64,000 nt of DNA, from contig CAKUPP010000002.1 of NCBI GenBank assembly GCA_934675165.1, positions 3,718-67,717 of the forward strand, given 5' to 3'. The notes beneath the pieces were generated by a model that did no database searches, was not told the DNA's origin, and saw only the letters and a list, made by a program, of their open reading frames with translations. The stretch comes from an uncultured Eubacteriales bacterium. GTDB taxonomy: Bacteria > Bacillota > Clostridia > Oscillospirales > Acutalibacteraceae. Numbering within the stretch: the stretch's first letter is position 1; the number at the start of each line of letters is the position of its first letter. The position numbers were made by a program, and so were the translations under genes. Below are positions 1 to 64,000 of this stretch, piece by piece.

Positions 1-143
1 ACACCAGTTGCCACCGTACCTGCGGTTTTAGTCATAGTGCTTTTACTTAAAGCATCATTTTTACAATTTGTTGCATCAACACCTGGAAGAAACGTAGCAG
101 TCAGCACTGCCAATGTTCCTATTGACAAAATTTTATTTTTCAT
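1..143 (-). CDS. 5' end (first ~47 codons) of a gene running off the left edge. Signal-peptide-like N-terminus MKNKILSIGTLAVLTATFLPG..., paralogous to the N-terminus of the LRR protein at 452..1489.
   Basis: Manual reverse translation from the ATG at 141-143. It has the same MKNK(I/V)LSI start and the same upstream 26-mer as the next gene. Confidence 0.45.
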   Translation of the reverse strand, partial: MKNKILSIGTLAVLTATFLPGVDATNCKNDALSKSTMTKTAGTVATG

Positions 144-193
144 AAAACAACATCACACCATCCTCTTTGTTTTTTATTCTATTTACAATCTTT

Positions 194-222
194 ATTTTAC
201 ATTAATATAACTAAAAAGTCAA
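194..222 (-). promoter_or_regulatory. Putative sigmaA-type promoter of the left-edge gene: TTGACT, 17-nt spacer, TAAAAT.
   Basis: -35 is the reverse complement of 217-222 and -10 the reverse complement of 194-199. It lies inside a 26-mer (186-211) duplicated at 1540-1565. Confidence 0.4.
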
Positions 223-451
223 GTGCATATAATAATTGCTTTTATAGTTACCCTGTCCTTCATAATATAATTTTGTATTAAAAGAATTCACTTCAATAAC
301 AAAAAATCTATCTGTCCACACGAACTTAAACAGATAGATTTTTTATATTTACATTTTTTTAAACTTTATCTTTAATTTTTTACTTTTTTATTGCTTTCAA
401 AAACTCTACCTTGTAATTGGACAACCATCAAATGCATTTTCTCCTATAGTT

Positions 452-1489
452 CTAATGCTCCTTGGAATTACTACCGATCTTAAATTTACACAGACTAAAA
501 GCTCTCTCGCCTATGCTTATAACACCTTCTGGTATCTCCATTAAGTTTAATTTTTCACAACTACTAAAAGCACTATCTCCTATATTTGTAACACTTTTTG
601 GAATTTCTGTTAATTTCAAATTCTCACAACTATAAAAAGCACACTCTCCTATACTTGTAACATTTTCTGGAATTTCTATTGATTTCAAATTTGTACAACC
701 TCTAAAAACCTCATTACCTATACTTGTAACACTTTTTGGAATTTTTATTGATTCCAAATTTTCACAACTATAAAAAGCGCCATCTCCTATACTTGTAACA
801 CTTTCTGGAATTTCTATTGATTTCAAATTTGTACAACAACTAAAAGCACTATCTCCTATACTTGTAACATTTTCTGGAATTATTACTGATTGTAAATTTT
901 TACGATTTTTATAAGCGTAATCTCTTATACATTCATTATCTTCCAAAATTGTTATTGATTTCAAATTTCTACAGCCATTAAAAGCGCTATCTCCTACGCT
1001 TGTAACACTTTCTGGAATTTTTACTGATTTTAATTTTGTATACTTTTTATAAGTGTAATTTTTTGTATTGTAACAGCATTTTAATTTGCTCTTCACCAAA
1101 TAAATTATACTTGTTTCACCTAGCGTAACAACAAACGATGGCAAATAACCATACCTCAAATCAGCGCATACTGCATAATAATACTCACGTATCTTCTTGT
1201 GAAACTCATCCGCATCTAACTTTATACTACCATTACCTGTATTATCCTGCTCATTCTTTATTTTTTTACACACTTCATTTGCCACTAATTCTTGATAATA
1301 GTTCCAACCTTTCATCATTCCATAAGCTATTAACCCGGCACCAGCTACACCCGCCGCTATACCGCCTACAGTTTTAACAATAGCACTTTTGCTCATTCCT
1401 TTATCTCCATAATTCATTGCACCAATATCCGGAAGAGACATAACCACCATTGTCATCGATGTTATTATTGACAAAACTTTATTTTTCAT
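452..1489 (-). CDS. BspA-like leucine-rich-repeat surface protein with a signal/anchor N-terminus and about eight 23-aa LRR units.
   Basis: Repeated IPxSVTSIGDxAFxxCxNLxSI units. Start moved to the ATG at 1489 (MKNKVLSI), which has GGAG upstream. Hydrophobic segments occur near the N-terminus. Confidence 0.75.
   Translation of the reverse strand: MKNKVLSIITSMTMVVMSLPDIGAMNYGDKGMSKSAIVKTVGGIAAGVAGAGLIAYGMMKGWNYYQELVANEVCKKIKNEQDNTGNGSIKLDADEFHKKIREYYYAVCADLRYGYLPSFVVTLGETSIIYLVKSKLKCCYNTKNYTYKKYTKLKSVKIPESVTSVGDSAFNGCRNLKSITILEDNECIRDYAYKNRKNLQSVIIPENVTSIGDSAFSCCTNLKSIEIPESVTSIGDGAFYSCENLESIKIPKSVTSIGNEVFRGCTNLKSIEIPENVTSIGECAFYSCENLKLTEIPKSVTNIGDSAFSSCEKLNLMEIPEGVISIGERAFSLCKFKIGSNSKEH
480..1025 (-). 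repeat. Tandem 69-bp (23-codon) LRR-coding repeats, with near-identical copies at 138-bp distance.
   Basis: For example, tctcctatacttgtaaca(t/c)tttctggaatttctattgatttcaaatttgtacaac occurs at about 645 and about 783. Confidence 0.7.
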
Positions 1490-1547
1490 AGAATAACTCC
1501 ACGCTCCCACGATCAATCTTTTAAAATTTATATTATTTGCAATCTTT

Positions 1548-1576
1548 ATTTTACATTAATATAACAAAAAATCAAT
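1548..1576 (-). promoter_or_regulatory. Putative promoter of the LRR gene: TTGATT-like -35 and TAAAAT -10, within the duplicated 26-mer.
   Basis: The 26-mer caatctttattttacattaatataac at 1540-1565 is identical to 186-211. The -10 is the reverse complement of 1548-1553. Confidence 0.35.
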
Positions 1577-1790
1577 CGCGAATAACGTTAATCTAATAAA
1601 ATTACAAACTTTTTTTCAACAATATGACTACGGACTTAAAATATCTTTTCTTACATAAACAATAACTATTTTAAATACTCTTAATCCGTAACATATAACA
1701 AGTTTCACCAAACTGCTTTCCATTTTTTAACACAAAGAAAAAACACATAAATCCTTACATCTAAATAAACAAAATACAATTCATTTTTTA

Positions 1791-3062
1791 TTACATTTTT
1801 AAATATTTCAGGCGCTTTATTTTTATTGCATTCAATGCACTTTCAACTGATTTTTTAGTTTTATCAAAACTTTCAGAGGTTCGTACCACACAATCGCACA
1901 TGCTCCAACTATATTCTTCACGTTCTCTTTTCATTCTGTTTTTTACCATTTGTTCAATTTCATTGGGCGATTTTTTACTATCATCCACACGATCAATCTG
2001 CCTACTTATCCGCTCTCTTTTATCCGCTAATAAATAAACCGTATATATATTAAAACCTTCGGTTGATAATAATACATTTGATTCTAAATTTTCTACTGCA
2101 TATGGATTAACTGCCATAACAATTTTCTGACCACAAAGTTGATCCTTAAAAACCCAATACCAATTATTTGAAAAATATGTAATAAACGCAATCGGGCGAC
2201 GTATAGTAGGAAGACTACTTAAATCAAATTTGTTATTAAGATCAACAAATTTATGTCCTATTTCACCTTCACTCCTACGCGGCCTAGTAGTGTAGCTATC
2301 TACTGCTTTATACTTTAACTCATTTACTAAATATTGCTGCATTGTAGTTTTTCCACTACCAGACTCACCTATTAAACATACAATTTCATTTTTATCAACT
2401 GGTTCTTTAACTGGAGACCCTTTAGGGTATGTTAAACTTTCCAGCGCACCACTATCCTCACTCACTCTTTCATCAAACACACTGCTAGAACTACTAAGTT
2501 CAGCACTTTTTTTCATACTTAAGTCACCACAATTACTGCTATTTTGCAAAATCTTTTTCTCTGTACTGACCATATTATCTGACAAAGCATAACGATATTC
2601 AGATGAGTTAATTTTAAACTTTATTAATGTTTTAACACAAGGTGGAATGTTAATGCTATTACATGCACATTGACACTTTTGAAAAGCCTCCACATTTATT
2701 GATTCAACTGAATCTGGTATTAATAATGGACCTGTTTTGGCCCTAGGGCATGCTATGAGCTGTTTTATTCCAATATCATATATTAACCCATCCTGCGAAT
2801 TATAGTGCTTATTTCCTTTTGCAACATCAATTGATTCTAACTCTTCGAATAGATCAATAAAATTAAATAAATTATCATATACATTTGTAACCGATTCTCC
2901 AACTGTTAATCTCTTTAAATATTTTCTAGAAACTTCAATAAAAATCACTACAAAAACATCTTTATCTAGTTCTGTTTCATTACCAATAGCGTAAAAACAC
3001 GAACCCATAAGCAAAACAATCAAATAAATAGAACTTATTACTTTAAGAAAATACTTTTTCAT
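1791..3062 (-). CDS. Secreted protein fusing an N-terminal BspA-type LRR segment to a C-terminal guanylate-kinase-like P-loop domain.
   Basis: Hydrophobic N-terminal signal. LRR-like ESVTNVYDNLF and DSVESINVEAF. P-loop GESGSGKTT followed by SYTTRPRRSEGE, the guanylate kinase TTRxxRxxE signature. Confidence 0.6.
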   Translation of the reverse strand: MKKYFLKVISSIYLIVLLMGSCFYAIGNETELDKDVFVVIFIEVSRKYLKRLTVGESVTNVYDNLFNFIDLFEELESIDVAKGNKHYNSQDGLIYDIGIKQLIACPRAKTGPLLIPDSVESINVEAFQKCQCACNSINIPPCVKTLIKFKINSSEYRYALSDNMVSTEKKILQNSSNCGDLSMKKSAELSSSSSVFDERVSEDSGALESLTYPKGSPVKEPVDKNEIVCLIGESGSGKTTMQQYLVNELKYKAVDSYTTRPRRSEGEIGHKFVDLNNKFDLSSLPTIRRPIAFITYFSNNWYWVFKDQLCGQKIVMAVNPYAVENLESNVLLSTEGFNIYTVYLLADKRERISRQIDRVDDSKKSPNEIEQMVKNRMKREREEYSWSMCDCVVRTSESFDKTKKSVESALNAIKIKRLKYLKM

Positions 3063-3254
3063 ACCTAAACAAATCCTCTTGATTTTTTAATCTTTATCTA
3101 TACCGGCTACTAACATTCAATAATTAAATAAGCCATCAATACATTAGTTAAAAATAACATGTGGATATTATATACCATTTTAAATTAATTTTCAAACATA
3201 ATTTTAATTTTTAAATAATATTGTTTAACATTTCAAATCATAGAATCATCATAA

Positions 3255-3896
3255 TTAAATGATTGTTTTAGTTACATAAAATTTACATACATCTTTTAAA
3301 CAACATGCAGAACACACTGGTTTTTTTGCCTTACAAACCGCTCTGCCATGATCTACAAGCCTATGTGAAAATTTTGTTTGTTCATGATCTGGTATAATTT
3401 TTTTCATAATTGATTCAATTTTTTTAGCATCTTTTATACTGTGAAATCCGAGGCGCCTGGTGACTCTCATAAAATGTGTATCTACTATAATAGCCGGCTT
3501 CCCATATATAGTCGCCAAAATAACATTCGCAGTTTTACGGCCAATCCCTGGAAGCGATATTAAATCTTTCATATTATCTGGAACATTACCCAAAAAATTA
3601 TTTTTTATTTTTTTACACATTTCTATTATGTCAAAAGACTTAATGTGGTAAAATCCGCATGGCTTTATATAATTTTCAAGCTCATCTACCGATGCTAAAG
3701 AAAAATCTTCCACATTTTTATAGTGGCAAAAAAGATTAGGTGTCACAGAATTTACTCTGGAATCTGTACACTGTGCCGCAAGTCTAGTCGCAATTAATAA
3801 TTCTAATGGATTGCTATAATTTAAAGTACATTTTGTCGTTGGATACTCCTTTTTCAACCTTTCAATTACTTCCAAAACTTTTTCTTTTGCATTCAT
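3255..3896 (-). CDS. nth: Endonuclease III (DNA glycosylase/AP lyase).
   Basis: HhH-GPD motifs LIATRLAAQCTD and GIGRKTANVIL. C-terminal C-x6-C-x2-C-x5-C Fe-S motif CKAKKPVCSACCLKDVC. Confidence 0.9.
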   Translation of the reverse strand: MNAKEKVLEVIERLKKEYPTTKCTLNYSNPLELLIATRLAAQCTDSRVNSVTPNLFCHYKNVEDFSLASVDELENYIKPCGFYHIKSFDIIEMCKKIKNNFLGNVPDNMKDLISLPGIGRKTANVILATIYGKPAIIVDTHFMRVTRRLGFHSIKDAKKIESIMKKIIPDHEQTKFSHRLVDHGRAVCKAKKPVCSACCLKDVCKFYVTKTII

Positions 3897-4018
3897 TTTT
3901 TAACGTCACACTTTCTCATCATTAGTAATTATGGCCAACAGTATATGTTTAACAATAATGTATTACAGTATTTACAACAAATATCTCCTCACCAATTTAC
4001 ATTTCTATTTTATAAACT

Positions 4019-4061
4019 AAAAAAAGCGAGATACGCCAATTAAAGCAAATCTCGTCTTTTT
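4019..4061 (-). terminator. Rho-independent terminator after rpsR.
   Basis: Stem gcgagat/atctcgt flanked by an A-run and a T-run. Confidence 0.55.
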
Positions 4062-4077
4062 AGTTAACTTTTTAAAT

Positions 4078-4341
4078 TTAGTCACTAGTATAAGGTAATA
4101 AAGAAAGATAACGAGCTCTCTTTATTGCTGTCGTCAAATCACGTTGATGTTTTGCACATGTACCGGTCACTCTACGAGGCAATATTTTTGCGCGTTCTGA
4201 AATAAAACGTCTAAGTTTACCATATTCTTTATAATCAATATTCCCCATAGACTTTTCAACGCAAAAAGCACAAACCTTTCTTCTAGCTCTGCGATTGTTT
4301 TTCATCTCGCGTCTATCTGTTCTTTCAGTTTTTTCTACCAT
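4078..4341 (-). CDS. rpsR: 30S ribosomal protein S18.
   Basis: RRKVCAFC motif, size, and position after ssb. Confidence 0.95.
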
Positions 4342-4380
4342 GTAGTTCCATACCTCCTAACTTTTCATTTATTTAAATTA

Positions 4381-4830
4381 CTAAAAGGGCAAATCATCAT
4401 CTGTCTCTATAGTTTGAAAATCCGCACTGCTACCATTTAAATAAGCAGAAATATCATCACCGGATTTCTCATCAGAAAATTGTGTAGACCCAGATTCAGC
4501 AAGTCGGCTTTTTTTAGATTCGACAAACTGTACATTATCGACTACTACTTCAACAGCCTTACGTTTATTACCTTCTTTATCTTGATACAAACGAACCTGA
4601 AGTGAACCTTGAACACCTATAAGATTTCCTTTTTGAAAATACTTACAAACAAACTCTGCATTTGATCTCCACGCTACTACGTCTATAAAATCTGTTTGCC
4701 GTTCTTCAGCATTCTTTGAATATCTTCTATCCACTGCTATAGTAAAACTAGTAACAGCAACGTCATTTGGAGTATGCCTGAGTTCAGGATCAGCTACCAA
4801 TCTCCCGGTAAGTACAACTATATTAAACAT
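4381..4830 (-). CDS. ssb: Single-stranded DNA-binding protein.
   Basis: OB-fold N-terminus NIVVLTGRLVADPELR and acidic C-terminal tip DDDLPF. Confidence 0.95.
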   Translation of the reverse strand: MFNIVVLTGRLVADPELRHTPNDVAVTSFTIAVDRRYSKNAEERQTDFIDVVAWRSNAEFVCKYFQKGNLIGVQGSLQVRLYQDKEGNKRKAVEVVVDNVQFVESKKSRLAESGSTQFSDEKSGDDISAYLNGSSADFQTIETDDDLPF

Positions 4831-4843
4831 ATTTTTTCTCCCT

Positions 4844-5128
4844 TTATGCAGATTTTTTAACTATCATAGATCTTAAAACACCGTCAGTTATTCCACATAT
4901 ACGATTCAATTCCTTAGGGAACTGCGAATCACTCGTGAAAGTAAATATAACATACTCACCTTCAAACTCTTTATTAATTGGGTAAACTAACTTTTTCTTT
5001 CCCCATGTTGTCATATCTGTAAGCTTTGCATTTTTCTCAATTAAATCTTTAAACTTTGTAACAAGTTCTTCAGTTTTTTCGCCTAATTTTACAGATGCTA
5101 CCAACACAAATTCATAAGAACATTCCAT
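4844..5128 (-). CDS. rpsF: 30S ribosomal protein S6.
   Basis: Size, YE..L N-terminus and the conserved rpsF-ssb-rpsR order. GGAGG lies upstream. Confidence 0.9.
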   Translation of the reverse strand: MECSYEFVLVASVKLGEKTEELVTKFKDLIEKNAKLTDMTTWGKKKLVYPINKEFEGEYVIFTFTSDSQFPKELNRICGITDGVLRSMIVKKSA

Positions 5129-5196
5129 TTCTATGCCACCTCCTCTTGGACTTAAGACTTCGTTTTCACCGAAGTAAGGATAGTTTGGCTACAACA

Positions 5197-5225
5197 AACC
5201 TTAGTAATTCTATCATAAATTCATG
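5197..5225 (-). promoter_or_regulatory. rpsF operon promoter: TTGACT, 17 nt, TGaTAGAAT (extended -10).
   Basis: -35 is the reverse complement of 5220-5225 and -10 the reverse complement of 5197-5202. A hairpin (acttcg/cgaagt) lies between it and the RBS and may be the S6:S18 autoregulatory leader. Confidence 0.55.
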
Positions 5226-5380
5226 ACCAAGTCAACTAGTAAGTTGCAATATAAATGCGTATTTTTATGGCTTGATGTGTACAAATTGGTATTGGTTTCT
5301 CTCAACAATTTTATTGCCTCATATATTGTTAATAAAAGTTTTTTAGTTGCATCAATTATATCAATCGTAAATCGACATAA

Positions 5381-5430
5381 CAAAAGAGCGAGGAAGCCCT
5401 CGCCCTTTCGCAACAAAACTTACCCTGCGA
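5381..5430 (-). ncRNA. Candidate ~50-nt small RNA or orphan attenuator. It has two hairpins, the second an intrinsic terminator.
   Basis: Predicted transcript UCGCAGGGUAAGUUUUGUUGCGAAAGGGCGAGGGCUUCCUCGCUCUUUUG. Hairpins are UUCGCA/UGCGAA and GGGCGAGG/CCUCGCUC followed by a U-run. It lies directly downstream of the consensus promoter at 5436-5464. Confidence 0.4.
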
Positions 5431-5435
5431 AGAGC

Positions 5436-5464
5436 ATTGTATCACTATCAAAATTAATTGTCAA
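5436..5464 (-). promoter_or_regulatory. Consensus sigmaA promoter: TTGACA, 17 nt, TACAAT.
   Basis: -35 is the reverse complement of 5459-5464 and -10 the reverse complement of 5436-5441. The spacer is exactly 17 nt. Confidence 0.55.
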
Positions 5465-5596
5465 GCATTTGTGTGTTAAAATTTATATTAAAATTAAATT
5501 AATTTTCAAAATAAATGTACAAATGGAATTTCAATTTGCACTTACTCCGAGAATTAATCACCAATAACATAATTTGTAATCTTGTCAAAATTTTTA

Positions 5597-5625
5597 TTGA
5601 AAAAAAACACAAAACGTGGTAGAAT
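5597..5625 (+). promoter_or_regulatory. Promoter of the hypothetical gene and secG: TTGAAA, 17 nt, TGgTAGAAT.
   Basis: Read directly from the sequence. It overlaps the GTG start proposed by the ORF track at 5616, which argues for the later ATG. Confidence 0.5.
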
Positions 5626-5666
5626 CAATCCGTAAGAACAAAATATTTAGAATTTGTGGTGTGAAC

Positions 5667-5972
5667 ATGAAAAATACTAAATCAAAAAAAGATACAAAAA
5701 AATTCTTTGAGTACAAGGGGAAGCCTCTTGTACGTTGTGGCGATGTAATGTATTACGGCAACATGAAAGATAAATATGTTGCACGCATACAAAGCACGAA
5801 CTATAAAATAGTTGCAGATACACAAATTGCTTCATTAGTAAAAGTAGATCTGATTGACACCAGTGATGATTTGTCTTGCACTAAAAAAATAATCAAAACT
5901 AGTGAAAAGTCAGGGTTATATCCTGCTTTAGATATTGCAGCAACTTGGATGAATAGAGCTTCAGCTGAATAA
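5667..5972 (+). CDS. Hypothetical small basic protein (101 aa from MKNTKSKKD).
   Basis: Open frame. Start moved to the ATG at 5667 because the promoter -10 lies at 5620-5625. No motif recognised. Confidence 0.45.
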   Translation: MKNTKSKKDTKKFFEYKGKPLVRCGDVMYYGNMKDKYVARIQSTNYKIVADTQIASLVKVDLIDTSDDLSCTKKIIKTSEKSGLYPALDIAATWMNRASAE

Positions 5973-5993
5973 TTTAAAAATAATTTTTGTGAG

Positions 5994-6263
5994 GTGTTTA
6001 CTTTGAGTACTATTGAACTTGTTATGGGTATTTTACTTTTGATTTTAAGCATTGCAATTGTAATGGTTGTCCTTTTTCAAGAAGGTCATCAAAGAAGTAT
6101 GGGCGCAATTACCGGAGGTGGCTCCGATACGTTTTTGACAAAAAACAAATCCCGATCCATTGATGCTTTTCTTGCACGTTGGACTAGGACCATCTCAATT
6201 GGTTTTTTCTTAGCTGTAATATTCATTAATGCCATTATGTATTTTCATATTTTTGGCGCATAA
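5994..6263 (+). CDS. secG: Preprotein translocase subunit SecG.
   Basis: Two TM segments separated by a Gly-rich loop (ITGGGSDTFL) and typical size. The start could instead be the TTG at 6003. Confidence 0.7.
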   Translation: MFTLSTIELVMGILLLILSIAIVMVVLFQEGHQRSMGAITGGGSDTFLTKNKSRSIDAFLARWTRTISIGFFLAVIFINAIMYFHIFGA

Positions 6264-6281
6264 ACAAAATAACCGCTTATC

Positions 6282-6309
6282 ACCCGTCGATTTATTTCGG
6301 CGGGTTTTA
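6282..6309 (+). terminator. Intrinsic terminator between the convergent secG and spo0A genes.
   Basis: 9-bp stem acccgtcga/tcggcgggt followed by tttt. Confidence 0.6.
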
Positions 6310-6353
6310 TTATTTTAAAAATATCAATTTTACCTAAATAACCTCTCTCCATC

Positions 6354-7154
6354 CTAACTCGCAGATTTAAGACTCAACCTAAGTTTATCACTTATCATTG
6401 CAATAAATTCTGAATTTGTTGGCTTACCACGAGAATTATGAATAGTATAGCCAAAATACGAATTTAAGATATCAACATCGCCTCTATCCCATGCAACTTC
6501 GATTGCATGACGAATAGCACGCTCAACTCTTGACGAAGTTGTTTCAAAACATTTTGCAACCGCGGGGTACAATTTCTTTGTGACTGAATTAAGTATTCCA
6601 GGATTTTCAACACACATTAGTATAGAAGTGCGTAAATAATGATAACCCTTTATGTGAGCGGGGACTCCTATTTGATGCAATATACCGGTTATTCTTACTT
6701 CCATGTCAGACTCGGATTCACATTCGGGGGGAATTATCGGTGCTATATAGCTAGTAGGTTTAACCTTATTCAAAGCGCTTTTATACCTTATTTGTAACAC
6801 TTTTTCAATAATATCAGCGTAACTCACTGGTTTAATCATAAAACAAGACGCTCCAGCAGTCATAACTTCTCGTTCAAGAGAAGGACGCCCAAAATTAGAT
6901 ACCACAATAAATGACGGCATCTCAATCCTCCTATTTTTACGGATATTTGTAATTATACCTATGGCGTCTATTCTTGGCATAAATAAGTCCATTATAACTA
7001 CATCTGGACACGAATTTTCGATTATTTCGATTATTTTGAATCCATCTTTGGGCAAAAACGACAAATCCATAGAATAATGTTTAAACATATCCAATGCCTC
7101 TCTATCAAATTCTGCGCACTCTTCTGAAATAAGAATTTTTAACCGATTTTGCAT
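6354..7154 (-). CDS. spo0A: Sporulation master regulator Spo0A.
   Basis: Receiver domain plus the Spo0A-specific C-terminal signature [15 protein letters not shown]. Start set to the ATG at 7154 (MQNRLKILI), which has GGGAGG upstream. Confidence 0.95.
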
Positions 7155-7273
7155 AATTTTTCCTCCCGATAAATATAGTTTATGATATTTATATTTACAT
7201 AAACCACCAAATATGTCAATAGTTTTCCTAAGATTTAACATTATTCGTTACATTTGTAAAAATATGCTATTTT

Positions 7274-8521
7274 TCAATGTCCCTTTTTGTACCCCGGCTC
7301 AAAAACCTTAGCAGAATTTGTCAGCATAGTTTCGGCAAAGATCCCATATCCACGAACAGGATTATTCACAAAAACATGAGTAATGGCGCCCACAAGCAAT
7401 CCATTCTGAATTATAGGACTACCGCTCATTCCTTGTACTATACCGCCTGTTTTTTCCAGCAATTCCTTATCAATTATTGAAATTTTTAAATTTTTTGTTG
7501 GAGAATTTACATTGTAGTTCACAGAATCAATATTAATATCATAATATCGAGGTTTGTCACCATCTATAGTGCTTAAAATTTTCGCCATCCCCTTTTTTAC
7601 TTGTTGCTTCATTCCTACCTCAATAGGAGCATTATTACAAGGGGGACAATCGATGCTACCATACACTCCTGTGCTACTATTACCATAAATTTTTCCGATA
7701 GATTTTTGACTGCAAAAACAACCTACAAGTTCACCCGGTACACCACTTTCTCCTTTGTTTACATCAATAATGGAAGCATTAACGATATCTCCTCTTTTCA
7801 ACGGTACAATATTGCCAGTATCACAGTCGCATATTCCATGGCCAAGGCCAGCAAAAATATTATCTTCACATCGACAAAAAGTAAGTGTACCTATACCTGC
7901 CAATCCATCTCTCACCCATATTCCAGCACGATATTTATTATCATCGCTGCACATTAATGGTGTTAATTTTAACTCTAATTTTTTCTCATCGCGCAAGACT
8001 TCCAGCGTTATTTCCTTACCTTCTGATTCTTCAATTACAGATTCTAACGACTCATTACTAAAGATTTCTTTTTGATCAGCATAAATAATCACATCACCTT
8101 TGCGAAGGCCAGCAGTTTTACCAGGACTTTGGACATCCATGCCAATATTTACTCCATCAACATCAGTAACAATTGCACCACAACTATGAATTTTCACACC
8201 AAATGGTGTCCCGCAGGGTATAACTCTTGTCTTTGGTGCAACATTTACACATACCGTTTTCACGGGGAAAATGTTGAAAAAACTAAGTTTTGCCATATTA
8301 TGAATTTTTTTATTTCCCCAAGCCGAACTGTTAACCCTTATATACCCTCGTTTTTCTTTGATTTCTGACACCGAAAATGGCGGTATCTCAAAATTCAGCA
8401 AACTATTCTCATTTACTTCAAAATTATCCGGAAAAGTAATCCCTGCGTACGCTATAACTGTGAAAATAACACATGTAATTACTGCAGATAACGCCGATAG
8501 ACTTTGAAAAAGCTTTTTCAT
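7274..8521 (-). CDS. spoIVB: SpoIVB stage IV sporulation signalling peptidase (S55) with a PDZ domain.
   Basis: GIGTLTF...GLGHGI and GMSGSPI catalytic motifs, and a PDZ-like segment GLRKGDVI. Start set to the ATG at 8521, which has GGAGG 8 nt upstream. Confidence 0.9.
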   Translation of the reverse strand: MKKLFQSLSALSAVITCVIFTVIAYAGITFPDNFEVNENSLLNFEIPPFSVSEIKEKRGYIRVNSSAWGNKKIHNMAKLSFFNIFPVKTVCVNVAPKTRVIPCGTPFGVKIHSCGAIVTDVDGVNIGMDVQSPGKTAGLRKGDVIIYADQKEIFSNESLESVIEESEGKEITLEVLRDEKKLELKLTPLMCSDDNKYRAGIWVRDGLAGIGTLTFCRCEDNIFAGLGHGICDCDTGNIVPLKRGDIVNASIIDVNKGESGVPGELVGCFCSQKSIGKIYGNSSTGVYGSIDCPPCNNAPIEVGMKQQVKKGMAKILSTIDGDKPRYYDINIDSVNYNVNSPTKNLKISIIDKELLEKTGGIVQGMSGSPIIQNGLLVGAITHVFVNNPVRGYGIFAETMLTNSAKVFEPGYKKGH

Positions 8522-8747
8522 CACATTCACCTCCAAAATTTGCGTCGAATACTAAAATTCAGAATGCTTTAGAAATAAATTTTGTAAAAATAAGCATTTT
8601 TTTGTAGATAAATTTATTATTAGCATTTTGATAAGAATACACAAAAGAAAATGTTGGTTAAGAAAATAACAATTTTTTAGTTGTGTATTAAAAATTCTAT
8701 GGTAAAATTAATAGTATAAACTTTTTACTTTTAGGAGTGAATATATT

Positions 8748-9512
8748 TTGGATAGAAATTGCTTTGAAATAATCTATGATACTTTAATTAACAGCGATAA
8801 ACTCAAGGATTTCAAAATTGAAAAATCAAAAAACAATACTCTAACTCTAACCAACTCAAACAGTTCATATGAAATAAATTTTGATCCTCCAACTAGTAAG
8901 ATAAATTTGTGGGCAAAAAATGCGAGTGGAGAAATCAAAAAACTTTCTTCTTGGTTACTCAACACCGAATTTTCACAAAAAGATTTAACAATGATTTCCA
9001 ACGATTTTATAGAAACAATGATAGGGAAAGAACAAATCACACTAAAGGCCAAAAAACAGAAAAATTCTTCTGATGATAGCAATGTAACAGGTATTTTTTT
9101 CGCAAATCGCATGGCAACCATGTTCCCCGAGCTCAAAGAAAAAATTCAGGATGAAAAAAATTCATACGAAGAATTCAGATCTGCATTTTTTGCAAAAAAC
9201 GACATATTACCCACCATAAATAATTTTCTTAAAAACGAAAAAAATGTTTCTCGCGTAAAAAAATTGGGTAAACTCATAAGTGATCTGTATAAAAACGCTA
9301 CCTTAGATGTTAAAAGCATAATAACAATGGCTATACTAAACGGGCTGGATGAATCTGTTATTTCAAAAGACTTTGAAGATTATCTGGGCAATGAACTATT
9401 AAAATCATGGGGATATGCAAAAAAATATAAAAATAAAAAAGTCAAACCCGAAAAACCAAAAAAGCGCAAATCACTGCTTTCGCAAGCATTAAATGCACAG
9501 ATCGACAAGTAA
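8748..9512 (+). CDS. Hypothetical protein with a Lys-rich C-terminal tail.
   Basis: Open frame with a TTG start 8 nt after AGGAG. No motif recognised. Confidence 0.45.
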   Translation: MDRNCFEIIYDTLINSDKLKDFKIEKSKNNTLTLTNSNSSYEINFDPPTSKINLWAKNASGEIKKLSSWLLNTEFSQKDLTMISNDFIETMIGKEQITLKAKKQKNSSDDSNVTGIFFANRMATMFPELKEKIQDEKNSYEEFRSAFFAKNDILPTINNFLKNEKNVSRVKKLGKLISDLYKNATLDVKSIITMAILNGLDESVISKDFEDYLGNELLKSWGYAKKYKNKKVKPEKPKKRKSLLSQALNAQIDK

Positions 9513-9593
9513 GCAAGCCAGTAATTAAGTGCATGCTTGCTTACATCACTTAACTATGCACGCTACTCAATACACATAATCAATTGCAGCCAA

Positions 9594-9630
9594 TAAAAAA
9601 ACCGGAGCTCAAAAAAGCTTCAGTTTTTTT
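9594..9630. terminator. Weak bidirectional terminator between convergent genes.
   Basis: An A-run, a 6-bp stem ggagct/agcttc and a T-run. Confidence 0.35.
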
Positions 9631-9632
9631 AT

Positions 9633-11792
9633 TTACCCAACTATCTGTCTTATCGCCAAATCATAAAAATCACCTTTTTTACTCATCAAATCATCATAAG
9701 TGCCTTGTTCGACAATTTTACCTTTATCCATTACGAATATTCTGTCACAATTTTTAATAGTTGATAATCTATGTGCAATAACCAGTCGCGTACTTTTAAG
9801 TTCAGATATACTATTCGAAACGTGGCTTTGTGTTATATTGTCAAGAGCTGATGTAGCTTCATCAAAAAACAAAACTGAAGGCTTAGCAATTATCGCTCTA
9901 GCTATCATTAATCTTTGTCTCTGCCCTCCAGAAAGTCCTCCGGCACCCTCTGAGATCAAAGTATGCATACCCATAGGCATCATTTTTATATCTTCAGCAA
10001 TTCCAGCCATTTCAGCGGCTTCCCAAGCATCGTCAAGATTCTTCCACGGAGAAGTTATTATTATATTAGAAAAAATATCCCCCGGAAAAAGTGTTCCATT
10101 TTGCATCACAACACCAATTTTTTGACGAACACTTCTAAGATCTAAATTCTTTAAATCTTTTCCACCATAATATACTGCACCTTGTTCCGGACTTTCAAAT
10201 CCTAAAAGCACTCTCATTAAAGTTGATTTTCCACAACCAGTTTTGCCAACTATTCCTATATATTCCCCTCTTTTTATTTTAAAATTTATATCGTCAAGAA
10301 TTTTTGGACCATTTTTTGAATATCTAAAAGTAACATGGTTAACGTCTATTTCTCCAGAAAGAGATGTTGGTATTTTTCTGTCTACACTAATTTCAGGTTT
10401 TTCTTCCAAAACAGGTTTTATAAGACTTAAAATAGGCCCAAAATTAGCGAACTTAAGTGCTACTCCACTTAGTGACGTAAGTGCAGCACTAACCGCTCCA
10501 TACGCTGTATTAAAGGAAAAATAATTTGCAGAATCAACTGAGGTTTTTATTGCAAAATAGTAAATAGCAATAGTTCCCAATGAAGAAATTATTAGTGTTA
10601 TTGCGCTATCTAATTTTAAAATAAGTGGAGGATTATAGTCTAATCTTTCTACATCCGAGTAAAGTTGAGCCCATTTTGCAAATGCTCTTTTCTCTGACCC
10701 CGTAACTTTTATTTTTTGCATTCCTCCAAAAAGTGCATAAGTAAGTGCTTGCAATTTTGGAGAAATTTGAATTTTTTTCTTATATACTCTTTGACGGTAA
10801 AAAGTTATAAATATCAAATAACATATTGTTGTTAAAATTACTATCATTCCTGGCATTACAAGACCTGGAGCATAATAATACATTTGAAAAATATATCCCA
10901 AAGAAAAAAATGCTGCTATTCCAGTGGATAAACAAGATTCTACTATCATAGTACACATAGATGAAATATAACTCATTCTACTAGCAAGTTCACCTGCAGT
11001 ATAATTTTTAAAAAATGTAGGAGGCAAACTAAAAAGTCTCATCATAATAGCACTATTCACCGCCAAGGACATTCTACTTCTAAACCTATATTTTACTATA
11101 TTATTCGTTACTAAAATCGCGAATTTGCCCACACTCATGCCCAAATACAAAGAAATTACCGGCACTATAAAAGACATTGTACCTGATGGAATTAAAATAT
11201 TATATATTATATTTGTTATATAAGGCCCCAAAAACCCTAAAATTTGACCTAACAACATAGCTGATAAAATTATAACTATATCCTGATACGAAGTTGAGCT
11301 AATTATGAATTTGATCAAATCTCTTATGCGAAGAGATTTCAAAGGAAAAGGCTTATAAAAACAAAATGCATCAACATTTATATCTCTAGATGTTTTATCA
11401 TTTACTTTAATCGTATTTCCCAAACTATCTTTGTAATAATATCCAGACCATTTACCTGGTAAAATCGCAATTACATTTCCTTCTTTTGTACTCCCTAAAA
11501 AACACCCGGTACAATCTTCCCACCACTTACCTTTGAGCTCTACTCTCCTTCGCATTGTTCCAGACGGCCGTAACATATATTCGAGTTCTGAATCTAAATT
11601 TGTGATATTATCAGGTACTTCTGGTGCATTAAAGCCAAAGTACTTCAATATTTCGCTTATAGCATTTTTGGTTTCATGTTTGGCTCTTGGAGTATTAATA
11701 CCAAGTATTGATAAAAGATCAGAAAATGCATTTTCAAATAGCTCTTTATCACTTCTCTTTCTACAATCGATTTGATCTTCATAAAAATCCAT
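9633..11792 (-). CDS. Bacteriocin-type ABC exporter (permease + ATPase) with an N-terminal domain lacking the C39 catalytic Cys. This is the NHLM-system-like second ABC.
   Basis: Six-TM ABC exporter core. Walker A GKTGCGKST, signature LSGGQRQR, Walker B LFFDEATS. Start moved to the ATG at 11792 (MDFYED), which has GGAGG 7 nt upstream. Confidence 0.85.
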   Translation of the reverse strand: MDFYEDQIDCRKRSDKELFENAFSDLLSILGINTPRAKHETKNAISEILKYFGFNAPEVPDNITNLDSELEYMLRPSGTMRRRVELKGKWWEDCTGCFLGSTKEGNVIAILPGKWSGYYYKDSLGNTIKVNDKTSRDINVDAFCFYKPFPLKSLRIRDLIKFIISSTSYQDIVIILSAMLLGQILGFLGPYITNIIYNILIPSGTMSFIVPVISLYLGMSVGKFAILVTNNIVKYRFRSRMSLAVNSAIMMRLFSLPPTFFKNYTAGELASRMSYISSMCTMIVESCLSTGIAAFFSLGYIFQMYYYAPGLVMPGMIVILTTICYLIFITFYRQRVYKKKIQISPKLQALTYALFGGMQKIKVTGSEKRAFAKWAQLYSDVERLDYNPPLILKLDSAITLIISSLGTIAIYYFAIKTSVDSANYFSFNTAYGAVSAALTSLSGVALKFANFGPILSLIKPVLEEKPEISVDRKIPTSLSGEIDVNHVTFRYSKNGPKILDDINFKIKRGEYIGIVGKTGCGKSTLMRVLLGFESPEQGAVYYGGKDLKNLDLRSVRQKIGVVMQNGTLFPGDIFSNIIITSPWKNLDDAWEAAEMAGIAEDIKMMPMGMHTLISEGAGGLSGGQRQRLMIARAIIAKPSVLFFDEATSALDNITQSHVSNSISELKSTRLVIAHRLSTIKNCDRIFVMDKGKIVEQGTYDDLMSKKGDFYDLAIRQIVG

Positions 11793-11836
11793 TCTTACCC
11801 CTCCTCTTATAATATTTTTTAGATACATAAATGTAA

Positions 11837-13990
11837 TTATTCCGTTATAACCAATTCCCTGTATTTCCCTTCTTGGGCCATTAATTCATCATGTGTACCA
11901 CGTTGAACCACTTCGCCTCTATCTAAAACTATTATTTCATCACAGTCTCTTATCGTAGAAAGTCTGTGAGCAATAACTATGCATGTGCAACCTATTTTTC
12001 TTATATTCTTCATAACTTTATTTTCCGTTTTTGCGTCAAGTGCAGATGTCGCTTCATCTAAAATTATTATAGTAGGTTCTTGGGCAAGCGCGCGCGCTAT
12101 TTCTATTCTTTGACACTGCCCCCCAGAAAAATCTTTTCCGCCTTCACTCAAAACGTGATTATATCCATCTGGACGAGTAATTATTGCTTCGTGAATATCT
12201 GAGTCTTTGGCGGCTAGAGTAACAGCAAAATCCTCTATAGAAGTATCCCACATACGTATATTATTTTTTATTGTATCGTGAAACATAACTTTATCTTGGT
12301 CAACCATAGAAAGTGATGTATGAAACCGATAATAGCCGATATTGTCTCTTTTAATTCCGTCGAAAAGAATTTCACCTTCCCATGGATCGTAAAGCCCAGT
12401 AAGTAGTTTCGCAACAGTAGATTTTCCACTTCCGCTACCTCCTACTATAGCGATCCACTGACCCGGTTTCACTTTCATACTAAAATTTCTAAGAACAGGA
12501 TTACTAAGTTTTCCATATCCAAATGTTATGTTATTTACCTCAATATTTCCATCAAGTTTGCCAAGATTACTATCTTTTTCATTTAAACTTAAATCGACAT
12601 CAACATCCGTAGGATAATCAAGTACGTCTTCTACTCTTTCCATTTCACAGCGCATTTCAACAAAATCTTGATAAACATCCATTATATCATTCATAGGACT
12701 TAAAAGTTTTTCTAAAAATGTTTGAAACGCCATAAGCATACCAATTGTAAATTTACCTATCATAATTAAATATATACCAGAAAATAACATTATAAAATCA
12801 GCTACGCTTTGAACTATAGTAGGAATTTGTCCTATATATTGAGTAAATTTAGAAAGTGCTGTATTTGCATTGCTCTGCTTTGAATAATAACCTGCCCATC
12901 TTTCAAAATATCCACTTTCTGCACCGGTAGATTTAATAGTTTCTATCATTTCAAAACCAGAATATGTTACGCTAGAAAGTTTTCCTTGATTCGGGACAAG
13001 AACACGTTGATAATCGAGCATTTTTTGAGACGTATAACGAATTACAAACATATTTATTATTGTTGCACTAATCCCAATTATAGTAAGCGGTAAACTCCAA
13101 TTTATCATTATAAACAAGTAAAAAATCATAGACACCGTACCCGGAAGCAGCGGAGAAATTTTTTCTATTAAAGTAATTGCAATATTTGCCGTAGATTCTT
13201 GACGAGAAGCAACATCACCAACATATCTTTGAGAAAAAAAATTAAGCGGCAAACGCAACACATGCCACATAAATTTAGCACTGGATGTAACTACAAATTT
13301 TCCTTGAATTTTGAGCCAATAAACAGATTTAACAACTGCAATCAAAACTTGAAATAATAGTAAAATAAGCATTATACATATAAATGGTGTCAACCATTCG
13401 GGATTTTTACCACTCAAAATATTGTCAATAAATACTCTACCAAAAATCGGAGTTGTCATATCTATTATCAAAACAGCAATACTAAGAAGTGTAGCTAACA
13501 CAAAAGGAAAAGCTGCACCTTTTAAACATCTTTTAGCAAATGTAACAACACTTTTAGGTTTTCCTTCTGGTTTAAAATCTTTTGAAGGAACCATAGAAAG
13601 TGCTATTCCCGTAAAAGCTTTATCAAATTCATCCATGCTAACAACAACTTTTCCTTGCGCCGGATCATTTAAGTACACTTTTTGCTTTTTCTCATCCACA
13701 CCACAAAGAACTACAAAATGGTTAAAATTCCAATGAATTATTGCCGGTAAAACAAGTGATGTTATAGCTTCTGGCTCAAGTTTATAACCAGAAGTTTCAA
13801 ATCCATAGCTACGTGCCGCTGCCAACATATTTTTGGCAACACTACCATCACGAGATACACCACAATCTTCCCTTACCTGAGTGAGCGGTATCCATTTTTT
13901 ATAGTACGCTGCTATCATGCAAACACAAGCAGCTCCACATTCAAGAGCTTCCATTTGCATAATCACAGGCACTTTTAATCTTTTTTTCAC
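11837..13990 (-). CDS. Bacteriocin ABC exporter with an N-terminal C39 (double-glycine) peptidase domain.
   Basis: VIMQMEALECGAACVCM is the C39 catalytic Cys motif. Walker A GGSGSGKST, signature FSGGQCQR, Walker B IILDEATS. The likely start is the GTG at 13990, 8 nt after GGAGG. Confidence 0.9.
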   Translation of the reverse strand: MKKRLKVPVIMQMEALECGAACVCMIAAYYKKWIPLTQVREDCGVSRDGSVAKNMLAAARSYGFETSGYKLEPEAITSLVLPAIIHWNFNHFVVLCGVDEKKQKVYLNDPAQGKVVVSMDEFDKAFTGIALSMVPSKDFKPEGKPKSVVTFAKRCLKGAAFPFVLATLLSIAVLIIDMTTPIFGRVFIDNILSGKNPEWLTPFICIMLILLLFQVLIAVVKSVYWLKIQGKFVVTSSAKFMWHVLRLPLNFFSQRYVGDVASRQESTANIAITLIEKISPLLPGTVSMIFYLFIMINWSLPLTIIGISATIINMFVIRYTSQKMLDYQRVLVPNQGKLSSVTYSGFEMIETIKSTGAESGYFERWAGYYSKQSNANTALSKFTQYIGQIPTIVQSVADFIMLFSGIYLIMIGKFTIGMLMAFQTFLEKLLSPMNDIMDVYQDFVEMRCEMERVEDVLDYPTDVDVDLSLNEKDSNLGKLDGNIEVNNITFGYGKLSNPVLRNFSMKVKPGQWIAIVGGSGSGKSTVAKLLTGLYDPWEGEILFDGIKRDNIGYYRFHTSLSMVDQDKVMFHDTIKNNIRMWDTSIEDFAVTLAAKDSDIHEAIITRPDGYNHVLSEGGKDFSGGQCQRIEIARALAQEPTIIILDEATSALDAKTENKVMKNIRKIGCTCIVIAHRLSTIRDCDEIIVLDRGEVVQRGTHDELMAQEGKYRELVITE

Positions 13991-14012
13991 ACTATACACC
14001 TCCAAAGCTAAA

Positions 14013-14597
14013 CTACTTGTAATTAAATATCAGTTCATATGGTTTCGTTTCACCTATTACAGCAGAAATTTCGCACACACTTCCCTCTGTAACATCTATA
14101 TTCGCAGCTTTAGAACTTGACCATCCATCAACATCCATCTCCACTTCAACAAGGTTTTCTGTTTTCATTGATGAAAGTATTGGAATTAAAATTTGAGGAT
14201 TCTCAAATTTTGAATTAAGATAATCAGTAGTTACGATATTATTTCCTATAAAAGTTATTTTTCCACTCAAATAACCATACTCTTCTCGCGGAGCATATGT
14301 TGGGGAAATTTGAACATTCATCCCTTCTTTAAGTCTTTTACTATCAGCGATAGAAACATAACTATAGACCTTTAAATTATTATCATAGTCTTTAACGGCT
14401 ACTCCACTAAGTGCTACAGACTTTGGTATACCTCCGGAAAAAACCCATACAGCTGCAGCAATTAAAATAGTAAAAATCCCTATTAAAATAACAATTAAAC
14501 TGGGATTTGTTACCCTAATATATTCATTAAGTTGATCCGGAGAAGAAACTCGCTCTAAACTACTCTTTCTAAACAAACTTTTTTCATTTTCAGGCAT
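14013..14597 (-). CDS. Short HlyD-family / NHLM-type bacteriocin secretion adaptor (194 aa, single N-terminal TM).
   Basis: The N-terminus LFRKSSLERVSSPDQLNEYI is typical of bacteriocin-secretion adaptor proteins. It has one TM segment and is the first gene of the exporter operon. Confidence 0.65.
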   Translation of the reverse strand: MPENEKSLFRKSSLERVSSPDQLNEYIRVTNPSLIVILIGIFTILIAAAVWVFSGGIPKSVALSGVAVKDYDNNLKVYSYVSIADSKRLKEGMNVQISPTYAPREEYGYLSGKITFIGNNIVTTDYLNSKFENPQILIPILSSMKTENLVEVEMDVDGWSSSKAANIDVTEGSVCEISAVIGETKPYELIFNYK

Positions 14598-14655
14598 AAA
14601 ATATTCACCTTTCCTTAATTAATATAAATTGTCGACTACTGCGTCATATTTATAA

Positions 14656-14683
14656 ATTATACTATTGGGTTAAAAAAAGTCAA
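14656..14683 (-). promoter_or_regulatory. Promoter of the exporter operon: TTGACT, 16 nt, TATAAT.
   Basis: -35 is the reverse complement of 14678-14683 and -10 the reverse complement of 14656-14661. Confidence 0.5.
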
Positions 14684-14975
14684 GCGTTTGATAAAAAAAT
14701 ATACAAATAGCATAAAACTCAAAAACACAGAAAACAATCCTTTTAAAACAAAGCAAAAAATAGTGAATAAAACAAATCTGTAATAAGGCAAAGTTGCCAA
14801 AATAAAGAACAGACTGATTTATTCACTATAATCAAAATAATACAAAATACATATTTCAAGTAAGTAATTACTGCAATTCGTCAAAATAAAAATTAACCGT
14901 AGCTACTATCCATTAAAAATTTACAACCAAATAATATATCAAAAATATTCGCCTACATAAAAAACAAAACGCTTG

Positions 14976-15590
14976 TTAATCTTTTTTCTTTTTTATCACT
15001 TTAAGCCTTGAAAATTCTTCTCTTTCTTTTTCCTCTAAAGCATCTGTTATGGACTTAATAAGCTTTTCAAACCTGGGGATCATTATATTTTTAAGTGCAT
15101 TCGCTCGCTTTTGAGTTTTTTTAATATCTCGCGCAAGTAAATATGCACTAGTCTCAACTTCTGCTAATTTAGCCGTAAGCTCCCTAACTTCACGAAAACA
15201 CAAATATGTTTTATCAAGATCCGAGTTAGAATCATAAAGTCCAAATGGAATAAAACTTTGTTTTTCTTGCTCCTTTATCGTAATTATAGGTATTTCCACA
15301 CCCATAACACTTTTAAAAGATATGCCTATATCTTTTTCTTCTGGTACAGCCTGAGACAATTCGTTACACACTCCAAGAGCTATGTTTGCCTTTCTAAGTG
15401 TTGAAAAAGCTTTTTGATAAGTAGAATCTATCTTATTTTGAATTTCTTGTGCTCTATCAATAAGCGCCATCATCTCACGCACTAATATATTTCTTTTTCT
15501 ATCAAGCAAATCAAAACCCAACTTTGCAAGATCATAAGACTTTTTTGTAGCGATTAAATTTCCTTTCGTAGGAGCCAACTGCATTGCCAT
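14976..15590 (-). CDS. ntpD: V-type ATPase subunit D.
   Basis: The N-terminus PTKGNLIATKKSYDLAKLGFDLLDRKRNIL is typical of V/A-type D subunits. It is the last gene of the operon. Confidence 0.85.
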   Translation of the reverse strand: MAMQLAPTKGNLIATKKSYDLAKLGFDLLDRKRNILVREMMALIDRAQEIQNKIDSTYQKAFSTLRKANIALGVCNELSQAVPEEKDIGISFKSVMGVEIPIITIKEQEKQSFIPFGLYDSNSDLDKTYLCFREVRELTAKLAEVETSAYLLARDIKKTQKRANALKNIMIPRFEKLIKSITDALEEKEREEFSRLKVIKKKKD

Positions 15591-15606
15591 TTAAATCCCC
15601 CCTACG

Positions 15607-17076
15607 TTAATTTTCTTCATTTTCATCTATATCATCATCATTGTCTTCCATTTCAATATCGTCAAGAAAATCAATCTTATTTTTGCGTTCTAATAAATCT
15701 TTATCATCGATATAATATTTATCCAATGTTTCACCGCTAACACGATCAAGCTCTTGACGCGGAAGAGTAGAAAGAAGGCGCCAACCAAGTTCCAAACTTC
15801 TCTCAATTGAACGATTTTCATTAAATCCCTGATTAATAAACTGTTTCTCAAATGCTTTACCAAAATTAATATAGAGCTTATCAATAGGTGACAAGTCTTC
15901 TTCACCTATAACTGAAGCAAGTGCTCTAGCATCTTGTACTTTTGCATATGAAGCAAAAAGTTGATTTGCAAGCTCCGGGTGATCAGCTCTAGTAAACCCT
16001 TCACCTATACCATCCTTCATAAGTCTAGACAAAGAAGGCAAAACTGAAATAGGTGGATAATAACCTTTCCTATCTATTGATCTATCTAAAACTATTTGCC
16101 CCTCAGTAATATAGCCCGTTAAATCAGGCAATGGGTGTGTTATATCATCATTAGGCATAGTAAGAATAGGAATTTGAGTAACAGACCCGGTTTTGCCTTT
16201 TACCATTCCTGCACGTTCATAAAGTGACGCCAAATCCGAGTATAAATACCCGGGATAACCTTTTCTACCGGGGATCTCACCTTTAGATGAACTAAATTCT
16301 CGAAGCGCTTCAGCATAAGAAGTCATATCAGTCATAATAACCAAAACGTGCATATTAAGCTCAAAAGCAAGATATTCTGCAATAGTGAGCGCACATCTAG
16401 GAGTAAGTATCCTTTCTATTACGGGATCATTTGAAAGATTGAGGTACATAACTACTCTTTCAATTACTCCCGATTCATCAAATTTACGTCTAAAATACTC
16501 TGCAACATCATTCTTTACGCCCATAGCAGCAAAAACAATAGCCAAATTGCTACCTTCATCCCCTGAAAGTTTGGCTTGCCGCGCAATCTGAACCGCTAAC
16601 TCATTATGCTTCATGCCTGAACTAGAAAATATGGGAAGTTTTTGCCCTCTGATAAGTGTAGAAAGCATATCAATCGCAGATATGCCAGTATTGATATAGT
16701 TTCTAGGATAAATACGTGCTATTGGATTTATTGGTGTACCATTTATATTCATTTTTTTATGTGGAAATACTTTCCCCAGTTTATCTATTGGCTCACCAGA
16801 TCCATTAAAAACTCGACCTAAAATTTCAGGAGAAAGAGAAATTTCCATTGGCTTTCCTTTAAGTTTTACTTTCGTATTGGAAAGAGAAATAGAGTGTGTG
16901 CCTTCAAAAACTTGCACTACAACCTTATCTCCTTCTATTTGAACAATTCTTCCCTTTCGATAAGTTCCATCATCAATTTTTATATCAACAACTTCTTCAT
17001 ACGAAGCACCTTCAACACCCTCTAAAACAATTAAGGAACCACTTATTTCCTTTAAACCAACATAGTTAAGTATCAT
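15607..17076 (-). CDS. ntpB: V-type ATPase subunit B, with an unusual acidic C-terminal tail.
   Basis: Strong V/A-type B similarity throughout (for example [16 protein letters not shown]). It sits downstream of subunit A. Confidence 0.95.
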
Positions 17077-17095
17077 AAAATTTCACCTCCGATAT

Positions 17096-18862
17096 TTAAA
17101 TTTTATTTTTTATTATTTTATTGACAATATCATCAATTTCTTTTTTGTACTCATCCAAAATTTCTAATTTATCATTGGGAACGTCATATTTAATTCTTGT
17201 AAGTTTATCAAATATGCCTGTTTCTAATACTGCCGAAATTGGAATGGACGCAGAAATAAGTTGGCGAGTTCTTTTATTTAAATAGAGTATTATTTTCATC
17301 ATTTTTTTCTGTTTACTAAGAGGAACAAATGTATCATCTTTGTGAAAAGCATTTTGCTGCAAAAAGCCGCTCCTTATTACCTTAGCAATTTCTATTATCA
17401 ATTTTTGATCATCTGGTAGTACATCAGCACCAACGAGCTTTACAATTTCCATAAGTTTATCTTCTTCACTCAAAATCGAAGCTATTTTTTTACGATATCG
17501 CACAAAAGATTCCCCATAATTCTTCACGTACCAAGGATCAAGGTCAATAAAATACTCGCTATAACTATTAATCCAATTGATTGCTGGGTAATGCCTAGCA
17601 TATGCAAGCGATTTATCAAGTGCCCAAAAACACCTTACAAAACGTTTTGTGTTCTGTGTTACAGGTTCAGAAAAGTCTGAACCTTGCGGTGAAACCGCAC
17701 CAATTATTGTAATAGACCCTTCCCCTTCACTCAAAGTTTTAACTCGTCCGGCTCTTTCATAAAACTCCGAGAGTCTGGAAGGAAGATATGGTGGGAATCC
17801 CTCTTCAGCTGGCATTTCTTCCAATCTACCAGAAATTTCTCTAAGTGCCTCTGCCCATCTCGAAGTAGAATCGGCCATAATTGCAACATCATATCCCATA
17901 TCTCTATAATATTCTGCCAACGTAATACCAGTATAAATAGAAGCTTCTCTAGCTGCAACCGGCATATTTGATGTATTAGCTATTAAAACTGTGCGTTCCG
18001 TCATTGGTTTTCCAGATTTAGGGTCTATAAGTTTTGAAAATTCGTCAACTACTTGACTCATTTCATTTCCACGTTCTCCGCAACCTACATAAACAATTAT
18101 GTCTGCATCACACCATTTTGCAAGTTGATGTTGCGTCATTGTTTTTCCGGTTCCAAATCCTCCAGGTACAGCTGCAGCACCACCTTTAGCAATCGGAAAC
18201 AATGTATCTATAATTCTTTGTCCGGTAATAAGAGGTATATTTGACGGTAACCTTTTACTTATAGGTCTCGCAAACCGTATTGGCCAATATTGACACATTG
18301 TGAGATCTTGAATCTCACCTCTTGCATTTTTAATTTTAACAATAGTATCACTTACTTTGTGCATACCACTATTAGCAACCTCTACTACTTCACCTCTTAC
18401 ATTGGGAGGAACCATACACTTGTGTGTAATTATTGAAGTTTCTGGACAAGATGCATATATTGTGCCCGGTTCGAGGTGATCTCCTACTCTCACTAAAACT
18501 TCAGTTTCCCAAAGTTTATCTTCACTAAGTGAAGAAACGCTACATCCTCTCGATATAAATGATCCGCTTTTTTCTTCTATAGACTTAAGCGGACGTTCTA
18601 TTCCATCAAATATATTATTGAGTATCCCTGGGCCAAGGCATGCTTTCATTGGCCCTTTTGTTCCTTCAACGGGCTCACCTGGGCGAAGTCCCGTAGTTTC
18701 TTCATAGACCTGTATAGTCGTAAAATCATCTGTAACTCCTATTACTTCTCCAATAAGTCTTTCGTTACCCACGTAAACCATTTCCATCATTGAAAACGAT
18801 TTGGTGTTCTTTACGGTTACAACAGGGCCATTTATTCCATATATAACATTATTTTCATTCAT
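17096..18862 (-). CDS. ntpA: V-type ATPase catalytic subunit A.
   Basis: P-loop PGGFGTGKT, SRWAEALREISGRLEEMP, and a size of 588 aa. Confidence 0.95.
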   Translation of the reverse strand: MNENNVIYGINGPVVTVKNTKSFSMMEMVYVGNERLIGEVIGVTDDFTTIQVYEETTGLRPGEPVEGTKGPMKACLGPGILNNIFDGIERPLKSIEEKSGSFISRGCSVSSLSEDKLWETEVLVRVGDHLEPGTIYASCPETSIITHKCMVPPNVRGEVVEVANSGMHKVSDTIVKIKNARGEIQDLTMCQYWPIRFARPISKRLPSNIPLITGQRIIDTLFPIAKGGAAAVPGGFGTGKTMTQHQLAKWCDADIIVYVGCGERGNEMSQVVDEFSKLIDPKSGKPMTERTVLIANTSNMPVAAREASIYTGITLAEYYRDMGYDVAIMADSTSRWAEALREISGRLEEMPAEEGFPPYLPSRLSEFYERAGRVKTLSEGEGSITIIGAVSPQGSDFSEPVTQNTKRFVRCFWALDKSLAYARHYPAINWINSYSEYFIDLDPWYVKNYGESFVRYRKKIASILSEEDKLMEIVKLVGADVLPDDQKLIIEIAKVIRSGFLQQNAFHKDDTFVPLSKQKKMMKIILYLNKRTRQLISASIPISAVLETGIFDKLTRIKYDVPNDKLEILDEYKKEIDDIVNKIIKNKI

Positions 18863-18943
18863 AATCGGTTACAGAAGCGCTTCACAGATCTAAAACACTG
18901 CCGCGCTCACTCCTCCTTATCATCTTAATGGTCAAAAACTGTT

Positions 18944-19537
18944 TTAAACCAACAAAATTCCAAAATTCGCCGCTGCCCAATCCTCTTGTTCTTTCAATTT
19001 TGCATCCAGAGTCTCATCTGCTATAAGACCCATCATGCTACTGCACCCTCTGAGCCCACCAATCAAAATACTATCATCATCTAACACTTCACAATTTCTA
19101 CCGAATGATTTCTTAATATCCTCTGCATATTTAAGATCATCTTTTTTTACCAATATTTTCACATCATTTTCACTCAAAACTTTTGAAACTTTTAAAGCGT
19201 AACTTTTAAGTGATTCTAAATATTCTGGTGTAGCAGTATAACTTACAAGCTTTTCTCTGCACTCTCTGAAAATATCTTTCATCATTTGGCGACGGCGCTG
19301 AGAAACTCGCTTTCTTTCTTCTAATTCTTTATGCGAAACTTCTATAACAATTTTGTTTTTCATACTCACAAGTTCTCTTTGAATCATGTTATTTACGTCT
19401 TCAATTATTTCTGCTTCTGCTTTTTTCATTTCCTTTTCTTCTATCTCTTTTATTTCATCTGTTATTTTACTACGACGTCTTTTAGCATATTTATCAATCG
19501 CATTTAGGAAATTGCTCGATTTAAAGCTTTTATGCAT
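18944..19537 (-). CDS. V-type ATPase subunit E (peripheral stalk).
   Basis: Charged coiled-coil N-terminus, about 200 aa, and its operon position. Confidence 0.65.
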   Translation of the reverse strand: MHKSFKSSNFLNAIDKYAKRRRSKITDEIKEIEEKEMKKAEAEIIEDVNNMIQRELVSMKNKIVIEVSHKELEERKRVSQRRRQMMKDIFRECREKLVSYTATPEYLESLKSYALKVSKVLSENDVKILVKKDDLKYAEDIKKSFGRNCEVLDDDSILIGGLRGCSSMMGLIADETLDAKLKEQEDWAAANFGILLV

Positions 19538-19564
19538 TTTTCTGCCCTCCTTTTTTAGGTAAAA

Positions 19565-19873
19565 TCAAATTTTAAGGCCTATTGCCTCTCTTATATATTT
19601 TGTTATTGAATCTTTTTTGCTGCTTTGAGATCTTCCATCAGGTATTTCTATTATGAGGGGTATTTTATGGCTGCTTTTTAAACTATAAATAAGTTCGGAG
19701 CAAAGCTTTGCGAGCTTTTCAGTAATAAGCACTATGGCAACGTCATTTTTCTCAATCGCAGAATAAAGGGCTTTTGCCGCTTCATCTGAAGTACGAGCAA
19801 TTACACCCTTTATTCCAGCCAAACGCATACCTACGAGCGTATCTGTATTGTCACTTATAAGTTCAAAGCGCAT
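19565..19873 (-). CDS. V-type ATPase subunit F.
   Basis: About 100 aa, with TLVGMRLAGIKG typical of V-type F subunits. Confidence 0.75.
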   Translation of the reverse strand: MRFELISDNTDTLVGMRLAGIKGVIARTSDEAAKALYSAIEKNDVAIVLITEKLAKLCSELIYSLKSSHKIPLIIEIPDGRSQSSKKDSITKYIREAIGLKI

Positions 19874-19877
19874 ACTT

Positions 19878-20384
<507 letters not shown>

Positions 20385-20392
20385 TTAATATT

Positions 20393-22354
20393 TTAATTTA
20401 TTTTCTCTGAAACAATAGGTGTGAAAGGCCTTCCCTGACCTTCAAAAAATTTACTAAACATCTCATAAAACTCAAGTCTTACAACCTGTATCCCAGCAAC
20501 TAAAGCTTCTAGTGCGGTAACAATCAAATTTCCTATAACCAATGTTATAATCGCCCCGGGGCCACTAAACATATCTGCAATCGTAAATACAACCATCATC
20601 ATACCTGCATGTACCAAAACAAATGCACCAACTCTTAAAAATGACATTGTATTAGTTATAAAACTAAGCACTACTTCAAAAAGTTCAAAAAAGCTCTGTG
20701 GTAAATAATCTGCCCAACTTTCTGGCTTCCAATCTTTCTGACCATTTACAATTTTAATGAGTATTTCACTAAACATCAAAAGAATAAGCGGCACTATCAT
20801 TAGAAAAAACACGTATAATTTTGTAATCACTCCAGTATGCAGTGCAAGCATATCCACAATCATAAACACTAGTGAAATATAAAATACCATTCCACAAAAA
20901 CCTCTAGAACCAAAAATAGCTTCTCCGTAGTTTTTTTGTTTTACAAGAGAACAAATTCCAAGCACCATTGAAATTATAAGCAAAACTATCCCAATTGCTA
21001 CTGCAGAATAAATAATGGTATCCGTACTCGAAGCATCCATAACTTCAATCGGTTTTTTACTAAGTCCAAATACGTTTTTATAAAATGGATCAAGGGCATG
21101 TTCGAATCCAAAAACCGATCCAAAAAAAGTACCAAAAAAGGCTGAAGATATTCCACACGGAATAAGCATTTTTCCAAGTGCCATCTTTTTAAATTTCCAC
21201 ATTAGATACCCAACAACCGAAACCAAAATTCCCTGCCCAAGATCTGCGAACATTATTCCAAAAAGGAGTGTATAAGTAATAGCTACAAATGCAGTAGGAT
21301 CAAGTTCATTATAAGATGGTGTACCATAAGTATCAACCAAAAATTCAAACGGCCTAAAAATTTTATTGTTTTTAAGCTTTACAGGTGGGCGATGTTCCAA
21401 AACATTCTTACCTTCTTCAGTAGAATACTCTACCGATTTGATCTTACTTATTCTTTTTGTAAATTCTTCTAAATTTTCACTTGGAACCCAACCCACAAGG
21501 ATAAAAGTATCGTTATATTTTGCAACATATGATTTGATTTCAAAATAATCACTAAATTGCTTTACCTTTGTGTAAAACTTCATGCATTGATCTTTCTGAG
21601 AATTCCAAAAATTTGCAAGCTTTTGATCTATTTCTTTAATCTTTTTATCATTTTCATTAATTAAATCACAGAGATAACTAATTTGATCAACTGGAACTTT
21701 ATCACATGACTCAACTTCAATCTCTTCAAAGTAAAGAGAAGAAAACACTCTGTCAACTTCATCTCTATTCTCAAGTGGTGCAAAATAAATTCCCCACTGA
21801 TATTGTTCATCTGCACCAAAAGGGAAAAACATCAGATCCAAACCATTTTCAGCACTTTTTCTAGCTATTTGAGCATACTTAAAATACGCAGATCTTGGCA
21901 TCTTTCCAAAATGGGCTTTTGTATACTCACAAGAAACAATATCTTGAATTTTTTCTTTTAGATCAGAAAAATGTTTAAGTTTTTCTATTTCCTTTTTATA
22001 TTTTTCACAATCTTTCAACAAACAATTTTTTTCTGAAACAAAATTTTGAACATTCTCAAAAACGTAATTTGAATATCGTTCAATTTTACTCTTGCTAATG
22101 TGAAAATCACTTATATCTGTTTTCTCAGGTTTTGAAGAACACAATCGGATTACAGTCTCCAATTTTTTGAGTGGTTCTGCGTAAAAATTTTCTTCTGACA
22201 ATGCAGAAAATTTATCTGTATTTGAATAAAATGAAAAAACATTATCTGGCTCAAAAGACGCAGAATCGCCACAAGCATTGATAAGCTCATCAATTTGCTG
22301 TAAAGGGCCTATCATACTTATAAAATTCATTTTAGAAACTGACATTTGATACAT
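20393..22354 (-). CDS. ntpI: V-type ATPase subunit I (stator a-subunit).
   Basis: 653 aa, with a soluble N-terminal half and a polytopic C-terminal half containing LRVGAFVLVHAGM (conserved Arg). Confidence 0.85.
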   Translation of the reverse strand: MYQMSVSKMNFISMIGPLQQIDELINACGDSASFEPDNVFSFYSNTDKFSALSEENFYAEPLKKLETVIRLCSSKPEKTDISDFHISKSKIERYSNYVFENVQNFVSEKNCLLKDCEKYKKEIEKLKHFSDLKEKIQDIVSCEYTKAHFGKMPRSAYFKYAQIARKSAENGLDLMFFPFGADEQYQWGIYFAPLENRDEVDRVFSSLYFEEIEVESCDKVPVDQISYLCDLINENDKKIKEIDQKLANFWNSQKDQCMKFYTKVKQFSDYFEIKSYVAKYNDTFILVGWVPSENLEEFTKRISKIKSVEYSTEEGKNVLEHRPPVKLKNNKIFRPFEFLVDTYGTPSYNELDPTAFVAITYTLLFGIMFADLGQGILVSVVGYLMWKFKKMALGKMLIPCGISSAFFGTFFGSVFGFEHALDPFYKNVFGLSKKPIEVMDASSTDTIIYSAVAIGIVLLIISMVLGICSLVKQKNYGEAIFGSRGFCGMVFYISLVFMIVDMLALHTGVITKLYVFFLMIVPLILLMFSEILIKIVNGQKDWKPESWADYLPQSFFELFEVVLSFITNTMSFLRVGAFVLVHAGMMMVVFTIADMFSGPGAIITLVIGNLIVTALEALVAGIQVVRLEFYEMFSKFFEGQGRPFTPIVSEKIN

Positions 22355-22384
22355 ACCTCACTTTTCAAACTTATATTTGCAAGT

Positions 22385-23449
22385 CTATATTATAAGCATT
22401 TTTCGTATTTCCTCAGGTGGAAGTCGATATTTAATACCCTCTATTATGTTGGTAACATTCATAATTTCAATTTCTTTAAGAAAAATATACGATATTAATA
22501 CCACCGGAGGTGACAATGAAAAACGAATATTATGACGACATTTTACAAATCTCATATTAAGCGGCACCTTATCTATTACATCGAGTCCTCTTGAAAACCA
22601 TTTTTTCCCCATCTTTGTCTTTTTCATGTCAATCATCATTTGCTTATCATTTGGAGAATTTATAAAATTTCCAAGTAATTCAAAATCCAACGCTCCATAT
22701 TTTATTAAAGCAGAATTCATGTATTCAGGACTAAGGGCATAAAATTTTTTCATTCTTACTATTCTTACAAGATTGCTAAGATCTATATAAAGTTTAAAAA
22801 AGTCCGTAAGTTCCTGACGTGCCTTGCCCTTGACATACTTGTTTATAACATCAAACACAATTTCATACAAATGATTATAAAGTGCTGTTTCCATCAAAGT
22901 CAGATCAACGTTTTGTCCTTTTTTAGGCTTTAAAGGTTCCAAAACTTTATAATAATGAGAATCTTTAATTACTTTCAAAAAATCATCATATGTATTCACA
23001 TACTTAAGAGACCTCAAATCAACTCTGGCGTGGCTGTAAAAAAACTCCGGAATCGTATGGATGTATTCTCCTGATTTTCCGGCAACAATCAACATCAAGC
23101 TATGCATGAGCTGTTCTATCTCTGCTCGAGCAATGATATACTCAAAAAAATGTTCCCCCACTGAAATATCATATCTACCCAAAAGTTCGAAATCAACAAA
23201 AAGTTTTTTCCTTAACCTTTCTTCTATCTCAACTCTGTGTACCATATTTTCATTTATATCACCCAAGACATCAGCATAACTCGTTTTTCTCTTAAGGTAA
23301 GAGGCCACATCCGAAATACTCTTACAAACCAACAAATCTGAATATCCGTTTTCTTTTATCCCCTTACCATATAGTGCACGTGCTTTTGAAAGCACAGCAT
23401 TAGCTGCATATGAAATCATAATATTCAGCGAGTGCTTTTTTACTCGCAA
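22385..23449 (-). CDS. V-type ATPase subunit C (eukaryotic d-like).
   Basis: About 350-aa soluble helical protein positioned between the first small gene and subunit I. The call rests on position and size. Confidence 0.6.
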   Translation of the reverse strand: MRVKKHSLNIMISYAANAVLSKARALYGKGIKENGYSDLLVCKSISDVASYLKRKTSYADVLGDINENMVHRVEIEERLRKKLFVDFELLGRYDISVGEHFFEYIIARAEIEQLMHSLMLIVAGKSGEYIHTIPEFFYSHARVDLRSLKYVNTYDDFLKVIKDSHYYKVLEPLKPKKGQNVDLTLMETALYNHLYEIVFDVINKYVKGKARQELTDFFKLYIDLSNLVRIVRMKKFYALSPEYMNSALIKYGALDFELLGNFINSPNDKQMMIDMKKTKMGKKWFSRGLDVIDKVPLNMRFVKCRHNIRFSLSPPVVLISYIFLKEIEIMNVTNIIEGIKYRLPPEEIRKMLII

Positions 23450-23482
23450 TTGTTCACCACCATTACTGTAAATTTTTGAACC

Positions 23483-23794
23483 TCACTGTTTTATCACTCT
23501 ATATACTATTGTATTTATCCACTTAGCTTTATTTTGGGAATAAATTTCTTCAATACGATCGTATTTTTGTCTATAAGAATTTTCTATTACTTTAAGCCTC
23601 AAACACGCATTAACTTTTTCTTCTTTTTCAAGATTTTTTATATTTGCTCGTGCTTTTTCGAGATATTCTTCTCGCTTCTTACCCTTCATATCGCTTATTT
23701 TTTGCTGAGAATCAATCTTGAGTTGATTATCACGAACAAGATTTTCTTTAGCTTGTTTGTCAAGCTCAATAATACGCTTTATCATATCCTCCAT
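23483..23794 (-). CDS. Small coiled-coil protein and first gene of the V-ATPase operon. Probably a G/H-like stalk subunit.
   Basis: 103 aa, highly charged and helical. The call rests on operon position only. Confidence 0.45.
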   Translation of the reverse strand: MEDMIKRIIELDKQAKENLVRDNQLKIDSQQKISDMKGKKREEYLEKARANIKNLEKEEKVNACLRLKVIENSYRQKYDRIEEIYSQNKAKWINTIVYRVIKQ

Positions 23795-24171
23795 TACAAC
23801 TTAACACCCCCATTTTTACAAAAAATTTTACAAACAAAATTTTTTGTTCACTTAGAATTATGATACAAATATTTTAAATGTCAATAGATAATTATAAATT
23901 TTTATAATTTTTTTATCCCCCTAAACAATAAAGCAACATAAAACATAGAAAAAACGTACCAATCAATGTATAAATCGATACCAAAAAATCACAATAATGT
24001 GTACATTTAAAAAGTATACACAAAAATAAATATTTAGCATATATTGTAAATTTTATTCGGTACATATAATGGTATACACATTTTAAAATAATTATAAATC
24101 AGCATATCACCATTTTTCAATTTCACAGTCGCATAACTATCTATTGTGCCACTCATATTTTAAACAAAATT

Positions 24172-24209
24172 AAAATCCAGTTAGGATTCATATCAAAACT
24201 GGATTTTTT
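24172..24209 (-). terminator. Terminator after the first GT8-ricin gene.
   Basis: 9-10-bp stem aaatccagtt/aactggattt flanked by A- and T-runs. Confidence 0.6.
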
Positions 24210-24217
24210 AGGTTCAT

Positions 24218-25732
24218 CTAAACAAATCTAAACCTCTGAGCCGCTGTTTCATTTCCTTGCCAACAACGAATATTTGTTCCCTTCTTTGTATTTGCACTCT
24301 GAACATCCATAACAAGGCCATTACATTTTGATATGATGTAATAATTACCATTACCAGAGTTTACTATAAACCATTTTTGAGCGTCTGAACCATTGTAATC
24401 GTACTGCCAAATATTGGTGCCAATTTTATTTTCACCATATTGAACATCCAAATATTTTCCAGAACATTGCGATTGAATTGTGTAACATCCTTCACCAACA
24501 TATCTAACATTAAATTTTTGTGCAGGTGTCCAATTTCTTTCCCAAAGTCTCACGTTTGCCCCTGTTTTATAACTTGCTTGTTCAATATCAACAGCAGTGT
24601 AATAAGATAACTCACTGAGTAAATAATATTCCCCATCTCTTATGGCATGCCTTTGTTTTATATCATCAAAATATCCCGTTTTTTCAGCATATCTCCACCA
24701 TTTTTCTCTGTGAGATGCTTTAGATTCCTTCCATGGCTTTTTAACACAGTGTAATATACAAGGATCACACCAAGCATTCCAAACTTCACCAGCACTATAT
24801 CTATTCCAAGCAACCAAACTATTGCAATAGTAATCTACTTCCCATACAGGCAAATTAAACATACCAAATTTTGGCGGAATTAAGCCTATATTTCTATAAC
24901 ACACTCTGTTTATAACTGTTTGATCGTGTTCAGGAAGCCAATTATTACGTATGTAATCATTAAATTTTTCAATTACATGATCTTGTCTCAGTTTATTCAA
25001 ATTTGCAATCATAACACCATCACAAATATAATGGTCATTATCCGTACCGCCAGTACGTTCTGAACTGGGGAAATCCAAAAGTCCTCTGTAATATAATCCG
25101 TCCATATTCAAATTATACATTTCAGTTAAATCATGTAGTGTAATTGTATCGCCATCTATCCAAATCATCTTATCAATATATGGAAAAACTTCAGACATAG
25201 CAAGTCTATAATATGCCGGAGTGGTTATACGGTTATCAGTGTATGCACCCACGAACATATCTTTCATATTCACCAAATTGATAAAACAATTTTTATACTT
25301 TCTTTCAAGGTCACTAAGTTTATTTTTGTTTTCTTGAGAAAAATTATCTGGATGCATTATATAAAAATCATATTTAGTATTAAAATTAGCATTTTCAACA
25401 GCAGATATTATAGCTATCATTGTCGGATATATGTAACCATCATCTAATGCCATCGCCACAGGTATTCTTCCAGCATGTTCCTTCAAAAAATTCTCCCTGC
25501 GAAGAGCTTCTTCATCCACTTTAACCTCTTTTTGTTGAGGTATTGTTTGCGGCAATATATTTTCTTCATCAGAAGTTTTAGAAATTTGATCAGTCGCTTG
25601 TGGTAGTACATCCACTACATCATCAAAAGTTTCAATCATTTGAGCCATACATCTCAAATTCCACGATAATATCGAAATAAAAGAAAAAATCAAAATCAAA
25701 AACTTAAAATTCACTTTTTTCACATTCATCAC
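24218..25732 (-). CDS. Signal-peptide-bearing family 8 glycosyltransferase fused to a C-terminal ricin-B (beta-trefoil) lectin domain.
   Basis: N-terminal hydrophobic signal. GT8 motifs are AMALDDGYIYPT, DxD in WIDGDTI, and HCVKKPW. The C-terminus has three QxW-like repeats (AQKF, AQKW, AQRF). Confidence 0.75.
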   Translation of the reverse strand: MMNVKKVNFKFLILIFSFISILSWNLRCMAQMIETFDDVVDVLPQATDQISKTSDEENILPQTIPQQKEVKVDEEALRRENFLKEHAGRIPVAMALDDGYIYPTMIAIISAVENANFNTKYDFYIMHPDNFSQENKNKLSDLERKYKNCFINLVNMKDMFVGAYTDNRITTPAYYRLAMSEVFPYIDKMIWIDGDTITLHDLTEMYNLNMDGLYYRGLLDFPSSERTGGTDNDHYICDGVMIANLNKLRQDHVIEKFNDYIRNNWLPEHDQTVINRVCYRNIGLIPPKFGMFNLPVWEVDYYCNSLVAWNRYSAGEVWNAWCDPCILHCVKKPWKESKASHREKWWRYAEKTGYFDDIKQRHAIRDGEYYLLSELSYYTAVDIEQASYKTGANVRLWERNWTPAQKFNVRYVGEGCYTIQSQCSGKYLDVQYGENKIGTNIWQYDYNGSDAQKWFIVNSGNGNYYIISKCNGLVMDVQSANTKKGTNIRCWQGNETAAQRFRFV

Positions 25733-25842
25733 TCCTCAAAATTCCAAAAAATCTTTTCTTTAGACATATCTGAAATATAAAAATCGCTGTTTAATATCCC
25801 TCCTTTATAAGTTTGATTTTAAATATATAATTTGCATAAAAA

Positions 25843-25871
25843 ATTATATCAAATATTTATAAATTTTTCAA
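25843..25871 (-). promoter_or_regulatory. Putative promoter of the GT8-ricin gene: TTGAAA, 17 nt, TGaTATAAT.
   Basis: -35 is the reverse complement of 25866-25871 and -10 the reverse complement of 25843-25848. The same tgatataatttttt element recurs upstream of the paralog at about 27391-27404. Confidence 0.4.
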
Positions 25872-25936
25872 CTAATTATATATTTTTTATTATATTTAGC
25901 CAAATCGATTCGTGATTTATATATAAAAATTAAGAA

Positions 25937-27295
25937 TTATTTTACTATTTTGAATTTTTGATTTAAATTTTCTTTTCCTTTCTCACAGTACAAGATTGAG
26001 CCATTTTTAGACCAGTTGGACATAGTTAAAGACAAATTATAACATTTTGATATTATATAATAATCTCCATTACTAGAATTAACTATAAACCATTTTTGAG
26101 TATCTGAACCATTACAATCACACTGACAAACACCAGTATTATTATCACGCTTAACACTCAAATATTTTCCAGAACATTGTGCTTGAATTGTATAGCAACC
26201 TCTCCCAACATATTTTATTTTAAATTTTTGAGCGGGAGTCCAATTTTTCTTCCAAAGCCTAATTTCTGCATCTTCATTTTCGAAACCTCCCTCCACATCA
26301 ACAACAAGATCATTCCCAAAACTACTCTCCAACATATATTCACCATCATTTATTCCATACTTATTAAATATTTCATTGAAACAACATGTTTTTTCAGCAC
26401 ACTCCCACCAATAATCTCGACAAACCCCTATACCTCTAGACCACGGTTTATTCACACAATGGAGCAAAACAGGGTTCTTAACAGCTTCCCACAGTTCAAC
26501 CATCGAATATTTATCCCTCGCAACGATACTGTTGTGATATCCTTTTACATGCTCATCAGGCATATTAAACACACCAAATTTAGGTGGCAATAAACCTATT
26601 TTTTTGTAGCAAACATTGTTTATTACAGTTTGGTCATGCTCAGGTAAATACAAATTGCTTTTCATATACTCCTTAAATTTTTTACAAATTTTATCTTCAC
26701 GAAGTTTTTCAAGATTAACTAACATAACACCATCACAAATATAATGATCATTTTTGGCGGACATGCGTTCTGGCGTCACAACATCAAGAAATCCTCTGTA
26801 ATAAAGTCCACACATATCCAAACCATACATCTCTTTTAAATCTTTAAATGCTAACACATCACCATCAATATATATTATCTTTTTAATATTCGGGAGCAAT
26901 TCCGCCATGTCCAAACGATAGTACGCAGGAGTTGTTATTCGATCATCAGTATAAGCTAAAGAAAATTTATTATTCATATCAATTAAATTGATATCGCAGT
27001 TTTTATATTTTCGCGCGGTGTCTAAAAGTTTTTTTCTGTTCCAATATGAAAAATTACTCGGATGCATTATGTAAAAACTATATTTAGTATCAAAATCGGC
27101 ATTTTCAACTATTGAAGTAATAGCAACAATAGTAGGATAAATATATCCATCATCAAGTGCCATAGCTATTGGTATAATGTTTTTCTCTCGATTGAAATTA
27201 TCAAATTTATCTATCCCCTCAAAAGAAACACCTGTAGCAAAAACACTCAAAAAACACGTGAAAAAATGATACAAAAAATTTTTTAAAATTTTCAT
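25937..27295 (-). CDS. Paralogous signal-peptide GT8 glycosyltransferase with a ricin-B lectin domain.
   Basis: It has the same GT8 motifs (AMALDDGYIYPT, YIDGDVL, HCVNKPW) and QxW repeats (AQKF, TQKW, NQKF). About two-thirds of catalytic-domain residues are identical to the neighbour by eye. Confidence 0.75.
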   Translation of the reverse strand: MKILKNFLYHFFTCFLSVFATGVSFEGIDKFDNFNREKNIIPIAMALDDGYIYPTIVAITSIVENADFDTKYSFYIMHPSNFSYWNRKKLLDTARKYKNCDINLIDMNNKFSLAYTDDRITTPAYYRLDMAELLPNIKKIIYIDGDVLAFKDLKEMYGLDMCGLYYRGFLDVVTPERMSAKNDHYICDGVMLVNLEKLREDKICKKFKEYMKSNLYLPEHDQTVINNVCYKKIGLLPPKFGVFNMPDEHVKGYHNSIVARDKYSMVELWEAVKNPVLLHCVNKPWSRGIGVCRDYWWECAEKTCCFNEIFNKYGINDGEYMLESSFGNDLVVDVEGGFENEDAEIRLWKKNWTPAQKFKIKYVGRGCYTIQAQCSGKYLSVKRDNNTGVCQCDCNGSDTQKWFIVNSSNGDYYIISKCYNLSLTMSNWSKNGSILYCEKGKENLNQKFKIVK

Positions 27296-27485
27296 TATAA
27301 ACTACTCCTTACTATTTTTATTTTTTAATAATCCATCCAAACAAAAAGTCACCTCCATTTATTGTTTAAAATAAAATTTTTCAAACTTTAAAAAATTATA
27401 TCATATAAACAAAAATATTATATAATGTTTTTGTTTTACATTAAACACAAACTTATTTTTATTTCTAAAATATATCTTTTTTTGC

Positions 27486-27514
27486 TTGACTGATAAACAA
27501 AAATATGTTAGAAT
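27486..27514 (+). promoter_or_regulatory. Promoter of rpmG-secE-nusG: TTGACT, 17 nt, TGtTAGAAT.
   Basis: Read directly from the sequence. Confidence 0.55.
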
Positions 27515-27598
27515 TTTATTACCTCAAAATCAGGGGTTTATTTTTTGTACCCTAGAGAGGGAGGCTAAAATATTCCGAATAAACCGGGAGGTGCCGTG

Positions 27599-27748
27599 AT
27601 GACAGTAAAAATAACACTAGCCTGCACTGAGTGCAACCAACGCAACTATAACACTACTAAAAACAAAAAAAACATACCTGGCCGAATGGAAATGAATAAA
27701 CATTGTCCTTTTTGCCGTAAACACACCTTGCATAGGGAAACAAAATAG
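27599..27748 (+). CDS. rpmG: 50S ribosomal protein L33. It is not in the ORF track because it is only 49 aa.
   Basis: Manual translation gives [49 protein letters not shown], with the CxxC...CxxC zinc ribbon. GGAGG lies upstream and secE downstream. Confidence 0.9.
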
Positions 27749-27769
27749 GTTTTGAATGGAGGCAAAACA

Positions 27770-27991
27770 ATGAGTAAAAAAAAGAAAAATATCTTTTCAA
27801 AAATCGGAAGCTTTTTCGTAGATTACAAAAATGAAATCAAAAAAATTGTTTGGCCAACACAAAGAACAGTCTGGAGAAACAATGGCATAGTGCTCGCTAT
27901 GATTTTTATAATGGGCATTTTTGTTTCGTTTTTTGATGCAGGATGTATGCAACTTTTAAGCTTGGTAATGTCAGTTTCAAGCAATAAGTAA
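27770..27991 (+). CDS. secE: Preprotein translocase subunit SecE.
   Basis: EIKKIVWPT motif plus a single TM segment. Start set to the ATG at 27770, after GGAGG. Confidence 0.9.
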   Translation: MSKKKKNIFSKIGSFFVDYKNEIKKIVWPTQRTVWRNNGIVLAMIFIMGIFVSFFDAGCMQLLSLVMSVSSNK

Positions 27992-28011
27992 ATCCGGAGG
28001 AAAGGTGAAAT

Positions 28012-28533
28012 ATGTCTGAAAAAGCCAAATGGTATGTTGTACATACCTATTCGGGTTATGAAAACAAAGTAGCTTCTACTCTTGAAAAAACTATTGAAAA
28101 TCGTGGAATACGACATATGATTCAAGAAGTAAAAGTTCCAACAGAATCCGTCACTGAAATTAAGGACGGAAAACAGCGTCAGGTTGAAAAAAAGATTTTT
28201 CCAGGTTATGTACTAGTGAAAATGGTGCTCAGTGATGAATCTTGGTATATTGTCAGAAATATAAGAGGATGCACTGGATTTGTGGGAGCTTCCACTAAGC
28301 CAGTTCCTTTAACTGAACAAGAAGTAGCAAAACTTGGCGTAGAAGTGAAGTCGGTAAAACTAGATTACAACATTGGTGAGGTTGTCAGAATTATCGATGG
28401 ACCTCTGACAAATTTAAATGGACGCGTTGAGTACATTGATGCTGAAAACAACGTTGTTAAGGTTATTGTCTCGATGTTTGGTCGCGAAACTTTGGCAGAG
28501 CTAAAACTCAATCAAATTGAACCAGCAGTGTAA
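28012..28533 (+). CDS. nusG: Transcription antitermination factor NusG.
   Basis: KWYVVHTYSGYENKV N-terminus and a C-terminal KOW motif. Confidence 0.95.
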   Translation: MSEKAKWYVVHTYSGYENKVASTLEKTIENRGIRHMIQEVKVPTESVTEIKDGKQRQVEKKIFPGYVLVKMVLSDESWYIVRNIRGCTGFVGASTKPVPLTEQEVAKLGVEVKSVKLDYNIGEVVRIIDGPLTNLNGRVEYIDAENNVVKVIVSMFGRETLAELKLNQIEPAV

Positions 28534-28664
28534 TCATTTTGTTTGACTTAAAACATTAAGATTTGTGAATCAAAATAATTCACACAGTAAAGGTCTTTTC
28601 TACGTGGGAGGAATAAAATATTTTATTATTCCGAAAATCACCACAAAATTTGGAGGTGCACAAA

Positions 28665-29090
28665 TTGGCTAAAGAAGTCAGTTCAATTGTAAAATTACAA
28701 ATTCCCGCCGGCAAAGCAACTCCGGCACCACCAGTAGGTTCTGCACTTGGACCTCACGGTATTAATATAATGTCTTTTACTAAAGAATTTAACGATCGTA
28801 CAAAAAACGATGTAGGGATGATTATTCCAGTAGTAATTACTATCTATAAAGATCGTTCATTTACGTTTGTAACAAAAACTCCACCGGCTGCAGTTCTCAT
28901 AAAAAAAGCTTGCGGACTAGAGTCAGGCTCCGGTGTTCCAAACAAAACAAAAGTTGGAAAAATTACAAAAAGTCAGATTGAGGAAATCGCTAATCACAAG
29001 AAACCAGACTTAAATGCTGCAGACACTGCATCTGCCATGAGCATGATCGCAGGTACCGCCAGAAGTATGGGGATTGAGGTAGTAGATTAA
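28665..29090 (+). CDS. rplK: 50S ribosomal protein L11.
   Basis: [28 protein letters not shown]. The likely start is the TTG at 28665, after GGAGG. Confidence 0.95.
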
Positions 29091-29149
29091 TCTCCATCCC
29101 CGTGGTGGGAGGAAAACATCCGATTTTACCACTAATTCAGGAGGAAAGT

Positions 29150-29848
29150 ATGAAACACGGTAAAAAATATAATGAAAGCGCAAAATCATATAATCAATCA
29201 CATTTTTATGATGCAAGAGAAGCAATTGACATATGCACAAAGAATGCAAAGGCTTCTTTTGACGAGACTGTTGAACTTCATGTGAGACTAGGTGTGGATT
29301 CTAGACACGCCGATCAACAAGTACGCGGAGCCATAGTACTTCCCAACGGAACCGGAAAAAAAGTTAGGGTTCTTGCTATATGCAAAGGTGACAATGAAAA
29401 CCTTGCAAAAGAAGCTGGTGCTGACTTTATAGGTGCTGAAGATATGGCCAAAAAAATTCAATCTGAAAATTGGATGGATTTTGATGTATTAATTACAACA
29501 CCCGATATGATGGGCGTTGTGGGAAGACTTGGTAAAGTTTTAGGCCCCAGAGGTTTAATGCCTAACCCAAAAGCAGGTACTGTTACGACAGATATCGCTA
29601 AAGCAATTAGAGAAGCTAAAGCTGGTAAAATTGAATATCGTTTAGACAAAACAAATATTATTCATTGTATTATTGGCAAAACTTCTTTTGGTACTGACAA
29701 ACTTTTGGAAAATTTTGAAACCTTAATGAGCGCAATTGTAAAAGCTAAGCCTGAAGCAAGCAAAGGTCAATATATCAAATCATGCGTCGTTTCTTCTACG
29801 ATGGGTCCAGGAGTAAAGATGAATACCGGTAAACTTGAATCAATGTAA
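29150..29848 (+). CDS. rplA: 50S ribosomal protein L1.
   Basis: MKHGKKY start after [22 protein letters not shown] is typical of L1. Confidence 0.95.
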
Positions 29849-29879
29849 TTGACAAATTACTAATCTTATTGTATACTAG

Positions 29880-30012
29880 TAGATATAAATTTCCAAAGAC
29901 AGTGGGTTTGTGTAAAAGGGTTCCTTCTCCCACCTAGGAAAGTTCGTAATTTTTAATTTTTAAAAGTCGTTAACTTTCATTTTTGGAAATGGATTCGGTT
30001 AACGATTTTTTG
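29880..30012 (+). promoter_or_regulatory. rplJ (L10) leader with a terminator/attenuator hairpin.
   Basis: Structured 5' region (gtggg...cccac) followed by a stem aagtcgttaac/gttaacgattt and a T-run at 29964-30011. Its location upstream of rplJ matches the Firmicute L10 leader. Confidence 0.55.
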
Positions 30013-30083
30013 TGTTATTAATATTAAAATTGTTAACTACTGTCAATTTGGTATTGAATCAATCAAATGGAGGTGAATAATGT

Positions 30084-30617
30084 ATGCCAAGTGTTAAGGC
30101 ATTAGAGCAAAAGAAAACTATAGTTAGAGAGCTTTCCGAGAAAATGCAACATTCTTGCGCAGGTGTTGTGGTAAGTTATCAGGGAATAAATGTAGAGGAT
30201 GATACAAAATTAAGGAGAGATCTTCGCGAAGCCGGAGTAGAATATGTTGTAGCAAAAAACACTCTTTTAAAAAGAGCTGCCGAAAGTGCTTCCATAAATG
30301 ATCTGTGCCCTTCTTTCCAAGGATCAACCGCATTAGCAGTGAGTAAAGATGATTATGTTGCCGCATCCAAGATCCTTTGTAATTTTGCCAAAGATCATGA
30401 CTTCTTTAAAGTGAAATCTGGGTTTATTGATGGAAAAGTAATTGATGCAGTAGAAGTTAATAATCTTGCGAAACTTCCTTCGAGAGAAGTTCTCATTGCA
30501 CAAGTTTTGGGCGGCCTCAATGCACCCATCTCGGGATTTGCAACTGTACTTGGAGGCACTATCAGAGGCCTCGTAGTTGCGCTTAATGCAATTGCAGAAA
30601 AAAAGCAATCTGCATAG
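30084..30617 (+). CDS. rplJ: 50S ribosomal protein L10.
   Basis: Sequence and position upstream of rplL. Confidence 0.95.
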   Translation: MPSVKALEQKKTIVRELSEKMQHSCAGVVVSYQGINVEDDTKLRRDLREAGVEYVVAKNTLLKRAAESASINDLCPSFQGSTALAVSKDDYVAASKILCNFAKDHDFFKVKSGFIDGKVIDAVEVNNLAKLPSREVLIAQVLGGLNAPISGFATVLGGTIRGLVVALNAIAEKKQSA

Positions 30618-30663
30618 TAAAATAAACTAATATAATTAAAAATATTTTTGGAGGTAAATAATA

Positions 30664-31041
30664 ATGTCAGAAAAAGTAACAAAATTGATTGAAGATGTAA
30701 AAGGTTTAACAGTTCTCGAACTCAGCGAATTAGTAAAAGCTCTTGAAGAAAAGTTTGGAGTATCAGCAGCAGCTCCTGTAGCAGTTGCAGCAGCTCCTGC
30801 AGCAGGCGCACCTGCCGCAGCAGAAGAAAAAACTGAATTTGATGTTATCTTAAAAGCAGCTGGAGACAACAAGATCAAAGTTGTTAAAGCTGTTAAAGAA
30901 ATCACAGGTCTTGGTCTCAAAGAAGCAAAAGCTATAGTTGATGGAGCTCCAAAAGCTTTAAAAGAAAAAGTTTCCAAAGATGTAGCTGAAGATATCAAAA
31001 AACAATTAACAGAACTTGGCGCAGAAGTAGAAGTTAAATAG
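30664..31041 (+). CDS. rplL: 50S ribosomal protein L7/L12.
   Basis: Ala/Pro hinge and the C-terminal domain [18 protein letters not shown]. Confidence 0.95.
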
Positions 31042-31087
31042 TTTATTACTACATGAATAAAATTATACTAATACTTGTGTAATCAAC

Positions 31088-31126
31088 AAAGGGTGAAAGG
31101 CTAATGAAAATGGCTTTTTGCCCTTT
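31088..31126 (+). terminator. Probable terminator after rplL.
   Basis: Imperfect stem aaagggtgaaaggc/ggctttttgcccttt with a short T-run. Confidence 0.4.
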
Positions 31127-31241
31127 ACTATATACATAGGTTAATTTGTTTTTTTAATACATAATAAATAACTTTTTTGAATTTTCATGTTTTATATGAT
31201 ATCATATTTATCAGTAAAATATTTTTAGAAATGAGAATTAA

Positions 31242-32606
31242 ATGATGAACACAAAAGATACTATTAAAAAAAACGACGTAATTACACTCACAATTCAAGA
31301 TGTAACAATTGAAGGCGATGGAATAGGAAAATACAATGACGCTGTAATTTTTGTCCCACGTACTGCCATAGGTGATGTATTAAAAGTAAAAATAATAAAA
31401 GAAGCAAAAAATTATTTCGTAGGTAAAATTCAAGAAATTCTTTTACCTTTTCATGACAGAATATCTCCTGATTGTAATAACTACAAAAACTGTGGCGGAT
31501 GTGTATTTAGGCACCTTTCTTATGATGCAGAACTAAAAATAAAAGAAAAGCATATTAAAGATTGCCTGGAAAGAATAGGCCACTTTAAAAATGTTCCACT
31601 ACAAAAAATAAATAAAGCAAAAAAATTAAATTCTTATCGAAACAAGGCTCAAATTCCTCTGGGATACAATAAAAGTGGAAATTTGATTTCCGGTTTTTAC
31701 AGTCCAAGAAGTCATAATATAGTTGAATGTTCACGCTGTTTACTTCATCCAGAAAAATTTGACAAAATAGTGGATTTAATTAAATTTTGGATGAAAAAAT
31801 ACAACATATCTGCTTATAACGAAGCAAGTCATACTGGTTTAATTCGTCATATATATATAAGAACAGCAAATGAAAACAAAGAAATCATGGTTTGTTTAGT
31901 AGTAACAACAAGCAATATCGCTTACTTAGATAAACTAATTAATATTTTAACTTCAAACATACCTAACATATCTGGTATATTGCTAAATTTAAATAAAGAA
32001 AAAACAAATGTCATTTTGGGTAAAAAATTTATTACTATTTTTGGGAAAGACTATATAATCGATACACTTTGTGGACTAAATTTTAAAATTTCACCAGAAT
32101 CTTTTTATCAGATAAATCACGATCAAACAGAGCTTCTATACACAATTGCAAAAAACATTGCAAATGCAGAAAAGAGTCAACATGTAGTAGATCTGTACTG
32201 CGGTATTGGAACCATCGGGATGAGTATATCTAACAAACAAACATATATTACAGGAATTGAAATTGTACCTCAAGCAATTAAAAACGCCATTGAAAATGCT
32301 AAAATAAATAAATTTCAACATACAAAGTTCATTTGTGCTGATTCTTCAAATTCAATGCAAGCCATTTTAGAAGGATCACTTATTGTTATTGATCCTCCGC
32401 GAAAAGGGTGTTCTGATAATATGATAGATAATTTACTTAAATCATCTGCATCCAAAATAATTTATATTTCATGTAATCCTGCAACTTTAGCTAAAAATTT
32501 AAAAAAATTATGTGAAAATAATAATTATACTCTGCAGAGCATTATTCCAGTAGATATGTTTCCACGTACCGCCCATGTTGAAACCATAGCATTACTATCA
32601 AAATAG
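31242..32606 (+). CDS. RumA/RlmD-family 23S rRNA (uracil-C5)-methyltransferase (TRAM domain, Fe-S Cys cluster, SAM methyltransferase).
   Basis: TRAM-like N-terminus. Cys cluster CNNYKNCGGCVFRH. SAM motif DLYCGIGTIG, DPPRKG, and a catalytic Cys in YISCNPATL. Confidence 0.85.
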   Translation: MMNTKDTIKKNDVITLTIQDVTIEGDGIGKYNDAVIFVPRTAIGDVLKVKIIKEAKNYFVGKIQEILLPFHDRISPDCNNYKNCGGCVFRHLSYDAELKIKEKHIKDCLERIGHFKNVPLQKINKAKKLNSYRNKAQIPLGYNKSGNLISGFYSPRSHNIVECSRCLLHPEKFDKIVDLIKFWMKKYNISAYNEASHTGLIRHIYIRTANENKEIMVCLVVTTSNIAYLDKLINILTSNIPNISGILLNLNKEKTNVILGKKFITIFGKDYIIDTLCGLNFKISPESFYQINHDQTELLYTIAKNIANAEKSQHVVDLYCGIGTIGMSISNKQTYITGIEIVPQAIKNAIENAKINKFQHTKFICADSSNSMQAILEGSLIVIDPPRKGCSDNMIDNLLKSSASKIIYISCNPATLAKNLKKLCENNNYTLQSIIPVDMFPRTAHVETIALLSK

Positions 32607-32680
32607 GATCTACGTGATTATTTATTAATTTGAAACATACAAAGTTAGTAAAAAATTTTTAATTTAAAGGAGAATTTACA

Positions 32681-33304
32681 ATGATTTTTTCTCAACAGCA
32701 ATTGCCCGAATACTCGCCTTCCTCTAAAATACAGCTAACTGAACACTACGTAAAAATTCACAAAAAAATTTTAAATGAATCCATTCCAAATCTATCTTGC
32801 CAAAGTGAATACAGTAAATTTTTTAGAAATCCAAGTTCAAAAACACAGTGGTTAAACTGCTCAAAAATTTTTCTTGATTTTGCAAAAATAACTGATAAAT
32901 TTGAAAGAAACTTAAATATATTTTATGAATTTAAACTTATGCATCACCTTAATGAAAAAATATCAATAAATGAAGCAGATCTGGTTTACTTCATTGCATA
33001 CATTAAACGTTTTTCTAGATTTATAAGCACAGACCATCTTAAAAATTTGTGCAAAAATAAAAATAACGTTCACACAATTTTCTCACGTGGTCTTGCTTAC
33101 GCCATAGGAAATAGCAGACTATCTACAAAAACTCCAATTAAAAAATTTAATTATTCAGAAAAAGACGAAATACCACCACTCCTATTTAAAATTATGAGAA
33201 ATCCTACAATATGCAGCTATAACGTATCGTGTAATATCACATATGAAGAGTATCTAAAAACGCTAGCTGAAATTTCTTATTATCACATAACACATGGAAA
33301 TTAG
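32681..33304 (+). CDS. Hypothetical protein.
   Basis: Open frame with AGGAGA upstream. No motif recognised. Confidence 0.4.
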   Translation: MIFSQQQLPEYSPSSKIQLTEHYVKIHKKILNESIPNLSCQSEYSKFFRNPSSKTQWLNCSKIFLDFAKITDKFERNLNIFYEFKLMHHLNEKISINEADLVYFIAYIKRFSRFISTDHLKNLCKNKNNVHTIFSRGLAYAIGNSRLSTKTPIKKFNYSEKDEIPPLLFKIMRNPTICSYNVSCNITYEEYLKTLAEISYYHITHGN

Positions 33305-33310
33305 TACAAA

Positions 33311-33344
33311 AATCACAGGACTTCATGACAAGTCTTGTGATTTT
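33311..33344. terminator. Bidirectional terminator between convergent genes.
   Basis: Stem aatcacaggact/agtcttgtgatt flanked by an A-run and a T-run. Confidence 0.55.
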
Positions 33345-33381
33345 ACTATTTTGCTTCTATTTTTTAACCATATCAAAAAGC

Positions 33382-35265
33382 TCACTTTAATTTAATATGC
33401 TTAAATGTGGGCACTATTCTTAAAAGCATCGCTTCAACATCTTCTCTGCTACCTCGAGCACAAATAGTTCTAAGTTTTGACAATTGCTCTTTTAATTCAT
33501 TAATATCCATACTTATGGGTTTCCCTATATATATTTTATGATTTTTAGTCTTTTGTATACCCTCTTCATCCATTAAAAGCTCTTCATATAGCTTCTCTCC
33601 TGGCCGTAACCCTGTATATTCAATTTTTATATCTTCACCCGGAACAAAACCAGAAAGCCGTATAAGATTTTCCGCTAAATCTTTTATTTTAACTGGATCA
33701 CCCATATCTAAAACAAATATTTCTCCACCATTAGCAAAACCACCCGCCGTAAGAACTAATGACACTGCTTCCGGAATTGTCATAAAATATCTTATTATAT
33801 CTGGGTGAGTTACAGTTACAGGCCCCATCTTTTTTATCTGCTCTTCAAAAAGAGGTATAACAGATCCATTTGACCCCAAAACATTCCCAAATCTTACAGC
33901 AACAAATTCTGTTTCACTTTCCTTATTTTTCATTTGAACAAGCATTTCGCATATACGTTTCGTAGCACCCATTATATTTGTTGGATTAACAGCTTTATCA
34001 GTTGATATTTGTACAAATTTTTTAACTTTAAATTTATCTGCACATTCTATGAGGTTAAGTGTACCAAAAACATTATTTTTAACAGCTTCTTCAGGATTAT
34101 TTTCCATCAAAGGTACATGTTTGTGAGCTGCAGCGTGAAACACTACATCTACATTCTCAGATGAAAAAATTTCTTCCAATTCTTTTTTGTCACATATTGT
34201 AGCGATCTCTACGCCTAGATTAAAATCTTTACCATATTTCATCCTAAGTTCTTGCTGAATTTGGTAAGCACTATTTTCATACACATCTAAAATTATAAGA
34301 CGTTTACACCCAAGCTCTGCAATTTGCCTGCAAAGTTCAGATCCAATTGATCCACCACCACCTGTTACCATAACCGTTTTACCGGTAATATATCCTCCGT
34401 ATCTTTTTTTATCAAAAATGATAGGTTCTCTACCTAACAAATCTTCTACTTTTATTTTTCTTATGGCAGAATTTAAAGAAGTTCCAGAAGTCAAAACTTC
34501 GTACATATTCGGAATAATCCTAACCTCTAAATTTGTTTTAGCACAAATATCCAGAATCTTTCGCCGTTGAGACAATGATATGGAAGTAATAGAAAACAAA
34601 ATCACATCTACTTTAAATTTTTCACATAAATCTGGAATTTCTGTTGTATTTCCCTCAACCCTTACACCCATAATTTTTCTGCCTATTTTCTCTCTATCAT
34701 CATCTGCAATTGCAACTGGCGTGTATTTATTACCGGAATACTTAAACATTTCTCTTAAAAGTAAAGCTGTAGATTCTCCAGCACCTACTATAAGCATTCT
34801 TTTTTTACCAATTTCATCTTCTCCAGATACATTATCTATAAGCCTATTTATCCTATAAATCAGTCTGAAAACAACTATAGACGACATAGAAGTAAGCAAA
34901 AATATAAAGTGCATACGTGGACTCATTTTTACCATAAATATTCGGGTAAACACAAAAAATATCACATTTGCGCAAAATGTAGCTAGTCCTGCATAAAAGA
35001 AATCTTCTACGTCAGCATATCTCCAAATTTTATCATAAATCTTAAATACTAAAAACATAAAAGCAAAACAAACGTTCACCATAACAAGATATTCAAAAAA
35101 TTTATTATCAACTGCTACAAAAGTCAAACTATTTTTATTAATTGCGTAAGAAATATAAAAAGATAAATTCCATATAATAAAATCACAAAAAAACAGTGCA
35201 TACTTTCTGTATTTCTTAACGAACCTCCAAATAACATCTTTTATATTTCCCATAAATTCACACAC
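33382..35265 (-). CDS. Membrane-anchored NDP-sugar 4,6-dehydratase/epimerase for polysaccharide biosynthesis (CapD/PglF/WbpM type).
   Basis: Four N-terminal TM segments, two Rossmann regions and VTGGGGSIGSEL. Confidence 0.85.
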   Translation of the reverse strand: MCEFMGNIKDVIWRFVKKYRKYALFFCDFIIWNLSFYISYAINKNSLTFVAVDNKFFEYLVMVNVCFAFMFLVFKIYDKIWRYADVEDFFYAGLATFCANVIFFVFTRIFMVKMSPRMHFIFLLTSMSSIVVFRLIYRINRLIDNVSGEDEIGKKRMLIVGAGESTALLLREMFKYSGNKYTPVAIADDDREKIGRKIMGVRVEGNTTEIPDLCEKFKVDVILFSITSISLSQRRKILDICAKTNLEVRIIPNMYEVLTSGTSLNSAIRKIKVEDLLGREPIIFDKKRYGGYITGKTVMVTGGGGSIGSELCRQIAELGCKRLIILDVYENSAYQIQQELRMKYGKDFNLGVEIATICDKKELEEIFSSENVDVVFHAAAHKHVPLMENNPEEAVKNNVFGTLNLIECADKFKVKKFVQISTDKAVNPTNIMGATKRICEMLVQMKNKESETEFVAVRFGNVLGSNGSVIPLFEEQIKKMGPVTVTHPDIIRYFMTIPEAVSLVLTAGGFANGGEIFVLDMGDPVKIKDLAENLIRLSGFVPGEDIKIEYTGLRPGEKLYEELLMDEEGIQKTKNHKIYIGKPISMDINELKEQLSKLRTICARGSREDVEAMLLRIVPTFKHIKLK

Positions 35266-35277
35266 TTTTCTTTATTT

Positions 35278-35910
35278 TTATTTTGTTCCAAAAATTCTAT
35301 CTCCAGCATCCCCTAACCCCGGAATAATATAACTGTTTTCATTAAGCATCTCATCTTTAGCTGCACAATAAATTTTAACATCAGGATGAGCACTTGAAAG
35401 AGCTTTTATACCTTGATCAGAAGCAATTATACACATAAATTTTACAGTTCTGGGATTTTTCTTCTTTACGCTATCTATAGCATCAATTGCAGATCCACCA
35501 GTTGCAAGCATTGGATCGAGTATTATAACATCCCTTTTGTCAATATCTACGGGAAGCTTACAATAATATTCAACCGGCTGTAGCGTATTTGGATCACGAT
35601 ATAATCCGATATGTCCAACCCTGGCTGTAGGCACCATATTGACAACACCTTCAACCATCCCTAATCCTGCTCTCAAAATTGGTACAAACGCTAAGTGCCT
35701 CTCTGCAAGAATTTTTGTTTTTGCAGTTGCCACAGGTGTTTCAACTTCAACCTCTTTGAGTGGCAAATCTCGCAAAGACTCATAACACATAAGCATTGTT
35801 ACTTCACTAATAAGTTCTCTAAACTCCTTTGAACTCGTGTTCTTATCCCTTAAAAGAGAAATTTTATGTTGAATCAATGGATGATCCATTATCATTACAT
35901 TTTCCGGCAT
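35278..35910 (-). CDS. upp: Uracil phosphoribosyltransferase.
   Basis: [25 protein letters not shown] and the PRPP motif [14 protein letters not shown]. The start may be an internal Met a few codons downstream. Confidence 0.95.
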
Positions 35911-35935
35911 AATACATTACCTCCAATTATTTAAT

Positions 35936-36364
35936 CTACACTTTCTCTATTAAATTTACTCGATTTAAATGCCTACCACCTTCAAAAGAAGTGTTTAAAA
36001 AGTTATCTACAATAACAATTGCCTTCGCAAAATCAGTAAATCTACCACTTAAACACAAAACATTTGCATCGTTATGTTTTCTTGCCAAAATTGCTAATTC
36101 AGGTTCATAACAAAGTGCAGCGCGTACTCCTGCAACTTTATTTGCCGAAATTGAAACTCCTATCCCAGAACCACATACTAATATTCCTTTATCACAAATA
36201 CTTGATGAAACGAGGTTTGCAACTTTCTTTGCATAAATTGGATAATCACACGATTCTTTATTAAATGTTCCAACGTCTTCAATTTTTAATCCTTTTTTCT
36301 CTAAATAATTTTTTATATTCACTTTCAATTCGTAACCTGCGTGATCAGAACCTAAAGCTATCAT
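35936..36364 (-). CDS. rpiB: Ribose-5-phosphate isomerase B.
   Basis: GSDHAGYELK and CGSGIGVSISANK motifs. Confidence 0.9.
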   Translation of the reverse strand: MIALGSDHAGYELKVNIKNYLEKKGLKIEDVGTFNKESCDYPIYAKKVANLVSSSICDKGILVCGSGIGVSISANKVAGVRAALCYEPELAILARKHNDANVLCLSGRFTDFAKAIVIVDNFLNTSFEGGRHLNRVNLIEKV

Positions 36365-37083
36365 ATATCTTCATCCTCCTTCTTTAAATTTTTTTCTAAA
36401 AGTCTTTGAGCTTGTGGAATATTTATATAATTTATATCGACATTAATATTATATTTCTCGTCAAACCCTTTATACTTTCTTTCGGCTAAAAATGCCACAC
36501 TCGAAGCGCGTATATAACGATTTTTCTCTTCAGATAAAACACATTTTTCAGCTTTGATTAAGCTTTCAATATTATTATAACACATACTAGCTCCATCTCC
36601 AACAAATTCTATATCTGAATTTATCTTTTGAAGCTCCTTATCCAAACTTTTAATTGAAACCGTTCTATCACCAGTTAATCTAGTTAATGCTTTATCACGT
36701 TTTTCGAACAAAGCATTATATACTTGACCTCTACGCGCATCCATACATGCACAAATTATCGAGTATCTACCAGAAGCACCAAAAGCTAAAGCCTCAAGCG
36801 ACGATACTCCTATGCAAGGTTTTTGACTAGCAAGTGAAAGTCCTTCAACAGTAGACACACCTATACGAAGCCCAGTAAATGACCCTGGCCCATTTGTAAC
36901 AGCAAATAAATCTATGTCCTCTGCAGATGCTTTTAAATTAAAAAGAATAGATTCAATCATAGGTGATATTGTCTGACTATGCGTAAGCCCGGAATTTATA
37001 AACGTTTCTCCTAAAATTACTCCGTTTTCAACGACTGCAACAGAAGCAGTTATTGATGACGAATCAACAGCCAATATTTTCAT
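36361..37083 (-). CDS. tsaB: tRNA t6A biosynthesis protein TsaB.
   Basis: MKILAVDSSS start and GPGSFTGLRIG motif. It overlaps tsaE. Confidence 0.9.
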   Translation of the reverse strand: MKILAVDSSSITASVAVVENGVILGETFINSGLTHSQTISPMIESILFNLKASAEDIDLFAVTNGPGSFTGLRIGVSTVEGLSLASQKPCIGVSSLEALAFGASGRYSIICACMDARRGQVYNALFEKRDKALTRLTGDRTVSIKSLDKELQKINSDIEFVGDGASMCYNNIESLIKAEKCVLSEEKNRYIRASSVAFLAERKYKGFDEKYNINVDINYINIPQAQRLLEKNLKKEDEDI

Positions 37084-37504
37084 CAAAATCAACACCCTTA
37101 ATTTCTATTATCCTTAATGTTTCACTGTTACCTTTCTCTATTGAAATTTCTATAGCATCATCAGGAATATCGTTTTCAATATTTTCACTCCATTCTATTA
37201 AAAACACACCTCTGTTTATATAATCAAAATATCCCGTTGATTCCAAATCTTCAGATGATTTTATGCGATACATATCGAAATGATATATTTTAAACTTATT
37301 TGTTTGATATTCATTCACCAGCGAAAAAGTAGGACTAGAAACCAAATTTTTTATACCAAAATAATCAACCATTCCGCGTATAAACGCAGTTTTACCTACA
37401 CCCAAATCTCCATAAAATGCCACAACTTCATTACCTTTTAGTCTTTTTGCCAATTTTTGAGCTATTGCCTCAGTATCTTTTACACAATGCGTTACAAACT
37501 TCAC
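37064..37504 (-). CDS. tsaE: tRNA t6A biosynthesis ATPase TsaE.
   Basis: P-loop GDLGVGKT, SPTFSLVNEY, and HFDMYR. Confidence 0.9.
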   Translation of the reverse strand: MKFVTHCVKDTEAIAQKLAKRLKGNEVVAFYGDLGVGKTAFIRGMVDYFGIKNLVSSPTFSLVNEYQTNKFKIYHFDMYRIKSSEDLESTGYFDYINRGVFLIEWSENIENDIPDDAIEISIEKGNSETLRIIEIKGVDFDENIGC

Positions 37505-37513
37505 TTTAATCCC

Positions 37514-38248
37514 CTACACAATCTTTCTAAGAAATTTGCTAACTCTCACATTTTGACAATTTTCAAAAAGTTCTTTAGGAGTTTCATCAGCTATTATTTT
37601 TCCTTGATCCATAAACAAAACACGTGTTGCCGCTTCCTTTACAAAACTCATTTCATGCGTAACAACAATCATAGTCATACCTTGATTTGCAATATCCACC
37701 ATGACAGATATAACTTCTTTAATCATTTCCGGATCCAACGCAGAAGTAGGTTCATCAAAAAGTATTACTTTTGGATTCATTATAAGTGCCCGTATTATTG
37801 CCACGCGTTGCTTTTGGCCACCAGAAAGTCTTGAAGGGTAAGAATCAGCTTTATCTCTGAGCCCTACTTTTTCAAGAAGAGCCAAAGCACATTGTTTAGC
37901 ATCCCGTTTAGAATATATCCTTAAAGAAATGGGTGCAAGTGTTATATTTTCGAGTATAGTTAAGTGAGGGAAAAGGTTAAAATGCTGAAACACCATACCA
38001 ATATCCTTTCTTATTTTGTCCATATTACATCTAGGATCTGTTATGCTTTTTCCTTCAAATTCTATCTCACCACTAGTAGGTACTTCCAGTCCATTAAGAC
38101 ATCTCAAAAATGTGCTTTTCCCCGAACCCGATGGACCAATTATAGCAACTTTTTCACCCTGTTTAAAATCAACATTTATTCCACTTAAAATCCTCAATGT
38201 TTTATTATCGTGTTTAAATTCTTTATACAAGTTCCTAACGCTTATCAC
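37514..38248 (-). CDS. Polar amino-acid ABC transporter ATP-binding protein (GlnQ-like).
   Basis: Walker A GPSGSGKST, signature LSGGQKQRVAI, Walker B ILFDEPTSALD. Confidence 0.9.
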   Translation of the reverse strand: MISVRNLYKEFKHDNKTLRILSGINVDFKQGEKVAIIGPSGSGKSTFLRCLNGLEVPTSGEIEFEGKSITDPRCNMDKIRKDIGMVFQHFNLFPHLTILENITLAPISLRIYSKRDAKQCALALLEKVGLRDKADSYPSRLSGGQKQRVAIIRALIMNPKVILFDEPTSALDPEMIKEVISVMVDIANQGMTMIVVTHEMSFVKEAATRVLFMDQGKIIADETPKELFENCQNVRVSKFLRKIV

Positions 38249-39701
38249 TTATACGTAATCTCCTTTCCATAACGGACATAACACATGTAGTAAGCATAAC
38301 CATAATCAGGTAAATACCAGCAGTAGTTAAAAGAGGGACCAACGCTTCATATGTTTGACTACGTATTATATCACCAGCTCTTGAAAGATCTGTAATGCCT
38401 ATAAACCCTGCAACTGCAGTTTCCTTTATCAACTGAATAAATTCATTAACAAGTGTTGGCAAAATATTTTTGAAGGCCTGCGGAATTATTATTTTTCTCA
38501 TAGTAATCCCTGAACTCAGCCCAAGTGATCTTCCTGCTTCATACTGACCACCATCGACCGAAAGTATTCCTGATCTTATTATTTCAGAAACGTATGCTCC
38601 AGAATTTATGCCAAAAGCAATCATCGCTATCGCTATTTTACTCAAACCGGTAGAACACAAAACCAAATAGTAAATTGCAAAAAGTTGAACTACAACTGGC
38701 GTACCACGTATTATACTCAAATATATATCGGCAATTATTTTAAAAAACCTAATCAAAAAGCTTTTACTTCTACTTACTTTTATGAGAGAAATTACAAGAC
38801 CCAATGTAATTCCAATCAGGAGCGCAACAGCGGTTATTTCAACTGTGACCAAAAATCCATTTAAGATCATTTTATATCTATCTTTGTACACTAAATTACG
38901 ATATATTTGACCTATCAAATCCACACTTTCAGTTTCATTAATATACAAATAATTCGATTTTATAGTTTCTAATTCTCCAGAATTTTTCATATCATGCAAA
39001 ATGAGATTTATGTTGTTCAAAATATCTGTTTTCCCTTTTGGAACAGCAATTCTGTAATCTTCTTCAAACAAACATTCATCCAAAAGCTTGATAACACTGC
39101 CCCATGTACGCACTAATTTTTGTGCAGGCATATCATCAACAATCACTGCATCCACTCTACCATTTATTAAATCCAGTACTGCATCCGTTGCTTTATTGTA
39201 TCTCTCAACTGAAGAATCAGGATAATTTTCGGTACAGTACTTGTCTCCTGTAAAACCTAAAACAACACCTATCTTCTTACCATGCAAATCATTTGCACAT
39301 TCTATTAAACTCATTTTTGGAATTATAATCATCTGCTTTGAAGTATAATAAGGCTCAGAAAAATCCACACTCTTAGATTTTTCTTCACTTGAACTCATCG
39401 CTGAAATAGCAAAATCACAGTTACCGTTTAAAAGTTCCAATATCACTGCATCAAATGAAACATCATTTATTTTTAAATCGACATTCATTTTTTCAGCAAT
39501 TTTTTCAGCAATATCTATGTCTATTCCAACCATTTTATCGCCATCTTTATATTCAAATGGTTCAAACTCAGCATTTGTAGCCACTGTTATGTATCCACGA
39601 TGTTTAATATCTGGAACAAAATCATTGCACAAACCACAAATATTTCCACAAAACCAAGACATTATGAAAATAATAGTCAAACACTTAAAAAATTTTTTCA
39701 C
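38235..39701 (-). CDS. Fused amino-acid ABC transporter substrate-binding protein and permease.
   Basis: N-terminal family-3 solute-binding domain after a signal sequence. The C-terminal HisM/GlnP-type permease has the EAA-like motif YEAGRSLGLS. Confidence 0.85.
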   Translation of the reverse strand: MKKFFKCLTIIFIMSWFCGNICGLCNDFVPDIKHRGYITVATNAEFEPFEYKDGDKMVGIDIDIAEKIAEKMNVDLKINDVSFDAVILELLNGNCDFAISAMSSSEEKSKSVDFSEPYYTSKQMIIIPKMSLIECANDLHGKKIGVVLGFTGDKYCTENYPDSSVERYNKATDAVLDLINGRVDAVIVDDMPAQKLVRTWGSVIKLLDECLFEEDYRIAVPKGKTDILNNINLILHDMKNSGELETIKSNYLYINETESVDLIGQIYRNLVYKDRYKMILNGFLVTVEITAVALLIGITLGLVISLIKVSRSKSFLIRFFKIIADIYLSIIRGTPVVVQLFAIYYLVLCSTGLSKIAIAMIAFGINSGAYVSEIIRSGILSVDGGQYEAGRSLGLSSGITMRKIIIPQAFKNILPTLVNEFIQLIKETAVAGFIGITDLSRAGDIIRSQTYEALVPLLTTAGIYLIMVMLTTCVMSVMERRLRISDKR

Positions 39702-39737
39702 CGATCTTTATATCCCCCTAATCAGACACTTAGTACA

Positions 39738-41609
39738 TTAAATTTTTGGTTTGCTATAAAAATATGGCACGAGTGTAGTAGCAACTTTTTCGTGTTTTCT
39801 AAGCTGCTTTTCTATAAAGAAAGTAGTTTGATTATGGTAAATTGCATCTTTCCAACCATTACCACTTATTCTCGTCAAAACTACAGTCAAACTTTCTCCT
39901 TCTTTAAGCTCTGCTTCACGCTGACCAACATAACTATCAATAGGAGTAAGTATATCTCTATACGGTGTATATATAATCGTGAGAGGCACCTCTATTTTCA
40001 GATCATTCCACTGTTTGCGAAGCCTCTCGGTCTCTACCTTTGATACAGAAATATGTAGTGGCGTAACATTTGAAGTTATTCGATTTGCATAGTCAAAAGT
40101 CTTAAGCGCTGCTCTATTCATTTTATTTATTAAAACAATACAAGGAAATGTATCTGTACTAGCACTTTTCTTGTATTTATAATTATACCCCAAAATACTG
40201 ATGCCCTTTAAAAATCTAAAATAATGTTTATGTGTTGAGGACATAAACCACATCAAAAGTGGTGTTACAATAAGAAGTGCCCAAGCGCCATGAGTAAACT
40301 TAGTGGTGAACACCACAATCGATCCTACAAAAGTAACTAATGCACCGAATCCATTTATAAGGGATTTATATTGCCAACCTGATTCTTTCGACCGTAGCCA
40401 CTTAATAAACATACCGAACTGAGAAATTGTGAATGAAACAAAAACACCAACTGAATAAAATGGAATCAATCTATGAGTATCTGCATTAAATACTATTAGA
40501 AGTAACGCACTGGAAATAAATATAAATACTATTCCATTTGAAAAACTAAGCTTAGTCCCTCGCTGAGAAAACTGACGTGGCATGTATCTATCTTTTGCCA
40601 ATATAGAGAGGAGAATGGGCAGCCCACTATACGACGTATTTGCAGCCAATAGTAGTATAAGCGAAGTGGTAAATTGTAAGACATAAAACATTAATCCATT
40701 TCCAAAGATTGACGTTGCCATCTGAGAAAGAACTGTTTTATCGTGCATTGGAACCACATTCAAAAATGTGGCCAAAAAACTTGTACCGCCAAATATAAAT
40801 ATTATTATTCCACCAAGCATAAATAAAACTTGCTTTGCTGTTTTTTGAGAAGGCTCCTTAAAACTGGGTATAGCATTACTTACCGCCTCCACACCTGTAA
40901 GCGCTGAACAACCAGATGAAAACGCACACAAAAACAAAACCAGTGATATTCCAGTAAGATTATCAGTCATTATACCGCTAAGCTGTGCGGATGTATACGT
41001 AATTGGAGTCAAAGTATGGTTAAAAAATCTTACAAATCCAGTAACAATAAGTGTAATCATCGAAAAAATAAACATATATGTTGGTATGCCAAAAATTTTT
41101 GAAGATTCTCCTATTCCTCTCAAATTTACTAAAGTAATTGCACCAACGCATACGAGAGAAATAAAAATTCTATATGGTTCCAAAAAAGGATAAACTGCGA
41201 GTATTGCCGCAGTAGATGAAGAAATACTTACCGCAACTGTCATTATGTAATCTATTATAAGACACGTTGCAGCAAGTAGTGAAGCTTTTTTTCCAAAATT
41301 CTCTTTCGAAACAACATATGCTCCGCCACCATTTGGATAATGGCTTATTATCTGAGAATAAGAAAATATAAGTATTAAAAGCAACAGTATAATAGGGACA
41401 CTTACAAAACCTACATATCTTGCTGCCATAATTCCCAAAGCTGGAACAAGAGCCATTAAAATTTCTTCAACAGCATATGCTACAGAAGACACAGCATCAC
41501 TAGCCATTATAGGTAATCCCCATAATCTGGATAATTTTTCATCTTTAAGTTGATCATCTTTCAAAGCTGAACCAAGCAAAATTGTTTTCAAATCCCTCAG
41601 TTTACCCAT
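39738..41609 (-). CDS. APC-superfamily permease with a C-terminal cytoplasmic extension.
   Basis: About 12 TM segments, the conserved N-terminus SRLWGLPIMASDAVSSVAYA, and a soluble C-terminus of about 150 aa. Confidence 0.7.
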   Translation of the reverse strand: MGKLRDLKTILLGSALKDDQLKDEKLSRLWGLPIMASDAVSSVAYAVEEILMALVPALGIMAARYVGFVSVPIILLLLILIFSYSQIISHYPNGGGAYVVSKENFGKKASLLAATCLIIDYIMTVAVSISSSTAAILAVYPFLEPYRIFISLVCVGAITLVNLRGIGESSKIFGIPTYMFIFSMITLIVTGFVRFFNHTLTPITYTSAQLSGIMTDNLTGISLVLFLCAFSSGCSALTGVEAVSNAIPSFKEPSQKTAKQVLFMLGGIIIFIFGGTSFLATFLNVVPMHDKTVLSQMATSIFGNGLMFYVLQFTTSLILLLAANTSYSGLPILLSILAKDRYMPRQFSQRGTKLSFSNGIVFIFISSALLLIVFNADTHRLIPFYSVGVFVSFTISQFGMFIKWLRSKESGWQYKSLINGFGALVTFVGSIVVFTTKFTHGAWALLIVTPLLMWFMSSTHKHYFRFLKGISILGYNYKYKKSASTDTFPCIVLINKMNRAALKTFDYANRITSNVTPLHISVSKVETERLRKQWNDLKIEVPLTIIYTPYRDILTPIDSYVGQREAELKEGESLTVVLTRISGNGWKDAIYHNQTTFFIEKQLRKHEKVATTLVPYFYSKPKI

Positions 41610-41720
41610 TTTTTACAATCCCCCGTTTTAAATTTTCAATTTAAAATAGCTCTACAAACAATACTACCACAAAAACAAATAAACTCAAAATTTTTTTCAA
41701 ATTTTTAAAATAAATTTTTA

Positions 41721-41945
41721 TTACTTCTCAATATTTAACTTTTTCTGTAATTTTAAAATTTCTTTTTTCCTCTGCTCATACTTTTCTTTATTCAAAACTA
41801 TATTGCCTTTACTATCTACTTCAATTATACTGCCTTCTGATAAACCGTCAACATGATTTTTTTTTTCAATAATTACTTCTTCACATTTTTCATTTTCACA
41901 TACTAAAACATCATTTTCAATACGATCAACAGATAAAAAATTCAT
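41721..41945 (-). CDS. DUF3006-like small protein.
   Basis: VDRIENDVLVCE...GLSEGSIIEV pattern, adjacent to an MBL-fold gene as is usual for this family. Confidence 0.55.
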   Translation of the reverse strand: MNFLSVDRIENDVLVCENEKCEEVIIEKKNHVDGLSEGSIIEVDSKGNIVLNKEKYEQRKKEILKLQKKLNIEK

Positions 41946-41969
41946 TATCTATCCCCCTCAAATTTATTA

Positions 41970-42905
41970 CTAAACAAGTGTTCTCTCTTTTTCGGTAAAT
42001 ACTTTCATTTTCCCATTTTTTATAGAAAAAATAATATTACCGTCTAAATCAGTTCTGTAAATTTTTGCTCCTATCTTATCAAGTCGATACAAAGTTTGTT
42101 CTTTTGGAAGATTATTTCTATCTGGCGCAACAGATATAACTGCATACTTGGGATTAACTTTATTCAAAAATTTTTTAGATGTAGATGTTTTACTTCCGTG
42201 ATGTCCTACCTTTAAGACTGTGGATCTAATATCAAAATTTTTTTTCAGTATGTCGATTTCTTCACTTTCTTGAGCATCTCCAGTAAATAAAAATTTCCAT
42301 TTTTGATAACTCATTTTAAAAACAAGAGAAGTATTATTTATATTTGTACTTTCTGTAATTGGACCATATATTTCAAATTTTAAATCTCCAAGTGAAAATT
42401 TTTCACCACTTATAGCCGTTTTTACACAAACATTTTTAGAAATTAGTGCTCTAAGCATTCGTTCATATGTTACAGAAGTGGGTATAATCGCTTCTAGAAC
42501 TTTAGATTTAATAAACTTACCTATTTCAAAGTTTTTTATGACATCTTCCATCTGCCCTATGTGATCACGATGAAGATGAGAAACAAACACATAATCCAAT
42601 TTTTTAACATTCATTCTATGAAGATATTCACAAACAATATTATTAGGCTCTCTATCAGCCGCATCGATTAAAATATTATAATCTTTATACTTTACATAAC
42701 AACAATCTGCCTTACCTACAGCCAAAAAATGCACCTCCATATCGCTGTCTCGAAAATCTGTAGAAAGATCACAAACTTTAGCAAAATTAAATAAATCATG
42801 CCAAGACAAATTTTTTAAAATAGCTGAATCAATCGCCCAAAAAAATGATAAAATAACAGCTATCAGGAGTATTAATATTTTAGCCGATTTTTTTGTTAAT
42901 TTCAC
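41970..42905 (-). CDS. ComEC-related metallo-beta-lactamase-fold hydrolase with an N-terminal anchor.
   Basis: HLHRDH (HxHxDH) and VGHHGS motifs, and an N-terminal TM segment. Confidence 0.75.
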   Translation of the reverse strand: MKLTKKSAKILILLIAVILSFFWAIDSAILKNLSWHDLFNFAKVCDLSTDFRDSDMEVHFLAVGKADCCYVKYKDYNILIDAADREPNNIVCEYLHRMNVKKLDYVFVSHLHRDHIGQMEDVIKNFEIGKFIKSKVLEAIIPTSVTYERMLRALISKNVCVKTAISGEKFSLGDLKFEIYGPITESTNINNTSLVFKMSYQKWKFLFTGDAQESEEIDILKKNFDIRSTVLKVGHHGSKTSTSKKFLNKVNPKYAVISVAPDRNNLPKEQTLYRLDKIGAKIYRTDLDGNIIFSIKNGKMKVFTEKERTLV

Positions 42906-42933
42906 TTTAATTCTCCATATTTTATTAAGATCA

Positions 42934-45279
42934 TTAGTTTTTCTTATTTATATCCATTTCTAAAAATTGCTGATAATTTATGAGCACCTGTCTCGGTTTG
43001 GATCCTTCATATGGGCCAACTACACCCAATTGTTCCATTTCATCCATCAAACGACCTGCACGCGCATAACCTACTCTAAGTTTTCTTTGCAAAAATGAAG
43101 TAGACGCTTGTCCTGCTTCAACAACGCATTTTATAGCTTCTGTTATAGCTGAATCTAATGAATTTTCTCCACTTGCTGATTCATCATTTTTTGAATTTTC
43201 AGTAACCGCATTTTTTTCAATTTCTTCTGCAATTTTTACGTCGTAAGAAGACTCTTGTGAATTTTTTAAAAATTTTATCACATTTTCTATTTCTCCATCG
43301 GTAACATAGCACCCTTGCACTCTTATAGGTTTTGAAGATCCCACTGGAGAAAAAAGCATATCTCCACGCCCTAAAAGCTTTTCAGCACCGCTCATATCTA
43401 AAATTGTTCTTGAATCTATCTGTGACGAAACTGCAAGAGCGATTCTACTCGGAATATTTGCCTTAATTATTCCGGTTATAACATCAACCGAAGGCCTCTG
43501 AGTAGCAATAACAATATGCATCCCAGCAGCTCTGGCCATTTGAGCCAATCTACACACATAATCTTCAACTTCGCGCGGGGCAGCCATCATAAGATCAGAA
43601 AGTTCATCTATTATTATAACTATTTGCGGCATTTTTTCCAAAATTTCGCCCTCTTTATCAGTTACCAATGGATGACTATCAATAAATTTATTATACGATT
43701 CCAAATCTCTAACATTATTCTCTGCAAATTTTTTATACCGTAATAGCATTTCATTAACAGCCCAATTTAATGCGCCAGCCGCTTTACGCGCATCGGTAAC
43801 AACAGGAACAAGTAAGTGCGGTATCCCATTATATATTCCCAATTCTACAACTTTAGGATCTATCATTAAAAGCTTTACTTCATCCGGGCGAGCTTTATAC
43901 AATATACTGATTATAAATGAATTTATACACACAGATTTGCCAGAACCTGTTGAACCAGCTATTAAAAGATGGGGCATTTTTGCTAAATCAGTTATCATTA
44001 TATCTCCTGAGATGTCTCTTCCCAAAACAACAGATAATTTACTACCAGCAGATATAAACTTGGAAGAAGATATAAGCTCTTTCATATTTACAACACTTAC
44101 AACCTTATTCGGAATTTCAACACCAACTGCGGCTTTACCAGGTATTGGTGCCTCTATACGCACTCCAGAAGCAGCCAAATTAAGCGCTATATCATCGGCA
44201 AGAGTTGTAATTTTACTTATCTTCACACCGGCGGCTGGCTGAAGTTCATATCTTGTAACAGCAGGGCCTCGGCTTATATCAACAATTTTTGTTTGAACAT
44301 TGAAACTTTTTAAAGTGTCTACTAAAATTTTACCATTATTACTAAGTTCAAAACTAATATCATGATCGTCAGGATCAACAGATGAATTTAAAAGATTGAT
44401 CGGAGGAAATTCATAATTTTCTTTATTTTCACCAAACAATGATTTTTCTACACTAAATTTAATATCATTTTTTTCCTCCAGATTTTTTTCGGTGAAATTC
44501 GATTGATTATTTTTATCCTTTGATAAAAACTTTTCTGTTACTTTTAATATATCATCATTTTCTTCGCTAAAATTAATCGGAGTTTCATCTTCAATTGTAT
44601 TACTGGGAAATTTACTATTTGAATTAAGTAGTTCTAATTTTTCATCATTTAAAATTTCTTTTTCTTCAATTTTTTTAGATTTTTCAGACTTCTTTTTGCA
44701 AACATAATCATCAATTTTACTTCTCAACCAAAAGAAGGTATCAGAAACTGCTTTTAAAAAATCACTTAACTTTGCTCCAGTTAAAAAAATAGTAAGCAAA
44801 AATAATATTATCAGTGCAGTAGCTTTTGCACCTGCTAAGCCGAACCCCCACACGGCAAAAGCTCCTAAAATTGCTCCAATAAAACCGGAATTAAAATTAA
44901 ATTTTCCTGATACACATTCTTGAAATAAAGACTTCCAAAATCCCAAAGACAGATTCTGAGAGTTACCCCATACAAAAATATATACCGCTGCGCTTAAAAA
45001 AAATATACCCATTACCGAAATCCAATACTTTAGCAAAAACTTATTACTTATTTTCCCCATAGTATCAGCAATAACCCAAATTGCACCTAAAATTGGAATT
45101 AAAACACAACAAATCCCAAACAATGCAAAAATAAAATTATGCACTACACGCCAAATATTTTCTCCACGAATAATAATTAAACTCATTAAAAACAAAGAAC
45201 CGCAAAACATTAATATATTTTTAACGTTTGTTTTCTGAACACCGTACTCAATTTTTGATATTTTTTTCTTCTTTTTCAA
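42934..45279 (-). CDS. ftsK: FtsK/SpoIIIE-family DNA translocase.
   Basis: N-terminal TM segments, Walker A GSTGSGKS, and the C-terminal gamma winged helix LQRKLRVGYARAGRLMDEME. Confidence 0.9.
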   Translation of the reverse strand: MKKKKKISKIEYGVQKTNVKNILMFCGSLFLMSLIIIRGENIWRVVHNFIFALFGICCVLIPILGAIWVIADTMGKISNKFLLKYWISVMGIFFLSAAVYIFVWGNSQNLSLGFWKSLFQECVSGKFNFNSGFIGAILGAFAVWGFGLAGAKATALIILFLLTIFLTGAKLSDFLKAVSDTFFWLRSKIDDYVCKKKSEKSKKIEEKEILNDEKLELLNSNSKFPSNTIEDETPINFSEENDDILKVTEKFLSKDKNNQSNFTEKNLEEKNDIKFSVEKSLFGENKENYEFPPINLLNSSVDPDDHDISFELSNNGKILVDTLKSFNVQTKIVDISRGPAVTRYELQPAAGVKISKITTLADDIALNLAASGVRIEAPIPGKAAVGVEIPNKVVSVVNMKELISSSKFISAGSKLSVVLGRDISGDIMITDLAKMPHLLIAGSTGSGKSVCINSFIISILYKARPDEVKLLMIDPKVVELGIYNGIPHLLVPVVTDARKAAGALNWAVNEMLLRYKKFAENNVRDLESYNKFIDSHPLVTDKEGEILEKMPQIVIIIDELSDLMMAAPREVEDYVCRLAQMARAAGMHIVIATQRPSVDVITGIIKANIPSRIALAVSSQIDSRTILDMSGAEKLLGRGDMLFSPVGSSKPIRVQGCYVTDGEIENVIKFLKNSQESSYDVKIAEEIEKNAVTENSKNDESASGENSLDSAITEAIKCVVEAGQASTSFLQRKLRVGYARAGRLMDEMEQLGVVGPYEGSKPRQVLINYQQFLEMDINKKN

Positions 45280-45318
45280 TGTCTTCTACAACCCTACTCT
45301 TTCTATGAAATAATTATT

Positions 45319-46260
45319 CTATAACGCAGCACCCGTAAATATATTAACTCCATTTATATATTCAATAATTCCGATAACAGACACAATTACTCCTACAACA
45401 AAAGTGTAAATAACAAATACCATCATCTTATCTGTTTTCAAAAGCCACTTAAATAACTTAATTGATAAAAATCCAACAACAGCTGCAACTAACATTCCCA
45501 CAATTACTACTGGTAACTCATTAAAATGAATTGCATTCACTTCGACAGCTTCTTTGGTTTCTAAAACAGCAGCAGCTACAATTGCAGGTATACCTAAAAT
45601 GAAAGAATAATCAAGCGCTGCTTGCTTATTTATGCCACGAATAAGTCCCGTTGAAAGAGTTGATCCTGAACGAGATACACCCGGAAAAACCGCTGCAATA
45701 AATTGAGTTATACCAACAAATAAAGCATCTAAAATTGTAAAATTCGTTCTCCCCTCCCAAATTTCGTTTTGAGGAGTCAATTTTGAACGCACACGAATAC
45801 GATTTTGTGCATTTATTCCCATTTTTAGCAATACAGAGGTAACAATAAGAGCTATTCCCACTATAAATATATTTTTATCGCCAGCGAGTTCTTGCGCTAC
45901 TCCTTTTACATTTGTTCCACTGCCAGGAACAGGAACAAACATTAAAAACAATGGCACCAAACCAAGTATAAGCATAATTACCATATTTTGAGATTTTGTA
46001 AGATCTTTGAGACTAAACTTACCTGTAAAAAATTTTTTTAATATTTCAAAAAATGCTCTAACAAGCTCTATAAGAGTTTTATAATAAACAGCCACAACGG
46101 CAATAAGTGTACCTAAATGCAACATAACACTAAAAAAAAGGTTGTTTTCATTCACACCTAAAATATGTTGAGAAATCATTAAGTGCCCACTACTTGATAC
46201 CGGTAAAAATTCTGTTAACCCCTGAACTATTCCTTGAATTATTGAATCTAAAATTGTCAT
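45319..46260 (-). CDS. uppP: Undecaprenyl-diphosphate phosphatase.
   Basis: GLTEFLPVSSSGHL motif and SRSGSTL, in a polytopic protein. Confidence 0.9.
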   Translation of the reverse strand: MTILDSIIQGIVQGLTEFLPVSSSGHLMISQHILGVNENNLFFSVMLHLGTLIAVVAVYYKTLIELVRAFFEILKKFFTGKFSLKDLTKSQNMVIMLILGLVPLFLMFVPVPGSGTNVKGVAQELAGDKNIFIVGIALIVTSVLLKMGINAQNRIRVRSKLTPQNEIWEGRTNFTILDALFVGITQFIAAVFPGVSRSGSTLSTGLIRGINKQAALDYSFILGIPAIVAAAVLETKEAVEVNAIHFNELPVVIVGMLVAAVVGFLSIKLFKWLLKTDKMMVFVIYTFVVGVIVSVIGIIEYINGVNIFTGAAL

Positions 46261-46559
46261 ACTATATGCTCCTGACTAAAATTTATATTTTTAGAAATAA
46301 AACTTTTATGTATTTACTGATTTATTTCTTTTATTTAAATTATATCAGATTTTTTTAATTTTAAATATAAAAAATAAAAATTTTTTTAAATATCTACATC
46401 CAAATAATTCAAGTATTACCTAAATAAATAACATATATAATTTATTTTTCTAAAATATCATAAAAAAATCACGATGCATTCGTAAAAATTTTGAATTCAT
46501 TTTGCTTTAATCATCTGCCTAATACAAATTTTTACTCAATATCATCGCGTACAAACAAT

Positions 46560-47342
46560 CTAAGTTGAAAATAATATAAATTTTATTGTAGAAAGTGGAC
46601 TATCAGATTTTATAATATTTATTTTTTCTATTAAACAATTATTTATGAACCATTTAAAACTGGGAATCACTAAGCAAAATTTATACTTATTATTAAAAAT
46701 ATAATCTTGCCCAAATTCTTTACCATAAGTTTTTCTTCCAACAAGGTACACATTATTTAAATTTGCATATAAAGAATATGCTAGTATTTCTGCACTGCTA
46801 GCAGTATTCTCATCAACTAATATAAATATATGTTTAAAGTTATACATTTTTTTATTTGAGTAATATGTAACCATTTTATTTTTGTATCTAAGGGTAACTA
46901 TCTCTCTCTCTGGTAAAAATAAATCACATATATCTACGCATTGCTTAAGGTAGCCACCACCACATCCTCTTAAATCTAGTATAAGATTTTCTTTTTTTAC
47001 ATCATTTAAAATTTTAATTAAATCTGTATATAAACTTTTACTCCATAAGTTAAGCTTTATATATAAAGAGTTTTTAAAATAAATATCTGTAAAACACGAT
47101 TTTAAATCCATTTTCCTTTTGCGACAACGATAAAATTGCGTATACAGACTTCCTCTGGTATCAACAATAAAATTTTCCATATCTTCATAAGAAATTTTAT
47201 TTTTACTAAGCAAATTTTGTTTTTTATAAAAATATTTTTCAGACTCTTTAAAAAATATATCATTATTTTCATAATATTGTATACATTTTTCAACAATACT
47301 TCGAGAAAGAAACTTTTTTTCAAATAGCATATTATTCATCAA
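46560..47342 (-). CDS. S41 (C-terminal-processing/Tsp-like) serine peptidase homolog without a signal peptide. Last gene of the RiPP-like operon.
   Basis: LILDLRGCGGG, ILVDENTASSAEILAYSL (Ser nucleophile context) and GRKTYGKEFGQ (Lys). It overlaps the upstream gene by 11 nt. Confidence 0.65.
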   Translation of the reverse strand: MMNNMLFEKKFLSRSIVEKCIQYYENNDIFFKESEKYFYKKQNLLSKNKISYEDMENFIVDTRGSLYTQFYRCRKRKMDLKSCFTDIYFKNSLYIKLNLWSKSLYTDLIKILNDVKKENLILDLRGCGGGYLKQCVDICDLFLPEREIVTLRYKNKMVTYYSNKKMYNFKHIFILVDENTASSAEILAYSLYANLNNVYLVGRKTYGKEFGQDYIFNNKYKFCLVIPSFKWFINNCLIEKINIIKSDSPLSTIKFILFST

Positions 47343-48000
47343 TCACATTTCCGACGTTATCAAGTAGTTTTTTAGTGTTTATAAAAAGTATTTCTGAATT
47401 ATTTTTTCTATTAATTAACAAGCAAATACCAGTTATTACAATAGAAATTAAAACACAAATTAACAATGTTTTTTTATTAGCATCAAGAACATTTGGAAAG
47501 AAAAATACACAAGCCACAATAGCAAAACTAAACAATCCGAATGGCATTTGCAAACATTGTTTTACAATAGAATAATCAACAAAATATAAAGTATTCGATA
47601 AAACAAGTGAAAAAGCTAAAAATATATTTATCAAACCAAAAACAATCATATCCATATTTAGATTTATGCCAAATATCAATGAAAATAATATGAGAACTAT
47701 ATATGAATATATGTAACTACTTACTGTAATAATTACTGCATTGCATACCCAGTTTTTTTTAGGAGTAAATGGCGTAGCCAAAAGATATCCACTATAAATT
47801 AAATCTTCAGGGTTCCAATGAATAAACATACTCAAATATGTAACCACCGTAGAAAAATAAAAAAACATTTTTTCTTTTGGTATCTTCAAAAAATAAAACA
47901 AAATAAAACATACAAGTGGTAACAATATAAGGCCTAGTAATTTTCTACTGTTTTTAAGTTCTTTCCACCTTTTCCAAATTAACGCTTTAATAAAAATCAC
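47332..48000 (-). CDS. Polytopic membrane protein (about 6 TM). Putative ABC-2-type permease or immunity component.
   Basis: Hydrophobicity pattern. 4-nt overlap with the upstream gene and 11-nt overlap with the downstream gene. Confidence 0.55.
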   Translation of the reverse strand: MIFIKALIWKRWKELKNSRKLLGLILLPLVCFILFYFLKIPKEKMFFYFSTVVTYLSMFIHWNPEDLIYSGYLLATPFTPKKNWVCNAVIITVSSYIYSYIVLILFSLIFGINLNMDMIVFGLINIFLAFSLVLSNTLYFVDYSIVKQCLQMPFGLFSFAIVACVFFFPNVLDANKKTLLICVLISIVITGICLLINRKNNSEILFINTKKLLDNVGNVIDE

Positions 48001-48617
48001 TCCTTTATTACAATTTTTTCAAATGATGTACAATGAAAAAATTTTTTATAAACTATAGCATTTAAAAATACCAGACATAACATAACTATTGGCACACAAG
48101 AGCAACTACATTTATTTATGGTATCAAATACAAAAAATAATATTCCAAAACTTAAATTTACAATAAAATAAACGTGCACTTTTTTCATAAATAAAAACAT
48201 TGAATAAATATTTAATGAAAATATAAAAAACATTGCTAACGATATTACAAAAATCAACACATCACTAAGTTTTGCAAACTTTAAAGCAAAACTAAAAGTT
48301 AATACTATACATATCTTTATGTACGCAGCAAAAACATAGCTTTCAATTAAAGTTCTCGGAGAAAAAGGCAACGTACAAAGTATCTGATTATTTAAACCAA
48401 ACACAGTATCAAAATTTATCAGCACATCAAACACAATACTCGTAACAAAAACACACAACAATGTACCAATTAATGATATATCAATTCTTAATAGTACACA
48501 TACTACAATTACGTAACTAATACTTATTATTTTTCGATTTTTTATTTTTTTATTTTGAAACCAAAAAAATGTTAGCCCATTTTGTATTGTCGACTTTATT
48601 ACCGAATTGATTTTCAT
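47997..48617 (-). CDS. Polytopic membrane protein (about 6 TM). Putative ABC-2-type permease or immunity component.
   Basis: Hydrophobicity pattern, immediately downstream of the ABC ATPase. Confidence 0.55.
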   Translation of the reverse strand: MKINSVIKSTIQNGLTFFWFQNKKIKNRKIISISYVIVVCVLLRIDISLIGTLLCVFVTSIVFDVLINFDTVFGLNNQILCTLPFSPRTLIESYVFAAYIKICIVLTFSFALKFAKLSDVLIFVISLAMFFIFSLNIYSMFLFMKKVHVYFIVNLSFGILFFVFDTINKCSCSCVPIVMLCLVFLNAIVYKKFFHCTSFEKIVIKE

Positions 48618-48621
48618 AAGT

Positions 48622-49380
48622 CTACCCTTCTATTCCAAACACTTTTCTATATATAAACTCCAAGTCAATTTTATTGTCAGCATTTTTATCATTAGGACAA
48701 TATTTCTCTATTAAGGAATCTAAGTCAGATTCTTCTATTATTTGACCTTTATTTATAAAACCATATCTATCACACATTTTCTCCAACTCAGACAAATTGT
48801 GTGAATTTATAAATACAGTCACTCCACGCTCTTTAGCTACTTTAACATAATTTCTAACCATAAAAATTCCTTCAACATCTAATCCTACCGTTGGTTCATC
48901 CAAAATTAAAAGTTTAGGTTTATTAATAAAAGCTCTGGCAAGAGCTAATCTTTGCTTTTGCCCTTTAGAAAACATTATTATTTTTTCGTTCATTTTTTGC
49001 TTCAAATCAACTAAATCTAATACTGACATAATATCTGATCTTCTATCAGATGCAGTTGCCATGGGATAATAAATTCTATGAAAAAATTCAATATTTTCAT
49101 ACGCAGTTAAATCTTTGTATAACCCTAAATTATCTAAAACACACCCTATTTTATATTTTTTTTCAATAAACTTATTGTCATTTACACCAATTCCATCTAC
49201 TGTTATAATTCCTGAAGACAAAAAATAAATATTAAGAAGCAATCGAACAAAAGTACTTTTTCCTGCACCGTTAGGACCTATTAACCCATAAACTTCTCCG
49301 CTTTTTATATGTAAATTTATATTTTGTAAAATATTTTTTCCATTTATAGATTTACAAACATTTTTTGCGATTATTTCCAT
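48622..49380 (-). CDS. ABC transporter ATP-binding protein (ABC-2/bacitracin-type).
   Basis: Walker A GPNGAGKST, signature FSKGQKQRLALARA, Walker B LLILDEPT. It overlaps the upstream rSAM gene by 10 nt. Confidence 0.85.
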   Translation of the reverse strand: MEIIAKNVCKSINGKNILQNINLHIKSGEVYGLIGPNGAGKSTFVRLLLNIYFLSSGIITVDGIGVNDNKFIEKKYKIGCVLDNLGLYKDLTAYENIEFFHRIYYPMATASDRRSDIMSVLDLVDLKQKMNEKIIMFSKGQKQRLALARAFINKPKLLILDEPTVGLDVEGIFMVRNYVKVAKERGVTVFINSHNLSELEKMCDRYGFINKGQIIEESDLDSLIEKYCPNDKNADNKIDLEFIYRKVFGIEG

Positions 49381-50513
49381 AAAGACTCCTCCAATATATA
49401 GTTGCAGTTTTGCCGAGGATCATTAAAAATGCATCTGTCACAAGCATATCTAAATTCACACAACGCACAAACCATGTCATCATCTATTTTATTATTCCAA
49501 TAATTTTCCATAATACTTTTTATAACTGTAGACCACTTATCGAAAATGACATTTCCGACTTTTTTATTTTTGATAATATCGTAGTCAAAATCATTATTCA
49601 CACAATAATTACTAAATTTTGTATCACTAATACATGCACCTAAACACGGATATACATCCCCATTTTCCATTATAGCTATCTTTCCATTCAAACATTTATT
49701 GTGTTCTTTTCGTAAGAAAAAATTAAATATGTCCATATTTGGCATATTATTTTTATTAATTTTTGGCGCACGAGTAGAAGAAATTAGTACTGTCCACTCA
49801 GAAGGAATCGCTATGTTTTTCTTATTTTCTAAAGAGCAGTATACAACCAATGTAACGTTTTTGTATTCTTTATAATTTTCTACAATCTTACTAATATTGT
49901 CAGCATCAAAGAGCGATATCAAAATCGATAATTTTTTATTATATCCCTCAACTCGTTTCATTCCGTTAGTGCTTACTGTAAAGGTCATATTAAGGTATGA
50001 AATAAAATCACATAAAACCATTAAATCAGGATATAAAACACATTCCCCGCCAGTCAAAATAATATGTTTACATCCAAATTTTTTTAAATTACGTACGACC
50101 TCTTTCCATTTTTTCAAACTCATACACCTATCAGTGTTTTCACTTTTAAAACAAGTCGGACAAAATACTTTTCCGCAATTATAACATGAAAGATTACAAT
50201 CATTCGTTAGTTTTAGAATTGCTGAACTTATATATGGAACATCCTTAAAAAATCTTTTATTATTAAAAATATTAGTAAGTCTGTATTTATCAATAAAAAT
50301 AGGGTTATTACTTATAATTCCCCAGTTATTATCAGATAAAGATTCAAAAATTTCTTTTTGTTCTACAGACACAGTTTTATTCTTTTCGCATTCTTTCAAC
50401 AAATAAGCTAAATTATTATCAATCCAAAGAGATTTTTTGCTTAAAATATTTTGTAAAAGAGATTTATTTTTACCCACAACTAAATACACTTCTGGTAACA
50501 ATCTAAAATACAC
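49371..50513 (-). CDS. Radical SAM/SPASM peptide maturase with an N-terminal RRE (PqqD-like) region.
   Basis: CNLSCYNC (Cx3Cx2C). C-terminal SPASM Cys pattern C-x15-C ... CALCEFRYACDRC ... C. The N-terminal ~90 aa (YFRLLPEVYLVVGKNKSLLQNI...) resemble a leader-binding domain. The GTG start overlaps the upstream stop by 1 nt. Confidence 0.8.
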   Translation of the reverse strand: MYFRLLPEVYLVVGKNKSLLQNILSKKSLWIDNNLAYLLKECEKNKTVSVEQKEIFESLSDNNWGIISNNPIFIDKYRLTNIFNNKRFFKDVPYISSAILKLTNDCNLSCYNCGKVFCPTCFKSENTDRCMSLKKWKEVVRNLKKFGCKHIILTGGECVLYPDLMVLCDFISYLNMTFTVSTNGMKRVEGYNKKLSILISLFDADNISKIVENYKEYKNVTLVVYCSLENKKNIAIPSEWTVLISSTRAPKINKNNMPNMDIFNFFLRKEHNKCLNGKIAIMENGDVYPCLGACISDTKFSNYCVNNDFDYDIIKNKKVGNVIFDKWSTVIKSIMENYWNNKIDDDMVCALCEFRYACDRCIFNDPRQNCNYILEESLWK

Positions 50514-51916
50514 TATGCCATATCCCCCATTCTATTCAAACGAGTATAATAATCTGTTGTTATTTCTTCAAAAAGTTTTGGATTTTGTTCCAGCAATTCG
50601 GTATATTCTATTAACAGTTGTTTTATAAAATTTATTTGCCTATTGCATATTTTTTCATCATATTTAAACCCTTTTTCTAAACAAAAATCTTTGAAACACA
50701 ATGAACATAATCTCGATATTTTACATTTTTCGCAGTGATTATTCATAGTATCATTATATTCACTTAGCATTTTTGAAATAATCTTATAATTAAGGCCTGA
50801 AAATACGTTACCAATTTTTTTTTGATTATTTACTTTTTCACATACTATAAAATCTCCAGTTGACTCAACATATATTTTTTCTCCCGGAACACACGTTGAT
50901 GTATATGCCCGTATACTGGGTAATTCTTCTGCAACCATTCTGTGGTAAGCAAAGCTTCCATAAATATCACCAAAAAAATTATATATAAAAGAATCTTTTT
51001 TTATTTCATCATTTATTGATTTTTGAAAAAATTCATTTTTTACAATATTAAAATTATTAATAAAGTTTTGTTTATTATTTGCAGAAAATTGTTTGTAGTA
51101 TTTAGCACTCTCTGAAACGGCAGCAGCACGCAATATATTAATATCATATTCATCTGCAAATTCACTAAATTTTTTCATATCAGTTTTATAATCATAACAG
51201 GCAGACACAAACACCGCTTGTCCAGGATAATTATTTTTAAAATTATGGTAGTTATTGTACACTATATCAAATGTAGGTTTACCATTTATAAACAACCTAT
51301 TTCTATCATGATTTTCCTTATACCCATCTATACTAACCAAAACATGAAACTTATTTTCGTATAAAAATTTTTGAATGCTATCATTTAATAACACTCCATT
51401 GGTTGTTATATGCCACTTTACTTTATTTATGTATTCTGGGTATGTAATTTTAATATATTCAACAATTTTCTTTATCAGTTTAAAATTTAGCAAAGGCTCC
51501 CCACCATAAAAACTAATTACAGGTACTCGTTGAGGATTTCTATCAACCACTATTTTAAAATTTTCAAAATAATAATCTACTGCTTTTTTGGCAACATCTA
51601 AACTCATTGAGTTAATACCATGATTCCTCGTAAAATCATAATTTTCAGAATAAGTACAATATTTGCACCTTAAATTACATTTCGAAGTAACTTCTAAAAT
51701 TAACTGCTTAAAACCATTTGCATTATCAATTAAATATTTCTTTACATCACTTACTGTAACTTTATTTAATTTTTCACTTGCTTTAATAAATTTTTTAACA
51801 GCTCTGTACTTTTCAATATCAATTTTGTTTCTAACTTTAAAAAATATATGCCCAGTAACGTTATCATATATGTAATTATTACTTAATTTAGTTTTAAATT
51901 CTATACACTTATCCAA
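50513..51916 (-). CDS. Radical SAM/SPASM peptide maturase (anSME-like, 467 aa).
   Basis: SKCNLRCKYC (Cx3Cx2C), and GGEPLL. SPASM pattern C-x16-C ... CEKCKISRLCSLC ... C. The TTG start follows GGAGGGGGG. Confidence 0.85.
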   Translation of the reverse strand: MDKCIEFKTKLSNNYIYDNVTGHIFFKVRNKIDIEKYRAVKKFIKASEKLNKVTVSDVKKYLIDNANGFKQLILEVTSKCNLRCKYCTYSENYDFTRNHGINSMSLDVAKKAVDYYFENFKIVVDRNPQRVPVISFYGGEPLLNFKLIKKIVEYIKITYPEYINKVKWHITTNGVLLNDSIQKFLYENKFHVLVSIDGYKENHDRNRLFINGKPTFDIVYNNYHNFKNNYPGQAVFVSACYDYKTDMKKFSEFADEYDINILRAAAVSESAKYYKQFSANNKQNFINNFNIVKNEFFQKSINDEIKKDSFIYNFFGDIYGSFAYHRMVAEELPSIRAYTSTCVPGEKIYVESTGDFIVCEKVNNQKKIGNVFSGLNYKIISKMLSEYNDTMNNHCEKCKISRLCSLCFKDFCLEKGFKYDEKICNRQINFIKQLLIEYTELLEQNPKLFEEITTDYYTRLNRMGDMA

Positions 51917-51952
51917 AAATGTCCCCCCTCCTTCGCATAAAGATAAAAAAAA

Positions 51953-52195
51953 TCAACCAGCAGACATTGCAATACTTACAGCCGCTGCAGCTGCACCGGA
52001 CGCTATACTACCAAAAACTGTAGCTGTTGCACCTGAAATTGCGCCAGCAGAAATAGGCCCTAACACTACACATCCCACACACCACGCACATGCAGCGCAA
52101 CCCACACATGCAGCACAGGCTACGCATCCTTGACATCCAGCAATTTCTACTTTTTCTCCAATTTCAATTTCTTCCGCAAAATGTTCTATATTCAT
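51953..52195 (-). CDS. RiPP precursor candidate (80 aa) with an acidic leader and an uncharged core carrying a (CxxC) ladder of eight Cys.
   Basis: Manual reverse translation gives MNIEHFAEEIEIGEKVEIAG-CQGCVACAACVGCAACAWCVGCVVLGPISAGAISGATATVFGSIASGAAAAAVSIAMSAG. GGAGGA lies 8 nt upstream of the ATG at 52195. It is located 36 nt upstream of the first rSAM gene. Confidence 0.75.
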   Translation of the reverse strand: MNIEHFAEEIEIGEKVEIAGCQGCVACAACVGCAACAWCVGCVVLGPISAGAISGATATVFGSIASGAAAAAVSIAMSAG

Positions 52196-52228
52196 AAAAT
52201 ATTCCTCCATGAAACATTATCACATAAA

Positions 52229-52235
52229 TTCGACA
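52229..52235 (-). promoter_or_regulatory. Perfect Spo0A-box heptamer TGTCGAA (proximal). It lies in the spacer of a candidate promoter TTGTAT, 16 nt, TGtGATAAT (-10 is the reverse complement of 52216-52221).
   Basis: The plus strand reads ttcgaca, embedded in the 11-mer aaattcgacaa that recurs at 52322-52332. Confidence 0.4.
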
Positions 52236-52324
52236 AAATACAATTTCCTAAATTATTACAAAAATAACAAATCATATTAATACGTTTAGGCTTTATTATA
52301 AATATTTGACATTATATTAAAAAA

Positions 52325-52331
52325 TTCGACA
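52325..52331 (-). promoter_or_regulatory. Perfect Spo0A-box heptamer TGTCGAA (distal). It lies in the spacer of a candidate promoter TTCAAA, 16 nt, TATAAT (-10 is the reverse complement of 52311-52316).
   Basis: The plus strand reads ttcgaca within the repeated 11-mer. It has the same geometry relative to a -10 element as the proximal box. Confidence 0.4.
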
Positions 52332-52511
52332 ATTTGAATTTTACAATTACATATCTAAAAAATCAATATTATTTAACAAAATCTACTTTTTTAATATATT
52401 TTTAATGTAATTTAATTTATCTTTATTAAATATAAAAAATAGAACATTAATTTTACATATTATTAAAAAATTAATTTTAAATTTTTTATATTAAAACAAT
52501 TAACTTAAACA

Positions 52512-52562
52512 TTAAAAAAATCACCAAGCCATTCAGAAAACAATTTCTGACAGCTTAGTGAT
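52512..52562 (-). terminator. Intrinsic terminator after the MORN-repeat gene, insulating it from the RiPP-like operon.
   Basis: Imperfect ~19-bp stem atcactaagctgtcagaaa/tttctgaatggcttggtgat followed by a 7-nt U-run on the minus strand. Confidence 0.6.
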
Positions 52563-52577
52563 ACTACGCAACATACT

Positions 52578-54086
52578 TTACATCATAGAAATTTCAACAC
52601 ATTTAAGTTCAGTTCTACCTTCATTAAAATAAAATCTTACAAAATATTTATCCTTTATATATTTGTCACTCGGAACACTATTCACATTATTTATGTTAAT
52701 AGCAAGATTAGAAAAAACTGTTCGATAGTAGTTTGGACAATTATAATTTATTGAAGTAAATGGCTCGCACATTACGCTTCGTCTTTCAACAGCACTGCTC
52801 TTCGCTGTAAGTCCCATAAATGCTTCTTTTGTTCCTAAAATTATTTTTTCACATACATATTCACCTTTATCAGGATCTACTTTAAACACTACCGAAGCAT
52901 CTAAATTCAAATAAGTTAAAATCAAATGATTATCTTTTTCCGTTCTGTAAGACTCTTTCCCAAATTCTGTTGTAACTTTTTCAGTACCATTTCCCAAATA
53001 AGCAATGTAATCAATACTGTCTCCACGAAAATTACCACTAAATTGTTGTGATCCTAAAGAATCATATGACTTTCCTGTTCCTTGACGTTTCCCTTTTGAA
53101 AAAGCACCATCATAAACTATCAATGAACTATTAACATCATACAATTGTCCGGAACCATCATAAAGTCCATTTTTAAATTCTCCTGAATAAATTATTGTAC
53201 CTGTATCTACATTGTAAAGATTTCCTGTACCTTCGTAATTTCCATTTGAAAATTCCCCAGAATATAACAAACTCTTATTCGAATACAATTTGCCACTACC
53301 AGAATAAACACCATCTTTGAAAGCGCCCTCATACTTAATTGTACTTCCATCTTTTTCATACTCAACTCCATTGCCTGCACGAACGTCATTAGCGTGATCA
53401 CCGTAGTATGTTTTAAGTTGAGTATCCGGATCATATTCTATGCCTATTCCAGCCTTTACACCTGCAGTAAAATTACCAACATAAATTACTCTTCCTATAG
53501 AGCTGTAAAGTTTTCCTTCCCCTTCATAAAGATTATTAGAAAAATTACCATCATATATCAGTGTACCATCTTTATCATAAAGCTTCCCTCCACCGGAATA
53601 TTTTCCGTTTTGAAAATTACCGCTATAAATTAAATGTCCGTCACTATCATATTGAGTCCCGCTACCACTTGCCTTACCTTTTGAAAGAGTACCCTCATAA
53701 ACTTTTATGCCTTGAGTGTCATAAATGCGAGCTCTACCGTCAAATGTAGTAATTTTTGAAGAATCCACTCTTATATTTGCCGCCCAAAGTTTGCCATCTG
53801 CCCATGGGTAAACCCAATAAACGGCAGCATAACCAATAAATAAAAACACAAGAGAAGTAATTATCGTCATTTTTTTTGAAAAATATATTCCAAAAAATTT
53901 CCAATAGTCCTCTTTAGACTCTGGATTTTTTGTGACTGTTTGTAAAAATTTTTGAATTTTTTGCTGTACTCGTTGAGCTATTTGAGTACCCATATTTTGG
54001 ATCCTTATCATGAAGGTCGTAAGTACAGCAAATTGAGATTGAAGTGTCGCCGTTACTCTTCCAAAAATATCACTTAAAGCATTCAT
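52578..54086 (-). CDS. Membrane-anchored MORN-repeat protein.
   Basis: One TM segment at about residues 73-93, then about 9 tandem MORN units (YxGxFxNGxxxGxGxxY, for example YSGNFQNGKYSGGGKLY and YDGNFSNNLYEGEGKLY). Confidence 0.75.
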   Translation of the reverse strand: MNALSDIFGRVTATLQSQFAVLTTFMIRIQNMGTQIAQRVQQKIQKFLQTVTKNPESKEDYWKFFGIYFSKKMTIITSLVFLFIGYAAVYWVYPWADGKLWAANIRVDSSKITTFDGRARIYDTQGIKVYEGTLSKGKASGSGTQYDSDGHLIYSGNFQNGKYSGGGKLYDKDGTLIYDGNFSNNLYEGEGKLYSSIGRVIYVGNFTAGVKAGIGIEYDPDTQLKTYYGDHANDVRAGNGVEYEKDGSTIKYEGAFKDGVYSGSGKLYSNKSLLYSGEFSNGNYEGTGNLYNVDTGTIIYSGEFKNGLYDGSGQLYDVNSSLIVYDGAFSKGKRQGTGKSYDSLGSQQFSGNFRGDSIDYIAYLGNGTEKVTTEFGKESYRTEKDNHLILTYLNLDASVVFKVDPDKGEYVCEKIILGTKEAFMGLTAKSSAVERRSVMCEPFTSINYNCPNYYRTVFSNLAININNVNSVPSDKYIKDKYFVRFYFNEGRTELKCVEISMM

Positions 54087-54112
54087 ACATTTTTACCTCT
54101 TATTTTTATAGT

Positions 54113-57037
54113 TTAAATTATATACCCTGTAAAACCTTCAATAGATCCACCAGAATTTTTTCTTCGTTGAATATTTTTATCACATTTCGCGAGGTAATGG
54201 ATAGATATTTTATCGCCTTCATTTACTCTTATAACTTCTGTAAAAACTTTTCTAGCTTCTTCGAAGTCACCGGTAAGATAAAGTTTTAAACCTTGTTCAA
54301 AATTTTCATCAGTAATTTTATATAGGTCTGATTTATATTTATTTGATCCATCAATCATCTCATATATATCTCTGCCACCTTCCCCTGTGACACTTCTAAC
54401 TTTTCCTATATACCTGTAAGTATAACTAGGAACTTCTTTAATTTTATCTATTATATCTTTAGTTGCAACCTGGTTAATACCCAATTTTTCAAGATAAGAA
54501 TCAATTTTGAACATCTGCATTATCTCATCCGATACTACTAAAATTCCACGACGGTCTGTGTTACCCGACACACCAACAAGAACAGATCCATGCCCAAGCG
54601 TTACGTTCATATGTGCTTTAACCGCATCGGGAATAGCAATTTCTTTAAGTTGAATAGCAGCGTTAAAAGCGTTTTGAGCATTTTTGGGAAATAAAAACAC
54701 AGCGCCCAAACCATCAAATGATTGCACTACTCCATCATTGGATTCAACAATTTTAAACATTTCATCATAAGATTTATTTAAAGCATCAAATATTTCATTC
54801 TCATCTTTGAATTCATAAGATCCTTTACACGAAAGATTAAAGGTAACATAAATTATATTCATTTCAACTACTTTGTTGTCATGAAGTTTAACTTGTGTAA
54901 CTTTTTCTTTTCCCATAAGATTAAATATTTTAGACGGAACATATCGTACATATTCTCTATTAAGTTTAACTAAATTATTGGTATATCTGTCAATCTTATC
55001 TGACATTATATTAAATGCCTGCGCTATATCTGCAAACTCGTCTTTAGAACTTATTTTTATTCTAGAATCCCAATTTCCATGACTTATTTCAACAATCCCT
55101 TTTTCTATTTTTTTCAAAGGTCTGAGGCACCATCTAATTACAAATGCAATATACCCTATCATTACTACAGCAAAAACCAAAATAACTGCCAAAGAATGTT
55201 TTAAAATACTATAAAATTCATTTGTACTGTGTATTTCTTCGTCAAGGAAATTACCTACAAAGCCAACAACAACACCACTCGAATCTTTTATTGGAACAAA
55301 CGCCGCAGAAATATTTCCATAAACATCACGAAAATCTGCTTCTATACAGTCACTGGATGAACTTTTATTAGAAAATTTTTCCCATATTCCATAAAGTTTT
55401 TCAACCTCGTCATTTTCGAAAATAGAATCAATCAAAATATACTGTGAGGGAACCATATCGGGATCAGTATACTTAAGACGATTATACGAATCAGAGGAAA
55501 CATCATACTTTGTAGAAATAGTAGCATACAATTTGTTATATTTTTCTATATAGGTAACTATATAATCGCTTCTATCACCTATTTTTAAAGATAAATCTCG
55601 GTACCCGTTTTCTACGCTTTCTTTTATGCTCATATAATCTTTTGTCATATAATCACGCACATGATTAATTTTGGTAAATTCTGTACCATCTATTTTGTCA
55701 GCAACCGTTTTTGCACCTCGCTGCTGTTCACTTTTAAGAATTGATGTGTAACTTATCACAGAATCTCTGGTATTGATATACACTAAACATCCCATACCCA
55801 GTACTAACACCGGAAGTAACATTGAAATTATTCTTACCCTCAGAGGTATTCTTGTAAATTCTAGTGATGATAAATATTTTAAACCATAAATAACGATAAA
55901 AAATATAATTACAAATGCCAACATTATTAAAAGACCAAATGGGAAAAACTTTCCTCGTATATCAGAAATCAATACTGAATTTACGCCAAATCCAACATAA
56001 TAAGGTTTATCAAACGCTTTTGATGGTGCATAAAAATTTCCATCTGATATAACCTTTAATTTTCTTAAATCACTGATTTTAATATTTTGTTTTTCCAACA
56101 CAACACTATCCAAATTGTAAATCTGTTTTGAAACAATACTTTGTGTATTAAGTTGATAAAAAGCTCCACTTACACTATCTGTAAAATAAATATTATCTGA
56201 TGTATCCACATACATACCAGAAATTAAAAATCCAGAAGTTGAAACCGTATTGGAGTAATTCACGAATGCACCAGTATTGTTCATAGCCCAAAGCTCACCG
56301 TTTGGAGTTGAATAAAAAACTCGTCCAGAAGAAAGTACGCAAGCGTCAAGCAACCATCCAGATGATGGAGCTGTGTAACCATTTGGTGGAGAAACCACAA
56401 AAGTTTTAGCTTTTTTTGGACTCTCATCTTGAAGAGGATTAACTGTAATTATGTCATAGACATCATTTTTACCCGCAATTATCGACATATTTTGACCAAT
56501 AAGTTGAATCTTTTTGATATACGGTTCTGTTGGGGCAGTTGTATCACTTGAAAAATCAACTGACGTAACATCTTTTACAAAATTTCCATACGTATCATAC
56601 ATCAAAACAGTTTCATTTTTTATAGGATAGTGAGACTTGTCCGGCACAACTGCAGTAAGTGTTTTGGTACGTTTAACAACATAAATATTACCCTTGTTAT
56701 CAGACTCAAGATTACTGTAAGAATATTCACTTTCATTAGTGCTTTTATCAAGATCTATTTTAAAATTTTGAGCACCATTTGAACCAATTTTTGTTATCTT
56801 ATATTGAGATGAATCTTCATCTACTCCCAAAATATAAACATTGCCCATTGGATCCATATCAGAAGCCAAAAATGTTCCCAAATTTGGTTTGTTGATAAAA
56901 TACTGAAGTAAAAATGCAGTAATAACAATAACCGCACCTACAGTATAATATCTAATTAATTTGTTTTCAAAAAGTGATCTTATCAATCCAGCACCTTTCT
57001 GAGATTTTGATTTTTCAACTTGTAAATTTTTTTCCAT
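54113..57037 (-). CDS. Transmembrane sensor protein. It has a large extracytoplasmic repeat domain, a second sensor-like domain, HAMP, a degenerate class III cyclase-homology domain and a TPR-like tail.
   Basis: Two TM segments. HAMP region LRPLKKIEKGIVEISHGNWDSRI..DEFADIAQAFNIM. The cyclase-like fold (IIYVTFNLS...SFDGLGAVFLF...GHGSVLVGVSG) lacks the canonical metal Asp and Asn/Arg residues. The likely start is the ATG at 57037. Confidence 0.65.
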   Translation of the reverse strand: MEKNLQVEKSKSQKGAGLIRSLFENKLIRYYTVGAVIVITAFLLQYFINKPNLGTFLASDMDPMGNVYILGVDEDSSQYKITKIGSNGAQNFKIDLDKSTNESEYSYSNLESDNKGNIYVVKRTKTLTAVVPDKSHYPIKNETVLMYDTYGNFVKDVTSVDFSSDTTAPTEPYIKKIQLIGQNMSIIAGKNDVYDIITVNPLQDESPKKAKTFVVSPPNGYTAPSSGWLLDACVLSSGRVFYSTPNGELWAMNNTGAFVNYSNTVSTSGFLISGMYVDTSDNIYFTDSVSGAFYQLNTQSIVSKQIYNLDSVVLEKQNIKISDLRKLKVISDGNFYAPSKAFDKPYYVGFGVNSVLISDIRGKFFPFGLLIMLAFVIIFFIVIYGLKYLSSLEFTRIPLRVRIISMLLPVLVLGMGCLVYINTRDSVISYTSILKSEQQRGAKTVADKIDGTEFTKINHVRDYMTKDYMSIKESVENGYRDLSLKIGDRSDYIVTYIEKYNKLYATISTKYDVSSDSYNRLKYTDPDMVPSQYILIDSIFENDEVEKLYGIWEKFSNKSSSSDCIEADFRDVYGNISAAFVPIKDSSGVVVGFVGNFLDEEIHSTNEFYSILKHSLAVILVFAVVMIGYIAFVIRWCLRPLKKIEKGIVEISHGNWDSRIKISSKDEFADIAQAFNIMSDKIDRYTNNLVKLNREYVRYVPSKIFNLMGKEKVTQVKLHDNKVVEMNIIYVTFNLSCKGSYEFKDENEIFDALNKSYDEMFKIVESNDGVVQSFDGLGAVFLFPKNAQNAFNAAIQLKEIAIPDAVKAHMNVTLGHGSVLVGVSGNTDRRGILVVSDEIMQMFKIDSYLEKLGINQVATKDIIDKIKEVPSYTYRYIGKVRSVTGEGGRDIYEMIDGSNKYKSDLYKITDENFEQGLKLYLTGDFEEARKVFTEVIRVNEGDKISIHYLAKCDKNIQRRKNSGGSIEGFTGYII

Positions 57038-57254
57038 AATGTCACCCACCAATGTAAAAATTTTATGTCCATGATAATCAAGTATAATCGAGTGTAAAAA
57101 ATAAAAAAATTATAAAATATAAATTTTAGATAATTTTTTTTAATAAATGGATTTACTATTTCCATCTGTCGCTGTATAATATAGTATATTATGATAGAAT
57201 AATGTAGTCAAGTGCTAAAAAAATGTCTTTATTCTAAAAAATTTAATCAAAAGG

Positions 57255-58418
57255 ATGGGTTTCGCCATGATAAAAAAAATAGATTCATGTGATTATACTA
57301 TTATTGCTTCACTTTTCAAAAGCGATAACCTAAAAGTTTCAGTAGCGTACAAAGGAGAAAAAGCAAATACGTCTAATCTGTATATTTTAAACGAAATTCC
57401 TTATGACAAATCAAATTTAGAAACATTCAAAACACTTTTTTCAATTTATTCAAATAAAAATCGTCCACGTGAATTTGTCGATTTTTTTGTCTATAATGAA
57501 AATTTTTACAGTTCTTTCACTTATATCGAAGCACCAGGGATAAAAGAAAAATTTGTAAAAGAACTTGTTACTTCCCCCTTTGAGGAACGATGTAAAATTC
57601 TTGAAAACATACTAATACGCATAGAAAATATTTTTAAAATATCTCCCCAGATTTTAGCATGTGTTACAGAACCCGAAAATATCCGTGTGGACAATCAGAA
57701 AAATATTATACTAAATTACAACCTTCAAAATTTGGACTCTTATAAAAACAATGCAAAAGAACAAATAAACAATCATCTTCATGATATAATTTATTATCTC
57801 TTACAACCTGAATGTGATGCCGGCTTCAACAAACAACTTCATATTGTTTTGTATAAATGTAAACATGGTGTGTATACTTCTGTGCCCGAAATGGTAATAG
57901 AACTAAAAAAAGCAGAACAAATATCTAAAACAAGCTCTTGGGTTGGCTATCTTAAATATCAATACAATCTTAGAAAACCCACTATTAAAAAAATTACAAA
58001 AACCGCTTTATCGCTAGCAGTAGTTTTGGGAATTGGATACCTCGTATATATGAAATTAAATGAAGGTTCCAGAGCTGGGAAAAGTACACTTGCAGTTTCT
58101 ATTGGCAATGTAATGTATAATGGTAACTCCCAAGACTCCTCAGAAAAATCAGTCTCAGCCGTAAACGAAGATAATCAGGCTTCAAAAGATGCGCGCGGAA
58201 ATGTAAATCTTGCCGAAGGACTTGACATTGCATACGAAGATTATATCGTTCAATATGATGACACTATTACGTTGATATGCCAGTCTTATTATAATGATGA
58301 AAGTTTTGTAACAGCGGTTTCAACATTTAATGGAATAAATGTTAAAGAAAAACTTATCCCAGGGTCAATTTTAAAATTACCCAACCGTACCGCTATTGCA
58401 CTTTATTCTGCAAAATAA
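57255..58418 (+). CDS. Single-pass membrane protein with a C-terminal LysM domain.
   Basis: TM segment ALSLAVVLGIGYLVYM. LysM-like YIVQYDDTITLICQSYY...TFNGINVKEKLIPGSILKLP. The cytoplasmic N-terminal domain of about 240 aa is unassigned. Confidence 0.6.
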   Translation: MGFAMIKKIDSCDYTIIASLFKSDNLKVSVAYKGEKANTSNLYILNEIPYDKSNLETFKTLFSIYSNKNRPREFVDFFVYNENFYSSFTYIEAPGIKEKFVKELVTSPFEERCKILENILIRIENIFKISPQILACVTEPENIRVDNQKNIILNYNLQNLDSYKNNAKEQINNHLHDIIYYLLQPECDAGFNKQLHIVLYKCKHGVYTSVPEMVIELKKAEQISKTSSWVGYLKYQYNLRKPTIKKITKTALSLAVVLGIGYLVYMKLNEGSRAGKSTLAVSIGNVMYNGNSQDSSEKSVSAVNEDNQASKDARGNVNLAEGLDIAYEDYIVQYDDTITLICQSYYNDESFVTAVSTFNGINVKEKLIPGSILKLPNRTAIALYSAK

Positions 58419-58447
58419 CACAAAACACTTAATAAAAATCATTAAAA

Positions 58448-58522
58448 TGCAAATCCGAATCTATTTACTACAGCTTCGGATTTGCATAATCTGAAATCGC
58501 ATTTTAATTTTGCGATTTTTTT
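58448..58522 (+). terminator. Two consecutive hairpins after the LysM gene. The second has a T-run.
   Basis: tgcaaatccgaa/ttcggatttgca (12 bp), then aaatcgca/tgcgattt followed by ttttttt. Confidence 0.6.
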
Positions 58523-58688
58523 ATTTAAAAAATAAAATTTGCTAATTTTTATTGAAGTACTGACTCATGTACGTACACAATAAGTCACACAATAAAAACA
58601 GAAAATAATCAAATATACTACAATTATTGCTTAAAAAAATTTTATATGATATTATTAGTTTACAATTTTAAAAAGGTGGTCAATCACA

Positions 58689-59729
58689 TTGAAGAAAGTA
58701 TTAATAGGAATGAGCGGTGGTGTGGACAGCTCTACTACAGCCGCATTACTGATTAATCAGGGATATAATGTATCTGGAATAACTCTAATTCTCACACATC
58801 CTTATGATGAATCATCTGTAAATGATGCTAAAGATGTAGCGCATCAATTGGGAATAAAACACATAACTTTGGATTTAAGCCAAGAATTTAAAGCATCTGT
58901 TATAAATTATTTTGCAAATGAATATTTGTGCGGGAGAACGCCAAACCCCTGTATAAAATGCAATCAAACAATAAAATTTGGGAAAATGCTTGATTATGCA
59001 CTAGAAAACGGATTTGATTCTGTTGCAACTGGACATTATGCAAAAATCGTCTTTGACAATGCTAGCAGAAGATATCTCTTAAAAAAATCTATTTCAAAAA
59101 AAGACCAAAGTTATTTTTTATACAGATTAAATCAACACCAGTTATCACATATGCTAACTCCTTTAGATGATTATGAAAAAATAGAAGTACGAGAATTTGC
59201 AAAAAAATTGGGGTTAAAAGTTGCTCAAAAATCAGAAAGTCAAGATATATGTTTTATTAAAAATATTTCACACGGAAAATTTATTGAAAATTATACTCAA
59301 AAAGAGTCTCTTCCTGGATTTTTTATTAATGATTCTGGTGAAAAAATAGGAACTCACAAAGGAATAATAAACTACACTATAGGGCAAAGAAAAGGCCTTG
59401 GCATCGCACTTGGAGAACCTGTATATGTTACAAAAATAGATGCAAAGAATAACTTTATTACTCTTTCTCCAATAAAAAACGGATTGAAAAAAGAAATTTT
59501 TCTTTCTACACCAAATTTTATTAAATTTAAAAATCCACCTTCAGAATTTAAGGCACTAGCAAAAATACGCTATCGTTCCGAACCTGCACAGTGCTGTGTA
59601 AATGTTTTACCCGGAAAAATTTTGAAAGTAACATTCGATGAACCTCAAAAATTTCCAGCCCCAGGGCAATCCACTGTATTTTACGATAATTGCGGAAACG
59701 TTATTGGAGGAGGAATAATAGAAGGATAA
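58689..59729 (+). CDS. mnmA: tRNA 2-thiouridine(34) synthase MnmA.
   Basis: PP-loop GMSGGVDSS, catalytic Cys context NPCIKCN, and ATGHYA. It has a TTG start. Confidence 0.9.
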   Translation: MKKVLIGMSGGVDSSTTAALLINQGYNVSGITLILTHPYDESSVNDAKDVAHQLGIKHITLDLSQEFKASVINYFANEYLCGRTPNPCIKCNQTIKFGKMLDYALENGFDSVATGHYAKIVFDNASRRYLLKKSISKKDQSYFLYRLNQHQLSHMLTPLDDYEKIEVREFAKKLGLKVAQKSESQDICFIKNISHGKFIENYTQKESLPGFFINDSGEKIGTHKGIINYTIGQRKGLGIALGEPVYVTKIDAKNNFITLSPIKNGLKKEIFLSTPNFIKFKNPPSEFKALAKIRYRSEPAQCCVNVLPGKILKVTFDEPQKFPAPGQSTVFYDNCGNVIGGGIIEG

Positions 59730-59829
59730 GATTTTTCTTGTTTTTTAATATATATGTTACTATAATTTTCAAACTTATTCAGGTTAATATATAAAAAATA
59801 ACAATTTTTTGAAATTAATAAAATATCTA

Positions 59830-59858
59830 TTGATTTTCAGTTCAAAAAAATATAAAAT
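59830..59858 (+). promoter_or_regulatory. groESL promoter: TTGATT, 17 nt, TAAAAT.
   Basis: Read directly from the sequence. It lies immediately upstream of CIRCE. Confidence 0.55.
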
Positions 59859-59863
59859 ATTAG

Positions 59864-59890
59864 TTAGCACTCAATACGAGCGAGTGCTAA
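59864..59890 (+). promoter_or_regulatory. CIRCE operator (HrcA binding site).
   Basis: Perfect TTAGCACTC-N9-GAGTGCTAA inverted repeat. Confidence 0.95.
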
Positions 59891-59920
59891 AATGCTAAAC
59901 ATTTTAAGGAGGTTTTTCTC

Positions 59921-60208
59921 ATGGCAGTAGTGAGACCTATTTTGGACAAAATAGTGGTTCAAGTAAAGAAATCTGACAGAGCCACAGGTACCGGAATAAT
60001 TCTTGCCGGAAGTTCCAAAGAGCAACCTTTAACCGCATTGGTAATTGCAAGGGGACCCGGTGGACTTATTGACGGAAGAGAAGTAAAAATGTATATTAAC
60101 GAAGGCGATCACGTTTTAATTCCAAAAAACAGTGGTACACCATTTACCCTGAATGGAATCGAATATATCATTATTCCTCAATCAGAAGTTTTAGCAATTG
60201 TATCTTAG
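59921..60208 (+). CDS. groES: Co-chaperonin GroES.
   Basis: 95 aa, with PILDKIVV...GIILAGS. It lies upstream of groEL. Confidence 0.95.
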   Translation: MAVVRPILDKIVVQVKKSDRATGTGIILAGSSKEQPLTALVIARGPGGLIDGREVKMYINEGDHVLIPKNSGTPFTLNGIEYIIIPQSEVLAIVS

Positions 60209-60253
60209 TTGCAAAATTTCAAGTAAAGTTTACAAGATAATTCTCGGAAATAA

Positions 60254-61927
<1,674 letters not shown>

Positions 61928-61942
61928 AAATAAAAAACAATT

Positions 61943-61990
61943 AAGCCGCAGCTTTCAGATTTGTTGAAAGCTGCGGCTTTAAAATTTTTT
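61943..61990 (+). terminator. groEL terminator.
   Basis: 14-bp stem aagccgcagctttc/gaaagctgcggctt followed by a T-rich run. Confidence 0.8.
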
Positions 61991-62072
61991 TAAAAAATAA
62001 CTTTTACTCTACACAAAAATCAATTAACTTAATAAAATATCCACAATCCTTACGTTTGAAAAATCTTATTTA

Positions 62073-64000
62073 TTACAAAATGTGGAAAGCTAACGTAAGT
62101 GCCGCAAAAACTATAGAAACCATGGACGTTAATTTAATGAGGATGTTAATCGAAGGACCTGATGTATCTTTAAACGGATCACCAACAGTATCTCCTACAA
62201 CCGCAGCTTTATGGCAATTCGAACCTTTTCCTCCCAAATTTCCAGCTTCAATATACTTTTTAGCATTATCCCACGCTCCACCTGCGTTAGACATCATAAT
62301 TGCAAGAACAAATCCAGTAATAGTAGTTCCAGCAAGAAACCCAGCAACACCGTTTACACCCAATACAAAACCAACAACTATTGGAACAATAACTGCCAAA
62401 ATCGCAGGTAAAATCATGAGTTTTTGAGAAGATTTTGTACACAAATCAACACATGATCCATAATCAGGTTCAACTTCTCCTTCTAAAAGCCCTGGAATAT
62501 TTTTAAACTGACGCCTTACTTCCAAAACAATACTTTGTGCTGCTTTCCCTACTGCATCCATCGTAAGTGCGGCAAAAAGAAACGGAATCATCGCACCAAC
62601 AAAAAGTCCTACAAGAACAGATGGATTTGTAATATTCAAGTTAAACTTTGTTCCAGGAGAAAGTAAACGCACTTCAGAAATATATGCCGCTATAAGAGCA
62701 AGCGCAGTAAGTGCTGCAGAACCAATTGCAAATCCCTTGCCAGTTGCTGCCGTAGTATTCCCTAAAGAATCCAACGCATCTGTCCTTTCACGTACTTCTT
62801 CACCCATACCGGACATTTCAGCTATTCCACCAGCATTATCTGCAATGGGACCATACGCATCCGTCGCAAGAGTAATTCCTAAAGTAGAAAGCATTCCCAC
62901 TGCTGCAACACCTATTCCGTACAAGCCACGATTAAAACATACCACATTATTCACACTTCCGCCACACACAAAAAAGCTTACTATAACCGCAGCCCCTACA
63001 ATTATTACAGGTAATACCGTGGAATTCATACCAAGAGATAATCCTCCCATAATAACAGTTGCAGAACCAGTTTCAGATGTTTTTGCAAGTTTTCTAGTAG
63101 GAGAATATGTATCTGACGTAAAATATTCAGTAGTAAATCCAATAAGGACACCAGAAACAAGTCCTGCGATAACTGCATAAAATACACCTGTATTAGTTGG
63201 AATTAATGATTTTATTACAAAATACGAAATAAAAGCAATTAAAGCTGCACTTATGTACGTTCCAGTTCTTAAAGATCTCAAAAGATTTTTTTGAGTAGCA
63301 TTTTCTTTTGTCCTTACAAAAAAGGTACCAAAAATTGAAGCCACTATACCCAAAGCCGCAATTAACATCGGAACAGCCATACCGTTTTTTCCAAATCCTG
63401 CCCCAACTGCTAGTGCACTTGTAGAAACTATAGAACCAACATAAGATTCATATAAGTCAGCACCCATACCAGCCACATCGCCTACATTATCACCTACGTT
63501 GTCAGCAATAACAGCAGGATTCCTGGGATCATCTTCAGGTATGCCAGCTTCTACTTTACCAACTAAATCAGCACCAACATCAGCAGCTTTCGTGAATATC
63601 CCTCCACCAACGCGTGCAAATAAAGCCATACAAGATGCACCCATACCAAATGTTAACATATTCGAAGTAATATTTTGTACTCTTAAAGATTCATTTGCAA
63701 TTACCTCTACATTTGTATACCAATATTTAAGAAAAAAATACCAAATCGATAAATCTAAAAGTCCTAACCCAACAACAACAAATCCCATAACTGCACCAGC
63801 TGAAAAAGCCACTCTAAGTCCTCTGTTTAATCCTTTTTGTGCAGCACATGCTGTACGATTATTTGCCATTGTAGCAGTCTTCATTCCAATAAATCCAGAC
63901 ATTGCTGAAAAAAATCCACCAGTTAAAAATGCAAATGGAACAAAATGATTTAAATACCCTAAACACGAAAGAGTAATTAATACAGCAAATACAACCGCAA
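62073..64000 (-). CDS. hppA: Membrane-integral pyrophosphate-energised cation pump. It is partial, and the N-terminus lies beyond the right edge.
   Basis: GGAWDNAKKYIE, DTVGDPFKDTSGPS, and GNTTAATGKGFAIGSA (Ala rather than Lys after TT, the pattern I recall for K+-dependent enzymes). The frame stays open upstream of the track's Met through position 64000. Confidence 0.9.
   Translation of the reverse strand, partial: AVVFAVLITLSCLGYLNHFVPFAFLTGGFFSAMSGFIGMKTATMANNRTACAAQKGLNRGLRVAFSAGAVMGFVVVGLGLLDLSIWYFFLKYWYTNVEVIANESLRVQNITSNMLTFGMGASCMALFARVGGGIFTKAADVGADLVGKVEAGIPEDDPRNPAVIADNVGDNVGDVAGMGADLYESYVGSIVSTSALAVGAGFGKNGMAVPMLIAALGIVASIFGTFFVRTKENATQKNLLRSLRTGTYISAALIAFISYFVIKSLIPTNTGVFYAVIAGLVSGVLIGFTTEYFTSDTYSPTRKLAKTSETGSATVIMGGLSLGMNSTVLPVIIVGAAVIVSFFVCGGSVNNVVCFNRGLYGIGVAAVGMLSTLGITLATDAYGPIADNAGGIAEMSGMGEEVRERTDALDSLGNTTAATGKGFAIGSAALTALALIAAYISEVRLLSPGTKFNLNITNPSVLVGLFVGAMIPFLFAALTMDAVGKAAQSIVLEVRRQFKNIPGLLEGEVEPDYGSCVDLCTKSSQKLMILPAILAVIVPIVVGFVLGVNGVAGFLAGTTITGFVLAIMMSNAGGAWDNAKKYIEAGNLGGKGSNCHKAAVVGDTVGDPFKDTSGPSINILIKLTSMVSIVFAALTLAFHIL

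Follow-up and report, generated by a model that had tools for sequence, protein, structure and literature searches.

A radical SAM operon, probably of the thuricin CD type, with an eight-cysteine ladder precursor in an uncultured Eubacteriales bacterium

Thuricin CD, from Bacillus thuringiensis/cereus, is specified by the trnF-G-beta-alpha-C-D-E cluster, in which the precursors are accompanied by two distantly related radical SAM (rSAM)/SPASM enzymes, an S41 peptidase in which no PDZ domain is detectable, an ABC ATPase and one ABC-2 permease. It consists of two peptides, whose 30-residue cores carry 3 Cys at period 4. The CX3CX2C motif is located at C114 in TrnC and at C109 in TrnD (PMC12093266). 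[quoted passage not shown] In thurincin H, Cys4/7/10/13 are paired with residues 28/25/22/19; its Cys are at strict period 3 and the acceptors on the return arm also at period 3, so that the geometry of a period-3 ladder has a precedent (PMC8172795). Thurincin H and gnavucin D have only four bridges in cores of ~30 residues, and use a single AlbA/ThnB-type rSAM enzyme with other accessory genes (PMC13239113), a lineage different from that of TrnC/TrnD.

We analysed a stretch of 64,000 nucleotides (the window) from an uncultured Eubacteriales bacterium and conclude that it carries what is probably a thuricin-CD-type sactipeptide (sactibiotic) cluster for a new precursor subfamily. The features of the locus are as follows.

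52513..52562, minus strand: intrinsic terminator of the upstream MORN-repeat gene, the upstream edge of the operon
52311..52338, minus strand: candidate sigma-70-type promoter, TTCAAA-16-TATAAT, 10/12 consensus match
51953..52195, minus strand: precursor peptide, 80 aa, with GGAGG 8 nt 5' of the ATG; homologues lie beside rSAM pairs
50513..51916, minus strand: rSAM-1, radical SAM/SPASM protein, 467 aa, TrnC homologue, predicted main thioether synthase
49371..50513, minus strand: rSAM-2, RRE-rSAM-SPASM protein, 380 aa, TrnD homologue, predicted leader-binding partner of rSAM-1
48622..49380, minus strand: ABC transporter ATPase, 252 aa, TrnF homologue, PF00005 (ABC_tran), E 3.9e-33
47997..48617, minus strand: membrane protein 1, polytopic, 206 aa, ~6 hydrophobic segments, presumed permease/immunity subunit
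47332..48000, minus strand: membrane protein 2, polytopic, 222 aa, 5-6 hydrophobic segments, presumed permease/immunity subunit
46560..47339, minus strand: S41 serine peptidase without PDZ, cytoplasmic, 259 aa, PF03572, E 2.8e-25, predicted leader peptidase, TrnE counterpart
46261..46559, no strand: AT-rich spacer between the operon and uppP, 299 bp, 19-22% GC

The seven tightly spaced minus-strand ORFs (46560..52195) were found at the coordinates given by the initial annotation, in the order, 5' to 3', precursor, rSAM-1, rSAM-2, ABC ATPase, membrane protein 1, membrane protein 2 and S41 peptidase. The junctions that it described were likewise observed: the rSAM-1 stop and rSAM-2 start overlap by 1 nt, rSAM-2 and the ABC ATPase by 10 nt, the two membrane proteins by 4 nt, and membrane protein 2 and the peptidase by 8 or 11 nt (peptidase start at 47339 or 47342), while a 4-nt gap separates the ABC ATPase from membrane protein 1. 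The proposed upstream terminator consists of a 19-bp stem (52520..52562) followed by U7 (52513..52519); its fold has a dG of -23.5 kcal/mol (z = -5.2), and none of 200 shuffles folds as well. The candidate promoter lies within the AT-rich leader region, ~115 nt 5' of the precursor ATG; promoter-like sites are no commoner there than in shuffled sequence, and the candidate is a consensus match only. The ~300 bp of AT-rich DNA reported on the downstream side agree with the spacer listed above, and uppP itself gives a PF02673 (BacA) match. The GC content of the operon is 24-28%, as against 32-38% for the flanking genes. The locus had been described as an autonomous module inserted between housekeeping genes. 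An autonomous radical-SAM RiPP operon is indeed what we find, but the insertion was not confirmed. In each of the 23 contigs read whose UppP is identical, the operon occupies one and the same position, and none of them has an empty site. The idea of insertion draws solely on composition and on the presence of the cassette on mobile elements in other taxa.

In the precursor, an acidic leader, MNIEHFAEEIEIGEKVEIAG, precedes the Cys ladder, CQGCVACAACVGCAACAWCVGC, whose 8 Cys follow a strict period of 3; a VVLGP turn comes next, and then the Ala/Gly/Ser/Thr tail, which is uncharged. With the turn counted in, 38 aa lie beyond the last Cys. The GGAGG is at 52208..52204 and the ATG at 52195; the longest ORF begins at 52210, and independent gene callers also give 80 aa. 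An identical peptide was found on 43 contigs. The small ORF beside the rSAM genes is conserved in relatives: the ladder peptide family comprises 19 distinct sequences (that of the window and 18 further ones), always adjoining an orthologous rSAM pair. Since the Cys ladder is kept in 19 distinct homologous peptides, it is not due to chance. The family is characterised by 6-9 Cys at strict period 3, a Pro/Gly turn, an uncharged Ala/Gly/Thr/Ser tail of 32-41 aa and a leader that is either short or of the Nif11 type. With 30% Ala, 14% Cys, 12% Val and 10% Gly, the cores carry almost no charge, and in this they resemble membrane-active sactibiotics. In HMM searches the precursor matched no NCBIfam or Pfam model, in agreement with its earlier placement outside characterised families. 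It gave no match to NF037972 (huazacin family) at E <= 10, and hhalign comparison with huazacin-family peptides returned a probability of 4.5%, no detectable relationship. No description of the ladder peptides was found in the searchable literature, and the family does look new.

Tail length was observed to follow ladder length, with ladders of 19, 22 and 24-25 residues corresponding to tails of 32, 35-41 and 40 residues (Spearman 0.77, p 0.005, 11 sequence groups, not corrected for phylogeny). This is as expected from one acceptor per Cys on the return arm. The coupling is not strict, since in one allele (P0125) the ladder is shorter by 6 residues and the tail length is the same. CxxC repeats are also classic metal ligands, and the ladder could instead bind metal or iron-sulfur while the rSAM enzymes perform other chemistry, e.g. 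epimerisation or methylation; rSAM-2 is very divergent, gives weak matches to many rSAM families outside the RiPPs and has an extra conserved CPxC. We consider this very improbable. A metal-binding ladder would not need a tail that scales with it, the cassette contains no metal-handling genes, its leader, peptidase and ABC genes follow standard RiPP bacteriocin logic, and both enzymes belong to clades of thioether-forming systems, known or annotated (thuricin CD, huazacin family).

A Radical_SAM domain was found in both rSAM proteins. In rSAM-1 the CX3CX2C motif (C80/C84/C87) and the 7-Cys SPASM motif are invariant among 12 homologues. Among 41 homologues of rSAM-2, C106 of CX3CX2C is conserved in at least 90% and C113 is invariant, and the GG of GGE, C118/C121 and the SPASM Cys 274/290/349/352/358/361/370 are invariant or nearly so. 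Both enzymes retain the full catalytic equipment (CX3CX2C, GGE, 7-Cys SPASM motif). Bacillus plasmids yielded genuine trn clusters that include the authentic Trn-alpha and Trn-beta peptides; the enzymes of these clusters have CX3CX2C at C114 (TrnC) and C109 (TrnD), as in PMC12093266. rSAM-1 is 32% identical to TrnC (E 2e-57). The homology of rSAM-2 to TrnD is limited to the N-terminal half (27% identity over residues 2-184, E 2e-14). An AF2 model of rSAM-2 from a 41-sequence MSA (pLDDT 90.2) folds residues 2-68 into four strands, two helices and a strand, and its best Foldseek matches were the RRE-containing RiPP maturases CteB, SuiB and SkfB, which bears out the RRE-like N-terminus proposed for this protein.

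The best NCBIfam match of rSAM-1, and the best-scoring curated model for its orthologues too, was CcpM of the CLI_3235 Cys-rich peptide system (TIGR04068), against which rSAM-1 scored 225.9 bits and all of them less than half of the 500-bit cutoff. TrnC scores similarly (203 bits), so that this match marks only the broad thioether-type SPASM clade; both rSAM-1 and TrnC fall under every curated NCBIfam cutoff. The best PDB sequence match of rSAM-1 was CteB (5wgg, E 8.6e-28), the thermocellin/SCIFF ranthipeptide maturase, which is thus the closest solved structure to rSAM-1 by sequence and to rSAM-2 by fold; the RRE, rSAM and SPASM architecture is common to all three. The nearest structural relatives of the pair are therefore thioether-forming or RRE-containing RiPP maturases. 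CteB acts singly, forming an S-C-gamma link in a SCIFF peptide with 6 Cys, whereas the window has an rSAM pair.

That the best solved relative of rSAM-1 is a ranthipeptide enzyme speaks against a thuricin-CD-type reading, and would fit a product in which sulfur is linked to the beta- or gamma-carbon of tail Thr, Val and Ala, or one with mixed linkages. The precursor tails are rich in these three residues, and the PapB and SCIFF maturase models are among the NCBIfam matches of rSAM-1. Their scores, however, are far under the cutoffs (PapB, 137.9 against 340; SCIFF, TIGR03974, 120.4 bits against 425). The tails are without Cys-X3-Asp/Asn type motifs, which are typical of ranthipeptides. In addition, the closest paired-enzyme clusters, known or annotated (thuricin CD and the huazacin family), give C-alpha thioethers (PMC8172795). 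We regard ranthipeptide-type links as unlikely, and infer that sulfur would be joined to C-alpha.

The ABC ATPase is 34% identical to TrnF (E 2e-28); against the lantibiotic-protection ABC model TIGR03740 it scored 177.6 bits, below the cutoff of 309.75. The two proteins previously termed 6-TM do have roughly six hydrophobic segments each. Membrane protein 1 keeps its place in all full cassettes; it matched no NCBIfam or Pfam family, and profile comparison gave no link to TrnG. Orthologues of membrane protein 2 in other cassettes are 26-54% identical to it, and hhalign against TrnG gave a probability of only 18%. PF13346 matches TrnG but neither of these proteins. The peptidase was correctly called as cytoplasmic and S41-type, having a Peptidase_S41 domain without PDZ and no hydrophobic segment. 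The PF03572 match spans residues 93-216 only; T180-A-S182-S-A-E185 and K208 are invariant among 5 orthologues and, in alignment with solved Ctp proteases, fall in their Ser/Lys region. Its match to TrnE is weak (27% identity, E 2e-7), and the invariant Lys208 faces a Leu in that alignment. This weak match, like the lack of a sequence relationship between the precursor and huazacin-family peptides, runs counter to a thuricin-CD-type reading.

The pairing of two SPASM enzymes with an S41 peptidase was initially held to match no characterised family, and the system to be undescribed. The gene set is, however, that of thuricin CD (TrnC, TrnD, TrnE, TrnF/G), the overlap of the two rSAM genes included, and homology was found for four proteins, all but the two membrane proteins; only the precursor family looks new. 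The precursors are also alike in having an acidic leader that ends in two small residues (EEIGG/EEVGG in thuricin CD, EIAG in the window) and a hydrophobic core with Cys in its N-terminal half. The two systems differ in gene order and in the peptides, the window encoding one precursor with a ~60-residue core and 8 Cys at period 3. They also differ in the presence of two membrane proteins instead of one permease and in the length of the S41 peptidase (259 aa against 397 aa for TrnE). The thuricin CD enzymes are 27-34% identical to those of the window and fall outside the ladder clade in trees.

The window operon is closer to huazacin-type clusters than to thuricin CD. The huazacin-family clusters read contain a TrnC-like/TrnD-like rSAM pair, one precursor type and an ABC ATPase downstream; in their precursors, too, an N-terminal arm rich in Cys leads over a (D/L)GP turn to a tail rich in Gly/Ala/Ser/Thr. 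Neighbour-joining trees of rSAM-1 and rSAM-2 are congruent, and the two have co-evolved; in each tree all ladder-associated pairs form one clade, with the huazacin-type clusters as its sister group. The same rSAM pair lies beside a peptide named 'huazacin family RiPP peptide' by NCBI on R. albus pRUMAL03 (NF037972, 50 bits, cutoff 35), and, on plasmids of C. botulinum and C. perfringens, beside peptides resembling huazacin. Huazacin-type peptides differ from that of the window in having 4-5 Cys with irregular or period-4 spacing, and no S41 gene was seen at the huazacin-type loci examined, whereas the window has one. Thuricin Z is likened to the window from the literature, the enzyme comparison having covered the huazacin-family clusters read.

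The seven-gene cassette was found with its order kept in Paenibacillus, Clostridium estertheticum, Acetatifactor, gut plasmid-like contigs and an E. faecalis/Anaerococcus/Streptococcus mobile element. At every locus the two rSAM genes retain their stop/start overlap. The ladder peptide and rSAM pair also occur with Nif11 leaders and without the ABC and S41 genes, indicating that peptide and pair are the core module. The presence of an S41 gene follows the leader type: short-leader forms have one (8/8 full cassettes, and thuricin CD as well), Nif11-leader forms have none.

Dedicated genes for export or immunity are lacking around the Nif11-leader relatives, relatives of the cassette in P. larvae and elsewhere adjoin agr-type quorum-sensing genes, and the chromosomal site is fixed in this species (23/23 contigs examined). 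Together with a core that is uncharged and hydrophobic like a membrane segment, this could point to a product for the producer itself, such as a membrane or surface peptide, a signal, or an SKF-like cannibalism or differentiation factor, which the ABC proteins would insert or protect against. We consider this improbable, because the cassette is found on elements that are plasmid-like or bear a relaxase, and its copies in different genera are >90% identical, as is usual for bacteriocin cassettes. Moreover, the characterised relatives of this architecture, thuricin CD, thuricin Z and thurincin H, are bacteriocins that are secreted and target membranes (PMC8172795).

Under the preferred reading, a thuricin-CD-type sactipeptide cluster, the acidic leader EEIEIGEKVEIAG of the 80-aa precursor would be held by the two radical SAM/SPASM enzymes, which are translationally coupled and would form a heterodimer. 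The TrnD-like rSAM-2 would chiefly hold the leader through its RRE-like domain, and the TrnC-like rSAM-1 would perform most of the radical chemistry, abstracting H from residues of the C-terminal tail, to which the eight ladder Cys would then be bonded through their thiols. The period-3 Cys of the outgoing arm would thereby pair with acceptors on the return arm beyond the VLGP turn, giving nested thioether bridges in the pattern of thurincin H (four bridges, with Cys at period 3) and thuricin Z (four, with Cys at period 4). To our knowledge, known sactipeptides have four thioethers at most. The cytoplasmic S41 peptidase may cut the leader off after the conserved small-residue pair (A-G/A-A/G-G); a mature peptide with Cys1 right at the cleavage site would be unusual, and the true site may therefore differ. 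The ABC ATPase and the two membrane proteins would serve in export of the product and/or protection of the producer.

The initial view of a sactipeptide-like radical-SAM RiPP operon is thus upheld by a genuine conserved precursor gene and by enzyme homology to thuricin CD. Since the gene set is known from thuricin CD, the locus represents a new precursor subfamily on a known enzyme chassis and not an undescribed kind of system. The product is most likely an uncharged, very hydrophobic hairpin of ~60 residues with up to eight nested thioethers, exported as a bacteriocin, which may be narrow-spectrum and membrane-active within the gut community. It is probably related to a bacteriocin type already known, with an unusually high number of cross-links.

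The initial annotation had described a seven-gene operon on the minus strand, and the ORF list for 45000..54000 indeed contained seven consecutive ORFs, occupying 46560..52195 in the order below.

Genes of the operon (46560..52195, minus strand), in operon order
Small Cys-rich ORF, minus strand: precursor peptide
467 aa, minus strand: rSAM-1, radical SAM protein
380 aa, minus strand: rSAM-2, radical SAM protein
252 aa, minus strand: ABC ATPase
206 aa, minus strand: membrane protein 1
222 aa, minus strand: membrane protein 2
260/259 aa, minus strand: S41 peptidase

One base is common to the stop of rSAM-1 and the start of rSAM-2, and the 252-aa ATPase gene overlaps the 380-aa rSAM-2 gene by 10 nt. 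A 4-nt gap precedes the 206-aa gene, and overlaps of 4 nt and 11/8 nt were found for the 222-aa and S41 genes respectively. The longest ORF for the precursor starts at 52210, and a GGAGG (52208..52204) sits 8 nt ahead of the ATG at 52195; gene callers on other assemblies likewise give an 80-aa product. Pfam detected Radical_SAM in both large proteins, ABC_tran in the ATPase and Peptidase_S41 (residues 93-216) in the last protein, and matched no family to the 80-aa peptide or the two membrane proteins. Hydropathy scanning gave about six hydrophobic segments for each membrane protein and none for the S41 peptidase.

Both features said to delimit the unit were confirmed, the upstream intrinsic terminator having a 19-bp stem followed by U7 (-23.5 kcal/mol, z = -5.2) and the AT-rich gap to uppP being a 299-bp spacer of ~20% GC. 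The operon itself has a GC content of 24-28% as against 32-38% in its neighbours. The idea that it is an inserted module was not confirmed: no empty site was found, all contigs with an identical UppP carrying the operon. A putative insertion is suggested only by composition and by the mobility of relatives. The neighbouring upstream gene codes for a 502-aa protein in which MORN repeats are matched faintly, and before it lies a gene for a 974-979-aa HAMP-domain protein. Neither tRNA genes nor Rfam families at the gathering threshold were detected in the 64-kb window. A further Cys-rich frame at 30763-30849 (minus strand) was rejected as an artefact, since it lies antisense to the stretch of rplL (L7/L12; 30665..31042, plus strand) that encodes the Ala-rich hinge.

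The 80-aa precursor was found in identical form on 43 contigs and in an 84%-identical version on one more. Many metagenomes of the human gut, from Hadza and other cohorts, contain the operon unchanged and with the same neighbours every time, and the source is a low-GC bacterium of such metagenomes. More than 1,300 homologues of rSAM-1 were retrieved at E < 1e-20, and the genomic context of ten was read. The recurrent order was precursor, rSAM-1, rSAM-2, ABC ATPase, two membrane proteins and S41 peptidase. It was complete in two metagenomic lineages (rSAM-1 identity 56-61%), a Paenibacillus, Clostridium estertheticum (there with two precursors), an Acetatifactor MAG and further metagenome contigs. 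It was also complete on an element adjoining a relaxase, whose >90%-identical rSAM-1 is found in assemblies named Enterococcus faecalis, Anaerococcus vaginalis, Streptococcus pyogenes and S. agalactiae. A ladder-type peptide, with Cys at strict period 3, was present in every cassette locus read, which bears out the precursor as a genuine conserved gene. A scan of a genome collection by rSAM-1 alignment used the patterns FYGGEPL and CNLRCKYC, which are generic SPASM motifs; among the matches listed, most were unrelated maturases and the useful loci were L006 and L007. An apparently pseudogenised rSAM-2 at one comparison locus (L002, 11960-11973 region) was discarded, as the split is a run of N in a scaffold gap and involves no frameshift.

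The near-identical cassettes across genera mean either recent horizontal spread or contamination of some TPA assemblies. The Enterococcus-type element encodes a relaxase and NikA (L091/L092, 12797-14486). In one of the two metagenomic lineages (L088/L089) the contig that bears the cassette is plasmid-like and has Rep3, ParA, resolvase and IS genes. The Enterococcus-type element also has a second sactipeptide-like cluster (L091/L092, 1149-6252), which lies immediately upstream of the ladder cassette. This second cluster comprises two 41-aa peptides (L092, 806-931 and 6383-6508; also L099, 3995-4120) of sequence MKPEIVAMGNGCKLCAGCT(A/G)CMFCGP..., both with a period-3 run of 5 Cys, and a single AlbA-like rSAM (NF012164, 102 bits; cutoff 850), together with an ABC ATPase, membrane proteins and a response regulator. 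In the closest metagenomic relative (L086, 7655-8854; L087, 6979-8178), the S41 gene is followed directly by one for a 399-aa calpain-type cysteine peptidase (PF00648), which is an unusual accessory to a RiPP cluster. In Paenibacillus larvae B-3650 (L154, 4903-8592), a 7-Cys ladder precursor and rSAM-1 adjoin agr-type quorum-sensing genes (AgrB, a 46-aa peptide, a histidine kinase and LytTR), and a transposase ends the cluster immediately after rSAM-1. A further locus (L155) has a related rSAM pair, a downstream precursor with irregular Cys spacing and more agr-like genes.

Among the cassette precursors, the acidic leaders end in two small residues (EIAG, TTAG, ETAG, EIAA and similar). The cores have 6-9 Cys at strict period 3, followed by a V-x-(L/P)-(G/P)-(P/Q) turn and a tail of 32-41 Ala, Gly, Thr, Ser and Val residues. 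This layout of leader, Cys ladder, turn and Cys-free tail, by which a sactipeptide precursor is recognised, is kept in 19 peptides, and the cores are almost uncharged (30% Ala, 14% Cys, 12% Val). The ladder core also occurs joined to 85-aa Nif11 leaders (PF07862), beside an orthologous rSAM pair (rSAM-1 37% identity; rSAM-2 28%, E 2e-60), at loci where the ABC and S41 genes are absent. The peptide and the enzyme pair therefore form the core module, and nature has re-used the scaffold with a different delivery logic.

Fifteen records were matched when annotated plasmids were searched by tblastn with rSAM-2; these comprised only huazacin-type and thuricin CD clusters, the ladder cassette not being found in this collection. 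On one group of matches, Bacillus cereus-group plasmids, a region encodes an ABC ATPase, an ABC-2 permease, two small ORFs, rSAMs of 506 and 414 aa and an 'S41 family peptidase'. The two small ORFs are the published thuricin CD peptides (...GG-NAACVIGCIGSCVISEGIGSLVGTAFTLG and ...GG-WVACVGACGTVCLASGGVGTEFAAASYFL), and the CX3CX2C motifs of the plasmid rSAMs, at C114 and C109, agree in position with the residues that PMC12093266 mutated in TrnC and TrnD.

Pairwise matches between proteins of the operon and of the thuricin CD (Trn) cluster
rSAM-1 and TrnC: 32% over 390 aa, E 2e-57
rSAM-2 and TrnD: 27% over the N-terminal 194 aa, E 2e-14
S41 peptidase and TrnE: 27%, E 2e-7
ABC ATPase and TrnF: 34%, E 2e-28

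The architecture had been thought unprecedented; this view has to be given up, as the enzyme set has homologues in the thuricin CD cluster. Both systems have an adjacent pair of TrnC-like and TrnD-like rSAMs encoded by overlapping genes, and the window cluster also has the S41 peptidase and the ABC ATPase and membrane genes. However, thuricin CD has two precursors with 30-residue cores and 3 Cys each at period 4, whereas the window has a single precursor with a core of ~60 residues and 8 Cys at period 3. The S41-TrnE match is weak, the invariant Lys208 of the window protein lying opposite a Leu in TrnE, and in profile comparisons membrane proteins 1 and 2 matched one another and TrnG with probabilities of only 0.6-25%.

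In the placement by curated HMMs that the initial annotation had suggested, the window rSAMs reached no NCBIfam maturase cutoff; their homology to the known thuricin CD enzymes was found by pairwise comparison. The best curated matches of rSAM-1 were all thioether-type RiPP maturases and all far under cutoff: CcpM (TIGR04068) at 225.9 bits (orthologues 218-240; cutoff 500), the Bacteroidetes GG-leader maturase (TIGR04148) at 193 (300), RumMC (NF035951) at 177 (720), SCIFF (TIGR03974) at 120.4 (425) and PapB (NF047865) at 137.9 (340). Against the Nif11-like peptide maturase model (TIGR04064; cutoff 518.7) rSAM-1 scored 126 bits, and even the maturases beside the Nif11-leader ladder peptides gave only 102-112. 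The pseudo-rSAM model that partners TIGR04148, TIGR04150, was matched at 29.4 bits (cutoff 250); rSAM-2 is not a pseudo-rSAM because its CX3CX2C is retained. TrnC shows the same under-cutoff profile as rSAM-1, so the missing curated match of rSAM-1 is uninformative on enzyme novelty.

Both enzymes have the marks of the sactipeptide class, lying beside the precursor and keeping CX3CX2C and a 7-Cys SPASM pattern across homologues. In rSAM-1 the CX3CX2C (C80/84/87) is invariant and the SPASM pattern has seven Cys. The far more divergent rSAM-2 keeps CX3CX2C, the GG of GGE and a SPASM-type Cys pattern in 41 homologues. It also has an extra C-P-x-C four residues past CX3CX2C (C118-P-T-C121; window 50151-50162), in which C118 is invariant and C121 occurs in >=90% of the 41 homologues. 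The single-sequence AlphaFold model of rSAM-2 (pLDDT 34) was discarded for one built with the 41-homologue alignment (pLDDT 90.2), in which a strand-rich N-terminal domain and then two helices (residues 2-68) come before the barrel. The folds that it matched best were those of CteB, SuiB and SkfB, RiPP maturases with N-terminal peptide-recognition domains. Although a Pfam scan of the rSAM N-terminal domains for PqqD/RRE (RiPP recognition element) returned nothing even at E <= 10, the model and the TrnD homology support the earlier suggestion that the N-terminus of rSAM-2 is RRE-like.

An exhaustive, profile-free search of 1.84 billion cluster representatives with rSAM-2 returned only 37 at E <= 1e-30, which marks the family as rare; a phage collection gave no match to rSAM-2. 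In NJ trees of rSAM-1 and of rSAM-2, all ladder-associated pairs, including those of the Nif11 loci, fell in one clade, with the huazacin-type pairs next to it and TrnC/TrnD further out. The two trees agree, as expected of co-evolving partners.

The remaining plasmid matches were homologous rSAM pairs beside different peptides. Those of R. albus flank peptides given the name 'huazacin family RiPP peptide' by NCBI (NF037972, 50.1 bits; cutoff 35), the R. albus peptide serving as positive control, and the peptides beside those of C. botulinum and C. perfringens are related to that family but score below its threshold. Four ladder precursors gave no match to NF037972 at E <= 10, and hhalign detected no relationship between ladder precursors and huazacin-type peptides (probability 4.5%). 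In thuricin Z/huazacin, two distantly related rSAMs serve one type of precursor and the four C-alpha thioethers are nested (Cys4/8/12/16 to residues 38/34/30/26), and in thurincin H Cys4/7/10/13 are joined to residues 28/25/22/19 (PMC8172795). The thurincin H linkages imply that donors at period 3 pair with acceptors at period 3. The near-uncharged, Ala/Cys/Val-rich ladder cores resemble membrane-active sactibiotics. As judged from sequence, the ladder system is one that would work like thuricin CD and thuricin Z and that lies outside both precursor families, because the defining precursor features of each were looked for and not found. What is known is the enzyme chassis; the precursor subfamily that it serves is uncharacterised, and its peptides are probably hyper-cross-linked.

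The TrnC/TrnD complex is strengthened by the precursor, an AlphaFold 3 model has the leader held mainly by TrnD and the core by TrnC, and the strict requirement for radical activity applies to TrnC only (PMC12093266). By homology and from the design of the precursor, we infer that rSAM-1 and rSAM-2, whose genes overlap in every locus, would form a heterodimer of this kind, which would zip the eight-Cys arm onto the tail after the VLGP turn. The S41 protein would then take off the leader after the small-residue pair, and the ABC ATPase and two membrane proteins may serve in export of the product, in protection of the cell, or in both. Three observations fit this proposal: the scaling of tail with ladder, the near-uncharged cores and the association of S41 with short leaders. 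Tail length rises with ladder length (ladder/tail 19/32, 22/35-41 and 24-25/40), with a Spearman coefficient of 0.77 (p 0.005) over 11 groups, a small sample in which phylogeny is ignored. The calculated monoisotopic mass of the full-length precursor is 7545.51 Da unmodified and would be 7529.39 Da with eight bridges; for a core cut at Gly20 the two values are 5306.43 and 5290.31 Da. Not all of the ladder Cys need be used. The precursor P0125, from a 929-bp metagenome contig, is a natural allele of the L086-type peptide with a ladder shorter by exactly two CxxCxx units; it keeps 7 Cys, including a CC pair, and may be either degenerating or tolerated as a variant. Its loss of six ladder residues with no shortening of the tail argues against a strict coupling of the two lengths. 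The cross-links could also be of the ranthipeptide type, since CteB, the best solved relative of rSAM-1, is the closest structure to both enzymes.

Ctp/Prc/Tsp proteases are defined by an S41 Ser/Lys dyad together with a PDZ domain that reads the substrate C-terminus. The 259-aa S41 protein has the catalytic domain with conserved Ser182 and Lys208 and scored 87 bits against TIGR00225 (cutoff 218.6), and Pfam detected no PDZ domain in it. S41 enzymes typically cut beside small residues, and other machinery normally cleaves off Nif11 leaders; S41 genes are found with the short-leader ladder forms and thuricin CD and are absent with the Nif11-leader forms. A 2023 review of RiPP leader peptidases makes no mention of S41 enzymes. 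It is possible, if on balance somewhat doubtful, that all eight Cys (up to nine in relatives) form nested S-to-C-alpha bridges in a hairpin and that the S41 protein is a dedicated leader peptidase. If this reading of bridges and peptidase is true, the product would be a rigid, uncharged hairpin of ~60 residues with twice the thioethers of any characterised sactipeptide, and its 22-residue arms, given a helical backbone like that of thurincin H, would roughly equal the thickness of a membrane in length. It would also be the first functional assignment of an S41 protease, and by extension of TrnE, in RiPP maturation.

In the open-access literature, no paper with >=2 ladder motif strings and no sactipeptide with more than four bridges was found, both being soft negatives for open-access text. 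Should the prediction hold, the sactipeptide class would grow to include peptides with eight or nine bridges, as against four, and the ladder would be a natural experiment on how far along its substrate a TrnC/TrnD-type pair can work processively. The cassette offers a second, independent system for the role of S41 in thuricin CD-type clusters. Its merits are a possible record number of bridges, the handle on S41, and an occurrence both in gut commensals and on a mobile element of Enterococcus. Narrow-spectrum antimicrobial discovery is where thuricin CD drew interest, and the product of the ladder cassette may be relevant there too. Since the host is a human gut commensal present in many metagenomes, and a >90%-identical copy lies on an E. 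faecalis/Anaerococcus/streptococcal mobile element, the product may also matter in competition within the gut.

What the first reader, a model, noticed from the sequence alone, without database searches (positions are those of the whole stretch)
51953..52195. Precursor core is a doubled thurincin-H-like CxxC ladder with a matching Ser/Thr register
The sequence gives the leader MNIEHFAEEIEIGEKVEIAG, with six Glu. The 60-aa core has no charged residue: CQGCVACAACVGCAACAWCVGC-VVLGP-ISAGAISGATATVFGSIASGAAAAAVSIAMSAG. Cys occupy core positions 1,4,7,10,13,16,19,22, an exact period of 3. From memory, thurincin H (DWTCWSCLVCAACSVELLNLVTAATGASTAS) has four Cys at period 3. They are bridged to residues 19/22/25/28 in a nested hairpin with five residues between the innermost pair. 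Applying the same nested register here (i+j=50, a five-residue VVLGP turn) predicts partners I28,G31,S34,T37,V40,S43,S46,A49. The Ser/Thr of the second half fall exactly on that 3-residue register (34,37,43,46). Eight thioether bridges would be twice the number in any sactipeptide I know of. The remaining AAAAAVSIAMSAG tail and the GxxxG-like spacing suggest a membrane-active product.
Basis: partly seen in the sequence, partly recalled or inferred. Interest (0 to 1): 0.9.

Follow-up and report, generated by a model that had tools for sequence, protein, structure and literature searches.

The report
Eight-cysteine ladder sactipeptide precursor gene
A small gene in a human-gut bacterium encodes the precursor of a thuricin CD-type cross-linked antimicrobial peptide with eight evenly spaced cysteines, about twice as many as any characterised relative; it belongs to a rare, uncharacterised family.

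Summary
The ORF is real. It lies on the minus strand (51953-52195), has a GGAGG ribosome-binding site, and is under strong purifying selection (pN/pS 0.07 in the Cys ladder). It heads an operon with the same gene set as the thuricin CD cluster: a TrnC-like and a TrnD-like radical SAM/SPASM enzyme, an ABC transporter and an S41 peptidase (TrnE-like). Members share one plan: 7-10 Cys (5 in one divergent subgroup), mostly at period 3, then a Pro turn, then a largely uncharged tail always long enough to mirror the ladder. This core is fused to several leader types, including Nif11-like leaders. A nested hairpin with up to eight thioethers is the best model, by homology and geometry, but it is unproven. 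Eight Cys is mid-range for the family; nine is commonest. Verdict: a new variant of a known kind, worth experimental follow-up.

The parts
51953..52195 (-). Precursor peptide gene (80 aa): acidic Cys-free leader (1-20), eight-Cys period-3 ladder (21-42), VVLGP turn (43-47), uncharged Ala/Gly/Ser/Thr/Val tail (48-80)
   Evidence: Translation. Identical protein on 43 contigs from human-gut assemblies. pN/pS 0.24 against L007. 54 relatives share the same plan.
52204..52208 (-). Shine-Dalgarno GGAGG, 8 nt upstream of the ATG of MNIEH
   Evidence: Read directly from the sequence. The upstream in-frame ATG at 52210 overlaps this site, so the MNIEH start is preferred.
52311..52338 (-). Sigma-70-like promoter candidate (TTCAAA-16-TATAAT) upstream of the precursor
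   Evidence: Consensus scan, 10 of 12 matches. Consensus match only; this AT-rich region has many such hits.
50513..51916 (-). rSAM1: TrnC/ThzC-like radical SAM/SPASM maturase with an N-terminal RRE (467 aa); predicted to carry out the cross-linking chemistry
   Evidence: 32% identity to TrnC, E 2e-57. 35% to the huazacin first rSAM, E 5e-74. AF2 pLDDT 91 with top fold match CteB 5WGG. CxxxCxxC and seven SPASM Cys are invariant in 39 homologues. Catalytic-site proximity residues T-Y-T-S-E-K against L-Y-T-S-E-K in the huazacin enzyme.
49371..50513 (-). rSAM2: TrnD/ThzD-like second radical SAM/SPASM protein (380 aa); probable partner and leader-binding subunit
   Evidence: E 2e-14 to TrnD and E 3e-11 to the huazacin second rSAM. 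Always directly downstream of rSAM1 in related loci. CxxxCxxC, seven SPASM Cys and an extra C118/C121 pair are conserved. The family profile is nearest YydG and SkfB.
48622..49380 (-). ABC transporter ATP-binding subunit (TrnF-like; lantibiotic-protection type)
   Evidence: PF00005; best NCBIfam match is the lantibiotic protection ABC ATPase, 178 bits and below its cut-off. 34% identity to the thuricin CD cluster ATPase, E 2e-28.
47997..48617 (-). Polytopic membrane protein (206 aa), putative ABC permease/immunity subunit
   Evidence: Hydrophobic sequence. No family hit. Same position in related cassettes.
47332..48000 (-). Polytopic membrane protein (222 aa), putative second permease/immunity subunit
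   Evidence: Hydrophobic sequence. Homologues in L008 and L009 cassettes.
46560..47342 (-). S41 family serine peptidase (TrnE-like, 260 aa, no PDZ domain or signal peptide evident); putative processing protease
   Evidence: PF03572, E 3e-25. TASSAE and TYGK motifs read in the sequence. 27% identity, E 2e-7, to the S41 peptidase of the thuricin CD cluster. Conserved in L008, L009, L011, L012, L014, L017, L168 and L170.

Best explanation
The ORF encodes the precursor of a thuricin CD/huazacin-type (two-rSAM) sactipeptide with an unusually long donor ladder. Shown here: the gene is real and under selection; it heads an operon of TrnC-like rSAM1, TrnD-like rSAM2, an ABC ATPase plus two membrane proteins, and a TrnE-like S41 peptidase; and it belongs to a conserved precursor family built as ladder, Pro turn, tail. 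Inferred from the characterised homologues: rSAM1 and rSAM2 act together, as TrnC and TrnD do. The RRE and rSAM2 hold the acidic leader, and rSAM1 cleaves SAM. The 5'-deoxyadenosyl radical abstracts the C-alpha hydrogen of a residue in the C-terminal arm, and a ladder Cys sulfur is joined to that carbon (a sactionine). Repeating this up to eight times zips the N-terminal ladder to the C-terminal arm across the VVLGP turn. The result is a nested hairpin with acceptors spaced about 3 apart, somewhere within core 28-52. The leader is then removed near ...VEIA|G|C, probably by the S41 peptidase. The very hydrophobic, uncharged product is exported, and the producer protected, by the ABC system. It most likely acts as a narrow-spectrum membrane-targeting bacteriocin in the gut.
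For: Gene reality: RBS; pN/pS 0.07 in the ladder and 0.09 in core 23-49, against 1.27 in the last 11 residues; identical protein in many human-gut assemblies. Context: full gene-set match to the thuricin CD cluster L174 and to the huazacin enzyme pair L172. The cassette recurs in L008, L009, L011, L014, L017, L168 and L170. Enzyme: confident AF2 model with RRE, rSAM and SPASM regions, nearest CteB. Five of six catalytic-site proximity residues are identical to the huazacin enzyme, and to TrnC as read off the pairwise alignment, against two of six for the ranthisynthase CteB (method from PMC10288494). Both rSAMs keep all cluster-binding Cys. Hairpin: in thurincin H, thuricin Z and subtilosin-type peptides the acceptor spacing mirrors the donor spacing. 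In 54 family members a Pro lies within 5 residues of the last Cys in 49. The tail is never shorter than ladder plus turn, and Cys number correlates with tail length (Spearman 0.67). The selection boundary at about core 49 matches the end of a mirrored eight-rung arm. Odd Cys counts (7 and 9 are the commonest) argue against all-disulfide pairing. Mechanism of the enzyme pair: PMC12093266.
Against: There are no chemical data: linkage type, number and topology are all inferred. The precursor matches no curated family, including the huazacin precursor model. Cys spacing is 3, not the 4 seen in the homologous characterised systems. The Ser/Thr register is statistically weak, and no period-3 signal appears in tail conservation or Ser/Thr frequency in four subfamilies. 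Close relatives that gained or lost rungs kept the same tail length (P0183 vs L168; P0150 vs L008/P0188), so ladder and arm are not tightly coupled. The Spearman correlation is not corrected for phylogeny. AF2 of the precursor is uninformative (pLDDT 51). Eight consecutive nested rings at 3-residue spacing may be sterically demanding, so some Cys may stay free. The role of the S41 peptidase is unproven, and TrnE is described as of unknown function (PMC8172795).
Confidence: 0.6

Rival explanations
1. Same enzyme family and thioether chemistry, but not a complete eight-rung nested hairpin. Only some Cys are bridged, with the rest free, disulfide-bonded or otherwise modified, or the rings are partly local or unnested, as in streptosactin, ruminococcin C (double hairpin) or SKF (one thioether plus one disulfide).
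For: Varied topologies exist among sactipeptides (PMC12093266 introduction; PMC8172795). Rung gains and losses occur without any tail length change. There is no period-3 imprint in the tails. CC doublets replace a rung in L168, L170 and P0152. The closest characterised enzymes install only 3-4 bridges.
Against: All type-1 relatives made by TrnC/ThzC-type enzymes are fully nested, with every Cys used. Seven ladder Cys are invariant across 14 diverse precursors, and the ladder has the lowest pN/pS (0.07). The tail is always long enough for full mirroring.
Confidence: 0.25
2. A ranthipeptide-like product: the Cys are linked to beta or gamma carbons (for example Thr C-gamma, as made by CteB) rather than to alpha carbons.
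For: The best solved-structure match is CteB by both sequence and fold. NCBIfam similarities include the PapB, QhpD and SCIFF maturases, all below cut-off. The tail contains Ser and Thr.
Against: The six catalytic-site proximity positions match the sactisynthases of huazacin and thuricin CD at five of six, and CteB at two of six. The core has no Asp, Glu or Asn, the usual ranthionine acceptors. Full-length similarity to TrnC and ThzC (E 2e-57 and 5e-74) is far higher than to CteB (E 9e-28).
Confidence: 0.08
3. The CxxC ladder is not mainly a cross-link donor. Instead it is a metal- or Fe-S-binding or redox peptide, or rSAM2 (whose family profile is nearest the epimerase YydG) introduces D-residues or another modification, so the product is chemically different from a sactipeptide.
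For: CxxC is a classic metal and redox motif. The rSAM2 profile's best PDB hit is the epimerase YydG (E 6e-12). rSAM2 has an extra invariant Cys pair. TrnD's radical chemistry is dispensable for cross-linking, which leaves room for another role.
Against: Odd and variable Cys numbers. The gene-set match to thuricin CD includes an immunity-type ABC transporter. ThzD itself forms sactionines (PMC8172795). SkfB, a sactisynthase, scores almost the same as YydG. An uncharged 60-aa core is atypical for a soluble metal-binding peptide.
Confidence: 0.05
4. The ORF is not expressed, or the cluster is decaying, so no product exists.
For: One assembly (L002) carries a 13-bp frameshifting insertion in rSAM1. 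No expression data are available.
Against: Strong, patterned purifying selection. A good RBS. An intact operon in the window and in five of the six same-species loci inspected. All catalytic Cys are retained.
Confidence: 0.02

Closest known systems
Thuricin CD system of Bacillus thuringiensis (TrnA/TrnB precursors; TrnC, TrnD, TrnE, TrnF, TrnG)
   Same: The gene set is the same: a TrnC-like rSAM (32% identity, E 2e-57), an adjacent TrnD-like rSAM (E 2e-14), an S41 peptidase (E 2e-7) and an ABC ATPase (E 2e-28). Both have an acidic, Cys-free leader ending in small residues (...EEIGG against ...VEIAG). Both cores are hydrophobic, with Cys donors in the N-terminal half.
   Different: Here there is one precursor rather than two. 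It has eight Cys at CX2C spacing, against three at CX3C. The core is 60 aa rather than 30 and has no charged residue. There are two permease-like proteins. The host is an AT-rich gut anaerobe, not Bacillus.
Huazacin / thuricin Z (ThzA; ThzC, ThzD)
   Same: This is the closest characterised enzyme pair: rSAM1 at 35% identity over the full length (E 5e-74) and rSAM2 at E 3e-11. Five of six catalytic-site proximity residues are identical. It is a nested hairpin in which the acceptor spacing mirrors the donor spacing.
   Different: Huazacin has four Cys at period 4, with 9 residues enclosed by the innermost bridge. The window peptide does not match the HuaA_fam_RiPP model, whereas the huazacin precursor does. 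The huazacin cluster has no S41 peptidase.
Thurincin H (ThnA, ThnB)
   Same: It is the only characterised sactipeptide with CX2C donor spacing.
   Different: It has four bridges in a 31-aa core and a single rSAM (ThnB) with a different protease. I could not obtain the ThnB sequence, so homology to it was not tested. There is no evidence that the ladder here arose by duplicating a four-Cys unit.
CcpM / CLI_3235 Cys-rich peptide system (e.g. SacP23 of Paenibacillus polymyxa)
   Same: It gives the best NCBIfam hit for rSAM1 (TIGR04068, E 9e-67) and has a Cys-rich core.
   Different: The score of 226 bits is far below the 500-bit cut-off. The accessory proteins TIGR04066 and TIGR04069 are absent here, and the precursor does not match.
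SCIFF / CteB (thermocellin) ranthipeptide system
   Same: It is the closest solved structure for rSAM1: an RRE-rSAM-SPASM architecture with TM 0.65-0.69.
   Different: About 21% identity. The TIGR03974 score of 120 is below the 425 cut-off. The catalytic-site proximity residues differ at 4 of 6 positions. CteB makes a single Cys-Thr C-gamma link.

Membership tests
Sactipeptides (class) | Cys sulfur to alpha-carbon (sactionine) thioether in the mature peptide | not testable with these tools
   This needs MS, NMR or chemical degradation. It is predicted here only from enzyme homology.
Sactipeptides (class) | Adjacent radical SAM maturase with CxxxCxxC, a SPASM/twitch auxiliary-cluster domain and an RRE | tested here: met
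   Invariant C80/C84/C87 plus seven SPASM Cys. The AF2 model shows an N-terminal three-strand-plus-helices domain. The top fold match is CteB.
Sactipeptides (class) | Catalytic-site proximity profile of hairpin-forming sactisynthases (six positions defined in PMC10288494) | tested here: met
   Window T-Y-T-S-E-K, huazacin enzyme L-Y-T-S-E-K, TrnC I-Y-T-S-E-K (read off the pairwise alignment), CteB F-F-T-S-H-Q. The paper's own scoring matrix was not available.
Thuricin CD / huazacin-type two-rSAM sactipeptide clusters | TrnC/ThzC homologue | tested here: met
   E 2e-57 to TrnC and E 5e-74 to the huazacin rSAM.
Thuricin CD / huazacin-type two-rSAM sactipeptide clusters | Second, divergent rSAM (TrnD/ThzD homologue) encoded immediately downstream | tested here: met
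   E 2e-14 to TrnD and E 3e-11 to the huazacin second rSAM. The adjacency is conserved across loci.
Thuricin CD / huazacin-type two-rSAM sactipeptide clusters | S41 peptidase (TrnE) and ABC transporter in the cluster | tested here: met
   The S41 peptidase is annotated in the thuricin CD cluster and is homologous at E 2e-7. The ABC ATPase matches at E 2e-28. The huazacin cluster lacks an S41 peptidase.
Thuricin CD / huazacin-type two-rSAM sactipeptide clusters | Precursor with CX3C donor spacing (3-4 Cys) / match to the HuaA_fam_RiPP model | tested here: not met
   Spacing is CX2C with eight Cys. There is no NCBIfam hit even at E<=1, whereas the huazacin precursor scores 64.7 bits.
Thuricin CD / huazacin-type two-rSAM sactipeptide clusters | The two rSAMs form a complex, with only the TrnC-type chemistry essential | not testable with these tools
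   Known for TrnC/TrnD (PMC12093266). It would need pull-downs or a multimer prediction here.
Thurincin H family | Four Cys at CX2C spacing bridged to mirrored acceptors; single maturase ThnB | tested here: inconclusive
   The spacing matches.
CcpM / CLI_3235 system | rSAM scoring at or above the TIGR04068 cut-off (500 bits), with TIGR04066 and TIGR04069 partners | tested here: not met
   226 bits. Neither partner family appears among the cluster proteins.
SCIFF, RumMC and GG_samocin maturase families | Score at or above the curated cut-off of TIGR03974 (425), NF035951 (720) or TIGR04148 (300) | tested here: not met
   Scores of 120, 177 and 193 bits respectively.

The most novel reading that the evidence does not exclude
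The window peptide and its relatives are 'zipper' sactipeptides. Every one of 7-10 consecutive Cys is joined to the opposite arm, giving a rigid two-stranded thioether ladder with two to two-and-a-half times more sactionines than any known sactipeptide. This core would be an old, portable module that evolution has attached to at least four leader types: short acidic, Nif11-like, a protein-like domain of about 240 aa, and others. A further twist that the data do not exclude is that the S41 'C-terminal processing' peptidase trims the fast-evolving C-terminal surplus as a follower peptide.
Probability: 0.4. Interest if true: 0.75.

Novelty: new variant of a known kind. Interest (0 to 1): 0.6.

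Why it matters
Characterised sactipeptides carry one to four sactionine bridges. A product with eight nested bridges, or nine to ten in relatives, would set a record for cross-link density in this class. It would also test how far one TrnC/TrnD-type enzyme pair can act processively, and would give an exceptionally rigid, protease-resistant scaffold. The homologous peptides thuricin CD and thuricin Z are narrow-spectrum, membrane-targeting antibiotics; thuricin CD is active against C. difficile. This gene occurs in many human-gut metagenome assemblies, so the product could matter for competition in the gut. The family also shows the same core fused to very different leaders, which is useful for studying leader recognition. 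It remains a prediction from homology within a known RiPP class, not a new kind of system.

Tried and rejected
1. AlphaFold2 of the precursor with a 14-sequence alignment gave pLDDT 51 and no usable hairpin or register.
2. I tested tail conservation and Ser/Thr frequency for a period-3 signal in four subfamilies; all were negative.
3. I looked for internal duplication of a four-Cys unit and found only a weak 27-nt period.
4. Tail shuffling showed the Ser/Thr register to be weak.
5. The ladder core matches no Pfam or NCBIfam model.
6. CcpM/CLI_3235 (SacP23) was considered and rejected on score and missing accessory genes.
7. A linear azole peptide or heterocycloanthracin reading was rejected: the hit is only E 0.13 and the cluster has no YcaO cyclodehydratase.
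8. Literature searches for sactipeptides with 5-10 bridges, for CXXC sactipeptides and for Nif11/rSAM Cys-rich cores found no description of this family. The supplements of the 2023 rSAM compendium, which might list it, are not held.
9. The organism was not identified.
10. The promoter and terminator scan gave only consensus-level hits, and Rfam found nothing in the window.

Full report
**Observation.**
The reported ORF exists on the minus strand of 51953-52195. The plus strand gives nonsense. Cys occupy core positions 1, 4... 22. A GGAGG sits 8 nt upstream of the MNIEH start (52204-52208). A longer in-frame ATG overlaps that site and is unlikely to be the start.

The gene is not a chance ORF.
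- The identical protein is encoded on 43 contigs from human-gut metagenome assemblies.
- Against its one close homologue (P0002 / L007, 84% identity) 28 of 45 differing codons are synonymous.
- pN/pS is 0.24 overall: 0.41 in the leader, 0.07 in the ladder, 0.09 in core 23-49, and 1.27 in the last 11 residues.

The Ser/Thr claim is overstated.
- Ser/Thr occupy core 29, 34, 37, 39, 43, 46, 54 and 58, so only four of the eight lie on the proposed register.
- Shuffling the tail gives p=0.044 for that exact register, and 0.09-0.19 once the phase is free.
- 'Doubled' is descriptive only. Ladder DNA self-identity at a four-rung shift equals the one-rung baseline, and TRF reports only a weak 27-nt period.

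**Genomic context.**
All genes below lie on the minus strand, directly downstream of the precursor:

| Coordinates | Product |
|---|---|
| 50513-51916 | 467-aa radical SAM/SPASM protein (rSAM1) |
| 49371-50513 | 380-aa second radical SAM protein (rSAM2) |
| 48622-49380 | ABC ATPase |
| 47997-48617 | polytopic membrane protein |
| 47332-48000 | polytopic membrane protein |
| 46560-47342 | S41 peptidase |

- No terminator separates the precursor from rSAM1.
- rSAM1 reaches no NCBIfam cut-off. Its best matches are all peptide thioether maturases: CcpM 226/500 bits, GG_samocin 193/300, RumMC 177/720, then the PapB, QhpD and SCIFF maturases.

**Relatives and the decisive comparisons.**
- rSAM1 has more than 1,300 homologues at E<1e-20.
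- A tblastn search of plasmids found two experimentally characterised clusters.
- L172 (B. thuringiensis pBT62B) carries three 'huazacin family RiPP peptide' genes, two adjacent rSAMs and ABC genes.
- L174 (B. paranthracis plasmid) is the thuricin CD cluster. It holds an ABC ATPase, an ABC-2 permease, the Trn-beta and Trn-alpha precursors, TrnC, TrnD and an S41 family peptidase.

| Window protein | Characterised homologue | Identity | E-value |
|---|---|---|---|
| rSAM1 | huazacin first rSAM | 35%, full length | 5e-74 |
| rSAM1 | TrnC | 32% | 2e-57 |
| rSAM2 | huazacin second rSAM | 23%, full length | 3e-11 |
| rSAM2 | TrnD | 27% | 2e-14 |
| S41 peptidase | S41 peptidase of the thuricin CD cluster | 27% | 2e-7 |
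| ABC ATPase | ATPase of the thuricin CD cluster | 34% | 2e-28 |

The window operon therefore has the same gene set as the thuricin CD cluster. The rSAM1-rSAM2 adjacency is conserved even in distant and archaeal loci.

**Enzyme features.**
- The AF2 model of rSAM1 is confident (pLDDT 91.4). [quoted passage not shown]
- Its best fold match is CteB, with TM 0.65-0.69.
- CxxxCxxC and seven SPASM Cys are invariant in 39 homologues.
- The six 'catalytic-site proximity' positions were defined on CteB in PMC10288494. At these positions the window enzyme reads T-Y-T-S-E-K, the huazacin enzyme L-Y-T-S-E-K, TrnC I-Y-T-S-E-K, and the ranthisynthase CteB F-F-T-S-H-Q. This favours alpha-carbon (sactionine) chemistry.
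- rSAM2 also keeps CxxxCxxC, seven SPASM Cys and an extra invariant pair, C118/C121, across 13 family members.
- The rSAM2 family profile is nearest YydG (E 6e-12) and SkfB (E 3e-11), both of which abstract C-alpha hydrogens.
[quoted passage not shown] TrnC's radical chemistry is essential, and TrnD mainly binds the leader (PMC12093266).
- ThzC and ThzD can each form sactionines (PMC8172795).

**The precursor family.**
- Small ORFs next to rSAM1 relatives, a profile search of 5.8 billion proteins and an exhaustive HMMER search of 1.84 billion representatives together gave 54 usable precursors with the same plan.
- The exhaustive search found only 38 representative clusters at E<=1e-3, so the family is rare.
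- Ladders have 7 (12 members), 8 (9), 9 (30) or 10 (3) Cys, almost all at period 3. A more divergent 5-Cys subgroup (L014, P0161 and relatives) was not included in that table.
- A Pro lies within five residues of the last Cys in 49 of 54 members.
- The tails are rich in Ala, Gly, Ser, Thr and Val, and are never shorter than ladder span plus five residues (surplus 1-24).
- Cys number correlates with tail length (Spearman 0.67, not corrected for phylogeny).
- The same core is attached to short acidic leaders, to Nif11-like leaders of about 85 aa, to N-terminal domains of about 240 aa, and to others.
- More distant paired-rSAM loci flank period-4 precursors that resemble thuricin CD and huazacin.
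- No Pfam or NCBIfam model recognises the ladder core. The huazacin precursor does hit its own model, which serves as a positive control.
- I found no paper describing this family, or any sactipeptide with more than four sactionines. The supplements of the large rSAM compendium could not be checked.

**Topology.**
In the characterised nested sactipeptides, acceptor spacing mirrors donor spacing:
- thurincin H: C4-S28, C7-T25, C10-T22, C13-N19;
- thuricin Z: C4-H38, C8-Y34, C12-T30, C16-D26.

A mirrored period-3 arm is therefore the natural model here. The sharp change in constraint at about core 49 fits the end of such an arm.

The register itself is not fixed.
- The number of residues enclosed by the innermost bridge ranges from 5 to 9 in known relatives.
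- No period-3 signal appears in tail conservation or Ser/Thr frequency in four subfamilies.
- Close relatives that differ by one or two rungs keep identical tail lengths: P0183 against L168, and P0150 against L008/P0188.
- AF2 of the precursor is uninformative.
- By analogy with thuricin CD, whose leader is cut between the two Gly of ...EEIGG (PMC3132745), the leader here may be cut ...VEIA|GC, which would add one Gly to the core.

**Verdict.**
The sequence observation is confirmed, apart from the overstated Ser/Thr register. The sactipeptide interpretation is well supported by gene-for-gene homology to thuricin CD and huazacin. The eight-bridge nested topology is the best model, but it rests on inference.

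This is a new variant of a known kind: a long-ladder, period-3 branch of the TrnC/TrnD-type sactipeptides, undescribed in the literature I could search, present in a human-gut bacterium and in scattered other lineages. One family member lies on a plasmid-like contig.

Confidence by step:
- about 0.85 that the product is thioether cross-linked by the rSAM pair;
- about 0.7 that the links are to alpha carbons;
- about 0.4-0.5 that all eight Cys are bridged in a fully nested hairpin.

Noticed in passing
L170 / L171, 972-11324: A 9-Cys member of the same cassette lies on a plasmid-like contig, next to Rep3 replication protein, resolvase and IS (rve) genes. This suggests the cassette is mobile.
   Followed up: partly
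L002, 10279-11695 (same species as the window): In one human-gut assembly a 13-bp insertion at nt 515 of rSAM1 splits it into 182 + 275 aa. The downstream neighbourhood there is IleRS instead of UppP/FtsK. This could be real decay or an assembly error.
   Followed up: partly
P0154-P0170, P0179, P0194 (Nif11 type); P0180-P0196 (about 300 aa); L013 7131-7415 and 7505-8431: The same ladder-turn-tail core is fused to Nif11-like leaders and to N-terminal domains of about 240 aa. L013 carries one short-leader and one long-leader precursor side by side.
   Followed up: partly
window 49371-50513 (rSAM2), residues C118 and C121: An extra Cys pair just after the CxxxCxxC motif is invariant in 13 rSAM2 homologues, including the huazacin second rSAM. 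It may ligate an additional cluster.
   Followed up: no
window 51953-51985 (last 11 codons of the precursor) and 46560-47342 (S41 peptidase): The C-terminal 11 residues evolve with pN/pS 1.27, while the rest of the core is tightly constrained. Together with an S41 'C-terminal processing' peptidase in the operon, this raises the untested idea that the tail is trimmed.
   Followed up: no
window 52578-57052, minus strand: A 502-aa MORN-repeat protein and a 979-aa HAMP-domain membrane protein lie directly upstream of the precursor. They are conserved there within the species but absent from other family loci. Any regulatory link is unknown.
   Followed up: no
L172, 4294-4890 (B. thuringiensis pBT62B): The PLSDB/RGI layer labels the three 47-aa huazacin precursor genes as 'LUT-6 beta-lactamase, identity 100%'. 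This looks like a spurious resistance annotation.
   Followed up: no
window 1-64000: No Rfam family reaches its gathering score anywhere in the 64-kb window. The window is 31.9% GC, the cluster 26.6% and the precursor gene 46.9%.
   Followed up: no
P0191 (548 aa): A large protein with dozens of CxxC repeats (CINCINCTDC...) is hit in six stretches by the ladder profile. It appears to be a different kind of Cys-repeat protein.
   Followed up: no
L170, 5420-5581: A 53-aa ORF with a signal-peptide-like N-terminus and a Gly-rich C-terminus lies just upstream of the 9-Cys precursor. Its relation to the cassette is unknown.
   Followed up: no
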